Source: Lama guanicoe (lineage: Eukaryota). From it: a DNA stretch of 64,000 bases. Both the position numbers and the translations under genes were made by a program. Each line of letters begins with the position of its first letter. Position 1 is the first letter of the stretch. The DNA lies in contig MU053559.1 in assembly GCA_013239625.1 (NCBI GenBank), positions 2,400,324 through 2,464,323 on the forward strand, read 5' to 3'. The notes under the pieces are model-generated. The model made no database searches. It saw nothing but the letters and a program-made list of their open reading frames with translations, and had not been told where the DNA came from. Of the stretch, positions 1-64,000 are shown piece by piece.

Positions 1-59
1 AACAACAACAACAAAAAACCCCCAGACGCCTCATTCCAATTATTAAAAAACATCAGAAC

Positions 60-403
60 AGCATAAATCTAAACCAGGAGACATTTGACAAAATAACTGA
101 TTAATACTCTTCAAAAATGTCAAGGTCATGAAACATAAGGAAAGAATGAAGAACTTTTGTAGATGGAGGAGATTAAGCAGAAACAACAAATGCACTGTGA
201 TCTTGGAAGACAAAAAGAACAGTGGGAAAACGACTGAAATCAGCAAAAGGCATGTAGTTTAGTTAATAGTTTGGCACTGAAGTGAGTTTCCTGGTTTTCA
301 TAAGTGTACCATGGTTATATAAGGTACTGATATGAGGGGAACTTGAATGGGGGGTATAAGGGAACGCTCTTGTAATACTTCTGCAACTTTTCTGAAGTGA
401 AAA
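60..403 (+). mobile_element. Old L1 (L1MC/L1MD-like) 3' UTR fragment
   Basis: Motifs ctcttcaaaaatgtcaaggtcatgaaa...gtagtttagttaatagt...tgtaccatggttat...tgcaacttttctg resemble L1MC-type 3' ends (recognised by eye). Confidence 0.7.
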
Positions 404-865
404 TGAGGAGATGTATCACTGTGATATGATGATGGTGGTGGATTTGACTATAGCAGTTAGTGGAAGGGAATTTAAAGCGGGGGGAAAGAAATCAACCATA
501 TGAAACTCACCTCACCTTTTCTATTGCACACTTCTTGTCTGCAGCAGGCTGAAACTGGGAGAGAAGTGCAGTTTAATGCTAAGTCAAGTTTGGAGTTTTG
601 ACTCAAGCTAGACTAGACCATCTGATTTCTGAATGGAGACTGCTACATAAAGCGTGTTGAGGTGTGTCCGATTCCCGGCCAAGAGGCCTGGACTGCTGGA
701 AATTTTCATGCCACGGAAGCATGGACTCGGCCATGAAAGCAACTACATAAAATTTTTAGTGGAATGTATTCTACATATAAAGGAGTATATTTAAAGTACA
801 TATATACTTAAATAATAATTACATAAATCGACTCCTTTTTCCATAGTACTTAGCTCAAGAGTTAA

Positions 866-1024
866 CATTGGTTCTCAAACCTTGGTGTCTATCAGAATTC
901 ACTGGAGAACTACTAGACAGCACAGAGGTCCACGCTCCTAGAAGGAGGCTAGAACTCAGGCCTTTTTTATTTTTACCACGTTCCCCACCTGGTTCTGACA
1001 GAGATCAAAGTTTGAGAACTGCTG
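866..1024. mobile_element. MER5-family hAT-Charlie MITE
   Basis: Terminal inverted repeats cattggttctcaaac ... gtttgagaactgctg; ~160 bp. Confidence 0.7.
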
Positions 1025-1049
1025 ACCTAGAATCATTACTGATACTTCT

Positions 1050-1390
1050 GAAGGCTTCTGTGTACCTCTCCCCAGTCATACCCCATTCCTTCATCCAGAA
1101 TCAACTATTGTCTTCAACTGTATTCATCATTCCCTTATTATTCTTTATAGTTTCTCATTTACATCCATCCAGGTACCCCTTCAAAATACTTTGCTTAGTT
1201 TTGCCTGTTCTCAAGCTTTTTAAGATTGGAAACACAGTATACGTTTGCTTTTTATTTGTCACATTACGTTCTTGAGATGCATCCATCTTGATGCATGTAG
1301 CTATCTTTCATGTGTGGCCATTGGTGCACAGTATTCCATTTGAGGAATATTTCACCGTTTTTATCCACCTTTGTTGGGCTGAATATTGAC
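1050..1390 (-). mobile_element. Ancient L1ME-like 3' fragment
   Basis: ttcttgagatgcatccatcttgatgcatgtagct...cagtattccattt is typical of antisense L1ME 3' regions. Confidence 0.55.
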
Positions 1391-1664
1391 TCAAGTAACT
1401 ACATCTTGAGAACTTCACTGGTTGCTTGGGAAAGGTTAAGACTTGATGAAAGGTAACATCTCTGCCCTCCATTGCTCCCCTGCTGTCCTCTCCTCACCTG
1501 CAATTTTGGCTCCCTGCCCTCACCAAGGAGTAACAAGGACCCCTTCCCCCCAGGGATCAATGGAAGCTGAATGGAAAACCTGGTCTGTCACCCCCCACCT
1601 AAGAGTACCGAGGTAATACTCTTTCACCCACTGGAGTGGTATCAGAAAATCAATGTTTCTTTTC

Positions 1665-1862
1665 ATCTGAGCACCTCCGACTGATACTTGATTATGTATC
1701 TATCTGTTTTTTCTCTCCCCAACACTAGAATCTAAGCTCTACGAAGGTAAGAACTTTATATTGTTCACTGCTGGATTCTTAGATCCTACAACTTGCCTGG
1801 CAGAAAGTAACACTCAATCCATATTTATTGAATGAATGAATCAATCAATCAATCAATGAATA
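1665..1862 (+). mobile_element. L2 3' end with (AATG/AATC)n tail
   Basis: cactagaatctaagctctacgaaggtaagaac...tgcctggcagaaagtaacactcaatccatatttattgaatgaatgaat. Confidence 0.8.
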
Positions 1863-2496
1863 AGATAGTATTATTTAATTTTGATTGGGTGTTCATAAGC
1901 TATTCATTATGCATAGACTATTATTTCCAAGTTCTTTAGATGCAAATGTAAGTTTTGCAAGTTATAGAATTGGCTGGATTTGGTACAACACCAACAGGAA
2001 ACAGCTTTATTCTACCTTATTCTTTATTCTAACCCCACCAGTGGCTCCTCTAAAGAAGGGATGGAGAAAAAAAGACCTTGGAGTTGTTGATGTCATGCCC
2101 CTCTTGACTGTTGAATACCCTCTTATCTTGGTAGGCATCCAAACCCTAAGTCTTTAATGAAGTGCATTGGTGGAAACAGTTCACTGTACTTCCCTTCCGA
2201 TGTGGGCAATAAGCTTTCTGACAGACCTCTCTTATAAACACCCCCTCATCTCCTGCTTCCAGAGAACTGCCCACAGTTTCTGTTCTTATGGGGGGGGCCT
2301 TTCATCCCAGCAGGTAGCCTTTTTTGGATGGGGTTCTTTCAAAGAGCCCCTTCATGACAGGGACTTGACTTTGCTCACTAAAAGATAGTAATGTGACTTG
2401 ACCGAATACTGACCCTTCTTTCCATGGCACACCATCATGAGCTACTCTACCATCAACACTCATGTGCATCCCAAACTCCAGGGGATGCATGTGCAG

Positions 2497-3090
2497 TGTG
2501 TCAGTTATCCATTATGGTACACAAACTTAGTAGGTCAAAACAACCACCACTTTCACAGATGGAAACTAAACTTTTGGTAGTGAGCATGCTGTAGTGTCTA
2601 CAGAATTTGAAATATAATGTTGTACATGTGAAACTTACATAAAGTTATAAACCAATGTTAGCTCAATTTAAAAAGAAAAAACTGAATTTTTTCAAAATTC
2701 GATAGGTCGACAAGTTGGGATGGGTTCAGATGGGTGGTTTTTCTGCTGTTCTGGTCTGTGGTGACACATATAGCTGCAGTCATCTGGTGGCTTGACCGGG
2801 GATGGATGGTCTAAGATAAACTTACAAGTCTGGCAGTCAGTGTTGGGTGTTGGCTGGGCCACATATATCCAAGTGGTCTGTCATCCTCCAACAGGCTATC
2901 CCAGCCTTCTTCACATGATGAAGTGTTCCAAAAAAGAAAGCCCCAAAGCATGAGCACTTTCTAAGCCTCAGCTTGTGTCATGCTAGCTGACTTCCCACGA
3001 CTGAGGGGGAGTCCTGCACTATCTAGCCCAGAGTTAATGTTGAAGGAAATCTACGAAAAGGCACGGATTGGAGGCCATTATTGCACCAAC
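2497..3090 (-). mobile_element. MaLR solo LTR (MLT1J-like), interrupted by an L1 3' tail
   Basis: tgtgtcagttatccatt...ggatggtctaagat...ccagccttcttcacatgatg...gcttgtgtcatg pattern of antisense MLT1 LTRs. Confidence 0.65.
2555..2681 (+). mobile_element. Short L1 3' tail nested in the MLT1 LTR
   Basis: acagatggaaactaaacttttggtagtgagcatg...gttataaaccaatgttagctcaattt followed by an A-rich tail. Confidence 0.65.
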
Positions 3091-3108
3091 ATGGGATTTA
3101 CCTAAAAT

Positions 3109-3310
3109 CGGTGGCGCTCTGGGGCTGAGAGCTGATTGCACGCATCTGTTCACAACTTCACGTCAGTGACTTCAGGCTCGTAAGCTTGAAATTGGCCATG
3201 ATGGAAATATTTATACCACAGAAATCAGCAAATGCTACAAATCAGGGCTCTCCCCACCCTCACTCCCTTTCCGGAGAGCAGGTTGTTAAACATTTACTAG
3301 CACACCACTG
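3109..3310 (+). mobile_element. MER63A-like hAT (Blackjack) MITE
   Basis: TIRs cggtggcgctctgg / ctagcacaccactg; 8-bp TSD cctaaaat (3101-3108) / cctaaaac (3311-3318); internal agcttgaaattggccatg...gctacaaatcagggc. Confidence 0.85.
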
Positions 3311-4348
3311 CCTAAAACATTCGAGAAACAGCATGAGGCATGTCTGTGAGAGTCTGTGGCTCCCTTTTTAGGAAGCAGTTCCTCCCCAAGTGCTCGTCTT
3401 GAGACTCCAAAATTGACTGGGCCTGAGAAAACCCCTATCCTTCCCTCCAGGAGGGGGGAAAATGCCACATTTCTCTTCTTTTCTGTAAATTCTCTGCAAA
3501 GATCACACTAGTGACTATCTAGTCTTCTTATATATATTCTGAAGATTGGTGATAGGGTGGATAATTGAAGGACCAGTTGGTCTACATCTTAGCAAATCTT
3601 GAAGGGCTGTGCCCTAATGGAGGACTGGTCCTCAGCTTTGAACCAAATCATTCCATATTGTCTTCTGCATACTGTTACACTTTTTTTTTCCTGAACTCCA
3701 TACATATATTTGATTTATTTCTATAGAAATAGTCCATACTGAAGGATATGCAGCCCCTCCATCCTAGAGATCCTAAATCTTATCATTGAAACAAGCCAGA
3801 GCATCAGAGTCATAAATCTACACGTTGGCACCATGCCACTGACCTACACAGATATATTATTTTCCAAGTTAAAACTAAGAGTCTAGCATTCTATTTCCTC
3901 TCAGAACACATTGAAGACTGTTGCTTACTGCTTCACCCTGAGCCTCCTGCACGGTTACCCACAGGAAGTGATGCCCCTGGTGCTCAGCGTTACTTGCTTC
4001 TGCTGAGCACTGGAACAGTTTTTATCTCACCAACACTGTAAGACTTGCAACAGATCAAGTTTTTCCTTTTGGTCTGGTCATTAAAAAGCACGGAAATAAT
4101 TTCCCTCCTCTAGCAGTTTTTCAGGGCACAATCATTTGCATTTCCTATGTCAATGCATCCTCCCAGACTTCCAATCTTTCCCCTTTCCTACTTTCCCCCC
4201 TCTCAGTTTCTGCCCTTATTTTATTTTTGTAATCTTGTCTTATTGCCCATAGCTTTTTAAATGGCAGTGATTTTTTTTTCTTGGAACAAAGAGGATGCAA
4301 ATAAATAAGTCATAAAAGAGCCTTTATTAGATGTTGTATTTACTAAGA

Positions 4349-4512
4349 CACTTCTCCTCGAGTGTGTTCCATGGATCATTAGCATCAGCATCACCTGGGA
4401 GTGTGTCAGGAACACAGCATCTCAGGCCTCACTCCAGAGCTACTGAATTCAAATCGACAGTTAATATGATCCCCAGGTGACTGATGTGCACGTGAAAGTC
4501 TGAGAAGTTCTG
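4349..4512. mobile_element. MER5A hAT-Charlie MITE
   Basis: agcatcagcatcacctgggag...ctcaggcctcactccagagctactgaatt...gatccccaggtgac...aaagtctgagaag. Confidence 0.8.
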
Positions 4513-4788
4513 TGTTCGTGCACTCCTTCTATTTGGTACCTTGGAATTCTCAAGAATAGACAGCAGCATCTTCACACCTACAGGTGCTTGCTTGATACCC
4601 ATGAATTTCTGTTTGCCTCATCATTTTCAGGTTTCTCTATCCTCTTAGATTAAGGACCCTGACAAATCCTTAGGACCACATTCTGAAGAGTCCCGAACAA
4701 AATGCTGAGAATGCTCTACAGTTGGGTAGGTGGCCCAGGTTGCTTGGCTACCAAGAGTGTGCTACTCTGGGCATAAAATTTTTTTCTT

Positions 4789-6201
4789 CTTCCCAAGGCA
4801 ATCTACAGATTTAATTCAATCCCTATCAAATTACCCAGGACATATTTCACAGAACTAGAACAAATCATAATAAAATTTATATGGAACCACCAAAGACCTA
4901 GAATTGCTAAAGCATTACTGAAGAGAAAGAAAGAGGCTGGAGGAATAACTCTCCCAGACTTCAGACAATACTATAGAGCTACAGTCATCAAGACAGCATG
5001 GTATTGGTACCAAAACAGACATATAGACCAATGGAACAGAATAGAGAGCCCAGAAATGAACCCACAAACTTTTGGTCAACTCATCTTCGACAAAGGAGGC
5101 AAGAATATACAATGGAATAAAGACAGTCTCTTCAGCAAATGGTGTTGGGAAAACTGGACAGCAGCATGTAAAACAATGAAGCTAGAACACACCCTTACAC
5201 CATATACAAAAATCAACTCAAAATGGATTAAAGACTTAAACATAAGACAAGATACAATAAACCTCCTAGAGGAAAACATAGGCAAAACATTATCTGACAT
5301 ACATTTCAAAAATTTTCTCCTAGAAGAAATAAAAGCAAGAATAAACAAATGGGACCTAATGAAACTTACAAGCTTCTGCAGAGCAAAGGAAACCAGAAAT
5401 AAAACAAGAAGAAAACCTACGGAATGGGAGAAAATTTTTGCAAGTGAAACCGACAAAGGCTTGATCTCCAAAATATATAAGCAGCTCATACGACTCAATA
5501 AGAAAAAAATAAACAACCCAATCCAAAAATGGGCAGAAGACCTAAACAAGCAATTCTCCAAGGAAGACATACAAATGATCAAAAAGCACATGAAAAAATG
5601 TTCAATATCACTAATTATCAGAGAAATGCAAATCAAAACTACAATGAGGTATCACCTCACACCAGTCAGAATGGCCGTCATTCAAAAATCCAAAAATGAC
5701 AAATGCTGGAGAGGCTGTGGAGAAAGGGGAACCCTCCTACACTGCTGGTGGGAATGCAGTTTGGTGCAGCCACTATGGAAAACAGTGTGGAGATTCCTCA
5801 AAAGACTAGGAATAGACTTACCATATGACCCAGGAATCCCACTCCTGGGCTTGTATCCAGAAGGAAATCTACTTCAGGATGACACCTGCACTCCAATGTT
5901 CATAGCAGCACTATTTACAATAGCCAAAACATGGAAACAACCTAAATGTCCATCAACAGGTGACTGGATAAAGAAGAGGTGGTATATTTATACAATGGAA
6001 TACTACTCAGCCATAAAAACCGACAACATAATGCCATTTGCAGCAACATGGATGCTCCTAGAGAATGTCATTCTAAGTGAAGTAAGCCAGAAAGAGAAAG
6101 AAAAATACCATATGAGATCGCTCATATGTGGAATATATAGACTCATGGACAGAGAATACAGACTTGTGGTTACCAGGGGGGTAGAGGGTGGGAAGGGATA
6201 G
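4789..6201 (+). pseudogene. LINE-1 ORF2p C-terminal fragment (post-RT region and CCHC knuckle), open frame, truncated
   Basis: Frame open from [16 protein letters not shown] (4789) through the listed ORF 5056-6201; CX3CX7HX4C motif [18 protein letters not shown]; lacks the EN and RT core. Confidence 0.9.
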
Positions 6202-6405
6202 ACTGGGATTTCAAAATTGTAGAATAGATAAACAAGATTACACTGTATAGCACAGGGAAATATACACAAAATGTTATGATAAATCACAGAGAAAAAAATG
6301 TGACAATGAGTGTGTATATGTCCATGAATGACTGAAAAATTGTGCTGAACACTGGAATTGACACAACATTGTAAAATGATTATAAATCAATAAAAAATGT
6401 TAAAA
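4789..6405 (+). mobile_element. Young 5'-truncated camelid-type LINE-1 (~1.6 kb)
   Basis: Uninterrupted ORF2 C-terminal frame plus 3' UTR and AATAAA (6389-6394); flanking repeat taaaa(t)7ctt at 4774-4788 and taaaa(t)10ctt at 6401-6418. Confidence 0.95.
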
Positions 6406-6700
6406 TTTTTTTTTTCTTAATACCTCTCAAGCAGACTGTCCCTCAAACCACACAGACTTAAAATAATAACAGGGGACAAGGGAAATGATAAAGTACAGAC
6501 ACAGAGCAAAAGATTAATTTTAAAATGGGAAGAAATGAGGTAGAACGATGCAGGAACATTGTTCCAGATAGAAGAGACTGTAAAATAGAAAGTTCTCACA
6601 GTAGGAATTTGATGTGAAGTGACATTAATTACTCCTGAGTCTCTACTCCTTAAATTACAATTTCCAAGTGATGTGTTGCAATGGTGTGATGCTGTTTTTA

Positions 6701-6903
6701 TTATTTTTTTAATTTAATGTATTTTAATTTTTATTTTTTATTGAAGTATAGTTGATATACAATAGTATATGTTACAGGCATACAACATAGTGATTCACAA
6801 TTTTTTATTTCCTGTGTTGTACAGTATATCCTTGTAGCCTATTTTATACATAATAATTTGTACCTCTTACTGCTCTACTCTAATACTGCTCCTCCCCTCT
6901 TCC
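6701..6903 (-). mobile_element. Older L1 3' tail with TSD
   Basis: T-rich tail then attgaagtatagttgat...; perfect 14-bp TSD tgatgctgttttta at 6687-6700 and 6904-6917. Confidence 0.9.
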
Positions 6904-7439
6904 TGATGCTGTTTTTAAAGATAAATGGTAGAAATATTAATCCTAAGACCTTTTTTAAGATCCAGTCTGGGGAGGATAGGAGACAAGGGTAAATTTCACA
7001 TTACCAGTTGTTATTGTGTTCATGATTTCTAAGATCATTCCACCTTTAAAAATGCAGGCTCAACATCAGTTTCAGTGTTACATTTCTTTGAACACCCACG
7101 GACTCTGTTCCTATCTGACGCAGGCACATTGCTTCTTCTCATCTTTGAAACTACATTCAATACCTATAGAATGGAAGAATGACTAAAATCCTCCTACCCT
7201 CTTCTAAATTTTAGGCAGAGATCTCTAGCAGACCCAACTGCTGCGAAGCACGCTTCTGTCCAAATCACTGCAGGAATGACCCTGGGACTCAGAATTTTGA
7301 GCAGCATCCTGTGAGCAGCATCTCAGTGTACCTATGTTGAAGGGGTCACATATTTATGAAACCAAGAAATGACCCCAAGTACATAAAATTAAAAGCTGAT
7401 CTCAGCTCCCAGGTATAAATTCACCTCTTCTTCCTTTGC

Positions 7440-7530
7440 CTTCCATAAATATCTGTTGAGCATCTATTATATATTGGGTACTTCATTAAGTGCTGAAGCT
7501 AGAGGGACAAATAAGACAGTCTCATAGTCT
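7440..7530 (-). mobile_element. L2 3' fragment
   Basis: aaatatctgttgagcatctattat...taagtgctgaagctagagggacaaataagacagtc. Confidence 0.55.
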
Positions 7531-8373
7531 CAACTGATATTTTAAGAGATTCCTTATAATGAGGAACAAAAGATCAAGGTACAGTTTCTGGGAATGAGTG
7601 AGTTTTTGAATGAAGTCCTTCATTCCAAAATTGGGTCCCACTTTTCCCTGGGACTTTGAGGAAGAGCCTGAAGCTTAAGAAAAGGGTCTTATCACCACAG
7701 TGACATGCTCCATCAGCAGACCATCCATGCCTGTCCAACCAGATGAAAGCACAACAGTGAGAAGGACACCAGCCTCTTCAAAAAGGATGAGGAGGAGCAT
7801 CTAGAGAACGTGAACAGTATTGGAGCATGACAAAAGAATATTACATGAAAATAGTATTGATTTTAGCAACCCCTTACATATGGGAAGCCCTATCCTAAGG
7901 TTCTAATTTAATGATCCTGACATACAGGCTCATCATATTGACCCAAACCACAGTTAGTAGAGATAAAGGTGTCACAGAGCACTGTATTATGACTCAATGT
8001 GCAACCGGAAAGTGAATTGTGGAACCATTATGTGTCTCATCCTTTAGAAGGAAACTCTAGATAGATAAGGAGCTGGGAGCTGATCTGATGTCGCTTCAGT
8101 AAAGATTTCTACTTGAGGCCGCAGGGGGCTCCAAGAGAGAACAGATTAGACAACTAGAAACATGCAGGGTGGCTAAAATTCAAAACCAAACTGTGGGAGT
8201 TGTGGTATAGTGTCAAGAATCTAGAGCAGCAAAGTAGGGCTAGAAGATGAGGATCTAGGATGATGATCAGAAATAGATGTTGGGGTTGTGACTGGCTGTT
8301 ATGATCTGCAGGGGTCTGGAATTATAGGGACAGGAACATAATTAGACTGGATACTTATTGGGAAATGTGACCT

Positions 8374-8734
8374 TGCTATGGATGAATTGTGTCCCCTACA
8401 AATTCATATGTTGCAGTTCTAAGCCTCAATAGGACTGTATTTAGAGTAAGGAAGTAATTAAGGTTAAATGAGGTCACAAGGATGAGGCTCTGATCTGATA
8501 GGATTTGTGCCCTTATAACAAGAGACTCCAGAAAGCTCATACTATACTCTCTCTGTCCGCCATGTGCAGACACAGCAAGATGGCAGCCATCTGCAAATCA
8601 AGAAGAGAACCTTCACCTGGAACTGAGTTTAATCTTGGACTTCCTAGCCTTCAGAACCATGATAATTAAATGCCTGTTGTTTAAACCACTCAGCCTGTGG
8701 CATTTTGTCATAGCAGCCCATGCTGGCTAATCCA
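8374..8734 (+). mobile_element. MaLR solo LTR (MLT1A-like)
   Basis: tgctatggatgaattgtgtcccc...aattcatatgttg...aaggttaaatgaggtc...ttggacttcctagcc...ttttgtcatagcagccc. Confidence 0.85.
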
Positions 8735-8927
8735 GACGCAATAAAAATGCCTATTTGTAAGCAATAATAATATAAAGAATGTGATAGTAGAGAAAGATCA
8801 GATGCTGACCAATGGACTAGAATGGAAAAATCCAGAAATAGATCTGATTACAGATAACATAAAGGAGGCATTCAAAATATTGCAGTTCAGATAAGTGGCT
8901 GACAGTTTAGAAAAAGAATGACTTAGA

Positions 8928-9092
8928 ATATGTCCATGAATGACTGAAAAATTGTGCTGAACACTGGAATTTGACACAACATTGTAAAACGATTATAAAC
9001 CAATAAAAAATGTTAAAAAAAATAAAGTGGTCTAAGTAATTCAAAATTAAAAAAAAATAAAGTGGTCTAAGTAATTCAAAATTTAAAAAAAA
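8928..9092 (+). mobile_element. Very short young camelid L1 3' tail with duplicated non-L1 tail sequence
   Basis: 8928-9015 is near-identical to 6316-6402; followed by two copies of aataaagtggtctaagtaattcaaaatt plus A-tracts. Confidence 0.9.
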
Positions 9093-9513
9093 GAATTTCA
9101 CAGAATTCACCAAAATAAATTATAAATATATTAACAAGTGAAGTAGAAACAAAAAGATGAATATTTCTCAGGTGTCTGGAGGAGAGATCATTTTAAATAC
9201 TTTAAAGCATTAGGAGAAAGCACAAAAGAAAGATAGATTCAGCTGGATAAACTTCAAGAGCATCACTTTAAAAAACAAAATTAAGCAACAAGCCACATAC
9301 TGAGAAGACTGTTTCAGGTCACCATTCTCAGGGATGTTAGTTTTAAAACAAAAAAGTAGAAGTTGGACAAAACACAAAACATGCAGCTATCAATAGGAAA
9401 CTGGGAAAAAGATGGAAAATTCACCAAAAAAATGAACTACTTTAGTAAACACACCTAAGATGAAATGTTTAACCTTGATTGCCATTGAAGATATGCAAGT
9501 AAAAATCAAGTAG

Positions 9514-10190
9514 AAAGTCCACACAAAACCTGCACACAGACATTTACAGAAGCTTCATTCGTAATGGCTAAAACTTGGAAGCAACCAAGATGTCCTTCGG
9601 TAGGTGAATGGATAAAGAAACTGCAAGGCATCCAGGCAGTGGAATATTATTCAGTGCAAAAAATAAATGAGCTATCAAGCCATGAAAAGACATGGAAGAA
9701 TCTTAAATGCATGTTAGTAAGCGGAAGAAGCTAATCTGAAAAGGCTGTATGCTGTATGATTACAACTGTATGACATTCTGGAAAAAGCAAAGCAATGGAG
9801 ACTGTAAAAAGATCAGTGATTGCCAGGGATTGGGATGGAGGGAGGGGTGAATGGGCAGAGCACAGAGGATTTTTAGGGCAGCGAAACTACTCTGTATGAT
9901 ATTCTAATGGCAGATGCAGATACATGTCGTTATACATCTGTCCAAACCCCTAGATTTACAACACCAAAAGTGGATCCTAATGTAAACTATGGACTCTGGG
10001 TGATAATGATGTGTCCATATAGGTTTATCAGCTATAAAAACAATACCACTCTCTGGGGGATGTTGATAACGGGAGAGGCAAGGCATGCGTTGGGGGCAGA
10101 GGACATATGGAAAATTTTTCTCTTCATTTTGCTGTGAACCTACAACTGCTCTAAAAAAATAAATCAAGCCTTTAAATTAAAAAAAAAAAA
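9514..10190 (+). mobile_element. L1MC1-like 3' end
   Basis: ccatgaaaagacatggaagaatcttaaatgcat...gcagagcacagaggatttttagggcag...taatgtaaactatggactctgggtgataatgatgtgtc, then A-tail. Confidence 0.85.
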
Positions 10191-12202
10191 CCAAATAGGA
10201 GATACCATAGGAAGCTAAAAGGTACCACTTTTTAGCTACTAAATGAGCCAAAAAGCACTATGATGCAGAAAGGTCCTCCTTTGATTCCAGTGATTACAGT
10301 CCTTTTAAAAAGCAATTCAACAAGAGAGGTCCATCGACATAAAAGTGCTCATATCTTATAGGATTTTATCCTAAGGGACCAATTCAAAAAGAAAGTAAAT
10401 ACTATATAGGTAAAGATATTTTTGATCTAAGTTGCCTCATATTGGCAAATCAGGAGCAATAAAGCTGAAATAGCTCATATATTATAATGTTGAAAAAGTG
10501 ACATCTACAAGATAAGGTATTTAGAAGGTGAGTAACAAGCCGAGTGCAATACGCTTTTATCGCAATTATTTAAAAACATGTACTTTTGCCAAATTTCCCA
10601 CAATGCTTTTATACTGTCTTTAAGTAAAAAGGAGAAAATATGACACAATCTGCCTCATTGATATAACAGCGTAAGTATTCTAGCCTATAAAAAGAAGAAA
10701 CCATCAGGAAATGAAGAATGGAAAAAGAGTTGCAGTAAGAAATTCTTATTGACCAAAATAACCAAGGGGAGCTGCAGAATATGCGTGAAAATATATCGGG
10801 GTACATGGGGTCTAGAATTTGTATTCACAAAACAAAAGGATACTGACGTAATGCTTTTCTAATAAAAAAAAATCCTTTACTGTTTTCTTTTTTTTTTCCT
10901 CTGAGTTTGGAAGGAGCAAACTCTGGATTAAATGAAATTGTGCAATGCCTAGCACATAGTAGGCAGCCAATAATATCAACTTCCTTCCTTCCTATGAAAT
11001 AAAGATGCTCTGAAATAAAAGTAGTTTTATGATCTTAAAGAAACAGTAGTTCATCAACCAAAGCCAACCTCTTCTCACATTCCCTATTGCAGTAAAGTCT
11101 TAGTTTTAATATTTTATAAAGAAAAAAAACCTCAAACTCTTAAGAATGAAAATGGTTTTCTTGAACTTCAGTTTTAAGACAAAGGGATATATTATAATTT
11201 TTTAAAAAGCTATCAGGTATTTGAGTAATGATCCCAAGAGACTGCAGATTCTAGCCAAAATTACACCTCTCTATTGAGTACTTCATCTAAGAAAGAACCA
11301 GCGTAATTTAGTGGTACTATTTTATTTCTATTAGTGGAAATAGTGGGGATTGGACATATCTGGAAATTTTAATAGACATTACAGGAAACTCGGGGCTTTC
11401 TGGGCAGCGTTGATGAATTTTAAGGGGACAGAAATAATCCACTTTTCTGGGAAACACTCACTTGCGTAAAAGGGGCGCTTCCTAATGATGTGTTAATGAG
11501 GTGGCTGCGAAGGCTTGATGCTGCTGGCCTAAGTCAAAGGGGCTGGGCCTCCTGGCACCCCCACCCCTTTATTCAAGAGAATGCTCCTGCCTACTGCCTC
11601 ATTATTCTTCCTTTCCTCCTTCTGCATTTGGGGACTGACCGCTCTGTGTGTAGATAAACACACAGCCTGACATACGCAAAATTCCTCTTTGCTCCGGGGA
11701 ACAATCAGCCCAGGCTGGGGTGTGGCTTCTTACCTGGTCTCAGAATTTATTCTTCTGCAACTGAACCACCATCCATTCGTTTTGCTCATTTGAAGTACTT
11801 GTAATGGGTAATGACCAAAACGACAGACATTTTGATTTTGCGAACCATGTGTCATTAAAGGATTAGCTTTGGCTATTTGGGACTGGACCTACTTTTTGTC
11901 TTCTAGTCGCCCTGAATCCCGTACCAGGGATAATGTTTGAGCACAGAGAGTGGCGCTTCTATCTGGTCTGCTCTCAAAGGATGCACACACTGAGCAGGTG
12001 GATTTAAAGGCTAACTTTTCCCCCTTAACTTTTTGCTTTGCTTTGATTTCAAATTGCAAGAATAAAAACGATCTCTCCTACATGCTTTACTCAGATTCAC
12101 AAACTGGTTACATTTTGCTCCACCTGTCTTATATTTTCTCTTTCTGTGTGCATGTGCATCATTTTTTTGAACTAAATACTCTCAAATGAAAATAAATTGG
12201 CT

Positions 12203-12320
12203 GGAGGAGGGTATAGCTCAAGTGGCAGAGTGCATGCCTAGCATGGATAGGGTCCTAGGTTCGATCCCCAGTACCTCTTCCAAACATAAATAAACCTAAT
12301 TACCTCTCCCCTAAAAAAGA
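12203..12320 (+). mobile_element. tRNA-Ala(AGC)-derived camelid SINE (Vic-1 type), long form
   Basis: A box tagctcaagtggcaga, B box ggttcgatccc, 3' extension taaataaacctaattacctctcccc; TSD core aaattggc at 12194-12201 and 12325-12332. Confidence 0.85.
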
Positions 12321-12746
12321 GAGCAAATTGGCAACCTCAAGTCCCTTTACCAAATACTTCAGTGTACATTTCCTAAGAGGAAGGGCATTCTCTAATCACA
12401 GTAGGACAATGGAAATTTAACATTGATACAATGCAGTTATTTAGCTCACACTTCATACTCAAATTTCACAATTGTTTCAATAATGACCTTTATAGCTATT
12501 TTGTTTTTCCAAATCCAGTATTTGATTCAGGATCATGCATTGCATCTGGTTGCCATGTCTTTCCGGTCTCCTCCAGTTGGAATAGTGCCTCAGCATCACT
12601 TTGTCTTTTATCACCATGCAAAGTACAGGCCAGTTATTTTGTAGAATGTACCTCAATTTGAGTTTGTCTGATGTTTCCTCATGACTGGATTCAGGTTAGA
12701 ATTTTTGGCAGCAATACTATTTAAATAACATACCCTTTCTAGTACC

Positions 12747-12766
12747 ATATATATATATATATATAT
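12747..12766. repeat. (AT)n microsatellite
   Basis: Direct read. Confidence 0.9.
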
Positions 12767-13323
12767 GAGATAATGTTGGTCTTAATTTTGGTAATGTTGG
12801 TAATGTTAAACTTTGATCATTTGGGTAAGCTGGTGTCCTCCAGGTTTGTCAATGTAAAGTCACTATCTTTCCCCTGGGAATAAGTATGTAATTTATGGAG
12901 AGATGCTTTGAAACTACATAAACGGTCTGTGCCTCATCAGAGTTTCAACAAATTGGGATTTTTAAGTGGCCATTAATATTGGGGCCCAATTTTGAAAATT
13001 AAGGATGACTTTTTTAAAATTAATTAACTAATTATTTTAACACCTTTGTTGTGGTATGATTCCTGTACAGCAAACTACACGTATTTCAGATATACAGCTT
13101 GATGAAGCCACCAACACAATCAAGATAGCTAACATTTCCAAGGATGACTATTTCTGTACTCCCTGTATAACGTCACAGCTCCTCACACTTTGCTTGACTC
13201 TTCCCCTCTCCCCTTCATTCACCCTCTCATCCTATCCCCTCAACTCTTTTCCTTCCATTCACTACCTCAGCCTTTTTGTTTTGTTTTGTTTTGGCATGTG
13301 TGAGTCTGTGTCTGCTGCCTAAC

Positions 13324-15400
13324 TTATTTTATTGTGCTAAGAACATTTCACGTAAGATCTAACCACTTAACAAATTTGAAATGTATGTTATGTTATTGTT
13401 GACTAGAGGCATGATGTTGTACGGCTGATCTTTAGAGTTTATTCATCTTGCTTAACTGAAATATTATGCTCACTGATTAGTAACTTCTCGTTTCCCCTTT
13501 TCCCCAGTCCCTGGTAACCAACATTCCATTCTTTGATTCTGTGAATTTGACTATTGTAGATACCTCAAATAAATGGAATCATGTACCATTTGTCTTTCTG
13601 TGCCTGACATTTAATTTGGCATAATATCTTCAGACTTCATTTGTGTCGTCACATACTGCAGAAATTGCTTCTTTTTAAAGGCTGAATAGTATTCCGTTGT
13701 ATCTATAGACCATTTTTTTAAACCATTCATCTGTTGATTGACATTTAGTTGTGTCCACATCTCAGTTATTGTAAGCAATGCTTCAGTGAACATAGGAATG
13801 CTAATATCTCTTTGAGATCATGATTTCATTTCTTTTGGATACATACCCAGAAATGAGATTGCTGGATCTTATGGTAGTTCTATTTTTAATTTTTTGAGAA
13901 ACCTGCATACCATTCTCCAAAGACACTGCACTATTTTGCATTCCCACTAACAGTGTTCAAGGATTTCAGTTTCTCCACATAATTGCCAACATTTGTTAGC
14001 TTTTTTTTTTTTGATAGTAGCCATCCTGACAGTCATGAGATGATATTTTATTGTGGTTTTGATTTACATTCCCCTGATGATTGTGATGTTGAGCATTTTT
14101 TTCATATACCTGTTGACCATTTGTATGTCCTTGAGGAAATATCTATTCAAGCACTTAGCTCATTTTTTAATTGAGTTATTCACTTTTTTACATTTGAGTT
14201 GAAGTTCCTTATGTATTTTGGATATTAACTCCTTGTCAGATATATGGTTTGTAAATATTTCTTCCAGTCCATAGATTGCCTTTTCATTCTGTTAATTGTT
14301 TCCCTTGCTGTGAAGAAGGCTTTTAGTTTGATGTAATCTCACTTGTTTATTATTTTTATTTATTTATTTTGCCTGTGCTTTTGGTGTCATACCCACAAAA
14401 TCATTGCTAAGACCAATGTCATGAAGCTTTTCATCTATGTTTTCTTCTATGAATTTTACAGTTTTGAAGTTTACATTTAAAGCTTTAATCTATTCAGGGG
14501 TTGATTTGTGTGTGGTGTAAGATAAAGGGTCAATTTCATTCTTTTGCATGTGGTTATCCAATTTTCCCTGCACCATTTGTTGAAGAGACTATCCTGTCTC
14601 CATTGTATACTCTTGGTGACTTGTCAAAGATACATTGACTGTATATGGGTGGATTTATTTCTGAGCTCTTTATTCTGTCCTGTTGCTTGATGTGTCTGTC
14701 TTTGTGCCAGTACTATACATACTGTTTTAGTTATTATAGCCTTGTAATATATTTTGAAATCAGGACTCATGATGCCTCCAGCTTTGTTCCTCTTTCTCAA
14801 GATTGATTTGAATGTTTATGGTCTTTTATGGTTCCATACAAATTTTAGAATTGTTGTTTTTCTTTCTGTAAAAAATGCCATTGGAATTTTGATAGGGAAT
14901 GCATTAAATATATAGATCACAGGTAATATGGACATTTTAATAATACCAATTCTAGCATTCCATGAACATAGGATGTCTTTCCATTTGTTTGTGTCTTGTT
15001 TAATTGCTTTCATTATGTTTTGTGGTTTTTAATGTTTTGTGGTCTTTTACTTCCTTAATTAAATTTATTTCTAAGTGTTTTATTCTTTTTGATTTTATTG
15101 TAAATGGATTGTTTCCTAATTTTCTTCTCAGTTCATTGTTGAGGTACAAAAATGCAACTGATTTTTGTATGTTTATTTTGTATCCTGTAACTTTACTGAA
15201 TTCATTTACTAGTTATAACAGTTTTTATGGAGTTTTTTGGGTTTTCCGTATATAAGGTCATGCCATCTACCAACAGAGGCAATTTTATTTCTTCCTTTCT
15301 GATTTGGATGCCTTTTATTTTTCTCTTGTTTAATTGCTCTGGATAGGACTTCCAATACTATGCTGAATGGAAGTGGCAAGAGTGTACATTCTTGCTGTCC
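13324..15400 (-). mobile_element. L1MA8/L1MA9-like element, 3' ~2 kb, degenerate ORF2
   Basis: 3' end tttattgtgctaagaacattt...ccctggtaacc; ORF2 remnants such as KWKDILCSW...[14 protein letters not shown] (14816-15013) and LLPLPFSIVLEVLSRAIKQEK. Confidence 0.85.
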
Positions 15401-15753
15401 TTTCAATTTTTAATGGCTCTTTCTGTGTCAGGAAGATTAGCCCTTTTCTGTGACATAAGATACAAATATTTTTCACTTCAATTTGTCATTTTTTTAACTT
15501 ATGTTGCTTTTTTCAAGCAAATTTTATTTTTATGTAGTAGAATTTATCGATCTTTTGTTTTCCTTGCTTCTTGATTTTAAGTCATAGTTAGAAGAGCTTT
15601 CCCCACTTCTGTTATGAAGTAATTCACCCATAATTTATTTTAGTACTTAAATTGTTGTTCATGTATTTTTGTTTAAATATTAAATTCCATTTTCAACTTT
15701 ATTCTCAAAGTTTTTGCCTAAATGAACGTCCCTTTAATAGTTAGCTGATTCCC

Positions 15754-16230
15754 TGTCTTAAGCTGAGTTCCCCAGAAGCAGACCCTACGTTAAGGATTCA
15801 TGTACACGTGATTTATTTTAAAAGTGCTCCTAGAAGAAACTAGGAAGGAAGTGAGGAAAGCAGGACAGAGAAGGGGAAGAAGCCAAACAAGGATGCAATT
15901 TCAGGCAAGATCTCATGGAGGGTGGATTCAGCCTGATCCCTCTGGGGAACTCTCCCACGTAAATTATGCCTCCAAGTTGTCCTGACATGAGAAAAGGAAG
16001 CTGAGCTTTCATATTGCCACATCCATTAGTCACTAAAGGCTAAAGGCAAAGAAAGCAGTCATCAGAAGAGTCTCACTTGTAACCTTTGAAGGCAACACAC
16101 ACCAAAACCAGCAGAGGAGTGCATAGAAACAATAAGAAAGATCTGAAGGGATCTGAGTGAGTACTGATGAAGCTTTCACCACAGCTGGCAAAACCTCATA
16201 AGCAGAAGGCTGTGGGAAGGGCACTGATGG
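15754..16230 (-). mobile_element. ERVL solo LTR (LTR16C-like)
   Basis: tgtcttaagctgagttccccagaagcagaccct...aaggattc...gaagaagccaa...ctggggaactct. Confidence 0.7.
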
Positions 16231-16849
16231 AGGTGGGAGGGAAGGAGAGAAAAAACCCGAAGAATCACTTCTTGTCCCTGCAGTCCTGTTACTGCTCAGA
16301 GAGCAGTTCCTCGCTTAATTATCGCTGTTTACACTGAAGTCCTGGCTTTGTAAAAAGCTGTGATCAGAAGGAAATTTCCAACATCTCAATAATATGGAGC
16401 AGAGGATATCTTTGATAAGCAGTCATCAAGTCTACTTTCCAATAATAAGTTTTCTCCAGCAAGAGACTGTCTTTATACTTCTTCCCAGAAGCCCATGCAG
16501 TTTGATTTTTTAAATATAATAAGAATTAGGGCCACATGTAAAAAGCCGTGAATCGGCTTCTCTCACCAAGGGAACAGGTGTCTCTCTAAACCTGATCACT
16601 CTTTACCACCACACCCTCTCATTCCTTCTTTGAGGGTACAGAACCTCCCTTGCCTACATTCCATTTGAAACTCTGAAGACAGCTGAACCTGACTGGGGGC
16701 CTCTGCCATCTGAAAGACCCTATAAGGACACATCTACATTTTCGGTTAGTTGGATCCCCGAGGTCTCCTATTCTATCATTGAAAGCCCCTTTCCAAAATG
16801 AGAGCACTACCAGCACCTTCTTCTCTTACATCCTCGCATTCTAACCCTG

Positions 16850-17070
16850 TCTAGTGGTTAAGAAACCAGACTTCGAAGTCAAATCTTGGAAAACCAACCC
16901 AGTCACTTTTTAGATACATGACTTTAGACAACTTTTGAAGTGTCCTCACTGTCAGTTTATTCATATGAAAAAGAGAGATAATACCTACACTGCAGAGTTA
17001 GTGTAATTATTAAATAAAATAAATATAGAAAGCCCTTGGGGTGGTGTAACGACATTATTATTATTCATTA
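16850..17070 (+). mobile_element. MIR SINE
   Basis: gtctagtggttaagaa...tcagtttattcatatgaaaaagagagataatacctac core. Confidence 0.65.
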
Positions 17071-17349
17071 TTCTCATTCCACTTGGATGTTTCTCGCACT
17101 GCTGACTTCCCTTCAATCGTTTTCTCAGAGACTTATTCTATTGTAAATAACCTCCCCATCTCCTCAGCCACTCACTATCTCCTGAAATTTCTATGGACAA
17201 GCCTGATTCTTCTACATTAACATATCACGGACTGTGGCTCGACTAAGTCCTAGCATCCCAATACAGTCGGCAGATTACTCCTTCGTCCTGGGGCAAGAAA
17301 CCCTCCCTTGTTAAGGTTTGTGCCAACTGTGTATACTTCCTTCTCTCCC

Positions 17350-18753
17350 TCTTTGAAACTTTCACCTGTTCTCCTTTATTCATTAAGGACCTGGCCACAA
17401 GCTCACTGGTTTCTTCTCCTCATGTCCCAACTTCATGTTGGGTAACTTCTATATCTATGTGAAGCCATCCTGCATCCTGGCCTTATGGCTGTTTTTCAAA
17501 AACCTTTTAAACACCAGAAGTTTTCACCTGTCACTACCAGTGACCCACTCTGATTGTCAGACCCTAGACCCTGATATCACTTGGAACAGCTCCACCTCCA
17601 AACTCTTATATTCTATTGGATCTTTCTGGATCTTATCCTCCTAGCTTTCCAGGCTTTTCTCTTCCTTACTTCAGTTTTTTAACCTCCCCCACAGAGACCT
17701 CAAAGCCATTTTATTCCCAATCCATTAACCCTGATTTGGCTTCAATTCCTCACCTACCTAACCTTGACCCTATACCCTTGCTCCCAAAACCAAGTCCATT
17801 GTCTTTCCAGCACATCCCTCTTACAGTCTTCAACTTTAGATCAATCTTACCATCTTCCTTTGCTGCTCCCACATCTGGGATGCCGAATGTTACTGCTGAA
17901 AATTATACCCTTGAATGAATTAAGACCAACACATATTTAGGGTATCCAAACTCTCCTAGAACCCCAACACCCCTTATTAATTTATTACCTTATTTCTAAC
18001 TAGCCTCTCCTCCTATTTCTCTGAATGGCTGTTCCAGTAACCTCATTACTCCATTTTTCTTCTCTATTTTCAACTTCTCTCCTCTTTGAGGTACTTTTCT
18101 GTGGCCTCTAAATCTTCCAAATAATTCTATCCTCCTCTTTCACTAGCCTTATAGTTCCCCTTCTTTTCACAGCCAAGATACTCAAAAACAATATTCTAGA
18201 CTGCTGCTGACCCCTCTTTCTTCCTTCCTGTATATGCACCTAGCCACCCTAGCCAGGTTTCAGCTTCCACAGACCACACAGACTGACCTATCTGAGATCA
18301 CCAGTGGCCTCATGACTGCCAAATCCATTTATTGCTTTTCAGACTTATATCATGAACTCTCTGCAACAAAAGAAACTGTATTAAATCTGTCTCTTCCCTT
18401 GGTTTCTACTATACCACTCTTTTCTTGTTCACTTATTTTTTCCATTATCTCACCTTTATCAAATTATTTTCACAGGCTCTTCTTGCCTTACACTTTCTTA
18501 ATATTGGTGAATCCAAGGATTTTCCTCTCTTCTCTCTCTGCATACTCTTCCCAAAAGATGTCATCAACAGCCATGGCTTCAACTATCATCTTCATGTATA
18601 CTTATATCCCAAATGTGCATTTCCATTCATGCCTCTCTCCTAAGCTCTAGAACATATGCCTGATTCCTTATAGATGAATATCTTGAATTTTCTGCAAGCA
18701 CCTCAGACTCATGCTCAAAATCAAACTTATGCTTTATCTTAAAATCTGCTTCC
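17350..18753 (+). mobile_element. L2 internal (ORF2-region) remnant
   Basis: Pyrimidine-rich L2 motifs tcaccagtggcctcatgactgccaaatcc, ccatggcttcaactatcatct, aagcacctcagactcatgctcaaaatcaaact. Confidence 0.7.
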
Positions 18754-19610
18754 CTACAGATTTAATGCAATCCCTATCAAAATTCTAGTGGCCTTTTTTT
18801 TTTGTAGAAGTGAAAAAGCCAATTCTCAAATTTATGTAATATTATAAGGATCCCAAATAGCCAAACAATCTAGAAAAAGAAGAACAAATTTGGAAGACTC
18901 ACATTTCCCAATTTCAAACTTTACTACAAAGCTATAGTAATCAAAATAGTGTGTTATGTATAGACTGATGGAATAGAATAGGGTCCAGAAATAAAAGCAT
19001 ACATCTATGTCCAATTGATTTTCAACAGAGATGTCAAGACCATCCAATGGAAAAATAATAGTCTCTTTAACAGATAATACTGGGACTAGTGAATATCCAC
19101 ATGCAAAAGAACTAAGTTGAGGGGGATGGATATAGCTCAGTGGTAGAGTGCATACTTAGCATGCATGAGACCCTAGGTTAAATCCCCAGTATCTGCATTA
19201 AAAAAAAAAGAAAGATTTTTTAAAAAAAGAATTAAGTTGGACCTTGTCTCATACCATATACGGAAGTTAGCTCAGAATGGATCAAAGACCTAAATATGAG
19301 TTAATACCATAAAACTCTTAGAAGAAAATATAGGAGTAAATATTTATGATCTTGGATTTGCACAATGGATTCTTAGATATGATATCAAGCATGAACATGA
19401 AAATAAAAAATAGATAAATTGGATTTCTTTATAATTGAAAAGTTTTGTGCTTCAAAGGATACTATCAAGAGAGTGAAAAGACAACCCACAGAATAGGAAA
19501 AAATATTTGCAAATCATATATCTAGTTAGCATCTAATATTCAGAATATATAAAGAATGCTTGCAATTCAAGAACAATAGGAAAGACAACCTAATTTAAAA
19601 ATGGGCAGTA
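18754..19610 (+). mobile_element. Old L1 (L1MB-like) ORF2 fragment, truncated at both ends
   Basis: ctacagatttaatgcaatccctatcaaaatt...gtgaaaagacaacccacagaataggaaaaaatatttgcaaatc; many stops. Confidence 0.8.
19121..19224 (+). mobile_element. tRNA-Ala(AGC)-derived camelid SINE, short form
   Basis: tatagctcagtggtagagtgcatacttagcatgcatgag...; 15-bp TSD aaaagaactaagttg (19105-19119) / aaaagaattaagttg (19225-19239). Confidence 0.9.
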
Positions 19611-19614
19611 TAGG

Positions 19615-19720
19615 CAAGGCAATCTACGGATTTAATGTGATCCCTATCAAATTACCCAGGACATTTTTTACAGAACTGGAACAAATGATCCTAAGATTTA
19701 TATGGAATCAAAAAAGACCC
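19615..19720 (+). mobile_element. Internal camelid-type L1 ORF2 fragment with no poly(A) or TSD
   Basis: [35 protein letters not shown]; similar to 4794-4899. Confidence 0.8.
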
Positions 19721-19724
19721 TTAT

Positions 19725-21022
19725 ATCTTGGGTATAAGATAGGCTATAAGGATGTATTTTGCAACATGGGAAATATTGCCCCTTACCCCTCCTCACTGGT
19801 AACCACTAGTTTGTTCTCTGTATCTGTGAGTCTGGTTCTTTTTTGTTATATTCACTAATTTGTTTTATATTCCACATGTAAGTGCTATCATACAGTATTT
19901 CTCTTTCTCTGTCTGACTTATTTCACTTAGCATAATGCCCTTCAAGTCCATCCATATTGCTGCAAATGACAAATTTTCACTCTTTTTTATGAGTGAGTAG
20001 TATTCCATTCATCTGTTGATGGACACTTGGATTGCTTCCAGATCTTGGCAATTGTAAATAATGCTGCTAGGAACATTGGGGTGCATATATGTTTTCAAAT
20101 TAGTGTTTTGAGGTATTTTTCAGATGCATACCCAGGAGTGGAATTGCTGGGTCACATGGTAGTTTTATTTTTAGTTTTTTGAGAAACCTCCATACTGTTT
20201 TCCACAGTGGCTGCACCAATTTACATTCCCACCAACAGGGTTCCCTTTTCTCCACATCCTTGTCAACATTTGTTATTTGTGTTCTTTGTGATGATAGCCA
20301 TTCTGGCAGTGTCTTATCATGTGCCTGTTGGCCATCTGCATTTAAAATTTGTATGGAAACATGAAAGACCCCAAATAGCCAAAACAATCTTGAGAAAGAA
20401 GAACAGAGCAGGAGGAATCACACTCTCTGACTTCAGACTTTACTGACTATACTACAAAACTACAGTAATCAAAACAGTATGATGCTGGCACAAAGACAGA
20501 CACATAGATCAATGGAACAGAATAGAGAGCCCAGAAATAAACCCACACACTTATGGTCAATAAAACTACAAAAAAAAGGAGGCAAGAATATACAATGGAG
20601 AAAAGACAGTCTCTTCAATAAGTGGTGATGGGAAAACTGGATAGCCACATATAAAAGAATGAAATTAGAACATTCTCTAACACCATGTACAAAAATAAAC
20701 TCAAAATGTGTTAAAAACCTAAATGTCAGACTGGATACTATAAAACCAGAGGAAAACATAAGCAGAACACTCTTTGACATAAATCACAGCAATTTTTTAG
20801 GGGGGGATCTGTCTCCTAAAGTAAAGGAAATAAAAGCAAAAATAAAAAAAATGAGACCTAATTAAACTGAAAAGCTTTTGGACAGCAAAGGAAACCATTG
20901 ACAAAATGAAAAGGCAGCTTACTGAATGGGAGAAGATATTTGCAAATGATATGACCAATAAAGGATTAATATTCACCAGATATAAACAGCTCATACAACT
21001 CAACATAAAAAAATAAGCAACT
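19725..21022 (-). mobile_element. Rearranged L1: minus-strand body (19773-20341), 5'-inverted ORF2 segment (20341-21022, +) and inverted 3' UTR piece (19725-19780, +)
   Basis: ORF2 remnants [16 protein letters not shown] on - and KKNRAGGITLSDF / MKLEHSLTPCTKINSK on +; the segments are adjacent in L1 order. Confidence 0.8.
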
Positions 21023-21024
21023 TG

Positions 21025-21650
21025 AGTTTAATTCTTCTTCCAGAGATTTCTTTAACATTTTTAGAGTGCAGGTCTGCTGGGGATGAATTATTCCAACTTT
21101 TATGTGTCTGAAAATGCATTTATCTTTCATTCGTTTTTAAAATATATTTTCACTGGCTAAGAATTCTATGTGGACAATAGTTTTCCTTCAATATTTTGAA
21201 TATGTTGTTTCACTTTTTTCTCTCTTGCATTGGTTCTAAAAAGCAATCTGCTGTCATCCTTGCTTGTTCCTAATACGTCTTTTTTTCTCTGGCTACTTCT
21301 CAAATATTTTTCTTATCACTTGCTTTGAGCAATTTGACTATGATGTGCCTTGACGTAGTTTTCTTTTTGTTACTTGTACTAGGGCTTTGTTGAATTCTTT
21401 AATATGTACATTTATAATTTTTATCATATTTGGAAATTTTTCTGCTATTATTTGTTCAGGTACATTTTCCCCCTCCCCCTTCCCATATCCTCTCCTAAAG
21501 GACTCCAATTACATATATTAGGCCCTTGGAAATTAGACTTATTAATGCTTTATTAATTTTCCCATCTTCTGTATAGTTTTTACTGTTACATGTTCAAGTT
21601 TACAAATATTTTCTTCTGCAATGTCTAATCTGTTGTTAATTCTGTTACCT
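21025..21650 (-). mobile_element. Old L1M 5'/ORF1-region fragment
   Basis: gtgcaggtctgctggggatgaatt...tattttcactggctaagaattct...aatttgactatgatgtgcctt. Confidence 0.7.
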
Positions 21651-21699
21651 TAATTGACTACCTGTAAGCTCAGGTCTTTCCAGTTAAGCTCAGCTCCTG

Positions 21700-21882
21700 A
21701 CAGAAACATGCAAACCCTCTTAAGACCTCTTAAGGCTTAAGGCCTCTAGGCTTAGAATTGACCCAACAACACTTCTGCCCATGTTGGCCAAAAGCAAGAC
21801 ATAATTGAGTCTAAAATTAAAGTCTACAGAAAGGGAGAGGATAGGAAGGGTGAAGAACTGGTGTCAATGAGTCAATCTACTA
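21700..21882 (-). mobile_element. MaLR (MLT1-type) LTR fragment
   Basis: aggcctctaggcttagaattgac...cttctgcccatgttggccaaaagcaag...caatctacta. Confidence 0.55.
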
Positions 21883-22067
21883 TAGGTGGGATAGAGGCAA
21901 ATTTTCTACCCAAAGGAGGTTAGACAACCTCTTGGCTTACCCAGCATCCTCAATCCACATGGCTATTGGTGCTTCTGAATTGTATGTACAGATAAGTTGT
22001 CATTCAAGATAGCTGCATATGAGTGGCAGAACCCTGATCACCAGGCTCATATTAGACTACTTACCTA

Positions 22068-22460
22068 AACACTCAACAAGTATTTATTGAGTACCTACTA
22101 TGTACGAGAAACTACAATACAACTTGCTTCCGTTTGATCAGGAGCAAACTTGCTAGACTATAAGATATTGGGTTTGATGGTCATTCTGTCCACCCCACTC
22201 AAAGTATGGACAACACAACCCTCCACACACACCCCTCCTGCCCCATTCATTTTGCAAATGAGGAAATAATGACCTGGGGGTTACACTGGGGATGACACAA
22301 AACCCATGAGAATTGCTGCCCTGATGGAGCTCAAACGAAATTGAAATTTAAGAAAATAGACAAATACGATCATTTCAAGTGCTTTAAAGGGAACAAGTAA
22401 TGTGCTGATACAAAGACTAATGGGGAGAGCTTCATAAGAGAAGGTGGTTGAGAAGAATAC
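22068..22460 (-). mobile_element. L2 3' end interrupted by the left arm of an inverted duplication
   Basis: caacaagtatttattgagtacctactatgt (22074-22103) resumes as ctggggatgac...tgccctgatggagctca (22286-22333). Confidence 0.65.
22126..22274 (+). repeat. Inverted duplication, left arm (149 bp)
   Basis: Reverse complement of 23371-23519 with 11 mismatches and no gaps (hand alignment). Confidence 0.95.
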
Positions 22461-23370
22461 AATCTCCTCCAGAGAGGCTGATGCAGGGACAAGCTGCACA
22501 CCATAGGCTGGTGTTTTCAAGTTCTAAGATGGGTACCAGTAACAGATGATTCATCCTGGGAAGAAGCAGACTTTTGAGCAGGATGCAGGGATTCACTTTG
22601 TTTTAAGGGAAAACTTTACTTTTAAAAAAATCTTGGCTGCATTAGAACTGTTTATCCTAATATATACACAAAGGTCCCTTTTTTCACAGAAGGAAAATCT
22701 CCAGGGCGATACCAAACAATGAATTTTGTTTCTGGAGAAGAATGATTCTTGTCCTTGAGTAAAGGGGATTCAACTTGTTAAAGTTAATGAAAATTTGGGC
22801 TTCAGTTTACTGAGAAATCAGAGTTCCTCTTAATAGCTGTCAAGGCCAATGATGTTGAAAAGAAGGGAGTAGAAAATACGGGGAGTGATAAAGGAGGTGT
22901 AGATGGGATGTGAGGAAGTCTGAGAGGGGAATTAGAAGGGGATCCTGAGTAGGGAGAGAGATCAGATTGTGGGACCACTGTCTGGGAAATGCAGGGAGTG
23001 CTGGCTGAAAAGTTGATATCTCAGGACCCATTATGGATCTGAGACTTTGAGAGAGAAAAATATTATACAGACAATTCCTGGGCTTTTTAGATTTGTAGGT
23101 GAAACCTACAGTCTATTTACCACCTAAATATGATGCCTGGCACAGATCAAGCAAAGAAATCCCAAATTCGTATTCATCTACTATTTTTGTAAACATCCAC
23201 TAAGTGTCTAGATCATTTACCTCAGTCCTGTTCATAATCTCTTGCTTCGTTTTCTGCTATATGTCAAACAGCAGAGCCCTCTCTGTAGAAAGCACACCTG
23301 AAGATTTGGTTGTCTGCTTCCCAGAGCTCTAAGATGGTAAAATAATCACTTCTTTTGCATAACTTCAAGG

Positions 23371-23519
23371 GGCCATCATTTCCTCATTTGCAAAATGAAT
23401 GGGGCAAGAAGGGTGTGTGTGGAAGGTTGTGTTGCCCATACTTTGAGTGGGGTGGACAGAATGACCATCAAACCCAATATCTTACAGTCTAGCAAGTTTG
23501 TTGCAGATCAAATGGAAGC
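23371..23519 (-). repeat. Inverted duplication, right arm (149 bp; partly MIR-like)
   Basis: Pairs with 22126-22274; contains MIR-core-like tttcctcatttgcaaaatg. Confidence 0.95.
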
Positions 23520-25024
23520 CTAAAAGGGAGGAAAGCACAGGTATGATTGTTTTAAACCCAAGTCACTGGTGAAGTGTTCCCTGTTCTCTTCCCATCTATA
23601 CTCAGCCTCATTGGTCCAGGCTGCCCCAGTTTCTTAGCCCAGCTAAATGGTTCCCTCTTATTCTCTGTTCTCTATCCCCTTTGTATGTAATCAAAGCAGG
23701 CATCCTTCCATCCTCTAGCCTGATCCTTGCTGCCGTTCTTCATTTTAGATGCTCATTATTTCAGCTGTATTTTCAATGCTCTCTCATTACCCCTCTTATG
23801 TGTCCACCCACATCTCCATCTACAGTGTCTCTAATGTGCTTTCTATCCACTGTAGCTTAATAAAGGGAAATTATGCTAATGTTATTCAAATTTTTAAAAG
23901 GTAAAACCTGTACCATTATTATTCTGTTCCTCTTTCCCTTTTATTTATTCATTTCAAAAGAAAAAGTGTCTAATCATCTGAGAAAATTGTACTTGCACAA
24001 TGTTCACCACTTTTCTATTTTTTTTCCTTCTAATTAAGTAGGTTTTTCCAGTGGAGTTTGGATGCAGTAAGAAAGCTGGTCTTCTGAGTAGATCAGGAAT
24101 TAGGATGCAACTAGGGGCTGGGTCCAAGGCAACTTTAGAGTCAGCTAACAATTTTTATGCCTGGGAGATAACCTGGAAGGCCTGTTGAATGTGCTGTATT
24201 GGGAGTAAGGGACACAATTCCTGCGGACCTGAGTCAGAGGCTTTGTACATAATTAAAGCCTTAGGGACAAACAGGCTGCTTCCATATCAAATACAGTCTT
24301 CAACAAGCAAGGGATCTTTGCTTGCAAATGCCTAGAGGTGGAAAAGTTAATCTTAGTGTCTAGAAGAATTTCTTTGTAGGCATAGCCTAGCTTTGTTGAG
24401 AAGATACTTGGATAAGGATACAGAGAGGGAGGAGAGAGTCTTGAAGATCCAGAGTCCTCCAAGGAGGAGGAGCTAACCAAGAACTGTTTGGGACAAAGTT
24501 TGGGGAAGGAGACAAAGCCAGTGGCTGGAACCTCAAAGAAGAGACTTAGAGGAGAGGTGGTCCTGTTTGGAAATATTCATGTGAAATACTGTGTGTTGTC
24601 CAACCTGCTTTTTCCCTGTGGCCCCACAAAATCTTCCGTAAGACCTAGGAAATACTTGGTATGATTCGCTTTCTTGTAGAGGTTGGTTAAGGGGCCAAGG
24701 TTGCATCAAGTTCAGCTCAGGGAAAAAAACATTCAAGGCTTATGAATGAGGGCTGCATCTGGCATCTGGATTACACAGAGATTTATTTTTCCTTCCTAGG
24801 AGGTGAGTTTTACCATGGTCAAGAAGGACTTTTTAAAGTCTCAATGTATAGATAATGTTATGCTGGGGCCTGCATAATTGAGTCAGATTCACATGGATTG
24901 TGTCTACACCTTGCCAGAACAAACAAGTGATTGCGTTCCACTCTGAGTAAAAGTCAATCACATCAGCTACCTAATCATCAGATGATTGAAAATACAGATA
25001 GTTAACTGAAATTTAACTGGGAAC

Positions 25025-26540
25025 TTGTAGTTTTTGAGGAATTGGTCTATTTCACCTAAGTTGTTGAATTTCTGTGTATAAAGTCGTTTGCGGTATTCTC
25101 TTATCCTTATGAATGGCTGCAGGTGATAGCCAATTTTACTCTTGTTGCTGGTAACTGGATCTTCTCTCTTTTTATTTTCATAACTCTTGGTAGAGCTTTT
25201 GTCAAATTTATTGATCTTTCAAAGAAACAGCTTTTTGTTTTATTGATTTTTCTCTTTTATTTTCTTGTTTTCTAATTCATTGAGTTCTGCTGGTTTATTT
25301 CCTTCCTTCCACTTGTTTTGCTTTATTTTGTTCTTATTTTTTTAGTTTCTTGAAATAGGAACTTAAATTATTTACTTATTTATTTGTTTGCTTATTTTTG
25401 AGTTATAGTCAGTTTACACTGTTGTGTCAATTTCTTGTGTACAGCACAATTTTTCAGTCATACGTGAATATACATATATTCATTTTCATATTCTTTTTCA
25501 CCGTGAGCTACTACAAGGAACTTATACTCTTGATTTGAGATCTCTCTGCCTTTCTAACATAAGCATTTAGTGCTATAAATTTCCCTCTCAGCACTGCTTT
25601 GGTTGCATCAGACGTATTTCAATATGCTGTATTTTCATTTAATTAAATTTCGTTTGAGACTTCCTCTTTAATACATGGGTTATTAGAAAGTGTTTTGTTT
25701 AATTTCCAAGTGTTTGGAGATTTTCCTGATATCTTTCTGTTATTGATTTGTAGTGTGATTCCACTGTGGCCTGAGAACATACACTGTACAATTTCAACTT
25801 AAAACATTTGTCGAGGTTTGTTTTATAACTCAGAATATGGTTTATCTTGATGAATATTTCAGAGGCATTTGAAAATAATGTATGCTCTACTGTTGTGGGG
25901 TGGAGAATTCTATAAATGTGAATCAGATCGTGTTGGTTGATGGTATTATTGAATTCTATATCCTTGCTGATTTTCGTCTAGTTGTTTTATCAGGGCTTTT
26001 GAAGTCTCTAGCTATAATTATGGTTTTGTCTATCTATTTATTCACTTCTACCAATGTTTGCTTCATACATTATAGTAAATATCTTTTATTTATTCATAGG
26101 ATTGGGTATTTGTTCTTTATCTCTTTGATTTCTTACAGTCTCATCAGAGGTCTATAAATTTTATTTATTTCTTCAAAGGGGCATCTTTTGGTTTTTTGGT
26201 CTGTATTTTTCAATTTCATTACTTTTTGTTCTTATTTTTACTTTTCCCCTTTTTATAATTTATTTTTGTTTATTTTACTGAGATCAATTTTCAGCCTTCT
26301 TTTAACATATGCATTTAAAGGTCTAAGTTTTTTATTTAATTTGAAATTTGTGTGAGTTTCAATATACAAAATTTCAGTTATTATTCAGTTTTAAATATTT
26401 CCTAATTTCCATTATGATTTCTTCATTGACCAATAGTTACTATGAACTATATTTCTTAGACTCAAAACATCTTTTTAAAAATTACGTGTAGTTATGTTCC
26501 TGTAAATGACTTCTAAGTTAATTGCATTGTGGTCAGGAAG
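25025..26540 (-). mobile_element. Old L1M ORF2 5'-half fragments (two segments)
   Basis: gaattggtctatttcacctaagttg...tgctataaatttccctctcagcactgcttt...tgtttaatttccaag; second, more degraded segment from ~26075. Confidence 0.75.
25370..25515 (-). mobile_element. Camelid L1 3' tail nested in old L1
   Basis: gagttatagtcagtttacactgttgtgtcaattt...; degenerate TSD aggaacttaaattatt / aggaacttatactctt. Confidence 0.85.
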
Positions 26541-26909
26541 CTCGCATCACCATGAATTGCTGCTCCTCCACCATCTTCTATCTCTATTAGTGGAGTTACA
26601 GTTAACCACCTCTATAATAAATTTTGGATCTGTTCAGAATATCACACTCTCACGTCTATATCCAATCAATCATCAGGCATAAATCTCAAATCTGGACCCT
26701 ACACATCAACCCACCTGCACTGACTTAGTTCAGTTCCTTAGGATCATACAACACACCGCCTTTCATATCTTGCTTTCTCTGGCCTTCCTGGGACCAGTCT
26801 CTTCCTTACTCTGGTCCAAGCTGGCTTAACCGAGGCCATTCCTGGGATGCATCTAGAATGCTGATGACCTGGAACCAAGGTTTTTTCAAGCACAACTGAA
26901 ACACAAAGT

Positions 26910-27120
26910 GATGGACGCAGGGTTCAGTGTTCAACATCTTGCCCTGTCACTTACAAGCTGGATAATCCTGAGCAAATTCCTTAAACTCTAAGCCTATTTC
27001 CTCATCAGCAAAAAGGTGGTAATAATGCTCACATTATAGGATTGTTATAAGAATTAAATTTTAAGTAAATGCAAGTTAGGTGCCTATCACATAGTAGGTG
27101 CTTAATAAATTGTAGCCAGT
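26910..27120 (+). mobile_element. MIR SINE
   Basis: ctgagcaaattccttaaactctaagcctatttcctcatcagcaaaaagg...acatagtaggtgcttaataaat. Confidence 0.8.
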
Positions 27121-27799
27121 AAAAGTAGTAATTGAAATCATAATAGTACCCAGACCTGTCCCAATTTTCACCAATTTCCAGCTGGGAGAAGGTAACGGGA
27201 TTCACCAGAGGATAATCTTCTCCCTTCGTAAAGTTGTCTATTTGACAATAACGACAATAAAGATGACTACCTTCAGGGATATCAAGTCACATTGTTTCCC
27301 TGGCTCTGTGGCACTAAGTGTTTAAAGTATTTAGGTGAACATGAATTTTGCCATATCGCCCAGCTTCCAAAAGTAAGCCTCCAAAAGCAAAGGGTAACTC
27401 ATAAAGAAGGTAGGAGGGAAATAACTGCTTGAACATCAAATACTTTTTACAGCAGCATATTTTTATTAATTAAGTGCAAATAGATCAAAAATACCATACG
27501 GATTAATTTCCTTTTAAGACATAGAACCTTAATAATTAAAGGATAGAGTCTTTGCAAACTTCATTTGTTGTTCTGCCAAAATCTAAAGTGGTATGCAGTA
27601 CCTGGATTCTCTAAAACACATCAGTCTCGCCCAATATTAATCTAGCCCTTTAGAAAGTGCTATATCTTTGTGCCTTTTCCTCGCAAAAGTTTAAAGAAAA
27701 GGTTGCCAAAACACAAAAGTAAGCAAGGAAGTAAGTATAGTTGATAAAGTGCTTTAAAATTTCCATTTAAAGTTTTCTTTAAAATAACATCTCACACTG

Positions 27800-28005
27800 A
27801 GGCTATTAAGCACTTTTTTATGTGGCAGATCTCATGCTGAGCAATTTAGATGCATATGTCAATGAATCCTCACAGCATTCTTGAGAAACAAGTGTTATGA
27901 TTATCTGTACTTTAAAGATGTAGAAATTGAGGCTCCAAGAGATTAGGTAAAATTGTAACAGCTAGGTCTTGAACCCAGGTCAGCAAGACCTTGGCTCTTA
28001 ATTCT
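27800..28005 (-). mobile_element. MIR SINE
   Basis: aatcctcacagc...tttaaagatgtagaaattgaggctc...ttgaacccaggtc. Confidence 0.75.
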
Positions 28006-28707
28006 TAGCCTCTCTTTTAAATGTAATTGTTTCAGTCTGATGGAGCAGTTATTTTTGGTACCAACTTCCCTGTAGAAAGCCCAAGTGAGACCAGTTCTCG
28101 TCTGTCTGTGAAAATTCCTTTGGCCACACAGGTTGGTGTTCTTGATTAAACCTTGCAGCTGGGAACATCTGCCTTGGTGCCTTCCACACCTCCCCAAGTT
28201 CTCTGACTCCCCACCCTGACCCTCATGTTACTGAGGTCAAGTCAGTAAACGAGAAAGTTGCGAAATTTATCAAGTTATTTTAAAAAAAAAACCTGTTCAT
28301 TTTTAACCATTTACAACATTTATAGCCATTCAAATTGGCTGGGATGGTTGCAGCAGCTTTTGGCGATTTTTGTGCAGTCGAGGTGACTGGCATAAAGAGT
28401 TCATTGAGTCTCATTTTAGTTTTTCTGCAGCTGTTTTCCACTGCCTTTCATCGTGGACAGCTAAAGTTTAATATATTCTACATTTTTCAATACTGTGGAT
28501 ATGTGACCTTTTAAATTGAGAATTACTTGTGTATGACAAATTAGAAGTGTTGCTCATATCTCAAATATCAAGGATTTCAGAACCAAGGCAGAGGGATGTG
28601 CTCATCCAACATATTTTAAATGTAGTTCCTAGTATTTTGTAATTATTTTAATTCATACATTTTTAAACTGACTTAATGAAATGAATATTTGCATGTGTTT
28701 TAGGCAG

Positions 28708-29316
28708 TGTCAAGAACTAAGAAATATCTGAGATTTCACTCCACTTGTAATCTAAAAACTTAATCTGTTGCAGGGAGTGTATAGCTCAGTGGTAGAGTAC
28801 GTGTTTAGCATGCGCAAGGTCCTGGGTTCAGTCCCCAGGACCTCCATTAAATAAATATATAAATAAATAAACTTAATCACCTCCCCCCCGCCCCCCAAAA
28901 AATTTACTCTTACACAGTCTCATGGGTGCTAGTGTAAGACACAAGACTCCAAGGTCAGAAGTGAAGTGCAAATTATTACTCAAAGAAACAGCAACAGCTA
29001 GACTCTCAACATTTTAGTGCAAGTTCCCTGTGAGTCCCAATTCCCACAAGATGATGGGTAGAGGGCCAGGTGATACCCCCACACACAGTGGGTTGTATCA
29101 GAGGAGAAGAATTCTGAGTTTAAGGAACCCAAATCTTTTTTAAATGGAAAGTAAACCTCTTTGCCCTTTGCTTAGGAGAGAGACTCTGTTCACTATGCAA
29201 ATATCTTTGAAAAGACAGTCCAGAACAAAGGACCGACTTGTCTTGCTTACGAGATGCTTCTCTTGCTTACAAGATGTACAGAAACATGAGCGAGCCTTGG
29301 AAAATGGTCTCCCAAT
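28708..29316 (-). mobile_element. ERVL solo LTR (MER76-like) interrupted by a SINE
   Basis: tgtcaagaact...tctgagatttcactccacttg...ttgaaaagacagtccagaacaaagg...tctcccaa. Confidence 0.7.
28773..28902 (+). mobile_element. tRNA-Ala(AGC)-derived camelid SINE, long form
   Basis: gtatagctcagtggtagagtacgtgtttagcatgcgcaaggtcctgggttcagtccccag plus extension taaataaacttaatcacctccccc. Confidence 0.9.
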
Positions 29317-30790
29317 GAGCAGATGAAAAGTGCTCAATTTCTGAGATGGGAATCACACAAGAAAATGAGGTTCAGTCGAGTTAGACTCACAAATCTACTG
29401 TAAAATGCCTGTGATAAAATGACTGCGGCAAATTAAAAGTGAAACCCCAGCTTAGCTATTTTAACTAAAATAAAACTTCAAAACAAATCTTCAGTCTCAT
29501 TTGACATAGATTGATAAAAATTTTATCCCAGTAAAGAGAAACAATTCGGTGGGTCGTGAATCAATGATACTGCAATTGGCAGTTTGTCATGTTGGCCATT
29601 CTACAAGTTGAATTGATTTTGGGCAAATAGATCTTTGTTTAAACTGGCCCGCTTCCTGGCCCCACATTCAAGGTCCTATTCCCTATTTGATCTCAATCAC
29701 CACTAAGCTAAGGTGCTAACTGAAAAGAATATCGTTTTTTCCTTTCTCAATAATGCCTGCGTTTTAACAGAGAACTTCACAAATTGGCAAGTTTGACAAA
29801 CTGACAAAATGACTCTGGCAACTCCCAGAATAACTAATCTATATTGTCAAATTTTCTAGCTCTTGACATATGCAAGAGGAGATATTTGGACACATGCTAG
29901 CTTCCCCAAATCTCACAGACCAGAACACATGTGTTAGGTTTTCAACCTGATTGGAGTCTCGAATTCATTGACTTTTCCATCTCAAAGCAAAGGCTCCATT
30001 CTGTTTTTATTTCACTCTTTGTCCGGTTTAGCTCCTTCAGTTCCTTATTATATAAATTCTCTTGCAAATTCTCTCTGTCTCCTTTACTTCTCTCTCCCTT
30101 ACTCCTAATGGCCAGCACTAGAAAATCCCAAATATTTGTCTGCTTTGTGCCATGTCCATGCAGCTGAATTTGGCCAGAGAGTTACAACACTAGACAAATC
30201 AGTATGCCTGTAAGTTGATGGATTCCAACCCCAAGTGGGCATTTAATGACACCAGTACTTTTACCAACGATCATACATTTCTTTCCTAAAGCTGCTTCCC
30301 CACTGCCCACAAGGCTGTTTCGTACTTCGTCTACTCTTCAAATTTCTTATGCCTCCTCCTCTTCCTTAAAAGGACTGCATTATGATTTTTGTAGACCCTA
30401 GACACTTTTGCCTTCATGAGTCTCTTCCTCTTTAAAAAAAAAATTGTAAACCTAAAAATTATGTTTTGCCACTGAGTCGGTATAAAGACAAATATAATCC
30501 CAGCTTGACTCATTATTATATATTCATTGTTACCATATTCGTTTCTTTCCTTCCAATTTCAAAAGAAATTAAAATTAAAACATTTTTCATGGGCACCTAA
30601 AAGTGCTGTGGGTCCCTGTATCTGGTGGCTGAGTCAGTTCGCTCTGCTCTCCAGCATCTCTTTCTCTGGTGGCCTTGATTTTTATTTTATTTAGAAAAGA
30701 GTTCAAAGATTGCTCTTCTTGGAGTATAGATCTTGGGAGTAAAGCCCGTGTAGGAGTTGTGGAAGGGAAGTTGTCACTCGCTATACAATG

Positions 30791-30989
30791 GGGGTTTCTC
30801 AACCTTGGCCCTGTTGAGAATTTAGGGTGGTTGAGTCTTTGTTGTGGGGGACTGTAGGACATTTTACAGCATCCCTGGCCTCTAGCCTCTGAATACCAGA
30901 AGCATCTCCCCATAGGCCAACCAAAATGTCTTCAGACATCACCAAGAGTCCCCTGAGAGGCAAGATAGCCCCTTAGTCGAGAACCACTA
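30791..30989 (-). mobile_element. MER20 hAT-Charlie MITE inserted in an antisense L2 remnant
   Basis: gggtttctcaaccttggc...tttacagcatccctggcctcta...caaccaaaatgtcttcagacat...gagaaccacta. Confidence 0.85.
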
Positions 30990-31489
30990 CTCTACAGGTA
31001 AAAATTGAAGTCGTGGCAGTGGATGCGTTCTCCTTGGGGAAGTGTTTAGAATAAGAAGAGGATAACAGTAGATCCCAACCTGCGAGGGACTAGCTGAAGA
31101 GAAGGAACCACCAGAAAATAGTGGTTTGCTCATAGCCTGGGGTAGACCTGAAGGATTTAGTTAGAAATTTTCAGATGTCTACAACCTCTTAGGGAACCTG
31201 CTGAGTAAGGAATGTGTAGGCCCACCTACTCGGGCCCTCTCAAATATGGGAAAGTTCCCCACCATCAAGATGATTCACTGCATCCCCATGTAAAGATGGA
31301 GAGTTGACGTGGACAACCTCTGAGAATTTGCCTAAAGCCCCTGAGGTTCGGTGAAATAGTTCTCATCGTTACAAATGGGAGCCAGATACTACAAAGCCAT
31401 AGAGCTTCTTGATTTTTTAAACTGAAGGTCAGATCTGTGACCTCTGTGGGCCATATGGAGTTGTGGCAGATGTAACACTTTTTTCCAAA

Positions 31490-31581
31490 TCTTTTTTCCT
31501 CATGGGTGTTACTCCCCCATAAGCCTTTTGCCCTCCTAACTCTATTTTAGCATCTGCTTCTCAGAGAATCCAAACTAACAC
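31490..31581 (+). mobile_element. LTR16-like 3' fragment
   Basis: ataagccttttgccctcctaactctattttagcatctgcttctcagagaatccaaactaaca. Confidence 0.45.
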
Positions 31582-32332
31582 TGGAGTAGAGTTTATTTCT
31601 TCTTCCCACATCGTGGAAAGGATACAAAGTGCATATTATCCTCAGTGCCCACGTTAGTTTTGGTCCATAATCGCATCTATGTACATGAACACACGCTAAA
31701 GTGAATGCATACAGAATACAGCATTTTAATTTACGACCTGTAGCAGAAGTAGGCTTTCAAAAAGGGGAACTGGAGCCCTTCTTTTCTATATTTTACTACT
31801 TACCCTCTTATTTTTTTTCCTCGCATGAGGAGTGTTTAACCTCACTTCTGTTTGATTCTCCTCATGAGATGACTAAACTCACCGCTGACATTCAAGGAAG
31901 ACGGTATTAGCAGTGGCTGAACCAGATCCTGTGGTCCCTCAAGGGTCTCAATGCCTGTTCACTTGAGTGGGGTTAGTTCATCAGTGGTGCAACAAACACG
32001 AGTGTCTGTGTTTGTTTTATTTATATGTGACCCTATACACTGTGGACAGGGTGGACTCATAGAGCCTGTCTATGACCAGAGCTGAAAACTGGCCAGGGAC
32101 ACAGCAGAGCAGTGGACTGTGCTAGGTTTGCATAGCCAAAAGACTCTTTCAACAGGTTACCTTTTAAATCCTTGAAATACCTGGGGACCTTGTGGTTATG
32201 AATCTTATAGTTATAAACAGCAACAAGTATGCTAATCAAAGGACACTCTCTCTGGTAAACTGTCTGCCTTGGGTTTCATTGGCATTTGTTTCAATTGTGT
32301 TTCAAGTGTGCAAGAGACAGACTTCTATGCCA

Positions 32333-32783
32333 TGTTACAATGTTAAGATGGTCCCCATGTTTTCACCCTGTATAATCACCTCCCCTTGAGTGCAGGCAGA
32401 ACTGGAGACTTGCTTCTAACCAACAATCATAAAGATAATGAGATCGTTTCCCTGTGATTACTTTACAATTTGTATAGAACCTTCTGAGCAGACTAGCTCT
32501 CCACTCTCCTAATGACCTTGAAGAAGAAAGGCACCATGAGATCTATAGCCACAGAGAAATAACTCCTTCCAACAACCTAAGGGAACCTGGAAGCATATCC
32601 TTCCCTTGTCAAGCTTCTGATGACAACACAGCCTGGCTGACACCTTGTGACACCCTGAGCAGAGGACCCAGATTTGTGGTGACCAGACTCCTGACTTCTG
32701 GAAACTGTAAGATGATGAATACATATTATTTTAAACTTCTAAATCTGTGGTAATTTGTTCCACAGCAATAGAAAACTAATACA
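32333..32783 (+). mobile_element. MaLR solo LTR (MLT1E-like)
   Basis: taagatggtcccca...ccccttgagtgcaggcag...gcctggctgacacctt...tgtggtaatttgttccacagcaatagaaaactaataca. Confidence 0.85.
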
Positions 32784-34279
32784 AACAGTTGCTTTTAAGT
32801 TATTCTTGCTTTTTTTTCTTTCCTACCTCTGTCAGTATTTATTGGAGGTTATAAATATCATTTTTTGTTTGTTTCAGAATAAGCCTTAAACATTTTTTTA
32901 TGGAAAGGAATAGTATTTTAATCCTTTTCCCCCTCAAACTCATAACAGAGACTGCAAAATAGTCAAATGCTTCCTGTCATGAAACTCTATGTTTTAGTCA
33001 AGTCCAGAAGCTGATTAATCAGAATAAAGCTGACCTTATTCATATTTCACATTGACTTTCAGTTTGGTCTCCGTCTCCTAAATGTTTCATTTGCATTCAA
33101 TGATGAAAAACAAAACAAAAAAGAACCCAGCCCCTCGAAAAAAAAATCTAAATGATATAAAACAGGCTTTGCCTAATGGTTGATTTCAGTTCAAGCCATC
33201 AAATATTTGGGTAATATATGTTCACTGAATTGCCTATTCAATTACATTTCTTAAAGGAAGAGAAGACAATTGAAATGTTTCAAACATTTAAAATGACTAT
33301 ACTAGTGATTATTATAGAAGTAGCTGAGTTTGATTTTAGTGATACAGAGAAGATTAGCCATGGAGAGAAATGTTTTTGTGCTAGCTTTATGGTTTATATC
33401 CCTCAGGGAAGGCTAGCATAAATTATTTTATCCACAAAATCATTTTCTAGAGTGACCTTTTGGTGTATTTGTCTTACTATTCTAGATAATGTGTAATAAA
33501 CACATTGCAGTATTTCTTTACATCATGTAAAGCCCTCTTTGTCATTTGAAAGGAGAAGTATTAGCCAAACTTCACTTGAAAGAGTATGATCTTTCAGCAA
33601 GTAGCAGAAAGGGACATGATGGATGGTATACGTCAAACTAAAGAGGTTTGATATGAATTATAAATGTTTTGCAATATCTTCATACATTTATAAGAGCGAA
33701 TGTCTTATCTCCTTAGTCTGCCTTTTTTCTTTGTTTTTTTAATAGAAACTAGATGGCTTACTATATTCATTTAGAGAAAGTATCTCAACGTGCCCGTAAT
33801 TATAAAATTCCTGGGGAGTGAGTTAGTGTGTATCGGTTAACATTGTCTTTTTATAGCACTTGAGATGCATTCTTCCTTATAAAGGGAAGCATATATGCTT
33901 TAGAAAACTTTTCTTTTTAATGAGAGAAAACTGCAGAGCAAAGAAAATATTGTGCCAAAGAATGGCTTAGAATATAAATTATTTCAGAAAAACTCTAAGA
34001 TGGTAGAGTGGAGGAAACTGACAAGAAAAGGAAATGCTGCTATGCAGTGAAGACCTCTAAAATGGCTGAGAAGTTTAAAGATTTTGGACAGAATCCAAAA
34101 GAGAGAAGATATCAAAGCAAGAGAAGATGGTGCAGATGACTTTTTTTAAAGCTAAAAGAGTAATGATTTCCCCTCCACTGGAGAAGAAATGAACAAATTG
34201 TTTATAGCATGTAGGTAAACATATCAACTATATTACCCTTTTCATACAGTCTAGGAATTCCTTCAAAGACCATTTTTGG

Positions 34280-34387
34280 TTTTTTACTTTCTCTGTGGGT
34301 TTTTTTTTTGCTAGATTTTTAAAATTGAAGTATAGTTGATTGGCAATATTGTGTTAGTTTCAGGTGTACAGCATAGTGATTCAGTCA
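34280..34387 (-). mobile_element. Very short L1 3' tail with TSD
   Basis: attgaagtatagttgattggcaatattgtgttagtttcaggtgtacagcatagtgattcag; TSD tcaaagaccatttt at 34263-34276 and 34388-34401. Confidence 0.85.
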
Positions 34388-34439
34388 TCAAAGACCATTT
34401 TGGATTTAAAGATACTTTAGTAAACACACGTCATAATTT

Positions 34440-34961
34440 GTGGCCATCCAGAACTTTTGAACACCTAAATTTGGAGAACGACCCACCTTATGAGTCCTGT
34501 TTTCCCAGCTGAGAATCCAGAAACTCATCCTTCCAGCCCCCTCGGAAGTTAGGGCATAAACACTTCAGCCCATTAATAGACTCAACCAATGAAGTGCGCT
34601 TAATGAGATTTTAGAGAGACCAATATGAGGAAGCAGACATGGTGGAGACCATTCTCTGAAGGAGGTGATGGCAGATGCAATGGCTTTCAGGGACAATGAT
34701 AACAAGCATCCATTCAGCATCCACTGCCCAGGGTCAATGGGGTAATTCGTGGTGTTTACACCCAGTGGCAGCAACAGTGGAACCCTTTCTGGAGCCATCT
34801 TGAAGTGCCATTTGAGTGTCATCCCTGCCCATGTATCTTCAAGTCTGAGTGTCCAATCCTCTCAGAAGGTCTATTGAGACTTCTCAAAGCTGTTAATAAG
34901 TCTTCTGCTTAACCAACCATAGTGAGTTCCAGTGTTTGTAACCAAGACATCTGACGGATAC
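34440..34961 (+). mobile_element. ERVL/MaLR-type solo LTR remnant
   Basis: Ends in ttctgcttaaccaacc...gtttgtaaccaagacatctgacggatac, typical of MLT1/ERVL LTR 3' ends. Confidence 0.5.
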
Positions 34962-35224
34962 GGTTCCCCTTCTAAACAAAATAGCTATGAAACCCTATGT
35001 ACAAGGGACTCATCCACAGACAGCTTGTCTAAAATTGCTACAGTTTTACTTAATCCAGAGTCAGAAAAAATAGCAACTTAGAGAAGTTTTTTTTGCAATT
35101 CAGTAATATTCCAAAAGATTGAGAACTTGAAATACCTACAAATGAGCACACTAGGATAAAAGATCAATGGAATGCTAAATTTTGTTTTATTAAATGTAGG
35201 AAAATCCATTTTTAAAAATAATGA

Positions 35225-35380
35225 CATATAATCCAGTGGGAGTAAGAAATGAGGGAGGTATAAATGAAACTAGAATCATAGAATGTTGACAACTTCTGAG
35301 TCCGGGTGATGGGTATTCTATTTACTTTATGTGCTTTGAGATTTTTCTTAATAAAAACTTACAAATAAAAAAATTATAAA
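35225..35380 (+). mobile_element. Old L1 3' end fragment
   Basis: ggtataaatgaaactagaat...gggtgatgggtattc...ttttcttaataaaaa. Confidence 0.55.
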
Positions 35381-35604
35381 TTAGTGAGCTGACATTAGTT
35401 GGGAAAAATCCATGCTTCCCTATTTGTCTTTAAAATGAATAAGAGAAGCAAGACTAAATATTGTTGTGAAATTTGGATATCAGTGTTTGCCAAGCAATAG
35501 AACTGAGAAAAAAACTTGTAAAAATAAGAGATAAGGACACACTTATAGTTGATGTGTCCACTTTTTAGGCCAGTTTGGTCCTCAGTTTCCCAGAAATACC
35601 TCAT

Positions 35605-35710
35605 ACAGTCAGTCGACAAATATTTTTATTAGCACCTGCCACATGTTGGTGTTGTTCTAGATACTTGGAATGTGTCAAGAAATAAAATAAAGATCCTTGC
35701 CTTTATGTAA
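35605..35710 (-). mobile_element. L2 3' end
   Basis: gacaaatatttttattagcacctgcc...tgttctagatacttggaat...ccttgcctttatg. Confidence 0.6.
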
Positions 35711-36656
35711 ACTTTTTCCTGTATGTATTACACAAAATCTCAATCAAAACTTTTTATACATATCTTCAGTCTATAAGCTTAATTGCCTCATTTTTCAATT
35801 TTAAAACTGTCTCCTGTTTCTACAGTTTAGAACCATAAGGTTTTTATAGTTGAAAAGGAGCTTAGATTTCATACTCATTTTATTATACTTGATATAATAC
35901 TTTGCCTTTCTGGAGTCTTTTGTAAGTTACAGCATGCCTTGCTGAGACTCAGAGAGGACAAGGGACTTGCCAAGTTTATATTGCGAACAAAGACCTCCCA
36001 ACTGGTACGTTGGTACTTTTTCTGCTATATCAAAATTTGCTTGCTGAAACTGCAGTGATTGTGGTTGACCAGAAAGACTTTAATCTAAAAAATCCTATTA
36101 TTTATATACTCTGAGCCTGTCTCTTCTTTTTGACTCCATTGCTCTCTGTCCTCCTTCATCCTCCTCCCTCTTTGGCTCTAACCCAAAGCTACAAATGACT
36201 AAGATGTGCCTTTCTCTTTGGCACTGACATCCTCATAAGCTGCCATTCCTTAACCATTGTTCAGCTAGGCTCTCCTAATTTAGAGCTTTAATCTCCTCTG
36301 ATAACATCGTCTCTTCATTACTCTAAATTAACTTGTCGGGGCATTTTTATCCATCTTCCAGTTATCTACACGTTTCAGATGTCTAGGTACCCAATAATGA
36401 ACAAAGGATGGGGGCCCCAAGGCTGATAATTCTACTGTCGTACTGAATGACTTCCAGGTTCTCTCTTACTTCTGAGCTCCATAGAGTATGTCCCTATCTA
36501 ATGCAGCCCCTAAGGGGGTTCTGTTTTTGTCTTCACTGTATGTTCATCACATCCCCGATGTCTTAAGTTCCTTTAAAAAATATTGGAGGTTTAAGTCTTA
36601 TCAAAAGTGCTTCCAACTAGCTACTCAGTTACTATTTCGTCACCTGATCGCTCACA

Positions 36657-36688
36657 CTCTCTCTCTCTCTCTCTCTCGTCTCTCTCTC
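36657..36688. repeat. (CT)n microsatellite
   Basis: Direct read. Confidence 0.9.
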
Positions 36689-36700
36689 ACTCGATATGAA

Positions 36701-37203
36701 GTGTTTGGGTTATCTATTGCTGTGTAACAAATCACATCAAAATATAGTAGCTTAAAAATTTATTATTATCTCTCGTGGTCCTGTGGACTGACTGAGCTCA
36801 GTTAGGTGGTTTGGGGTTCTCCCCGGTCTTTGAAGTCAGATGGATGGAGCCATCTGAAGGCTCAATTCGGCTGGATGTCCAAGATGGCTCCTTTGGTCAC
36901 GTGCCCGGCTTATCAGTTGGGATGCCTGAAATAGCGAGGGGCTTACCAGATATATCTCTCTCCACACAGCCTCTTCGGGTGGCAGCTGGAACTTCCTCGA
37001 AGCATAGAGGTCTCGGGGTAGTCAAACTTCTTACCTGGCAGCTGTCCTCCCCGAGAGCCAGTGTTCCAAGAGACCCAAGTGGAAGCCGCAAGGCTTCCTT
37101 TGACTTCAAAAAGAAGGGACTACACAAAGGCATATTTTGTGCAGAATACCGGGACGTGAGGTTCATTGCGGGATGAGGGCCATCTTTGGTAACTAGCTAT
37201 CAA
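36701..37203 (-). mobile_element. MaLR solo LTR (MLT1H-like)
   Basis: ttatctattgctgtgtaacaaatcac...catctgaaggctc...ggatgtccaagatggctc...gtagtcaaacttcttacctggcagct. Confidence 0.8.
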
Positions 37204-40200
37204 ATGAAGGGAAGTGAGATCTGCGGCTAACAGTCAGTTTTGCTGTTAGTTCACCGGGCTGGCAGGACTTTATTTTTCGGACAAATATAATTGCCTAAAG
37301 ATACAGCCCTCTTCTTTTGAGTAAGCATCGCAGACCCAGAATTCCTGTTAATTAAACAGAAGAGAAAAGAAAAACTTTGAACTTAGATGACTTGCATCTC
37401 TTTAAACTGTACTTAATCTCTCATTTATTGGAGCACGTGATAATAGCTCAGACTTTGTTCTGTCGATGGCTGGAGGCAGACTTGCCACCATTCTAGAGCT
37501 GACAAGCCAAAACAGGTGAGTCCACCTGGCATGATTCACCTTGGTAGGAGCAATTCCTCCCTAGCTCTGGGCTGGCGGGCTACCTGCTCCCTTTCACACA
37601 CCCAGGCTCACCCACAGCCTGAAGCATACCTGGTATCTTTTCAGCAATGGCGCCTTGAACACGTGCAGAGAGCCATCCAAATGCTTTTCTTTCCCATGAG
37701 AGAGACATTTTGTGAAGTCTTTGGCAGCATGCTGGTTGGCAATGTCATCTGGCTGGCATACTTCTCCCGCATCGAGTTATGGCACTGCCACCTCTACTCT
37801 GGAGAGTTTCGAAATTTCAATTTGCACACCCTGTAAGATGTGAGTCATTCCGCTCACAAAGGAGGAGGAGGAGGAGGAGGCCATCTGCTAGTCATGAGCA
37901 GATGACAAATACCCTGCACCGCGAATTTCCATCCTCATTTCACAATATTTAAGTAAACACATTTTGTAACCATTTTTTTCAGAGTTCCTTAGTGCTTAAA
38001 ATGGAATTTGGGCGGGGGTTGGGGGGAGTAAACAATATATGAAAGCCACCTTCTCTCTTCTAAAGAATTATATGATCAAAGTGACACTGAAGGTGACCAC
38101 GACAAAGTGCTGTCTGTTGAACGATCAGAGCAAATAGAATACACATCTGAATCGAGTGGTTAAGCCCCATATCATTTCGGACCCACTGGGCAAAGTTTCC
38201 AGGTCTGTGAGCTCCATCAAGCACAGCTCCATGGTGACCTCTACTGTCTGCCTGCGAGCATCCCATCAAAGACAAAGAGTTTCCAGATAGCATCAATGTA
38301 ACATTTCTGTATATTATGCTATGGGGAGGAAGGAAGTTGAAGAAGGAAAAGATAGATGCTCTACCCTTAAATTATAAAAGACAGATTACATCCATAAAAT
38401 AACCGGGAACTAATGCAAGATCTAACTTCGTGTTAGCTTCAAAATGTGCAGCGTGGCTCAAAGTGGAACTTTTTCATTTCTTCCGCACCTTTATCTGAAG
38501 ATGCTGACAATAACAGGAAAAAAAATTGTAAAATAGAAAAAGAAAATTAAGATTATGGAGAAAAGTGAATGCAAATGTGCTAAACAGAAAGCTTAGTGTC
38601 TAAAGAACTTTCAGATTTGGCTCTGAGCATCCTAAAAGCTAGAAGAAAAAAAAAAGTAGGATGGATCGCCTAGACTTTACTACCATGATGAAAGAAGACT
38701 ATCATTTCTCAAGTGGGATCATTTCTCTCGGCGCTAAATGCTGAATGGAATCCCCGTGGGGGTTTTGTGAGTGTATCCCAGGAGGTCCAAGGACTGGTAT
38801 GCTCCTCAGAATTTATACTGCTGCTACAGGAGCAGACGTAGTAGGGCTGTTTCTTTTGTGAGAAAGAAAGGGTGTGTGCCGTTGAGAAAATGAAACACAT
38901 CCTGCTGGCAAGCAGAGAAAGTGAGAAACGGACCTGCTGGCAGCCAGGTCTCAACTAGTATAAACAGTGCTGGGCCATGGCCACGCCATGATCATATTTG
39001 GAACAAGATAAAGATAAAGCCACTCTTGAATCACCAAGAAGATGACTAAACATCCTCCTTCTCTGACTAACCTAAGTGACTGCTGTTCCTTTACCGAGGA
39101 CAGTTCTAGCCTTGTTGGTCTTATATGAAAACTATTGAGATGCCAAAACACTGAATGGCCCCAGCTCTTCTTGAAAACATCTGATCCAGAATGACCCCCT
39201 GTTTCCCTAATTTCTCTTGGAAATCACTTGGAGTAAACTCAATTCCAAGAAGAGGTCCCTAGCCACTCTCCCCTTCCAAGACAGTCCAGGATTCCTCTGG
39301 TCCATGTTTTTGTTTGCTGCAATGATTAGTGTGTCCCTTCTGAAGGTTCTGATGCATGGGGCAGGAAGCAAAGGCCCAGATGTCCCTTGCCAAGCATCAG
39401 ATGTGTAATTGAATGTTTATGCCGCCATCTGGGGCACGGTTTTCTTGTCCACATGATAGGAACATCCTTTCTCCCTAACGTCTAGACAGATCACACTGCC
39501 CTCCACTGCTTGTGGTTGATAATCCTCCACCCCCCTCCCCCACAATCTACCACCTCTCCCAGCCTTGATGAGACACACATTCAAGTTTCAGCCCCAGGAG
39601 AATGCATGGTTTCTGTCCACTCTAACACACAGAAAGGTCACTACTGAGTCCTCGATGTGCCTTCCCATCTGTCACTCAGAAAAATGGGAGTCATCCTTGA
39701 GAATACTCCCATGGAGTGACTTCCATTGAGACATTATCTTTTCAAGTCAGGGTTTACACATGGAAGGGTTTAGTACTGCAAAATTGCTCGCTGCTGAAGT
39801 GGCTCTCAGTCCGGACTTTCTCTCCCCTCTCACAGAAAGTACTGAAGGGAAGGGGTGAGGGATGGTGTGGCATCTGCCTCCCATGTTGCCAACACCACCC
39901 AGGAGGGCTGATTGTTGATGGAAGGTGGGAGGCAGGAAAGTTCACAGAATCTCAAGGCTAGAGGGAACTTTAACCACAATTAAATTCTATGCATGTGTCC
40001 CCTCAGCAACGGACTAACCAGGAGGCTGCATGACTGTGACCAAACATTTTGAGCTTCACCAGGGGATTTTTCTCCCCCTGCGCTAAGAAGTCCCTCTCAT
40101 CGAGCACTGAGTTGAGTCTAAGGAAGCAGGAAGGTGACAGAACACAGTGTGTATATGTGTGTGTGTGTGTATTCACACATATCAGGACAGGGTGGGTTGG

Positions 40201-40249
40201 AAAACACAAATGAGGGTGTGATGCATTTCCACTTCCCTGAAACTTAAAC

Positions 40250-41571
40250 TTCTTTCTTTTTTTCAATTGAAATAGTCAGTTACAAGGTGTTAATTTCTGA
40301 TGCACAGCATACTGTTTCAATCATACATATATACATATGTATATTCAATTTCATATTCTTTTCCATTATAGGTTATTACAAGATATTAAATATAGTTCTC
40401 TGTGCTTTACAGTGGAAACTTGTTTATCTATTTTTATATATAGTAGTATCTGCAAATCTCAAACTCCCAATTTATCCCTTCCCACCCCCTTTACCCGCTG
40501 GTAACCATAAGTTTGTTTTCTGTGTCTGTGAGTCTGTTTCTGTTTTGTAAATGAGTTCATTTGTATCTTTTATTTTTAAGATTGCACATGTAAGTGATAT
40601 CATATGGTATTTTTCTTTCTCTTGCTGACTTACTTCACTTAGAATGAAGATCTCCAGGTCCATCCATGTTGTTGCAAATGGCATAATCTTATTCTTTTTT
40701 ATGGCTGAGTAGTATTCCATTGTATAAATATACCACTTCTTTATCCAGTCATCTGTTGATGGATATTTAAGTTTTTTTCCATGTCTTGGCTATTGTAAAT
40801 AGTACTGCTATGAACATTGGGGTGCATGTATCTTTTTGAATTAGAGTTCCCTCTGGATATACACCCAGAAGTGGGATTGCTGGATCATATAGTAAGTCTA
40901 TTTCCCATTTTTTAAGGCATCTCCATACTGTTTTCCATAATGGCTGCACCAAACTACATTCCCACCAGCAGTGAAGGAGGGAGGGTTCCCTTTTCTCCAC
41001 ACCCTCTTCAGTATTTATCGTTTGTGGACTTTTGAATGGTGGCCATTATGACTGATGTGAGGTGATACCTCATTGTAGTGTTGATTTGCATTTTTCTGAT
41101 GATTAGCAATATTGAGCATTTTTTCATGTGCCTATTAGCTATTTGTATGTCTTCATTGGAGAATTGCTTATTTAGGTCTTCTGCCCATTTTTGGATTGGA
41201 TTATTTGTTTTTTTGTTAAGTTGTATAAGCTGTTCATATATTCTGGAGATTAAGCCCGTGTTAGTCACATCTTTTGCAAATATTTTCTCCCATTCCGTAG
41301 GTTGTCTTTTTGTTTTGTTTATAGTTCCCTTTGCTGTGCAAAAGAGTCTAAGTTTAATTAGATCCCAATTGTTTATTTTTGCTTTTATTTCTATTGCCTG
41401 GGTAGACTGGCCAAGGGGAACATTGCTAAGATTTATGTCAGAGAATGTTTTGCCTGTGTTTTCTTCTAGGAGATTTATAGTGCCTTGTCTTATGTTTAAG
41501 TCTTCAAGCCATTTTGAGTTTATTTTTGTGTATGGTGCGAGGGAGTGTTCTAACTTCATTGCTTTACATGC
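40250..41571 (-). mobile_element. 5'-truncated camelid-type L1 (intermediate age, ORF2 disrupted)
   Basis: ORF2 pieces 41008-41559, 40767-41000 (LLHCWWEC) and 40472-40720 in different frames; 3' UTR and T-tail. Confidence 0.95.
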
Positions 41572-42199
41572 TCACTAAATTGTTTCTGTCCTGCCCCAGA
41601 ACCTTCCATCATACCCAGCCTCAGGGAGGTACCCTGGTCTATTCTACCTTGCTCTGTCCTATCTCAACCAGTCCCTTACTCTTCCATAAGATGATGGATG
41701 GCTAATTAGTAAATGAAACAATTCAGGGAGAATCTGATATGGCCTGCTGGGTTTCCTTTTCAGAGGCTTTGCATTGGACACTGGGGCTTCTGGAGACACC
41801 AACACTTTATCTTAAGGGATAACTCAGGGAATACCTGGGATGTACTTCTACTATCCATGGCACGTTGCTGGTGTCCGAGTTGCTGGTGTCGGGCCCTATT
41901 CACACACAGACCTCTGCTTGTGCCCTAAGAACTGGGACTGGGTCCAGCTTTGGTAACTTCTGTGATTGGTTTTCTTTTGGTTTCTCCCAAGGCTGGGCTT
42001 ATAGAGGGTATCTTCCTTTTTGATACTCTAGGGTATAGTGAATTCCATGAACTGGTTTGTTTGTTGTTTGTCTTTCATATAAAGAGAGCAGTTGCATTTC
42101 ATATTGTCAGAGAATGAGCTGAGTACTTTTTTTTTTTATTTCAGCTAGTGGTAATAAGTTTAGGTTGTAATAGCAGGTAATGGAGGGTTCTTTCTATCC

Positions 42200-42365
42200 T
42201 TCTCAGCTCTGACTCTTGTCTTGGACACTAGCTACCGAAGTGAATTCACGTCCATAAACCTCAGTTTCCTCATCCGTTAAATGGGAATTTGAAATATCAA
42301 CATTATTGGATGAGTGAGGATTAAATAGGTACCTGCTACACTGTAGGTGCTCAATTAGCGATTGT
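42200..42365 (+). mobile_element. MIR SINE
   Basis: aaacctcagtttcctcatccgttaaatggga...gaggattaaat...gtaggtgctcaatt. Confidence 0.7.
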
Positions 42366-43484
42366 CGTATCTTCCACCTTTGATGTCATGTTTGTTGACA
42401 TCCCATAATGCTTGATACGTAAGGAATCTAGCAATGATTATGAAGGTTTGTTGGACACTCACCAAAGTTCACACTCGCCATGTGAAGAGCAGGCGAGCCT
42501 GCTTCTAATAGAGAATGTGTCTTTGTTGCCCTCAAGAACATAGCTACTGTTCTGTTCCCCAGTGAGGCCATTGTCCAGAGCTGGAGACAGGACTAGAGTA
42601 TTTCTCTCCTCTGATTTCCAGGAAAGGTGAACAACACCAGGGCTAATTAGCTGGAGTCAAGGTAAGAGGTCTTTGAAATCCACCTGCGAAAGATTCATCT
42701 TGAAAAAGAAATACCTGTTTCTGTAATAGCTTCTGCTTTTTAAATGCCTGCCGTTTGACTGAGGAAAACCTTTCAGCTTTGGGGGTTATTTTCTGCAGGC
42801 TTCTGACCTCTCACCTACTTTGAGTGATTCACTCAGGCTATTCATTGCCCAGGAATGTTGGCTTTGGCAAAGGACCGCAAGTCTCTTAAAATAAACACAA
42901 CTGAGCTTTCATCTCACAGCGATCGCTGCTGGCTGCATATTTCACACACTGTACAGCAGGATATGTTAAATTAAAATCATAATCTCCCAAGTGAAATCCG
43001 GGGCCTGGGTAAGCCACGCGAGAATTACTCATGCATTTACTTCCAGTGAAGTGTATGAGTAAGCGCTTCAGCCATTAAGTCTCCCAGGTAATGGTCTCAT
43101 CCCCTCCCAATTATCCGAACCCACAGTAAATTAAACCCATCCAGAAGAATGTCATTCGGAAAGGAAGAAGTCAGTGCCAACACCCTTTTAAATATATAGG
43201 TCCTGGAGAGGTGAGTCTGAATTACCTTGTCAGTTCTTTCAAGCACATCTCCAATTTGAACTTAAATCTTGCTAAGTCAATATACCGAAGCCATATGGAT
43301 TAACAATATCTCCAGCGTTATGTTCAGTGTTTTGAGTAGTTCAAAGGAATAGAGGACACTTAGCCTTCAAGAGCTTAACGTCTTCTGGGAGATCAGTAAG
43401 ATTAACAAGTGCAAAAAAAATTAGTCATACGGGCCAGGTGCAGACAGTAGTAAAGTAAAGAGGAAGAAGGCAAGTCCTTTCTCT

Positions 43485-43650
43485 GAGTGAGGTCCGGGGC
43501 CTGACTCTCTCCAAATGCATGACTACAAGGTAAACCCTTAACCTATCTAGCATCTCAGTTTCCTCACCTATCAAATGGGGATATTAGCCTAACGTTATTG
43601 ACCTCACAGAGGGGTTGTAATGATTCAAGAAGAGAAAAGTGCAATATACA
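43485..43650 (+). mobile_element. MIR SINE
   Basis: cttaacctatctagcatctcagtttcctcacctatcaaatggggata...acctcacagaggggttgtaatgattcaa. Confidence 0.75.
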
Positions 43651-44904
43651 GTACCACATATTATAGCCTGTGATAAAGCAAGTGAAACAATTTAATAAGT
43701 CCAAAATGGTGCCTTCCGGATCGCCTTGAAATGGTAGTGAACAGATAAGACATCAGACTGTAAACTTAATATATTATTTGTTAAATGAACGAATGAATTC
43801 ACCAGTACAGTTTGATTAAATTTCTTTGTAATCCAGTAGCACGAGATCATACTTTTTGGGCCTCCCTGAGTTTTCTTCTCATTTATATTACCTAGAGAGT
43901 TAAAAAAAAAAAAAGAGGTAACATTGTGATGCCTTGAGAAGATCCTTTGCCCTGTCAGCTTTCTTGAATTATTGCTAATACCATCTCCCTGAGCACCACT
44001 AAAATGGGCTTTTCTGGGCCCGTCTAGAACATAGTCACAGAAAAGTTTTCTTTAACCCAAAAGAAAAAACTCCACTGGGAATAGATTTATGAAAGGCCTT
44101 TTGTGCTTCGGTCTAGCACATTGGCTAAAATAAGACTGAAAATGCATCAGGCTTCAAGTGGCTGAAGATATTCATCCTGCGGTGTATAGACTAGAAGAGA
44201 GAGTAGTCTCGGTTGATGCTCATGGTCCATGGCAAGCCGTAGAGAGGGACATCTGCCCATCATGCATGACGTTCATCATCTTGCTTAAGAAAAGAACAAC
44301 ATCAAAACACCTACAGGGTTAAAACAGTTCTTTTTCCTTCTCCTAAACGGAATGCGCTTTTATTTCCTCTGGGTTATTATAAAGGGAAACAGATACACAC
44401 TGCTTAGGAAATGACAGACTTTAGAGAAACAGGAAAACATAAAATACCTTCGCACTGAGTGATTTTCCCATAAGGAAGCATTACCTTCACCAGATGAAGC
44501 ACAAAGGAACAAGACCTTTCCCCAGTGACTGGCAAGCTAAAACATAGGTCCCCCTGGGGTAGCAGCACATTATGATCATCTTGCCAGATGACAGAGTTCA
44601 CAGCACGAGCAGGCACCGGTGAGGCACACTCTGGTAGGAACAGAAGTTCAGAGATGCATGTTGATCTCCCCCACTTCCCTGTTATGTATCTTGCACCTGC
44701 CTCTGTACATATGGATTTGATATTGTTCTGGTTTATTGGGTTTGGGGACTTACGTCCCTGTGTATGTGTTGATGTTTTTCTCATTTCTGCAATGAGGCTG
44801 TAAGATCAGGGGTTTTTTTCTCCTTCCTCTACATTTCCACAATACTGTCCTACACCTAATACTGTTCATAAAAGTACTGGAAGACAGACCTAGAGGAACC
44901 CTCA

Positions 44905-45311
44905 CATCAGTCAGTATCCCAACAGGAGATAGAGGCCAACTTGTAACAATCCAATGAAGAGACTTGAATGAAGGGACCGCCTACTGGGTTATGAGAACAA
45001 GTGAGAGGCATTGAGGCACCCAGAGATTAGCACAGCAAGAAGCTCTTACCAACTGGATGCCTGAGGAGAACATAGGAAAGAACCAGAACCCTATGGGAGA
45101 TGGCACTTGGAGGAGGGAGGAGCCATCCAGTGGGAGCTGTGGTCATGAAAGTTCTCAGCTACTGTCAGAGAAAGGAAGGTGCAGGAGAAATACCTCGGCA
45201 TGTTCTCCTTCTGCCCTTCTATCTCCTGCCTGTGCCTGCCAGGGCAGAGAAGGGTAGATAACAGAATAGAGCAGAAGAGGGGAGGGGTGGTAACAGAGAA
45301 TAACCATCACA
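44905..45311 (-). mobile_element. ERVL solo LTR (LTR33-like)
   Basis: tcagtcagtatcccaacaggagataga...aatgaagggac...; similar in reverse complement to 53800-54299. Confidence 0.55.
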
Positions 45312-46807
45312 CGAGTATAGACTTCAGTGCCTTCTGTGCTTCTGTGCTCGGCCACACCCACCACAGTGTCCTGAGTGTAGTAGGGTTTGAGATCTATTCT
45401 AGGGCAGTCATCAGACATAGGCAAGAGAAGACAGAGTCCATGGAATACTGGCTTTAGTGTGCCTTCTGTGCCTTTGTTTTCCTAACTCTTCCTTCCTCAT
45501 CTAGAATGGTTCTTTGGTATTTGTCCTGATTCCTGCCTCCCTCTCCCACTGAGAATGACCCCAGGATATGGACAGGTTGGTCAACCTTCTGGACCGTAGT
45601 TTTGTCTATAGAAATATGAAGCATAGACCAGATGCATTTGCTAAGATTGTTAAAGGAAGGAAAAGGAGAAAATGGGGAGGGGGAGAGTAAAATAAATGAT
45701 GTTGCAAAGGAAGGAAGAATAAACAAGGATAGCTGAAGTAATTGCTCTGAAACTGTGGATTTTTATGGAGCTTTTAAATCTCTTCAGGATGTGTATGTGG
45801 GAGTGGGGAGGGGAGAGTGCTCATTAAGCAAATTTAATCCATTAAATTTCAACTTTACTTTCCCCAGGAATCCAGGATTTCTCCTAAAGCAGTTAAACCT
45901 TCAAAATTGCATGAGATCAGTTATGGTTTATTGAAGATTTTTTATTTATTACTGGTCATATCAGCCATTGGCCAAAGAAGTAAGGCACTCTATTGCATTT
46001 CTGAGAACCTGGTTATCTGTTTATTTTACAACTAATAAAGTGAAAGAGAACAAGTCCAGCAACTCCTCTCCAGCAGTCTAAAATAGAATAATTGGGGAAG
46101 GAGAGATTTAAGCATAATTATCTTAAATTCCTTTAAATCATTTCACTGTTTGCAGAACAGCTTGAACGCATATCCAAGCTTGTTTGTATAATGCTGCTAG
46201 AATATTACTGTTCTCTCTCCTATGAATCCCTAAATTCCTTCAACATCCCATTGCCAGGGAATCTCTCTGTCATTTCTTCCTAACTTGATCTATCGATTCA
46301 GTGCAACCTCAGTCAAATTCCTAGCAGTTCATTTTGTGGATATTCACAAACTGATTCCAAAGCTTACGTGGAGAAACAAAAGACCTGGAATAGCCAATAC
46401 GTTATTGAAGAAAAAGTTGGAGGACTACCCGACTTCAAAACTTACTATAAAGCTCCAGCAATCAGTAGCTTTATAGTAACAGTAGCTTTACAATGTGGTA
46501 CTGGTGAGAGAATATTCAAATAGATCAATGGAACAGAATAGAGAGTCCAGAAATAGACTCACATATATATAGTCAACTGATCTTAGACAAAGGAGCAAGG
46601 GCAATACAATGAAGCAAAGACAGTCTTTTCAACAAATGGGAAAAAACTGGACATCCACCTGCAAAAAAATGAATTGAGATATACATCTTATACCCTTCGC
46701 AAAAATGAACTCAAAACAGGTCATGAACTTAAACATAAAATGCAAAATTATAACTTCTACAAAATAACATAGGAAAAATTCTAGATGACCTTGGGTTTGG
46801 GGATGAC

Positions 46808-47233
46808 ATATATATATGTATATATATATATTGATGCATAGTCAGTTTACAATGTTGTGCCAATTTCTGGTGTGCAGCATAATGCTTCAGTCAGACATGA
46901 ATATACATATATTCATTTTCATATCCTTTTTCAGCATAAGCTACTACAAGTTATTGAATATATTCCCTATGCTATACAGTATGAACTTGTTGTTTATCTA
47001 TTTTATATATGTATATATATATATATATATCAGATAGTATCTGCAAATCTCAAACTCCCAATTTATCTCTTCCCACTCCTTTCCCCACGTGGTAACCATG
47101 TTTGTTTTCTATGTCTGTGAGTCTGTTTCTGTTTTGTAAATAAGTTCATTTCCCTTTTTTTTTTGTTGTTGTTGTTTAGAAAAAAATGGCTGCGCCAAAC
47201 TCCATTCCCACCAACAGTGTCGGAGGGTTCCCT
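46808..47233 (-). mobile_element. Camelid L1 3' end (left copy) with (TA)n tail and internal deletion
   Basis: 3' UTR at 46830-47160; 47185-47233 is a more 5' ORF2 piece (REPSDTVGGNGVWRSH) joined directly to the ORF2 stop region. Confidence 0.9.
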
Positions 47234-47321
47234 AATTTTTAAAATTTTAATGAAGCCCATCTTCTCAACTGTGTCTTTCATAGAGAGTGCCTTTGGTTTT
47301 GCATATGAAAAGTCACCCCAA

Positions 47322-47724
47322 TGTGGATGGACCTGGAGATTGTCATTCTAAGTGAAGTAAGCCAGAAAGGGAAACAAAAATATCATGTATCATTTATACA
47401 TGGAATCTAAGAAAAAGACACAAATGAACTTATTTACAAAACAGAAACAAACTCACAGATATAGAAAATAAACTTATGGTTACTGGGGGGAAGGGAGTAG
47501 GAAGGGATAAATTGGGAGTTTGAGATTTGCAGATACTAATTACTATATATAAAATAAGTAAACAACAAGGTCCTACTGTATAGCACAGGGAACTATATTC
47601 AATATCTTGTAGTAACCTATAATGAAAAAGAATATGAAACAGATATATATATATGACTGAAACATTATGCTGTACACCAGAAATTGATACAACATTGTAA
47701 ACTGACTATACTTCAATTAAAAAA
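47322..47724 (+). mobile_element. Camelid L1 3' end (right copy)
   Basis: tggatggacctggagattgtcattctaagtgaagtaagccag...actgactatacttcaattaaaaaa. Confidence 0.9.
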
Positions 47725-49059
47725 TTAAAAATTATTTTCTATGAAAGGTACTGTCAAGAGAATGAGAAGATAGGCCACAAACTGGGAGAAAATATTTGCA
47801 AAAGATATATCTGATAAAGGACTGTTATCCAAAATACACAAAGAACACTTAAAATTCAAGAAGGAAACAAAAACCTGATTTTAAAACAGGTAAAATATCT
47901 GAATAGACATTGAACCAAAGAAGATAGACAGATGGCAAATAAGCATATGAAAAGATGCTCCATATCATATGTCTTTAGGGAAGTGAAAATTAAAACAGCA
48001 ATGAGATACCACTACATACCCAGTAGAATGACAAACACCAAAACATTGACAACACTAAATGCTGGTGAAGATGTGGAGCAACAGGAACTCTCGTTTATTG
48101 CTGGTGGGAGTGCAAAATGCTGCAGCCACTTTGGAAGACAGTTTTGTAGTTTCTTAAGAAACTAAACATACTCTTCCCATACAATCCAGCAGTCACACTC
48201 CTTGATTTACCCAAAGGAGCTGAAAATTTATGTCCACACAAAACCCTACACACAGATGTTTATAACAACTTCATTTGTAATTGCTAAAACTTAGAAGCAA
48301 CCAAGATGTCCTTCAGTGGGTGAATGGATAAATAATCTGTAGTGCATCGAGACAATGGAGTGCTAAAAAGACATGAGTTGTCAAGCCATGAGATGACACG
48401 GAAGAACCTTGAATGCATTTTACTAAGTGGAAGAAACCAATCTGAGAAGTCTACATACGATAAGATTCCAACTACATGACATTATGGAAAAGGCAAAACT
48501 ATGGAGTCTGTGAAAGGATGAGGGGTTGACAGGGGTTAAGGAGGACAGAAGGCTGCATAGGTGGGGCACAGAAAAATTTTAAGAGCAGTGGAGCTATTCT
48601 GTATGGTAGTGTAACGGTAGATATATTTCATTATAAATTTGTCAAAACCCAGAGAATGCATATTTAAGATTGAATCCTAACATAAACTATGGATTTTGGG
48701 TAATAAGTATATGTCAATGTAGGTTCATTGTTTATAACAAACGTACAGCTCTGGTGTGGGCACATCAAATGGTGGGAGTAGGGGGACCTATGACTTGTGG
48801 AGGGGGACAGGGGACTTATGGGAACTCTATAGTTTCCCCTCAATTTTATGGTGACACTAAAGTTTTGCTCTTAAAAAGCCTATTATTAAAAAAAAACAAT
48901 CATTGCCTTATTGGAAAACATTTTTGGCTTTTTAGCATGGTTTGGGGAGCATTTTAAGATCTAACCCCTTACCCACGGTTCCGCTCATGCTTTGTCTCTT
49001 TGCTCTCAGACTCAGCTTGCATGTACCTTGAAACTATTTCTTTTATGTCACCAGCAATA

Positions 49060-49200
49060 GGCTGCTCATTATTTATATGCATGCCTGCCTTTCCCCATGA
49101 GACTATGTGAGTTCCCTGAAGCAGAAACTAGGTCCCTGTTCTATCTGCCTCTTTTCTCACTGTCTGGCAGCTGTGTTCAATAAGTATTTGTTGAATTGTA
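49060..49200 (+). mobile_element. L2 3' end
   Basis: agactatgtgagttccctgaagcaga...tgttcaataagtatttgttgaatt. Confidence 0.65.
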
Positions 49201-49284
49201 CTGGAAGTAAAATATGAAGGCAAAACTTTAGAATTTTTCCCTCTTAATATTTAGATTGATAATTAAGAGAGAGATTACATCTTA

Positions 49285-49475
49285 CTCAAGAAATATAGTA
49301 CTGTGTCATCTTAACCTCTCATTGCCTCAGTTTGCCTCTCCATAAAATGGATGTAATAAAAGTATCAAGCTCATAAGGTTATTGTAAGTATTAAATGAGA
49401 TGTTACATGTTAGTGCTTGAAACATTGCCTTATGCAATATTAGGGCAATAAATTACTACCATCGTTATCATTATT
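49285..49475 (+). mobile_element. MIR SINE
   Basis: cttaacctctcattgcctcagtttgcctctccataaaatgg...ggttattgtaagtattaaatgaga. Confidence 0.8.
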
Positions 49476-49499
49476 AAAAAGAACAAACAGCAAAAAAAA

Positions 49500-50746
49500 A
49501 AATACTTCCTACCTCATCAGTAATTATATTAAATGGATAGGAATTAAAATACTTCAAGCAAACAGCGCAAGTTGGCAGAGGTGAAGAATAATTGTCCAAC
49601 TATATGCAATTTACAAAAGAGACACTAGATTAAAAGGCACAAACAGAGGAAAGTTAAAAGATAGAAAAAGGTACACTATGCAGCAGTCACTAAAAGAGCT
49701 AGAATGGCCATACTTACCTCAAGCAAAATAGCCTTGAAGACAAAGAGTTAAAACTTTTGTGCTTCAGAAAACGCTATCAACAAAGTGAAAAGACAGCCCA
49801 CGGATACACAAACCTGAAAAGGGATTTATATTCAGAATAGATAAAGAACTCTTACAACTAAACAATAAAAAGACAGGCAATCCAATTTTAAATAATAGGA
49901 AAATGATTTGAATAGATATTTCTCTAAAGAAGATATACAAATGACCAATATACACATAAAAAGAGCCTCAAGATTGTTCATCATTAAGGAAATGCCCATC
50001 AAAACTACAGTGAGATAACATTTCATACCTATTAGAATGATTACAATTTTGTTTATTTTTTAGACAGAATGTACAAGTGTTGGCAAGGATGTGGGGAAAC
50101 TGGAACCTTCACTCCTTGCTGGTGGAACTATAAAATGGTGCAGCAGCTTTGGAAGCAGTTTTATAGCTCCTCAAACTGTTAAATATAGAGTTACCATATG
50201 ACTTCACAGTTCTACTCTGGTGTATACTCAAGAGAAATGAAAACATATTCCCATACAAAAACTCGTATGCTAATGTTCATAGCAGGATTTATTTATAAAA
50301 GCCGAAAAGTGGAAATCACTCAAATGTCAATCAACTGATGGATCAATAAAATATGGTATATTCAGCCCATGGAATGTTATTCAGCCACAAAAGGAAATTG
50401 GGTAGTGATACACGGTGTAAGATGGATGAACATTAAAAACATTGTGCCAAGTGAAAGAAACCAGTCACAAAAGATCACATATTAAATGACTCCATCTACA
50501 TGAAGTATTTAGAATGGGAAAATCCATAGAGACAGAAAGTAGCTTAGTGGTTGTTAGCAGCTGGGGAGGGTACAATGGTGAGTGATACAGGGTTTCCTTT
50601 TGGGATGATAAAAAGGTTCTCAAATTGAGATACTGGTGCTGCTTGAAAATATCTATAAATATACTGAAAACAACTGAATTGTACACTTTAAGGGGTGAAT
50701 TTCATGGTGTGAAAATTTTATCTCAATAAAGGTGCTATTAAAAAAA
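49500..50746 (+). mobile_element. L1MB-like element: ORF2 EN-region piece (49500-49749) joined to the 3' end (49750-50746)
   Basis: tcagtaattatattaaat...ccaactatatgc...aagagacac, then aaaacttttgtgcttca...; ends tatctcaataaaggtgctattaaaaaa. Confidence 0.8.
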
Positions 50747-50749
50747 TCT

Positions 50750-51066
50750 CTACCCACATTCCCAGATTCTCTGTTCTAATGAATGCCAGAATGATTCATC
50801 CATTTATGCAAGCCACACACCTTCCTTGACAGATCTTGTCCCTACTCTTATTTTCAGTCTATCACCTATTCCTGCCAATTTCTTCTCCTACATATTTCTC
50901 CAGGTTGTTGCTTCCATTTTTCTATCACCACCATCCAAGCCCAATCTTCCACTATTTCTTGCCTGAAATATTCAATGGCCAATTAACTGGTTATCCTGCA
51001 TCCATTCTTATCTGTTCCCCTACTCATTCTTCATCAAACAGCCAGTGTAATTCTTCTAAAATACAA
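50750..51066 (+). mobile_element. L2 fragment
   Basis: caccatccaagccc...tcttgcctgaaatattcaatggcc...actggttatcctgcatcc...cagccagtgtaattcttctaaaat. Confidence 0.65.
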
Positions 51067-51084
51067 AAAAATTTTATGTTAAGA

Positions 51085-52295
51085 AAAAAATTTATTAAGG
51101 TAAAGCTTACATAAAGAAAATATACAAATTCTAAGTGTCTAGCTTTGTGAATAACCACAAAGTGAACACATACATGGAAACACCACCTAGATCAGAAGAT
51201 AAAACATTACTAGCATCTCAGAAGCCCTCCACCTTCATTCGTCATCACCTCTTTCTCTCACTTATCCTAAATCCTATCACTGTATGTGGATTTTACCTAT
51301 TTTTGAAGTATATGTAAAAGGAATCTTTAAAATAATACTCTTATTCCTATGTATTCTTTCACTTGACATTGTGTTGAGAGACTCAACCAGTTATTGTAGC
51401 AGTAGTTTGATCATTGTCATTGCAGTGTAATATTCCATTTTGGGATCTAATATAATTTATCCATTTTGCAGTTGATAGATGGCTGATGTAATAGTCCATT
51501 TCTCGGTTATTAAAAATAAGGCTACTATGAACATGTACAAGTCTTTTAGGATTCATATGTATGCATCTCTGCTGAGTATATACATTGAATTGGAATTACT
51601 GGGCCATAAGATATAAGCATGTTGAGTTTAGTTTTTAGTAGATACTTCCAAGCAGTTTTCCAAAGTGGCTGAATAGATTTACCCTCCCACCAGCCATGTA
51701 TGAGAGTTCCAGTTGCTCTACATTTTCACCAACACATGACATTGTCAGTCTTTTTTAAATTTGGCCATTCTGATGGGTATATAATGGTATCTTCTTGTGG
51801 TCTTAATTAGCATTTCCTGAAATACAAATGAATTGAATACAATTTCGTATGCTTAATGACCATTTAATTATCCACTTTTGTGAAATTCTTATTCAAATAT
51901 TTTGCCCACTTTTCCATTGGTGTGTATCCATCTTTTCCTTATAATATTCTGAATCTGAGTCTCTGTGGCTTGACCACCATTTTTGATGAAAAGAAATTCT
52001 TTAAATGGTCTATTATTTATTAAGCATTGTGGTCTAATCTATCAATTTTCTCCTTTATGATCGGTGCTTTTTGTGTCTTATTGAGAAATCTTTCCCAAGA
52101 TAAAGAAGCTCTTCTGTGCTATCTTCTAGAAGAATTATTGCTTTATCTTTCACAGTGAGGTCCACAATTTATCTGGACCTCACCGTGGAATTAATTTTTG
52201 GTTATGGTGTAAAGTAGAGGTTAAGATTTCTTTTTCTTTCCATATGTTTTTCCAATTGACTTAATACTATATATTGATAAGAATATCCTTTCTTT
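51085..52295 (-). mobile_element. L1ME-like 3' region
   Basis: acaccacctagatcagaagataaaacattactagc...ctcccaccagccatgtatgagagttccagttgctc. Confidence 0.8.
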
Positions 52296-52939
52296 ATCAA
52301 AATGAAAATTGAATTGTGCTGGAATGGAGAGGAGGATAAGCTCTCAGCTTGGGATTCAAAATTATTTCTGATGGATATATTTTAACCTGAAACTAAGACA
52401 TTACAGCAAAAATCCAGCAAGAAAGCCCTTGTTCCCCAGGGTGGGTGAGGAGCCTTCCCATCTAGAAGGAGAATGGAAAAGCAACGGTAAAAAAGTAACC
52501 ATTACTAAGCTGAATCCTATAAAACAACCTAAATAGTTACGAATGAACTGATGGTTATGATTTCACCCCAAATCTCCACAAACTGAAGAAAATTATGTCT
52601 ACCCCTAGACAAATGAGTATTTTCTATGCAGATGACTCTCTGAGGAGAAGAGTACTAGGAAGCCTTTGGGTAGAAAGTAGCTTGATTTCCTTGGGTTACA
52701 GGACTATAGGTCAACTTTGTTTTTCTCATTTCAGGATCACGAAGCCAAACAGAACTGACTTCTCTTTTACCTATGGCGTCCCCACTGGGTGTAAACTACA
52801 GAAACCTTAAATAATCTATTAATCACCCGGAAGCTTTCCTATGACTCAGGTGAGCTAAATAGTCCATATCTACCTCTAGAACTACACATATCACATGATA
52901 TTGAAAGAAACTGCTTATATGCCCATTCTTCTTGTGTTG

Positions 52940-53030
52940 GTTCCACATCTTGTTTATCTTTGATCCCCCAGTATCAGGCCTGGTGCCTGGCACATTGTGG
53001 TGGTTCAATCCATCCATGTTGAATGCACCT
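52940..53030 (+). mobile_element. L2 3' end
   Basis: atcttgtttatctttgatcccccagtatc...gtgcctggcacattgtggtggttcaat. Confidence 0.65.
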
Positions 53031-53799
53031 GAACTACAGTAGTACGAGGATTAACTTGCTCAGAAGTTCCTGCAACTAGGGGCTGAGGAGCAAGTGGGTT
53101 GAAGTATTAGACATACCGCTGAGGCTGCCAGCTTTGGTTGGGGAATCCATGCCAGCCCAGACAACTACTCACTCCAGAGTCATAGAGGAGACTGAAAACT
53201 CGAAAGTGTTGGGACTTGTACATAGGCTCTCAGCTTATAGAGTCAGAGCTCCCTTTGTCATGCACTTATTTCTAAAATTGAATAAATAAATCCAAAAAGG
53301 CAACTGAATGTCCTCCATCTCATGTTTTCTTAAGCCAGCAGCAGACTGTATGACACATCCTTCAAATAACTGTGGTGTTCTGAAGGAGTGTTTTAAAAAA
53401 CACAGCCCTGCCAACAAGAGCACTCAGGGATCTTGTTGTTTATTTTTGAGCATTAAAAGAAGTTAAAATTGGAGTGGTCACTGAGTGTAGACTCATACCA
53501 CACCAGCTCATTGGCCCTTTTTAAAATAGAGATATGCATGTCTCATAGACTGCTTTGGAAAAAAAAAAGGTTCTATGCTAGAAGCCATTAAAACTTCGAA
53601 AAATGCAACATGATTTTAAAAACACCATCCCAAATAATTTCGTTGGTGCTTGAAAGTTTTTTTAAAATCTCTGTAGATAATATAGAAAACTAGCATGATA
53701 GCTTAGCTCCATCGTTAGTCTTACTTACTGTAGTTGGTAGCCTACAACAGTTAAGTAATTACCTACCATAGCAGGATCCAGAAGAGGGCAGAGGTTTTT

Positions 53800-54299
53800 G
53801 GTCAGGTTTTCTCCATTTACACCACCATCATGTGTATTCTTTGCCCTTTTATGCTCTGCTGTGTATCCCAGGGAGCCCTATGGTTGGTATTACCCAAGCC
53901 TTCTTGCCAATTGACTTCTGGATGGGCTACTACAATGGAAGCATTCATGGGTGATTGAAAAGTACTAGGAGAGAGAGGTTGAGGTATTTCTTCCCCTGCT
54001 TTTCTCCATTCATTAGTGCCACATTTCTGGCATGGTTGTAACCCTATGAGACTATAGCTCCTTCTGGGAAGCTTCCCCCTCTGCCTCATTCATGGTTCAG
54101 GTAACATGGTTTTTTCCCATTGACCCTTCAGGCCTAGGAGTAATAATGGTGTTCTACTGACACTAGTCTCTAACTGCCTCAACATTTTTGTTGGATTTCT
54201 TGACCAAGTCCATACCTCTGTAAGTAGTCCCTTCATTAATGTATTTTATTTGCTTTATCTTGTTGAATACAGTTATCTTCTAGGACCTCAAATGACACA
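53800..54299 (+). mobile_element. ERVL solo LTR (LTR33-like)
   Basis: ttctccatttacaccacc...gagagaggttgaggtatttcttcccc...cccttcaggcctagg...gtagtcccttcattaa...tgacaca. Confidence 0.65.
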
Positions 54300-54984
54300 A
54301 GCTAAATTTCATGTAATTTGTAGAGTCCACTTCATATCACAATTGAAGTAAAGCTTCCCTACCTCCCCTGGCAAGCACTGAACTAAAGGAGAAAACAGCA
54401 AAGCCATTCTTTGTAACTCATTAACAGAGATTTATAATTCATCATGGAGTTACCAGTGAAGCTCAAAAATAGGAAATATGATTTTAAAGGCATTTTAAGA
54501 CCCCACTCCACTACAAGAGATCCATGAATATAAAAGGGGGAAATAGTGTGAAAGTTTTAAATCAAGGGATACATTCACAAAAAGAAAAAACCTACATTAA
54601 CAAGGCAAAAGGCAAACAAATGACATCCAGTGTTTACATAAAGTATGGAGACGTGATGCTATCACTTAGTTGGGCTGCAATAACAATTCATCCCCTCCCG
54701 CTCCTATTATTGCTCCAATAAAATTCAAATCACGGTTCTTTTAAAGAATGACAAACATGCACCAAGACTGAGCATTGCAATTAGCCCTATCCCATTAGTG
54801 CCTGAGGTGAGTGGATGCAAACATGGGTCAGGAGGTGGACTCAGGAGAGCTGAAACAAGATTGGAAGCTAAAGATGAAGAACATTCAGACTCCTGGTAGA
54901 TTCTAAGTAAATATAAAGCTGGATGAAAAGAATGGTCACATTTAGAATAGGTCCAGACTGGACAGAGGGTCTGACTACTGTTGA

Positions 54985-57900
54985 AGCAAGACTTTTATAG
55001 TATGTATGCAGTGAATAATGTTATCTGAAGGCAGACTGTAATAACTTAAATCCTAAAGCAACTACTAATAAGTAATAAGCCAACAATGAAAATAAAATAG
55101 AATCATTAAAAAATCAATCCAAAAGAAGATAAAGAAAAAAGAAGAAGGGAGCAAAGCTCAGAAGGGACAAAGAAAGCGACTAGCAAGATGGTAGATTAAA
55201 ACCTAACCATATTAATGATTAGATGGCATGTAGAAGATAAAAACACTTCAATAAAAAGGTGAGTTTGTCAGATTGAATAAAAAAGCAATACTCAACTATA
55301 TTCTTCCTATGGAGATCCAAATAAGTTAAAGATAGAAAAAGATATACCACACTAACACTAATCAAAAGAACGCTGGAGTTGCTATATTAATACTAGACAA
55401 AGGAGATTTCCAAACAAAGCATATTACCAGGGATAAAGAAGGCCATTTCATAATGATTAAGAAATCAATTCATCAAATAGACTTTGCCATTTAAAAAATT
55501 TATATGCATAATAACAAGCTTCAAAATGCATAAAGTAGGACTAATAAAAATGCAAAAAGAGGCAAATCCATAACCATAGTTGGAGATTTAAATACTCCCC
55601 CAAATAACTGATAGAATAAGTAGATAGAAAATCAGCAAGGATATAGATTTAGTCAACACTTTCAGTTGTCATGGCCTAATTTACATTTATAGAACACTTT
55701 ACCCAACAATAGCAAAATACACATTCTTTTCAAGCACACATGGAATATTTACCAAGATAGATCATAGTCTGGGCCATAAAACAAGCAATAAATTTTAAAG
55801 GATTCAAAATCATAAAAAAATATGTCCTCTCACCACAGTGGAATTTCTTTTAAAATCAATAGTAGAGAGATCTTTGGAAAATCCCTAAAATTTTGGAAAC
55901 TGAATAACACACATCTAGGCAGCTCATAGGTCAAAAAAGATATTAAAAGAGAAAGTAGAATGTATTTTGAACTGAATTAAAAAGAACAACATATCAAAAT
56001 TTGTGAAATGTCAATCCAGCAGTGATTAGAGGAAATTTATAGCATTAAGCACCAATATTAGAAAAACGGAAAGGTTTCAAATCAATCACCTTAGCTTCCA
56101 CCTTAAACAACTAGAGCAAAAGAGAAAATTAAACCAAAATTAAGCAGAAGAAAGTAGATAATAAATATGAGAGGAAGTCAATGAAACAGAAAACAGAAAA
56201 ATAATAGAACAAAATCAATGAAACCAAAACCTAATTCCTTGGATAGATCAATAAAATTGATTAAACTCTAGCCAAACTGATCAGGAAAAAAAGGAAGACA
56301 CAATTACTAATATCCAGAATGAAAGAGGGAATATCATTAGGGAGTCTACAGATATTATAAGGATAGCAGACTTTATAATTTTATTCCATTATATTCAGAT
56401 GAAATTGAAAAATTGCTTGAAAGATACAAAATATGAAAGCTCATTCAAGAAAAAATAGAAAATGTGAATTTCCCTGTATCTATTAGAGAAAATGAATTTG
56501 TAGTTAAAAACCTTCCTTATATAAGAAACTCCAGGCCCAGGTAACTTCACTGGTGAATTCCACCAAATATTTAATAAAGAACTAATTCTAATTCTACACA
56601 AACACTTTCATAAAATTGAAAACAATGGAATACTTCCCAGCTCATTCTATGAGGCCATAGTTTCTCTGGTACCAAAACCAAATAGACATTACAAGAAAAG
56701 AAAACTACAAAACAATATTTCTCACATACCTAGATGCAAAAATTCACAACGATATTTACAAATCAAATTCAACAAAATGGACAGTATATAATAACCAAGT
56801 GGGGTTTGTCAAAGAAATGCAGTTGGCTTAACATTTTAAAAAGCAGTAAGTGCAATTAATCATATTAACAAAATTTAAAAAATATGATCACCTGAAGAGT
56901 CCTAGAAAAAATTTGACAAAATCCAACACCCATTCCTAATTTTAAAAAAAAGAACTCACACAGCAAAAAAAATGTGACAATGAATATATGTATGTTCATG
57001 TAAAACTGAAAAATTGTGCTCTACGCTGGAATTTGACACAACATTGTAAAATGACTGTAACTCAATTTTAAAAAGTTAAAAAAATAAAATAAAATAAAAT
57101 ACATCACACACACACACACACACAAACTCAGCAAACTAGGAGTAGAAGGAAAATTTCTCAAACTGATGAAGGGCATCCACACACACAAAAAATAACAGCT
57201 AACACCATACTTAATAGTCAAAAAGTTAATGCTTTCTCTCTAAGATTAGAAACAAGACAAGAATGTCCATTTATATGACTTTTATTTAACTGTGTAATAG
57301 AGGTTCTAGCCATAGCAATAAGGCAAGGAAAGAAATAAAAACACCCAGACTGCAAAGAAAGAAGTAAAACAGTCTTTATTTGCAACATGATCATGTATGT
57401 AGAAAACCTGATGGGATCCACAAAAAATCTATTAGAATTAATAGATGAATTTAACAAGGTTGTAGAATAAAAGATCAATATATAAAAATTAAAGTATTTT
57501 TGATATATAATACCAGAAACAATCAAAAATTGAAATAAAAACCAGTACCTTTTATAATAGCCTCAAAAATGTTAAATATTTGGGGAAAAACCTAACAAAA
57601 GATGTGAAAGATCTCCACATGAAAAACTACAAAATATTGATAAAAGAAATTAAAGAACACCTAAGTAAATGGACCAATATACTATGTTCATGAATTGAAA
57701 GAACAAATATTGTTAAGATGTTAATTCTCTCCTAATTGAACTATAGATTTAATACAATCCCATTATAAATTTCTGCAGACTTTTTGTAAAAATTGACAAT
57801 TTGATTGATTGGAAAATTCATATGGCTAAGAAAAGGACCAAAAATAGACAATTTTAAGAGTTTTAAACAAGTTAAGAAAGAACAAAAAACTTGTTTTACT

Positions 57901-59360
57901 GCATGACTTAACATAAAGCTACAGTAATCAATACAGTGTGATATCTGTGTAAAGACATGCAAATTGGAACAGAATAAAAAAAACAGAAATAGACCCATAC
58001 ATATGTGGTCAATTTTTTTTAGTGCAAAAACAATTAAGTGAGAAAAGAATAATCTTTTCGACAAATGAGGCCGAAGTAATTTGGTATCTTATGCAAAAAA
58101 AACCCCTACAACCTATATCTTGTATCATATACAAAAATTTTTGTATTCAAAATAGAGCATAGACATTTCTAGAAAAAAATTACAAGACAGCGTTCATGAC
58201 CTTGGATTAGGCAAAGATGTCTTAGATACAACATCAAAAGAAGAATCCATAAAAGAAAAAATTTGATGTATGGAACATCATCAAAGTTAAAATTTCTGCT
58301 CTACTAAAGACACTGTTAAAGAGAATAAAAAGATAAGATGCATACTGAGAAAAAAATCATACATGTGATAACATATATCATGTGTATGCTGTGTATGTAC
58401 ACACACACACATACACAAAACAATTTGTATCCAGAAAGTGTAAAGAACTCCCAAAGCTCAGTAATTTTTCAAAAGTCCCAAATTTAAAAATTAGGCAAAA
58501 GATTTGAACACACACTTCAGGAATATATACAGATAGCAAACAAGCACATAAAAAGATGCTCACCTAGTCATTAGGAAAATACAAATTAGAACCGCAATGA
58601 GACACCATACACATCTATTCAAATGGATACCATCAAAAAGACTTACATAGACATAGTAAGTGTTTGGTGAGGATGTGGAGGAACTGGAACTCCCATACAC
58701 TGTAGTGGAAATATAAAACCACTTTAGAAAAGAGTGTGGCAGTTTGTTAAAAAGTGCCACATATACCTATCATATGATCCAGCTGTTAACCTTTAGGTAT
58801 TTGCTCAAGCAGAATGAAAGCATACATCCCTACAAAGACTTGTACATAAATAAATGTTTATAGCAGCTTTGTTTGTAATAGCCCCAAACTAAAAATAATC
58901 CTAAAGTCTATAAACAGGCGAATGGATAAGCAAAATTGTGATATAGCCACATGGAATACTATCCAGAAATAAGGAGGAATAGACTGATACCGATACACAC
59001 CACCAAATGAGTGCATCTCAAAATAAGCATGCTGAGTGAAAAAAAATCCAGGAAAAAAAGGACTGCATACTCATTTATGACCATTTATATAAAATTCTAT
59101 AAATTGCAAAATGATCGATCAGTGGTAGCACGAGGTTACGTTTTTGTGAGGGGAAGGTTTGGCAGGAGGGAGGGATTATAAAGGAGCATGGGACATTGTT
59201 GAGCTCATAGGTATTTTCATTATCTTGATGTGGTTAGGGGTTGTTGATGGTGTCATGGGTGTGTACGTATGCCAAAACTTACCAAATTACACATTTTAAA
59301 TACGTGCATTTAATTGTATAGCAATAAGGCCTCAATAAGATGAATAAAAAGTTAAAAAAG
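54985..59360 (+). mobile_element. Long degenerate L1 (L1MC/L1MD-like), most of ORF2 plus 3' UTR
   Basis: Continuous A-rich ORF2-like sequence (ccaggcccaggtaacttcactggtgaattccaccaa; accaaaaccaaatagacattacaagaaaagaaaactac) with many stops and frameshifts. Confidence 0.85.
56958..57124 (+). mobile_element. Camelid L1 3' tail with (TAAAA)n and (CA)n, nested in old L1
   Basis: aaaaaaatgtgacaatga...ctgaaaaattgtgctctacgctggaatttgacacaacattgtaaaatgact. Confidence 0.85.
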
Positions 59361-59534
59361 AAAAGGAGAAAGAAAACTCACTGCTCTATAACATACCTCT
59401 GCTGATAGAGTGGATGTTGCACGTGCTAAAATATATTCCTCTTACGGTAGATTTATAGCACGAGGTGGTAAGCTCCTTGAAGGTAGGGACAATATTTCAT
59501 ACACCGTTATTATTATTTTAAAATATTTTTCAGA

Positions 59535-60470
59535 GTATATTGATCAGCGTTCTGGCAGAAATTGGTGAAATATTCAAATTAGGTAACTTAAGAAGATTTT
59601 AATGACATTCTCCAGGAGCATCCATGTTGCTGCAAATGGCATTATATTGTCGGTTTTAATGTCATTCTAAGTGAAGTGAGCCAGAAAGAGAAAGAAAAAT
59701 ACCATATGAGATCGCTCATATGTGGAATCTAAAAAATAAAAACAAACAAACAAACAAAAACAAAGCATAAATACAGGACAGAAATAGACTCACAGACAGA
59801 GAATACAGACTTGTGGTTACCAGGGGGGGTGGAGGGTGGGAAGGGATAGACTGGGATTTCAAAATTGTAGAATAGATAAACAAGATTACACTGTATAGCA
59901 CAGGGAAATATACACAAAATGTTATGATAAATCACAGAGAAAAAAATGTGACAATGAGTGTGTATATGTCCATGAATGACTGAAAAATTGTGCTGAACAC
60001 TGGAATTTGACACAACATTGTAAAATGATTATAAATCAATAGAAAATGTTAAAAAAAAAGAAGATTTTAATAAAGGGATCTTTTACCAAGATGAGGTGAG
60101 AGTTTATAGCTCTCACGCACAGGTTAGTATATTATGACAGACAGGTTACAGTGGAGTTTTATTATCACCGCTGGGCCAGAGAGGGTGAGGGGAAGATGTG
60201 TTTACCAGAACCTGGACTCAGAAAGACCTATGTGAAGAGCGCTGTGACCTCCAGTAGGGAATACAGCCAGCCTCAACCAGCCTGCAGTGGGAACGCTGGT
60301 GTAGTAATTAACTGAAATCACCATCCCGGTGTCCTATAGGTGCTTCCCATTGGACAAACCCAACCAGAAATCAGAGCGCAGGAAGGCCATGTCGTCTATA
60401 CAGGTCACTCTCCGTCCACAGAAGAGTGGAAGATGTGTCTGGCGGTGCAAATGGAGATAACGCAGCATAT
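59535..60470 (-). mobile_element. ERVL solo LTR (LTR33-like) interrupted by a young L1
   Basis: gtatattgatcagcgttctggcagaaa...ttttaataaaggga...ttcccattggacaaacccaaccagaaatcagag...gcaaatggagataacgcagcat. Confidence 0.7.
59601..60057 (+). mobile_element. Young camelid L1 3' end with 5' inversion (twin priming)
   Basis: Inverted 59601-59658 plus direct 59658-60057; 14-bp TSD aagaagattttaat at 59590-59603 and 60058-60071. Confidence 0.95.
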
Positions 60471-60829
60471 TGGGCATCTAGAACCATGTTGAACATGTGT
60501 TCACTTTGCAAATTCTTTTTATCTGATGCATGAATTGTTGATTTTTAAAACTTGACAAAACCATCATATTCTGCTTTAGAAGGATGACTATGCATTGGCA
60601 TTTGAAAGCACTTCTTTTTTAGGACCATCTGCAAATTCAATTGACAGTTATTTTCTCACTGTTGCCTCCTCTGCCCTTCCAGTTCCATTAAAATTATGCC
60701 AAATAAAAACTTTCCAAAATTATTACTTGATTTTTCTTAAGCATTATTCTTTAGAGCAGAGATTAGGTAAACTGTAAACTTTAGTTAGAGCTCTGATTTT
60801 TTGAAGTGTCCCTCTAAAAGTTTCCATAT

Positions 60830-60975
60830 TCAGAGAAATTTGGGAAGCTCTCAATTAAACAAAGCTAAGCCAATTTATGCTAAAATTTCTTAGTGCTCTT
60901 AATATGCAACTGTGCTTGAATTACTTTCCTGGAATAGGTAAAAGACACGATATTTCCTAAACTTATTTCATTGGA
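60830..60975. mobile_element. MER103-like hAT remnant
   Basis: tttgggaagc...ttaaacaaagctaagc...ttaatatgc...tatttcctaaacttattt. Confidence 0.45.
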
Positions 60976-61042
60976 TTTTTTTAAATTGAAGTATAGTCAG
61001 TTACAATGCATCAATTTTTGGTGTACAGCATAATGTCTCAGT

Positions 61043-61080
<38 letters not shown>

Positions 61081-61514
61081 TTCATTTTCATATTCTTTTT
61101 CATTAAAGCTTATTACAAGATATTGAAAATAGTTCTCTGTGCTATGCAGAGAAAATATGTTGTTTATCTATTTTTATATATAGTAGTTAATATTTGCAAA
61201 TCTCCAACTCCCAAATTTATCCCTTCTCACCCCCTTTCCCCCAGTAGCCCTAAGACTGTTTACTGGGTCTGTGAGTCTGTTTCTGTTTTGTAGATCATTA
61301 GTGTCTTCTTTTTTTCTTTTTCTAGATTCCACATATGAGTAATATCATATGGTATTTTTCTTTCTCTTTCCGGCTTACTTCACTTAGAATGACCATCTCC
61401 AGGTCCATCCATGTTGCTGCAAATGGCATTATTTTATTCTTTTTTATGGCCGAGTAGTATTCCATTGTATACATATACCACAAATTTATCCAGTCATCTG
61501 TTGATGGACATTTG
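60976..61514 (-). mobile_element. Camelid L1 3' end with internal (TA)n
   Basis: ORF2 C-terminus [35 protein letters not shown]...LICGI* and 3' UTR. Confidence 0.95.
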
Positions 61515-61783
61515 ATCTGATTTTTTTCATCTTGAGAAACTAGTGTTCTATAAAGCTGTCTGGAAAACATAAGAAAGACATGGATATAGAAGTTAACAGT
61601 GCTCCAAAGTTCCATCCATTCGTAGACAAACATAAGAGGGTAGTATTTGCCAGGGCCCTTGTAAGATGAAATGTGGATGAAGATGTAGAGGAGGGTCTGG
61701 GGAAGGCTGGAGGCAGGTCCCTGGATAGGTTAGGTGCTGGGTCCCAGTTCATGCTTCTTTAAGCTAATCCTTTCTCCTCAAAG

Positions 61784-62066
61784 TCATAAAATCATAGAAT
61801 ATTAAAGTTGGAAGGGACATTAGAAGATGTCTAGCCTAAGACCCTCGTTTGGGAGACAGGAAACTCAGGTTTAGGGAAATCAAGGGATTTAAGTAGAAGA
61901 AAAGGAATAAGAGGATGAAAAGGGGTGGGGAGAAGAAGGAAGAGGAGGGGAGAGGAAAAGAAGGGGGAGGGAGAGGAGAAGAAGAAGGGAGGAGGAAGGG
62001 GAAGAGGAAGAAATAGAAGAAGACAGAATGACTTCTCCTGACTCCCCAGTCCAGTGTTCTTTCCAC
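61784..62066 (-). mobile_element. MIR3-like SINE split by a polypurine tract
   Basis: tcatagaatattaaagttggaagggacattaga...ggaaactcagg; resumes tctcctgactccccagtccagtgttctttccac. Confidence 0.7.
61891..62023 (+). repeat. GA-rich low-complexity tract
   Basis: 87 consecutive purines at 61927-62013. Confidence 0.9.
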
Positions 62067-62317
62067 GGGGCCGCACAGTGACTTGAAGTCAAAGAGAAAC
62101 AGATGTTAAGCAGAGAAGACTCCAAAGCATGACCATGAAATAACTTGAAACTCACCCAGCTGTATGCAGATGCACTTGGTCTTGCCAACTCTTTCATATT
62201 CCTAAGGGGTGCCCTTAAGACTATCCTAATGAAGAGATTTTAGAAACAGGAATGGTACCCCCAAGAAAAGTGAAAAAATCTATTTACTGCTTTTTCTTGT
62301 TGATTTAAAGAATACCT

Positions 62318-62411
62318 GGGTTGGGGCTGAGTATTGCTCAGCTGTAGAGTGTGTGCTTAGCATGCATGAGGTCCTGGGTTCAATCCCCAGTACCTCCATT
62401 AAAAAAATTTT
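62318..62411 (+). mobile_element. tRNA-Ala(AGC)-derived camelid SINE, short form
   Basis: gtgtgcttagcatgcatgaggtcctgggttcaatccccagtacctcca; TSD tttaaagaatacct at 62304-62317 and 62412-62425. Confidence 0.9.
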
Positions 62412-63149
62412 TTTAAAGAATACCTACGTTTTTAGGATAGCAATTCCTGTCTCCCAGCAATGCATTGTGCACTGATCCTAGAAATGGTTCCTTTAGCCCT
62501 CACCTTTAGGGGCAAAATATGAACTGAAAAAAGTATTGCCTTCTCCATTACATCAGTATACATTTATCCAATCTGTGTGCAATGGAGAGACAGCAGTACT
62601 AAGCAGAGGCAATAAAAATCCAGTGTTCAAAATCCTTGATCACGTGTAGAAAGGAGGGAACCACAAGATGAGCCGAAAATGGGTCACTCACATGCTAGGA
62701 GCAACTTCTCCCTCCAGGTTTTTGTCCCTGATCTCCTCTCCCCTGTCCTATTCCTGTGGAGGCAGGAGTTCTGTGTGTGTACTCACACGTGTATGTTTAC
62801 ATGTGTGTGTATTGTACCCCTCTGTCCCCAACAAAGCCTGTCTAAAACCAGTCATGCCAATCTGCAGGGGACATAGTCTCAAAGCCCTTCATTTTTAAAT
62901 AGAAGGTGGTTGACAATAATATTCTTTTTGGGCTCAGGATCTCCTAAGCTCTCTCAGTTTTAACAGTGATCAGAGCAGAACAACAACCCCTAGTGGTTGC
63001 AGAAGTCTGAAAAGACACGTGAATGGACTTACGTTTGACCCCATCCCAGTCCCCTGGCCCCAGTGTCTTTGGCTACGAGGGCTTAAGAAGATAGTAGAGA
63101 ACTTCACAATGTTATAGCACATTCGTACTCTGATGTGACTTTCCCAGGC

Positions 63150-63300
63150 ACCATATGAGATGAGGTTGGGTGCGCAGTAACCCCATTTCACAACTGAGAC
63201 AGCTAAGGCTTTGAGAAGATAAGGTGACTTACCTAAAGTCACCCAGCTGGTTAGTAGCTGAGCTGACTACAGGACCCCATAGTTTCTCCAAGTGCCTAAT
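63150..63300 (-). mobile_element. MIR SINE
   Basis: ccccatttcacaactgagacagctaaggct...aggtgacttacctaaagtcacccagctggttagt. Confidence 0.75.
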
Positions 63301-64000
63301 TTCAGGGTCCTAGAAGCAAGGTATTGACCAAAGTCAAGGTCTCAAAATCGATTGATTTGTTCCAAGGCCACCAGACATGACCTAAGATGCAGCTGTTGGT
63401 ATGAAAGTAACAGAGGACCCCATGATCATCTTTCCTGGGCTATGCCTGCCATTTCCACAACTACAGAAGAACATCCCGGGAGGACCATCTCAATGCTTCT
63501 CCAAAACTGGCTCTTGGCATTTCTAGACTTTTTCAGCAAAGAAAACTTTAGTTATTATCACTTAGAATTGAGGAAGAAATAGAGACTCTGATCACCACCA
63601 TGTGGCATGTTCACAGATTGTGTGGGGGCCTTTGGGAAAAGCATACCTGCTAAGCTTTGATAGAGCAATAAACAGAAGGCTCAAACTGTGCTCTACAATC
63701 TCTCTGCGGGATATGACCTGTAATCTTCATTATAAAAAGAGAGAACATTGTTTTTTTCTGCCTTTCAATAGGTAATTCACTCAAAGAGATTGTGGATAAA
63801 AATGTCCTGTGCTTTTGAAATTCACAATCTGCTGGACAATAGTCTCCCGGTGCTTATGAACACCAGAGTGAAAACAAGCTGTCCTTGGACCTCCCCCTAC
63901 TGCCCTCTCCTCTCCCCAACACCTCCCTGCCTCCCCCGAGTGTCCTTCCCCCGCCTCCAGCCCCCAAGGCTGCTTTTGTGTTAACCTCCCATTGCCTTCA

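Follow-up and report, generated by a model that had tools for sequence, protein, structure and literature searches.

A 149-bp inverted duplication between miR-221/222 and DIPK2B, probably a neutral template-switch copy, with one-sided G-U mismatches

The window, by which we mean the whole 64,000-nucleotide stretch of DNA that was analysed, contains a pair of inverted arms in an intergenic position between miR-221/222 (plus strand, ~123 kb off) and DIPK2B. A mir-221-family precursor pair lies on the plus strand ~101 kb before the window (L099:8479-8562 and 9248-9331); a strong CpG island stands ~91 kb upstream of the pair, and a plus-strand T skew covers the mir-221 interval, matching the expectation for a long host transcript. 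In the other direction, a DIPK2B exon is found on the plus strand at ~+234 kb, and TPR-repeat exons, which we take to be those of KDM6A, run on the minus strand from ~+291 kb onward. No CpG island was detected within 100 kb of the window, and Pfam searches with 35 of the 233 candidate exons gave no match at cut-off except the TPR exon ~295 kb off. Base skew drops steadily from ~+0.1 to -0.14 over 664 kb (L080-L119 and the window) and passes through zero near the arms, a profile like that of a replication skew domain or of two transcription units that converge.

The surrounding DNA also holds two tRNA-like Rfam matches (19126-19197, 41.9 bits; 62331-62393, 34.7 bits), which are alike, have many similar matches in the flanks and are likely the heads of a tRNA-derived SINE, as well as a 474-aa open frame at 4777-6201 that is similar to the C-terminal part of LINE-1 ORF2. 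Further upstream, in L089 (~window -201,419 to -200,766), a 218-aa intronless frame, whose resemblance we take to be to ribosomal protein L12, is probably a processed pseudogene. In the coordinates of one published supplement (PMC8891516), the order on the human X is KDM6A, DIPK2B, LINC01204, MIR222HG. When positions are roughly interpolated from the miR-221/222 host to DIPK2B, the arms fall in the LINC01204 interval. No paper on this locus was found in the literature searched, for which species names were not used as terms. We assume that the strand of human LINC01204 would correspond to the minus strand here.

The arms and the features around them, in window coordinates, are these:

22064, minus strand: donor-like GT, after the AATAAA
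22083..22088, minus strand: AATAAA, 38 nt past the left arm and belonging to the old repeat end
22070..22114, plus strand: initial stretch of an old repeat end, cut by the left arm (profile model positions 20-64 in the first pass, 11-53 when iterated)
22126..22274, plus strand: left arm, likely the inserted inverted copy (arm alignment; net insertion ~162 nt)
22161..22209, no strand: 49-bp perfect run common to both arms (mismatch map; double-depth contig in DNA run X15)
22275..22284, plus strand: ragged inner junction, with a 4-nt word in common with the continuation of the right arm
22275..23370, no strand: spacer, not inverted (orientation of the old repeat; contigs of DNA and RNA runs)
22285..22335, plus strand: the old repeat resuming inside the spacer, unturned and in register (model positions 64-121, E=0.00096)
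23371..23519, minus strand: right arm, likely the source copy (arm alignment; flank weakly continues as MIR-type, z 2.1)
23520..23541, minus strand: acceptor-like polypyrimidine tract and AG (9.4 bits), ending exactly where the right arm begins

An earlier note on this DNA had described 149-bp gapless inverted arms with 11 mismatches, a 49-bp perfect run and a 1096-nt spacer, and all of these values were reproduced exactly: 22126-22274 aligns without gaps, over 149 bp, to the reverse complement of 23371-23519, with 1096 nt between the two (22275-23370). When 11 mismatches are placed at random, a perfect run as long as 49 bp turns up in ~10% of cases. Seven mismatches (22160, 22210, 22221, 22235, 22238, 22268 and 22272) would become G-U pairs in a minus-strand RNA and two (22132 and 22144) in a plus-strand RNA, and the remaining two (22140 and 22142) are transversions. 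Over the 149 columns, a minus-strand RNA is thus computed to hold 138 Watson-Crick pairs, 7 G-U pairs and 4 mismatches, and a plus-strand RNA 138 Watson-Crick pairs, 2 G-U pairs and 9 mismatches. The note's observation that the seven core differences all run in one direction, giving G-U pairs on the minus strand, and that two outer transitions run the opposite way was confirmed; the outer 19 nt of the arms hold four mismatches and no minus-strand G-U, against seven of seven in a core whose boundary is post hoc. The right arm would form the 5' strand of the minus-strand stem, and the claim that this strand makes the better stem holds for the core duplex (-250.4 kcal/mol for minus vs -221.2 kcal/mol for plus, a difference of 29 kcal/mol). 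Folding of the whole region came out about equal, at -518.9 for minus vs -523.8 for plus, with minus no better.

A search of the 2.05-Gb mammalian assembly that skipped very common words found two copies of the arm sequence, which excludes a dispersed repeat or multi-copy family, and a 22-nt pattern search had the arm itself as its sole match. This search and the alignments agree with the note that the arms are a duplication and not independent MIR copies. In DNA run X15, the 49-nt run 22161-22209 assembles as a separate contig with a depth of 68.4, vs 36.1 alongside, and a 1285-nt contig bridges the spacer from arm to arm. Because the perfect run collapses at double depth in this independent run, an assembly artefact is rejected as the source of the repeat. 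Of the 24 runs surveyed, all of them contig sets, 16 contain half or more of the sampled words, under four organism labels; the feature is real and common to close relatives. Variation was read from one of the 16 DNA runs that contain the locus, X15, whose contigs reach neither the acceptor nor the outer parts of the arms at 22126-22160 and 23466-23519. Relative to the window, X15 carries 0 changes in 190 arm bases and 8 in the spacer, made up of 7 substitutions and 1 gap (P=0.28, from one near-identical animal). A contig from run X17 shows 6 substitutions within 18 nt at 22669-22686, adjoining the 1-nt deletion of X15; these make up a small cluster of spacer mutations. A metagenome scan for an orthologue returned one match of 23 nt, a chance similarity within CpG-rich DNA that does not extend into the flanks.

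The left arm splits an older repeat, which we take to be an L2-type 3' end in antisense. The motif immediately before the left arm has other copies in the genome, and a profile built from 24 of these aligned in its first version at 22070-22114 and again at 22274-22337, and the iterated profile recovered the second part at E=0.00096, a score reached by 0 of 40 shuffles. As the old repeat resumes in register past the arm, the left arm lies inside an older repeat and the spacer has kept its orientation. The spacer inversion raised in the earlier note is not supported in this assembly: the old repeat continues into the spacer unturned, and the arrangement is not that of a micro-inversion with duplicated breakpoints. 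The distance between landmarks in the old repeat is 182 nt here, and in those other copies that show the landmark (5 of 24) it is 15-22 nt, so that ~162 nt have been inserted; ~13 nt of the insertion lie outside the 149-nt match.

The arms share a core near 22246-22275 of the left arm, presumably MIR, in which an 18-mer has 99 genomic matches. Compared with 100 MIR-type copies, the right-arm flank showed a weak continuation (z 2.13, 1 of 60 shuffles, where real copies give z 2.4-10.4) and the left-arm flank none (z -0.54); two of the four windows compared were without clear signal. A profile search of MIR continuation matched neither flank, the single-sequence flank searches, which are weak, detected no repeat continuity, and a second MIR-type model favours the left arm (20.5 vs 18.2 bits). 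From these alignments we infer that copying ran from right to left, a direction that is likely but not firm, and there is a hint that the changes at 22268 and 22272 would have arisen in the left arm. At the junctions, a 4-nt word is shared just past the inner end and none is evident at the outer end; the word, at 22275..22284, may possibly represent microhomology or the decayed end of the copy. A poly(A) tail and a 5'-TTTT/A-3' site are absent at both ends of the left arm, whose sides carry, by eye only, an imperfect 6-7 nt repeat as a possible target-site duplication. Arm distance ranges from 0.056 (core) to 0.078, which at typical mammalian rates would put the age of the arms at some tens of millions of years.

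The acceptor-like site next to the right arm is equalled or bettered by 27 of the 45,257 minus-strand AGs in the 664 kb, with simple matrix weights, and five acceptors of the TPR-gene exons score 4.5-9.4 bits on the same matrix. Its coincidence with the arm boundary, which was noticed post hoc among several junction features, has a probability of 0.0003-0.014 by threshold and slack. An AATAAA would lie within 60 nt by chance in ~7% of cases, and is not independent of the insertion site. Taken together, the acceptor at 23519, the AATAAA and the donor at 22064 imply that one ~1.45-kb exon could hold the whole stem. Back-splicing, which the note had also considered, is not borne out: at the thresholds used (acceptors >2.5 bits, donors >3 bits, simple matrices) the spacer contains no acceptor-then-donor exon on either strand. 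In Rfam searches no family reached gathering score on the arms, and a known RNA family was rejected, all eight weak matches (E up to 5) being under that score; the best, mir-1271 at 22047-22119, has 26 bits vs a cut-off of 80.5 and lies outside the arms. A short hairpin within the old repeat end (22047-22120) overlaps this match.

Our data are consistent with a neutral template-switch duplication, which we consider the probable history of the locus. While DNA was being replicated or a break repaired, a local switch of DNA template would have made an inverted copy of the right arm; the copy would have landed within the older repeat and become the left arm, and the pair would then have decayed without selection, the one-sided G-U pattern arising by chance. 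Both arms could instead descend from MIR-type elements that inserted independently long ago, the left-hand one into the L2-type repeat, with a later overwrite of one arm by template switch or gene conversion primed in the common core, a history that would leave neutrality unaffected. The arms do run raggedly ~9-11 nt into MIR-like sequence past the inner boundary, where the 4-nt word is shared, and the ~13 nt beyond the 149-nt match fit as well, but two events are needed and the left flank has no longer MIR-type continuation, so that we regard this overwriting as unlikely. Alternatively, the left arm might be a cDNA patch from a spliced minus-strand transcript, carried into a nearby break in an RNA-templated, class 2 TSI-like event. 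Such a patch would explain why homology stops at the acceptor, where the arm boundary lies, and patches made by reverse transcription, 73-414 bp long and lacking poly(A), have been described; the donors described for them are, however, distant, and here the donor is 1 kb away (PMC5110952, for both points). Moreover, only 1 of 607 good minus-strand donors shares at least 4 junction bases, where ~3 are expected, and longer junction words gave no good donor. Because no upstream exon end fits the extra junction bases, an RNA-templated origin is weakened, and we hold it to be very unlikely. The weights that we attach to these histories and to the readings below are judgements with no computed posterior, and the variants of origin overlap with both the neutral and the selected reading.

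How far the G-U bias exceeds chance depends on what is counted. The note's 1-in-64 figure for seven concordant differences out of seven is accurate as stated (two-sided 0.016). On transitions only, seven of nine run in one direction (p=0.18), and the probability of any run of at least 7 among 9 transitions is 0.031. In non-overlapping repeat pairs from 1.46 Mb, such runs were found in 26 of 484 blocks (10/212 inverted, 16/272 direct), and in overlapping pairs in 36 of 756. A strict run of 7, unbroken by a transversion, among 11 substitutions had a simulated probability of 0.003-0.013 at transition fractions of 0.67-0.82, and occurred once in 716 control blocks of 11 substitutions (0/308 inverted, 1/408 direct), which come mostly from older pairs with fewer transitions (share ~0.59). 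The pattern is modest on transitions alone, and unusual per locus once the absence of core transversions counts. Among 34 local inverted pairs in the 1.46 Mb, two are low-copy local inverted repeats, this being one of them; hundreds to thousands per genome are therefore likely, and a scan meets the extremes. The other, at L190:7530-8086, has 42-nt arms around a 473-nt spacer and 5 mismatches, all transitions, of which 4 run one way. We conclude that the one-sided mismatches probably reflect chance.

As origins of the bias, CpG decay and an APOBEC-type cluster were rejected: judged by eye, the mismatch contexts fit no single motif. A neutral but systematic bias could also come from strand-biased mutation, with minus-strand A>G and C>T changes arising via transcription or replication. 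All seven core changes are minus-strand A>G or C>T whichever arm mutated, and the skew is negative from ~+75 kb onward. At the arms, though, the skew is about zero, the minus-strand G-U share in inverted pairs is 0.499 from -50 to +100 kb and 0.502 overall, and close inverted pairs (spacer 300-2000) show no overdispersion (p=0.83); this makes such a bias highly improbable here.

The selected RNA stem that the note had proposed fared unevenly: the better minus-strand stem stands and an acceptor lies at the arm start, but RNA contigs on the arms were not found. In its fullest form, a minus-strand non-coding exon would run for ~1.45 kb, from 23519 through both arms to the vicinity of the AATAAA (22088) or of the donor (22064), and would contain a stem kept by selection, a possible but doubtful reading. 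It would entail, with the same reserve, a 130-bp stem in which selection removes A-C mismatches and transversions and tolerates G-U pairs; such a stem would serve as an ADAR or Dicer substrate or as a nuclear-retention signal. Consistent with this are the core with its 7 G-U pairs and 0 mismatches, set against outer 19 nt without minus-strand G-U (across the post hoc boundary), the rarity of the strict pattern among the control blocks, the same-strand acceptor exactly at the arm start and the AATAAA past the other arm. The unchanged arm bases in X15 and the human lncRNA LINC01204 in the interpolated interval (PMC8891516 coordinates; strand assumed) point the same way. Because two features indicate the same strand, the minus-strand stem stays a live rival to the neutral duplication.

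Against the selected stem, the three RNA or RNA-guessed runs whose contigs were compared gave no contig on either arm or across the acceptor and no splice joints, in contigs that show presence, not absence. Two of these runs did yield short spacer contigs, which count in its favour, although they are single, unstranded, of depth 2.2 and 4.4, and may be DNA; X20 and X17 gave one such contig each, with a 39-nt match from an unrelated contig, and X18 nothing. Each of the four RNA or RNA-guessed runs among the 24 holds at most 5% of the words. In addition, the skew is about zero near the arms, strong acceptors in the window number 5 on each strand, the closest recognised RNA genes lie on the plus strand, no Rfam family matches at gathering score, and the AATAAA arrives with the old repeat. 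It is rather unlikely that the two readings meet in a one-step hairpin-RNA gene, in which one template switch would have made a lineage-specific hairpin in a minus-strand non-coding exon near miR-221/222, an exon that would start with the stem's own first base and finish at the repeat-derived poly(A) signal just beyond it, and selection would have kept the stem paired, with G-U changes alone accepted.

The neutral template-switch duplication has documented counterparts. Inverted copies made by template switch are described in germline DNA (PMC5453318; PMC8421209), and template-switch events are reported as common in human haplotypes (10.1101/2021.11.26.470150). As in the four-point model of PMC5453318 and the MMBIR of PMC8421209, the locus combines a ragged junction with a segment that repeats, in inverted orientation, an intact template close by, and the resulting inverted repeat is able to fold as RNA. 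In contrast to the switches in these surveys, which copy tens of bases within ~100 bp, ~150-160 nt would here have been copied from 1.1 kb away, and a template 1096 nt off lies outside the ~100 bp by which PMC8421209 defines such events; any microhomology at the junctions would here be blurred after long decay. If neutral, the repeat would be an ordinary, well-preserved fossil of a local template switch, with a range (1.1 kb) longer than that of the human surveys.

Templated sequence insertion polymorphisms (TSIPs), as described in PMC5110952, offer a second comparison. Those of class 1, which are LINE-1-mediated, are recognised by poly(A) and a 5'-TTTT/A-3' site, which the left arm lacks, and by a target-site duplication of at least 5 bp, for which the imperfect 6-7 nt repeat would be a candidate. 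With class 2 it shares a size within the experimental range of 73-414 bp, the lack of poly(A), extra junction bases and an intact donor; class 2 is defined by a distant donor, whereas the other copy is here 1.1 kb away, and an RNA intermediate is here hypothetical. In further contrast to these polymorphisms, the copy is present in another animal's DNA as well.

As a neutral copy, the arm is dated by its position inside an older repeat. Inverted repeats can also flank circular RNAs, and the reverse-complementary pair ~1 kb apart has that arrangement, around a spacer that, unlike that of circRNA-flanking repeats, is without an acceptor-then-donor exon at the thresholds used. Long hairpin RNA loci and the duplexes that exons form with editing-complementary sequences are the remaining comparison systems. 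The loop here, at 1.1 kb, sets the repeat apart from long hairpin RNA loci; it shares with them a long near-perfect predicted stem, G-U pairs on one strand and an arm predicted to open at an acceptor-like site. Long double-stranded RNA is usually an immune liability in mammals, and, were the exon real and the stem selected, the locus would represent a dated, one-mutation origin of such an RNA, retained in a mammal.
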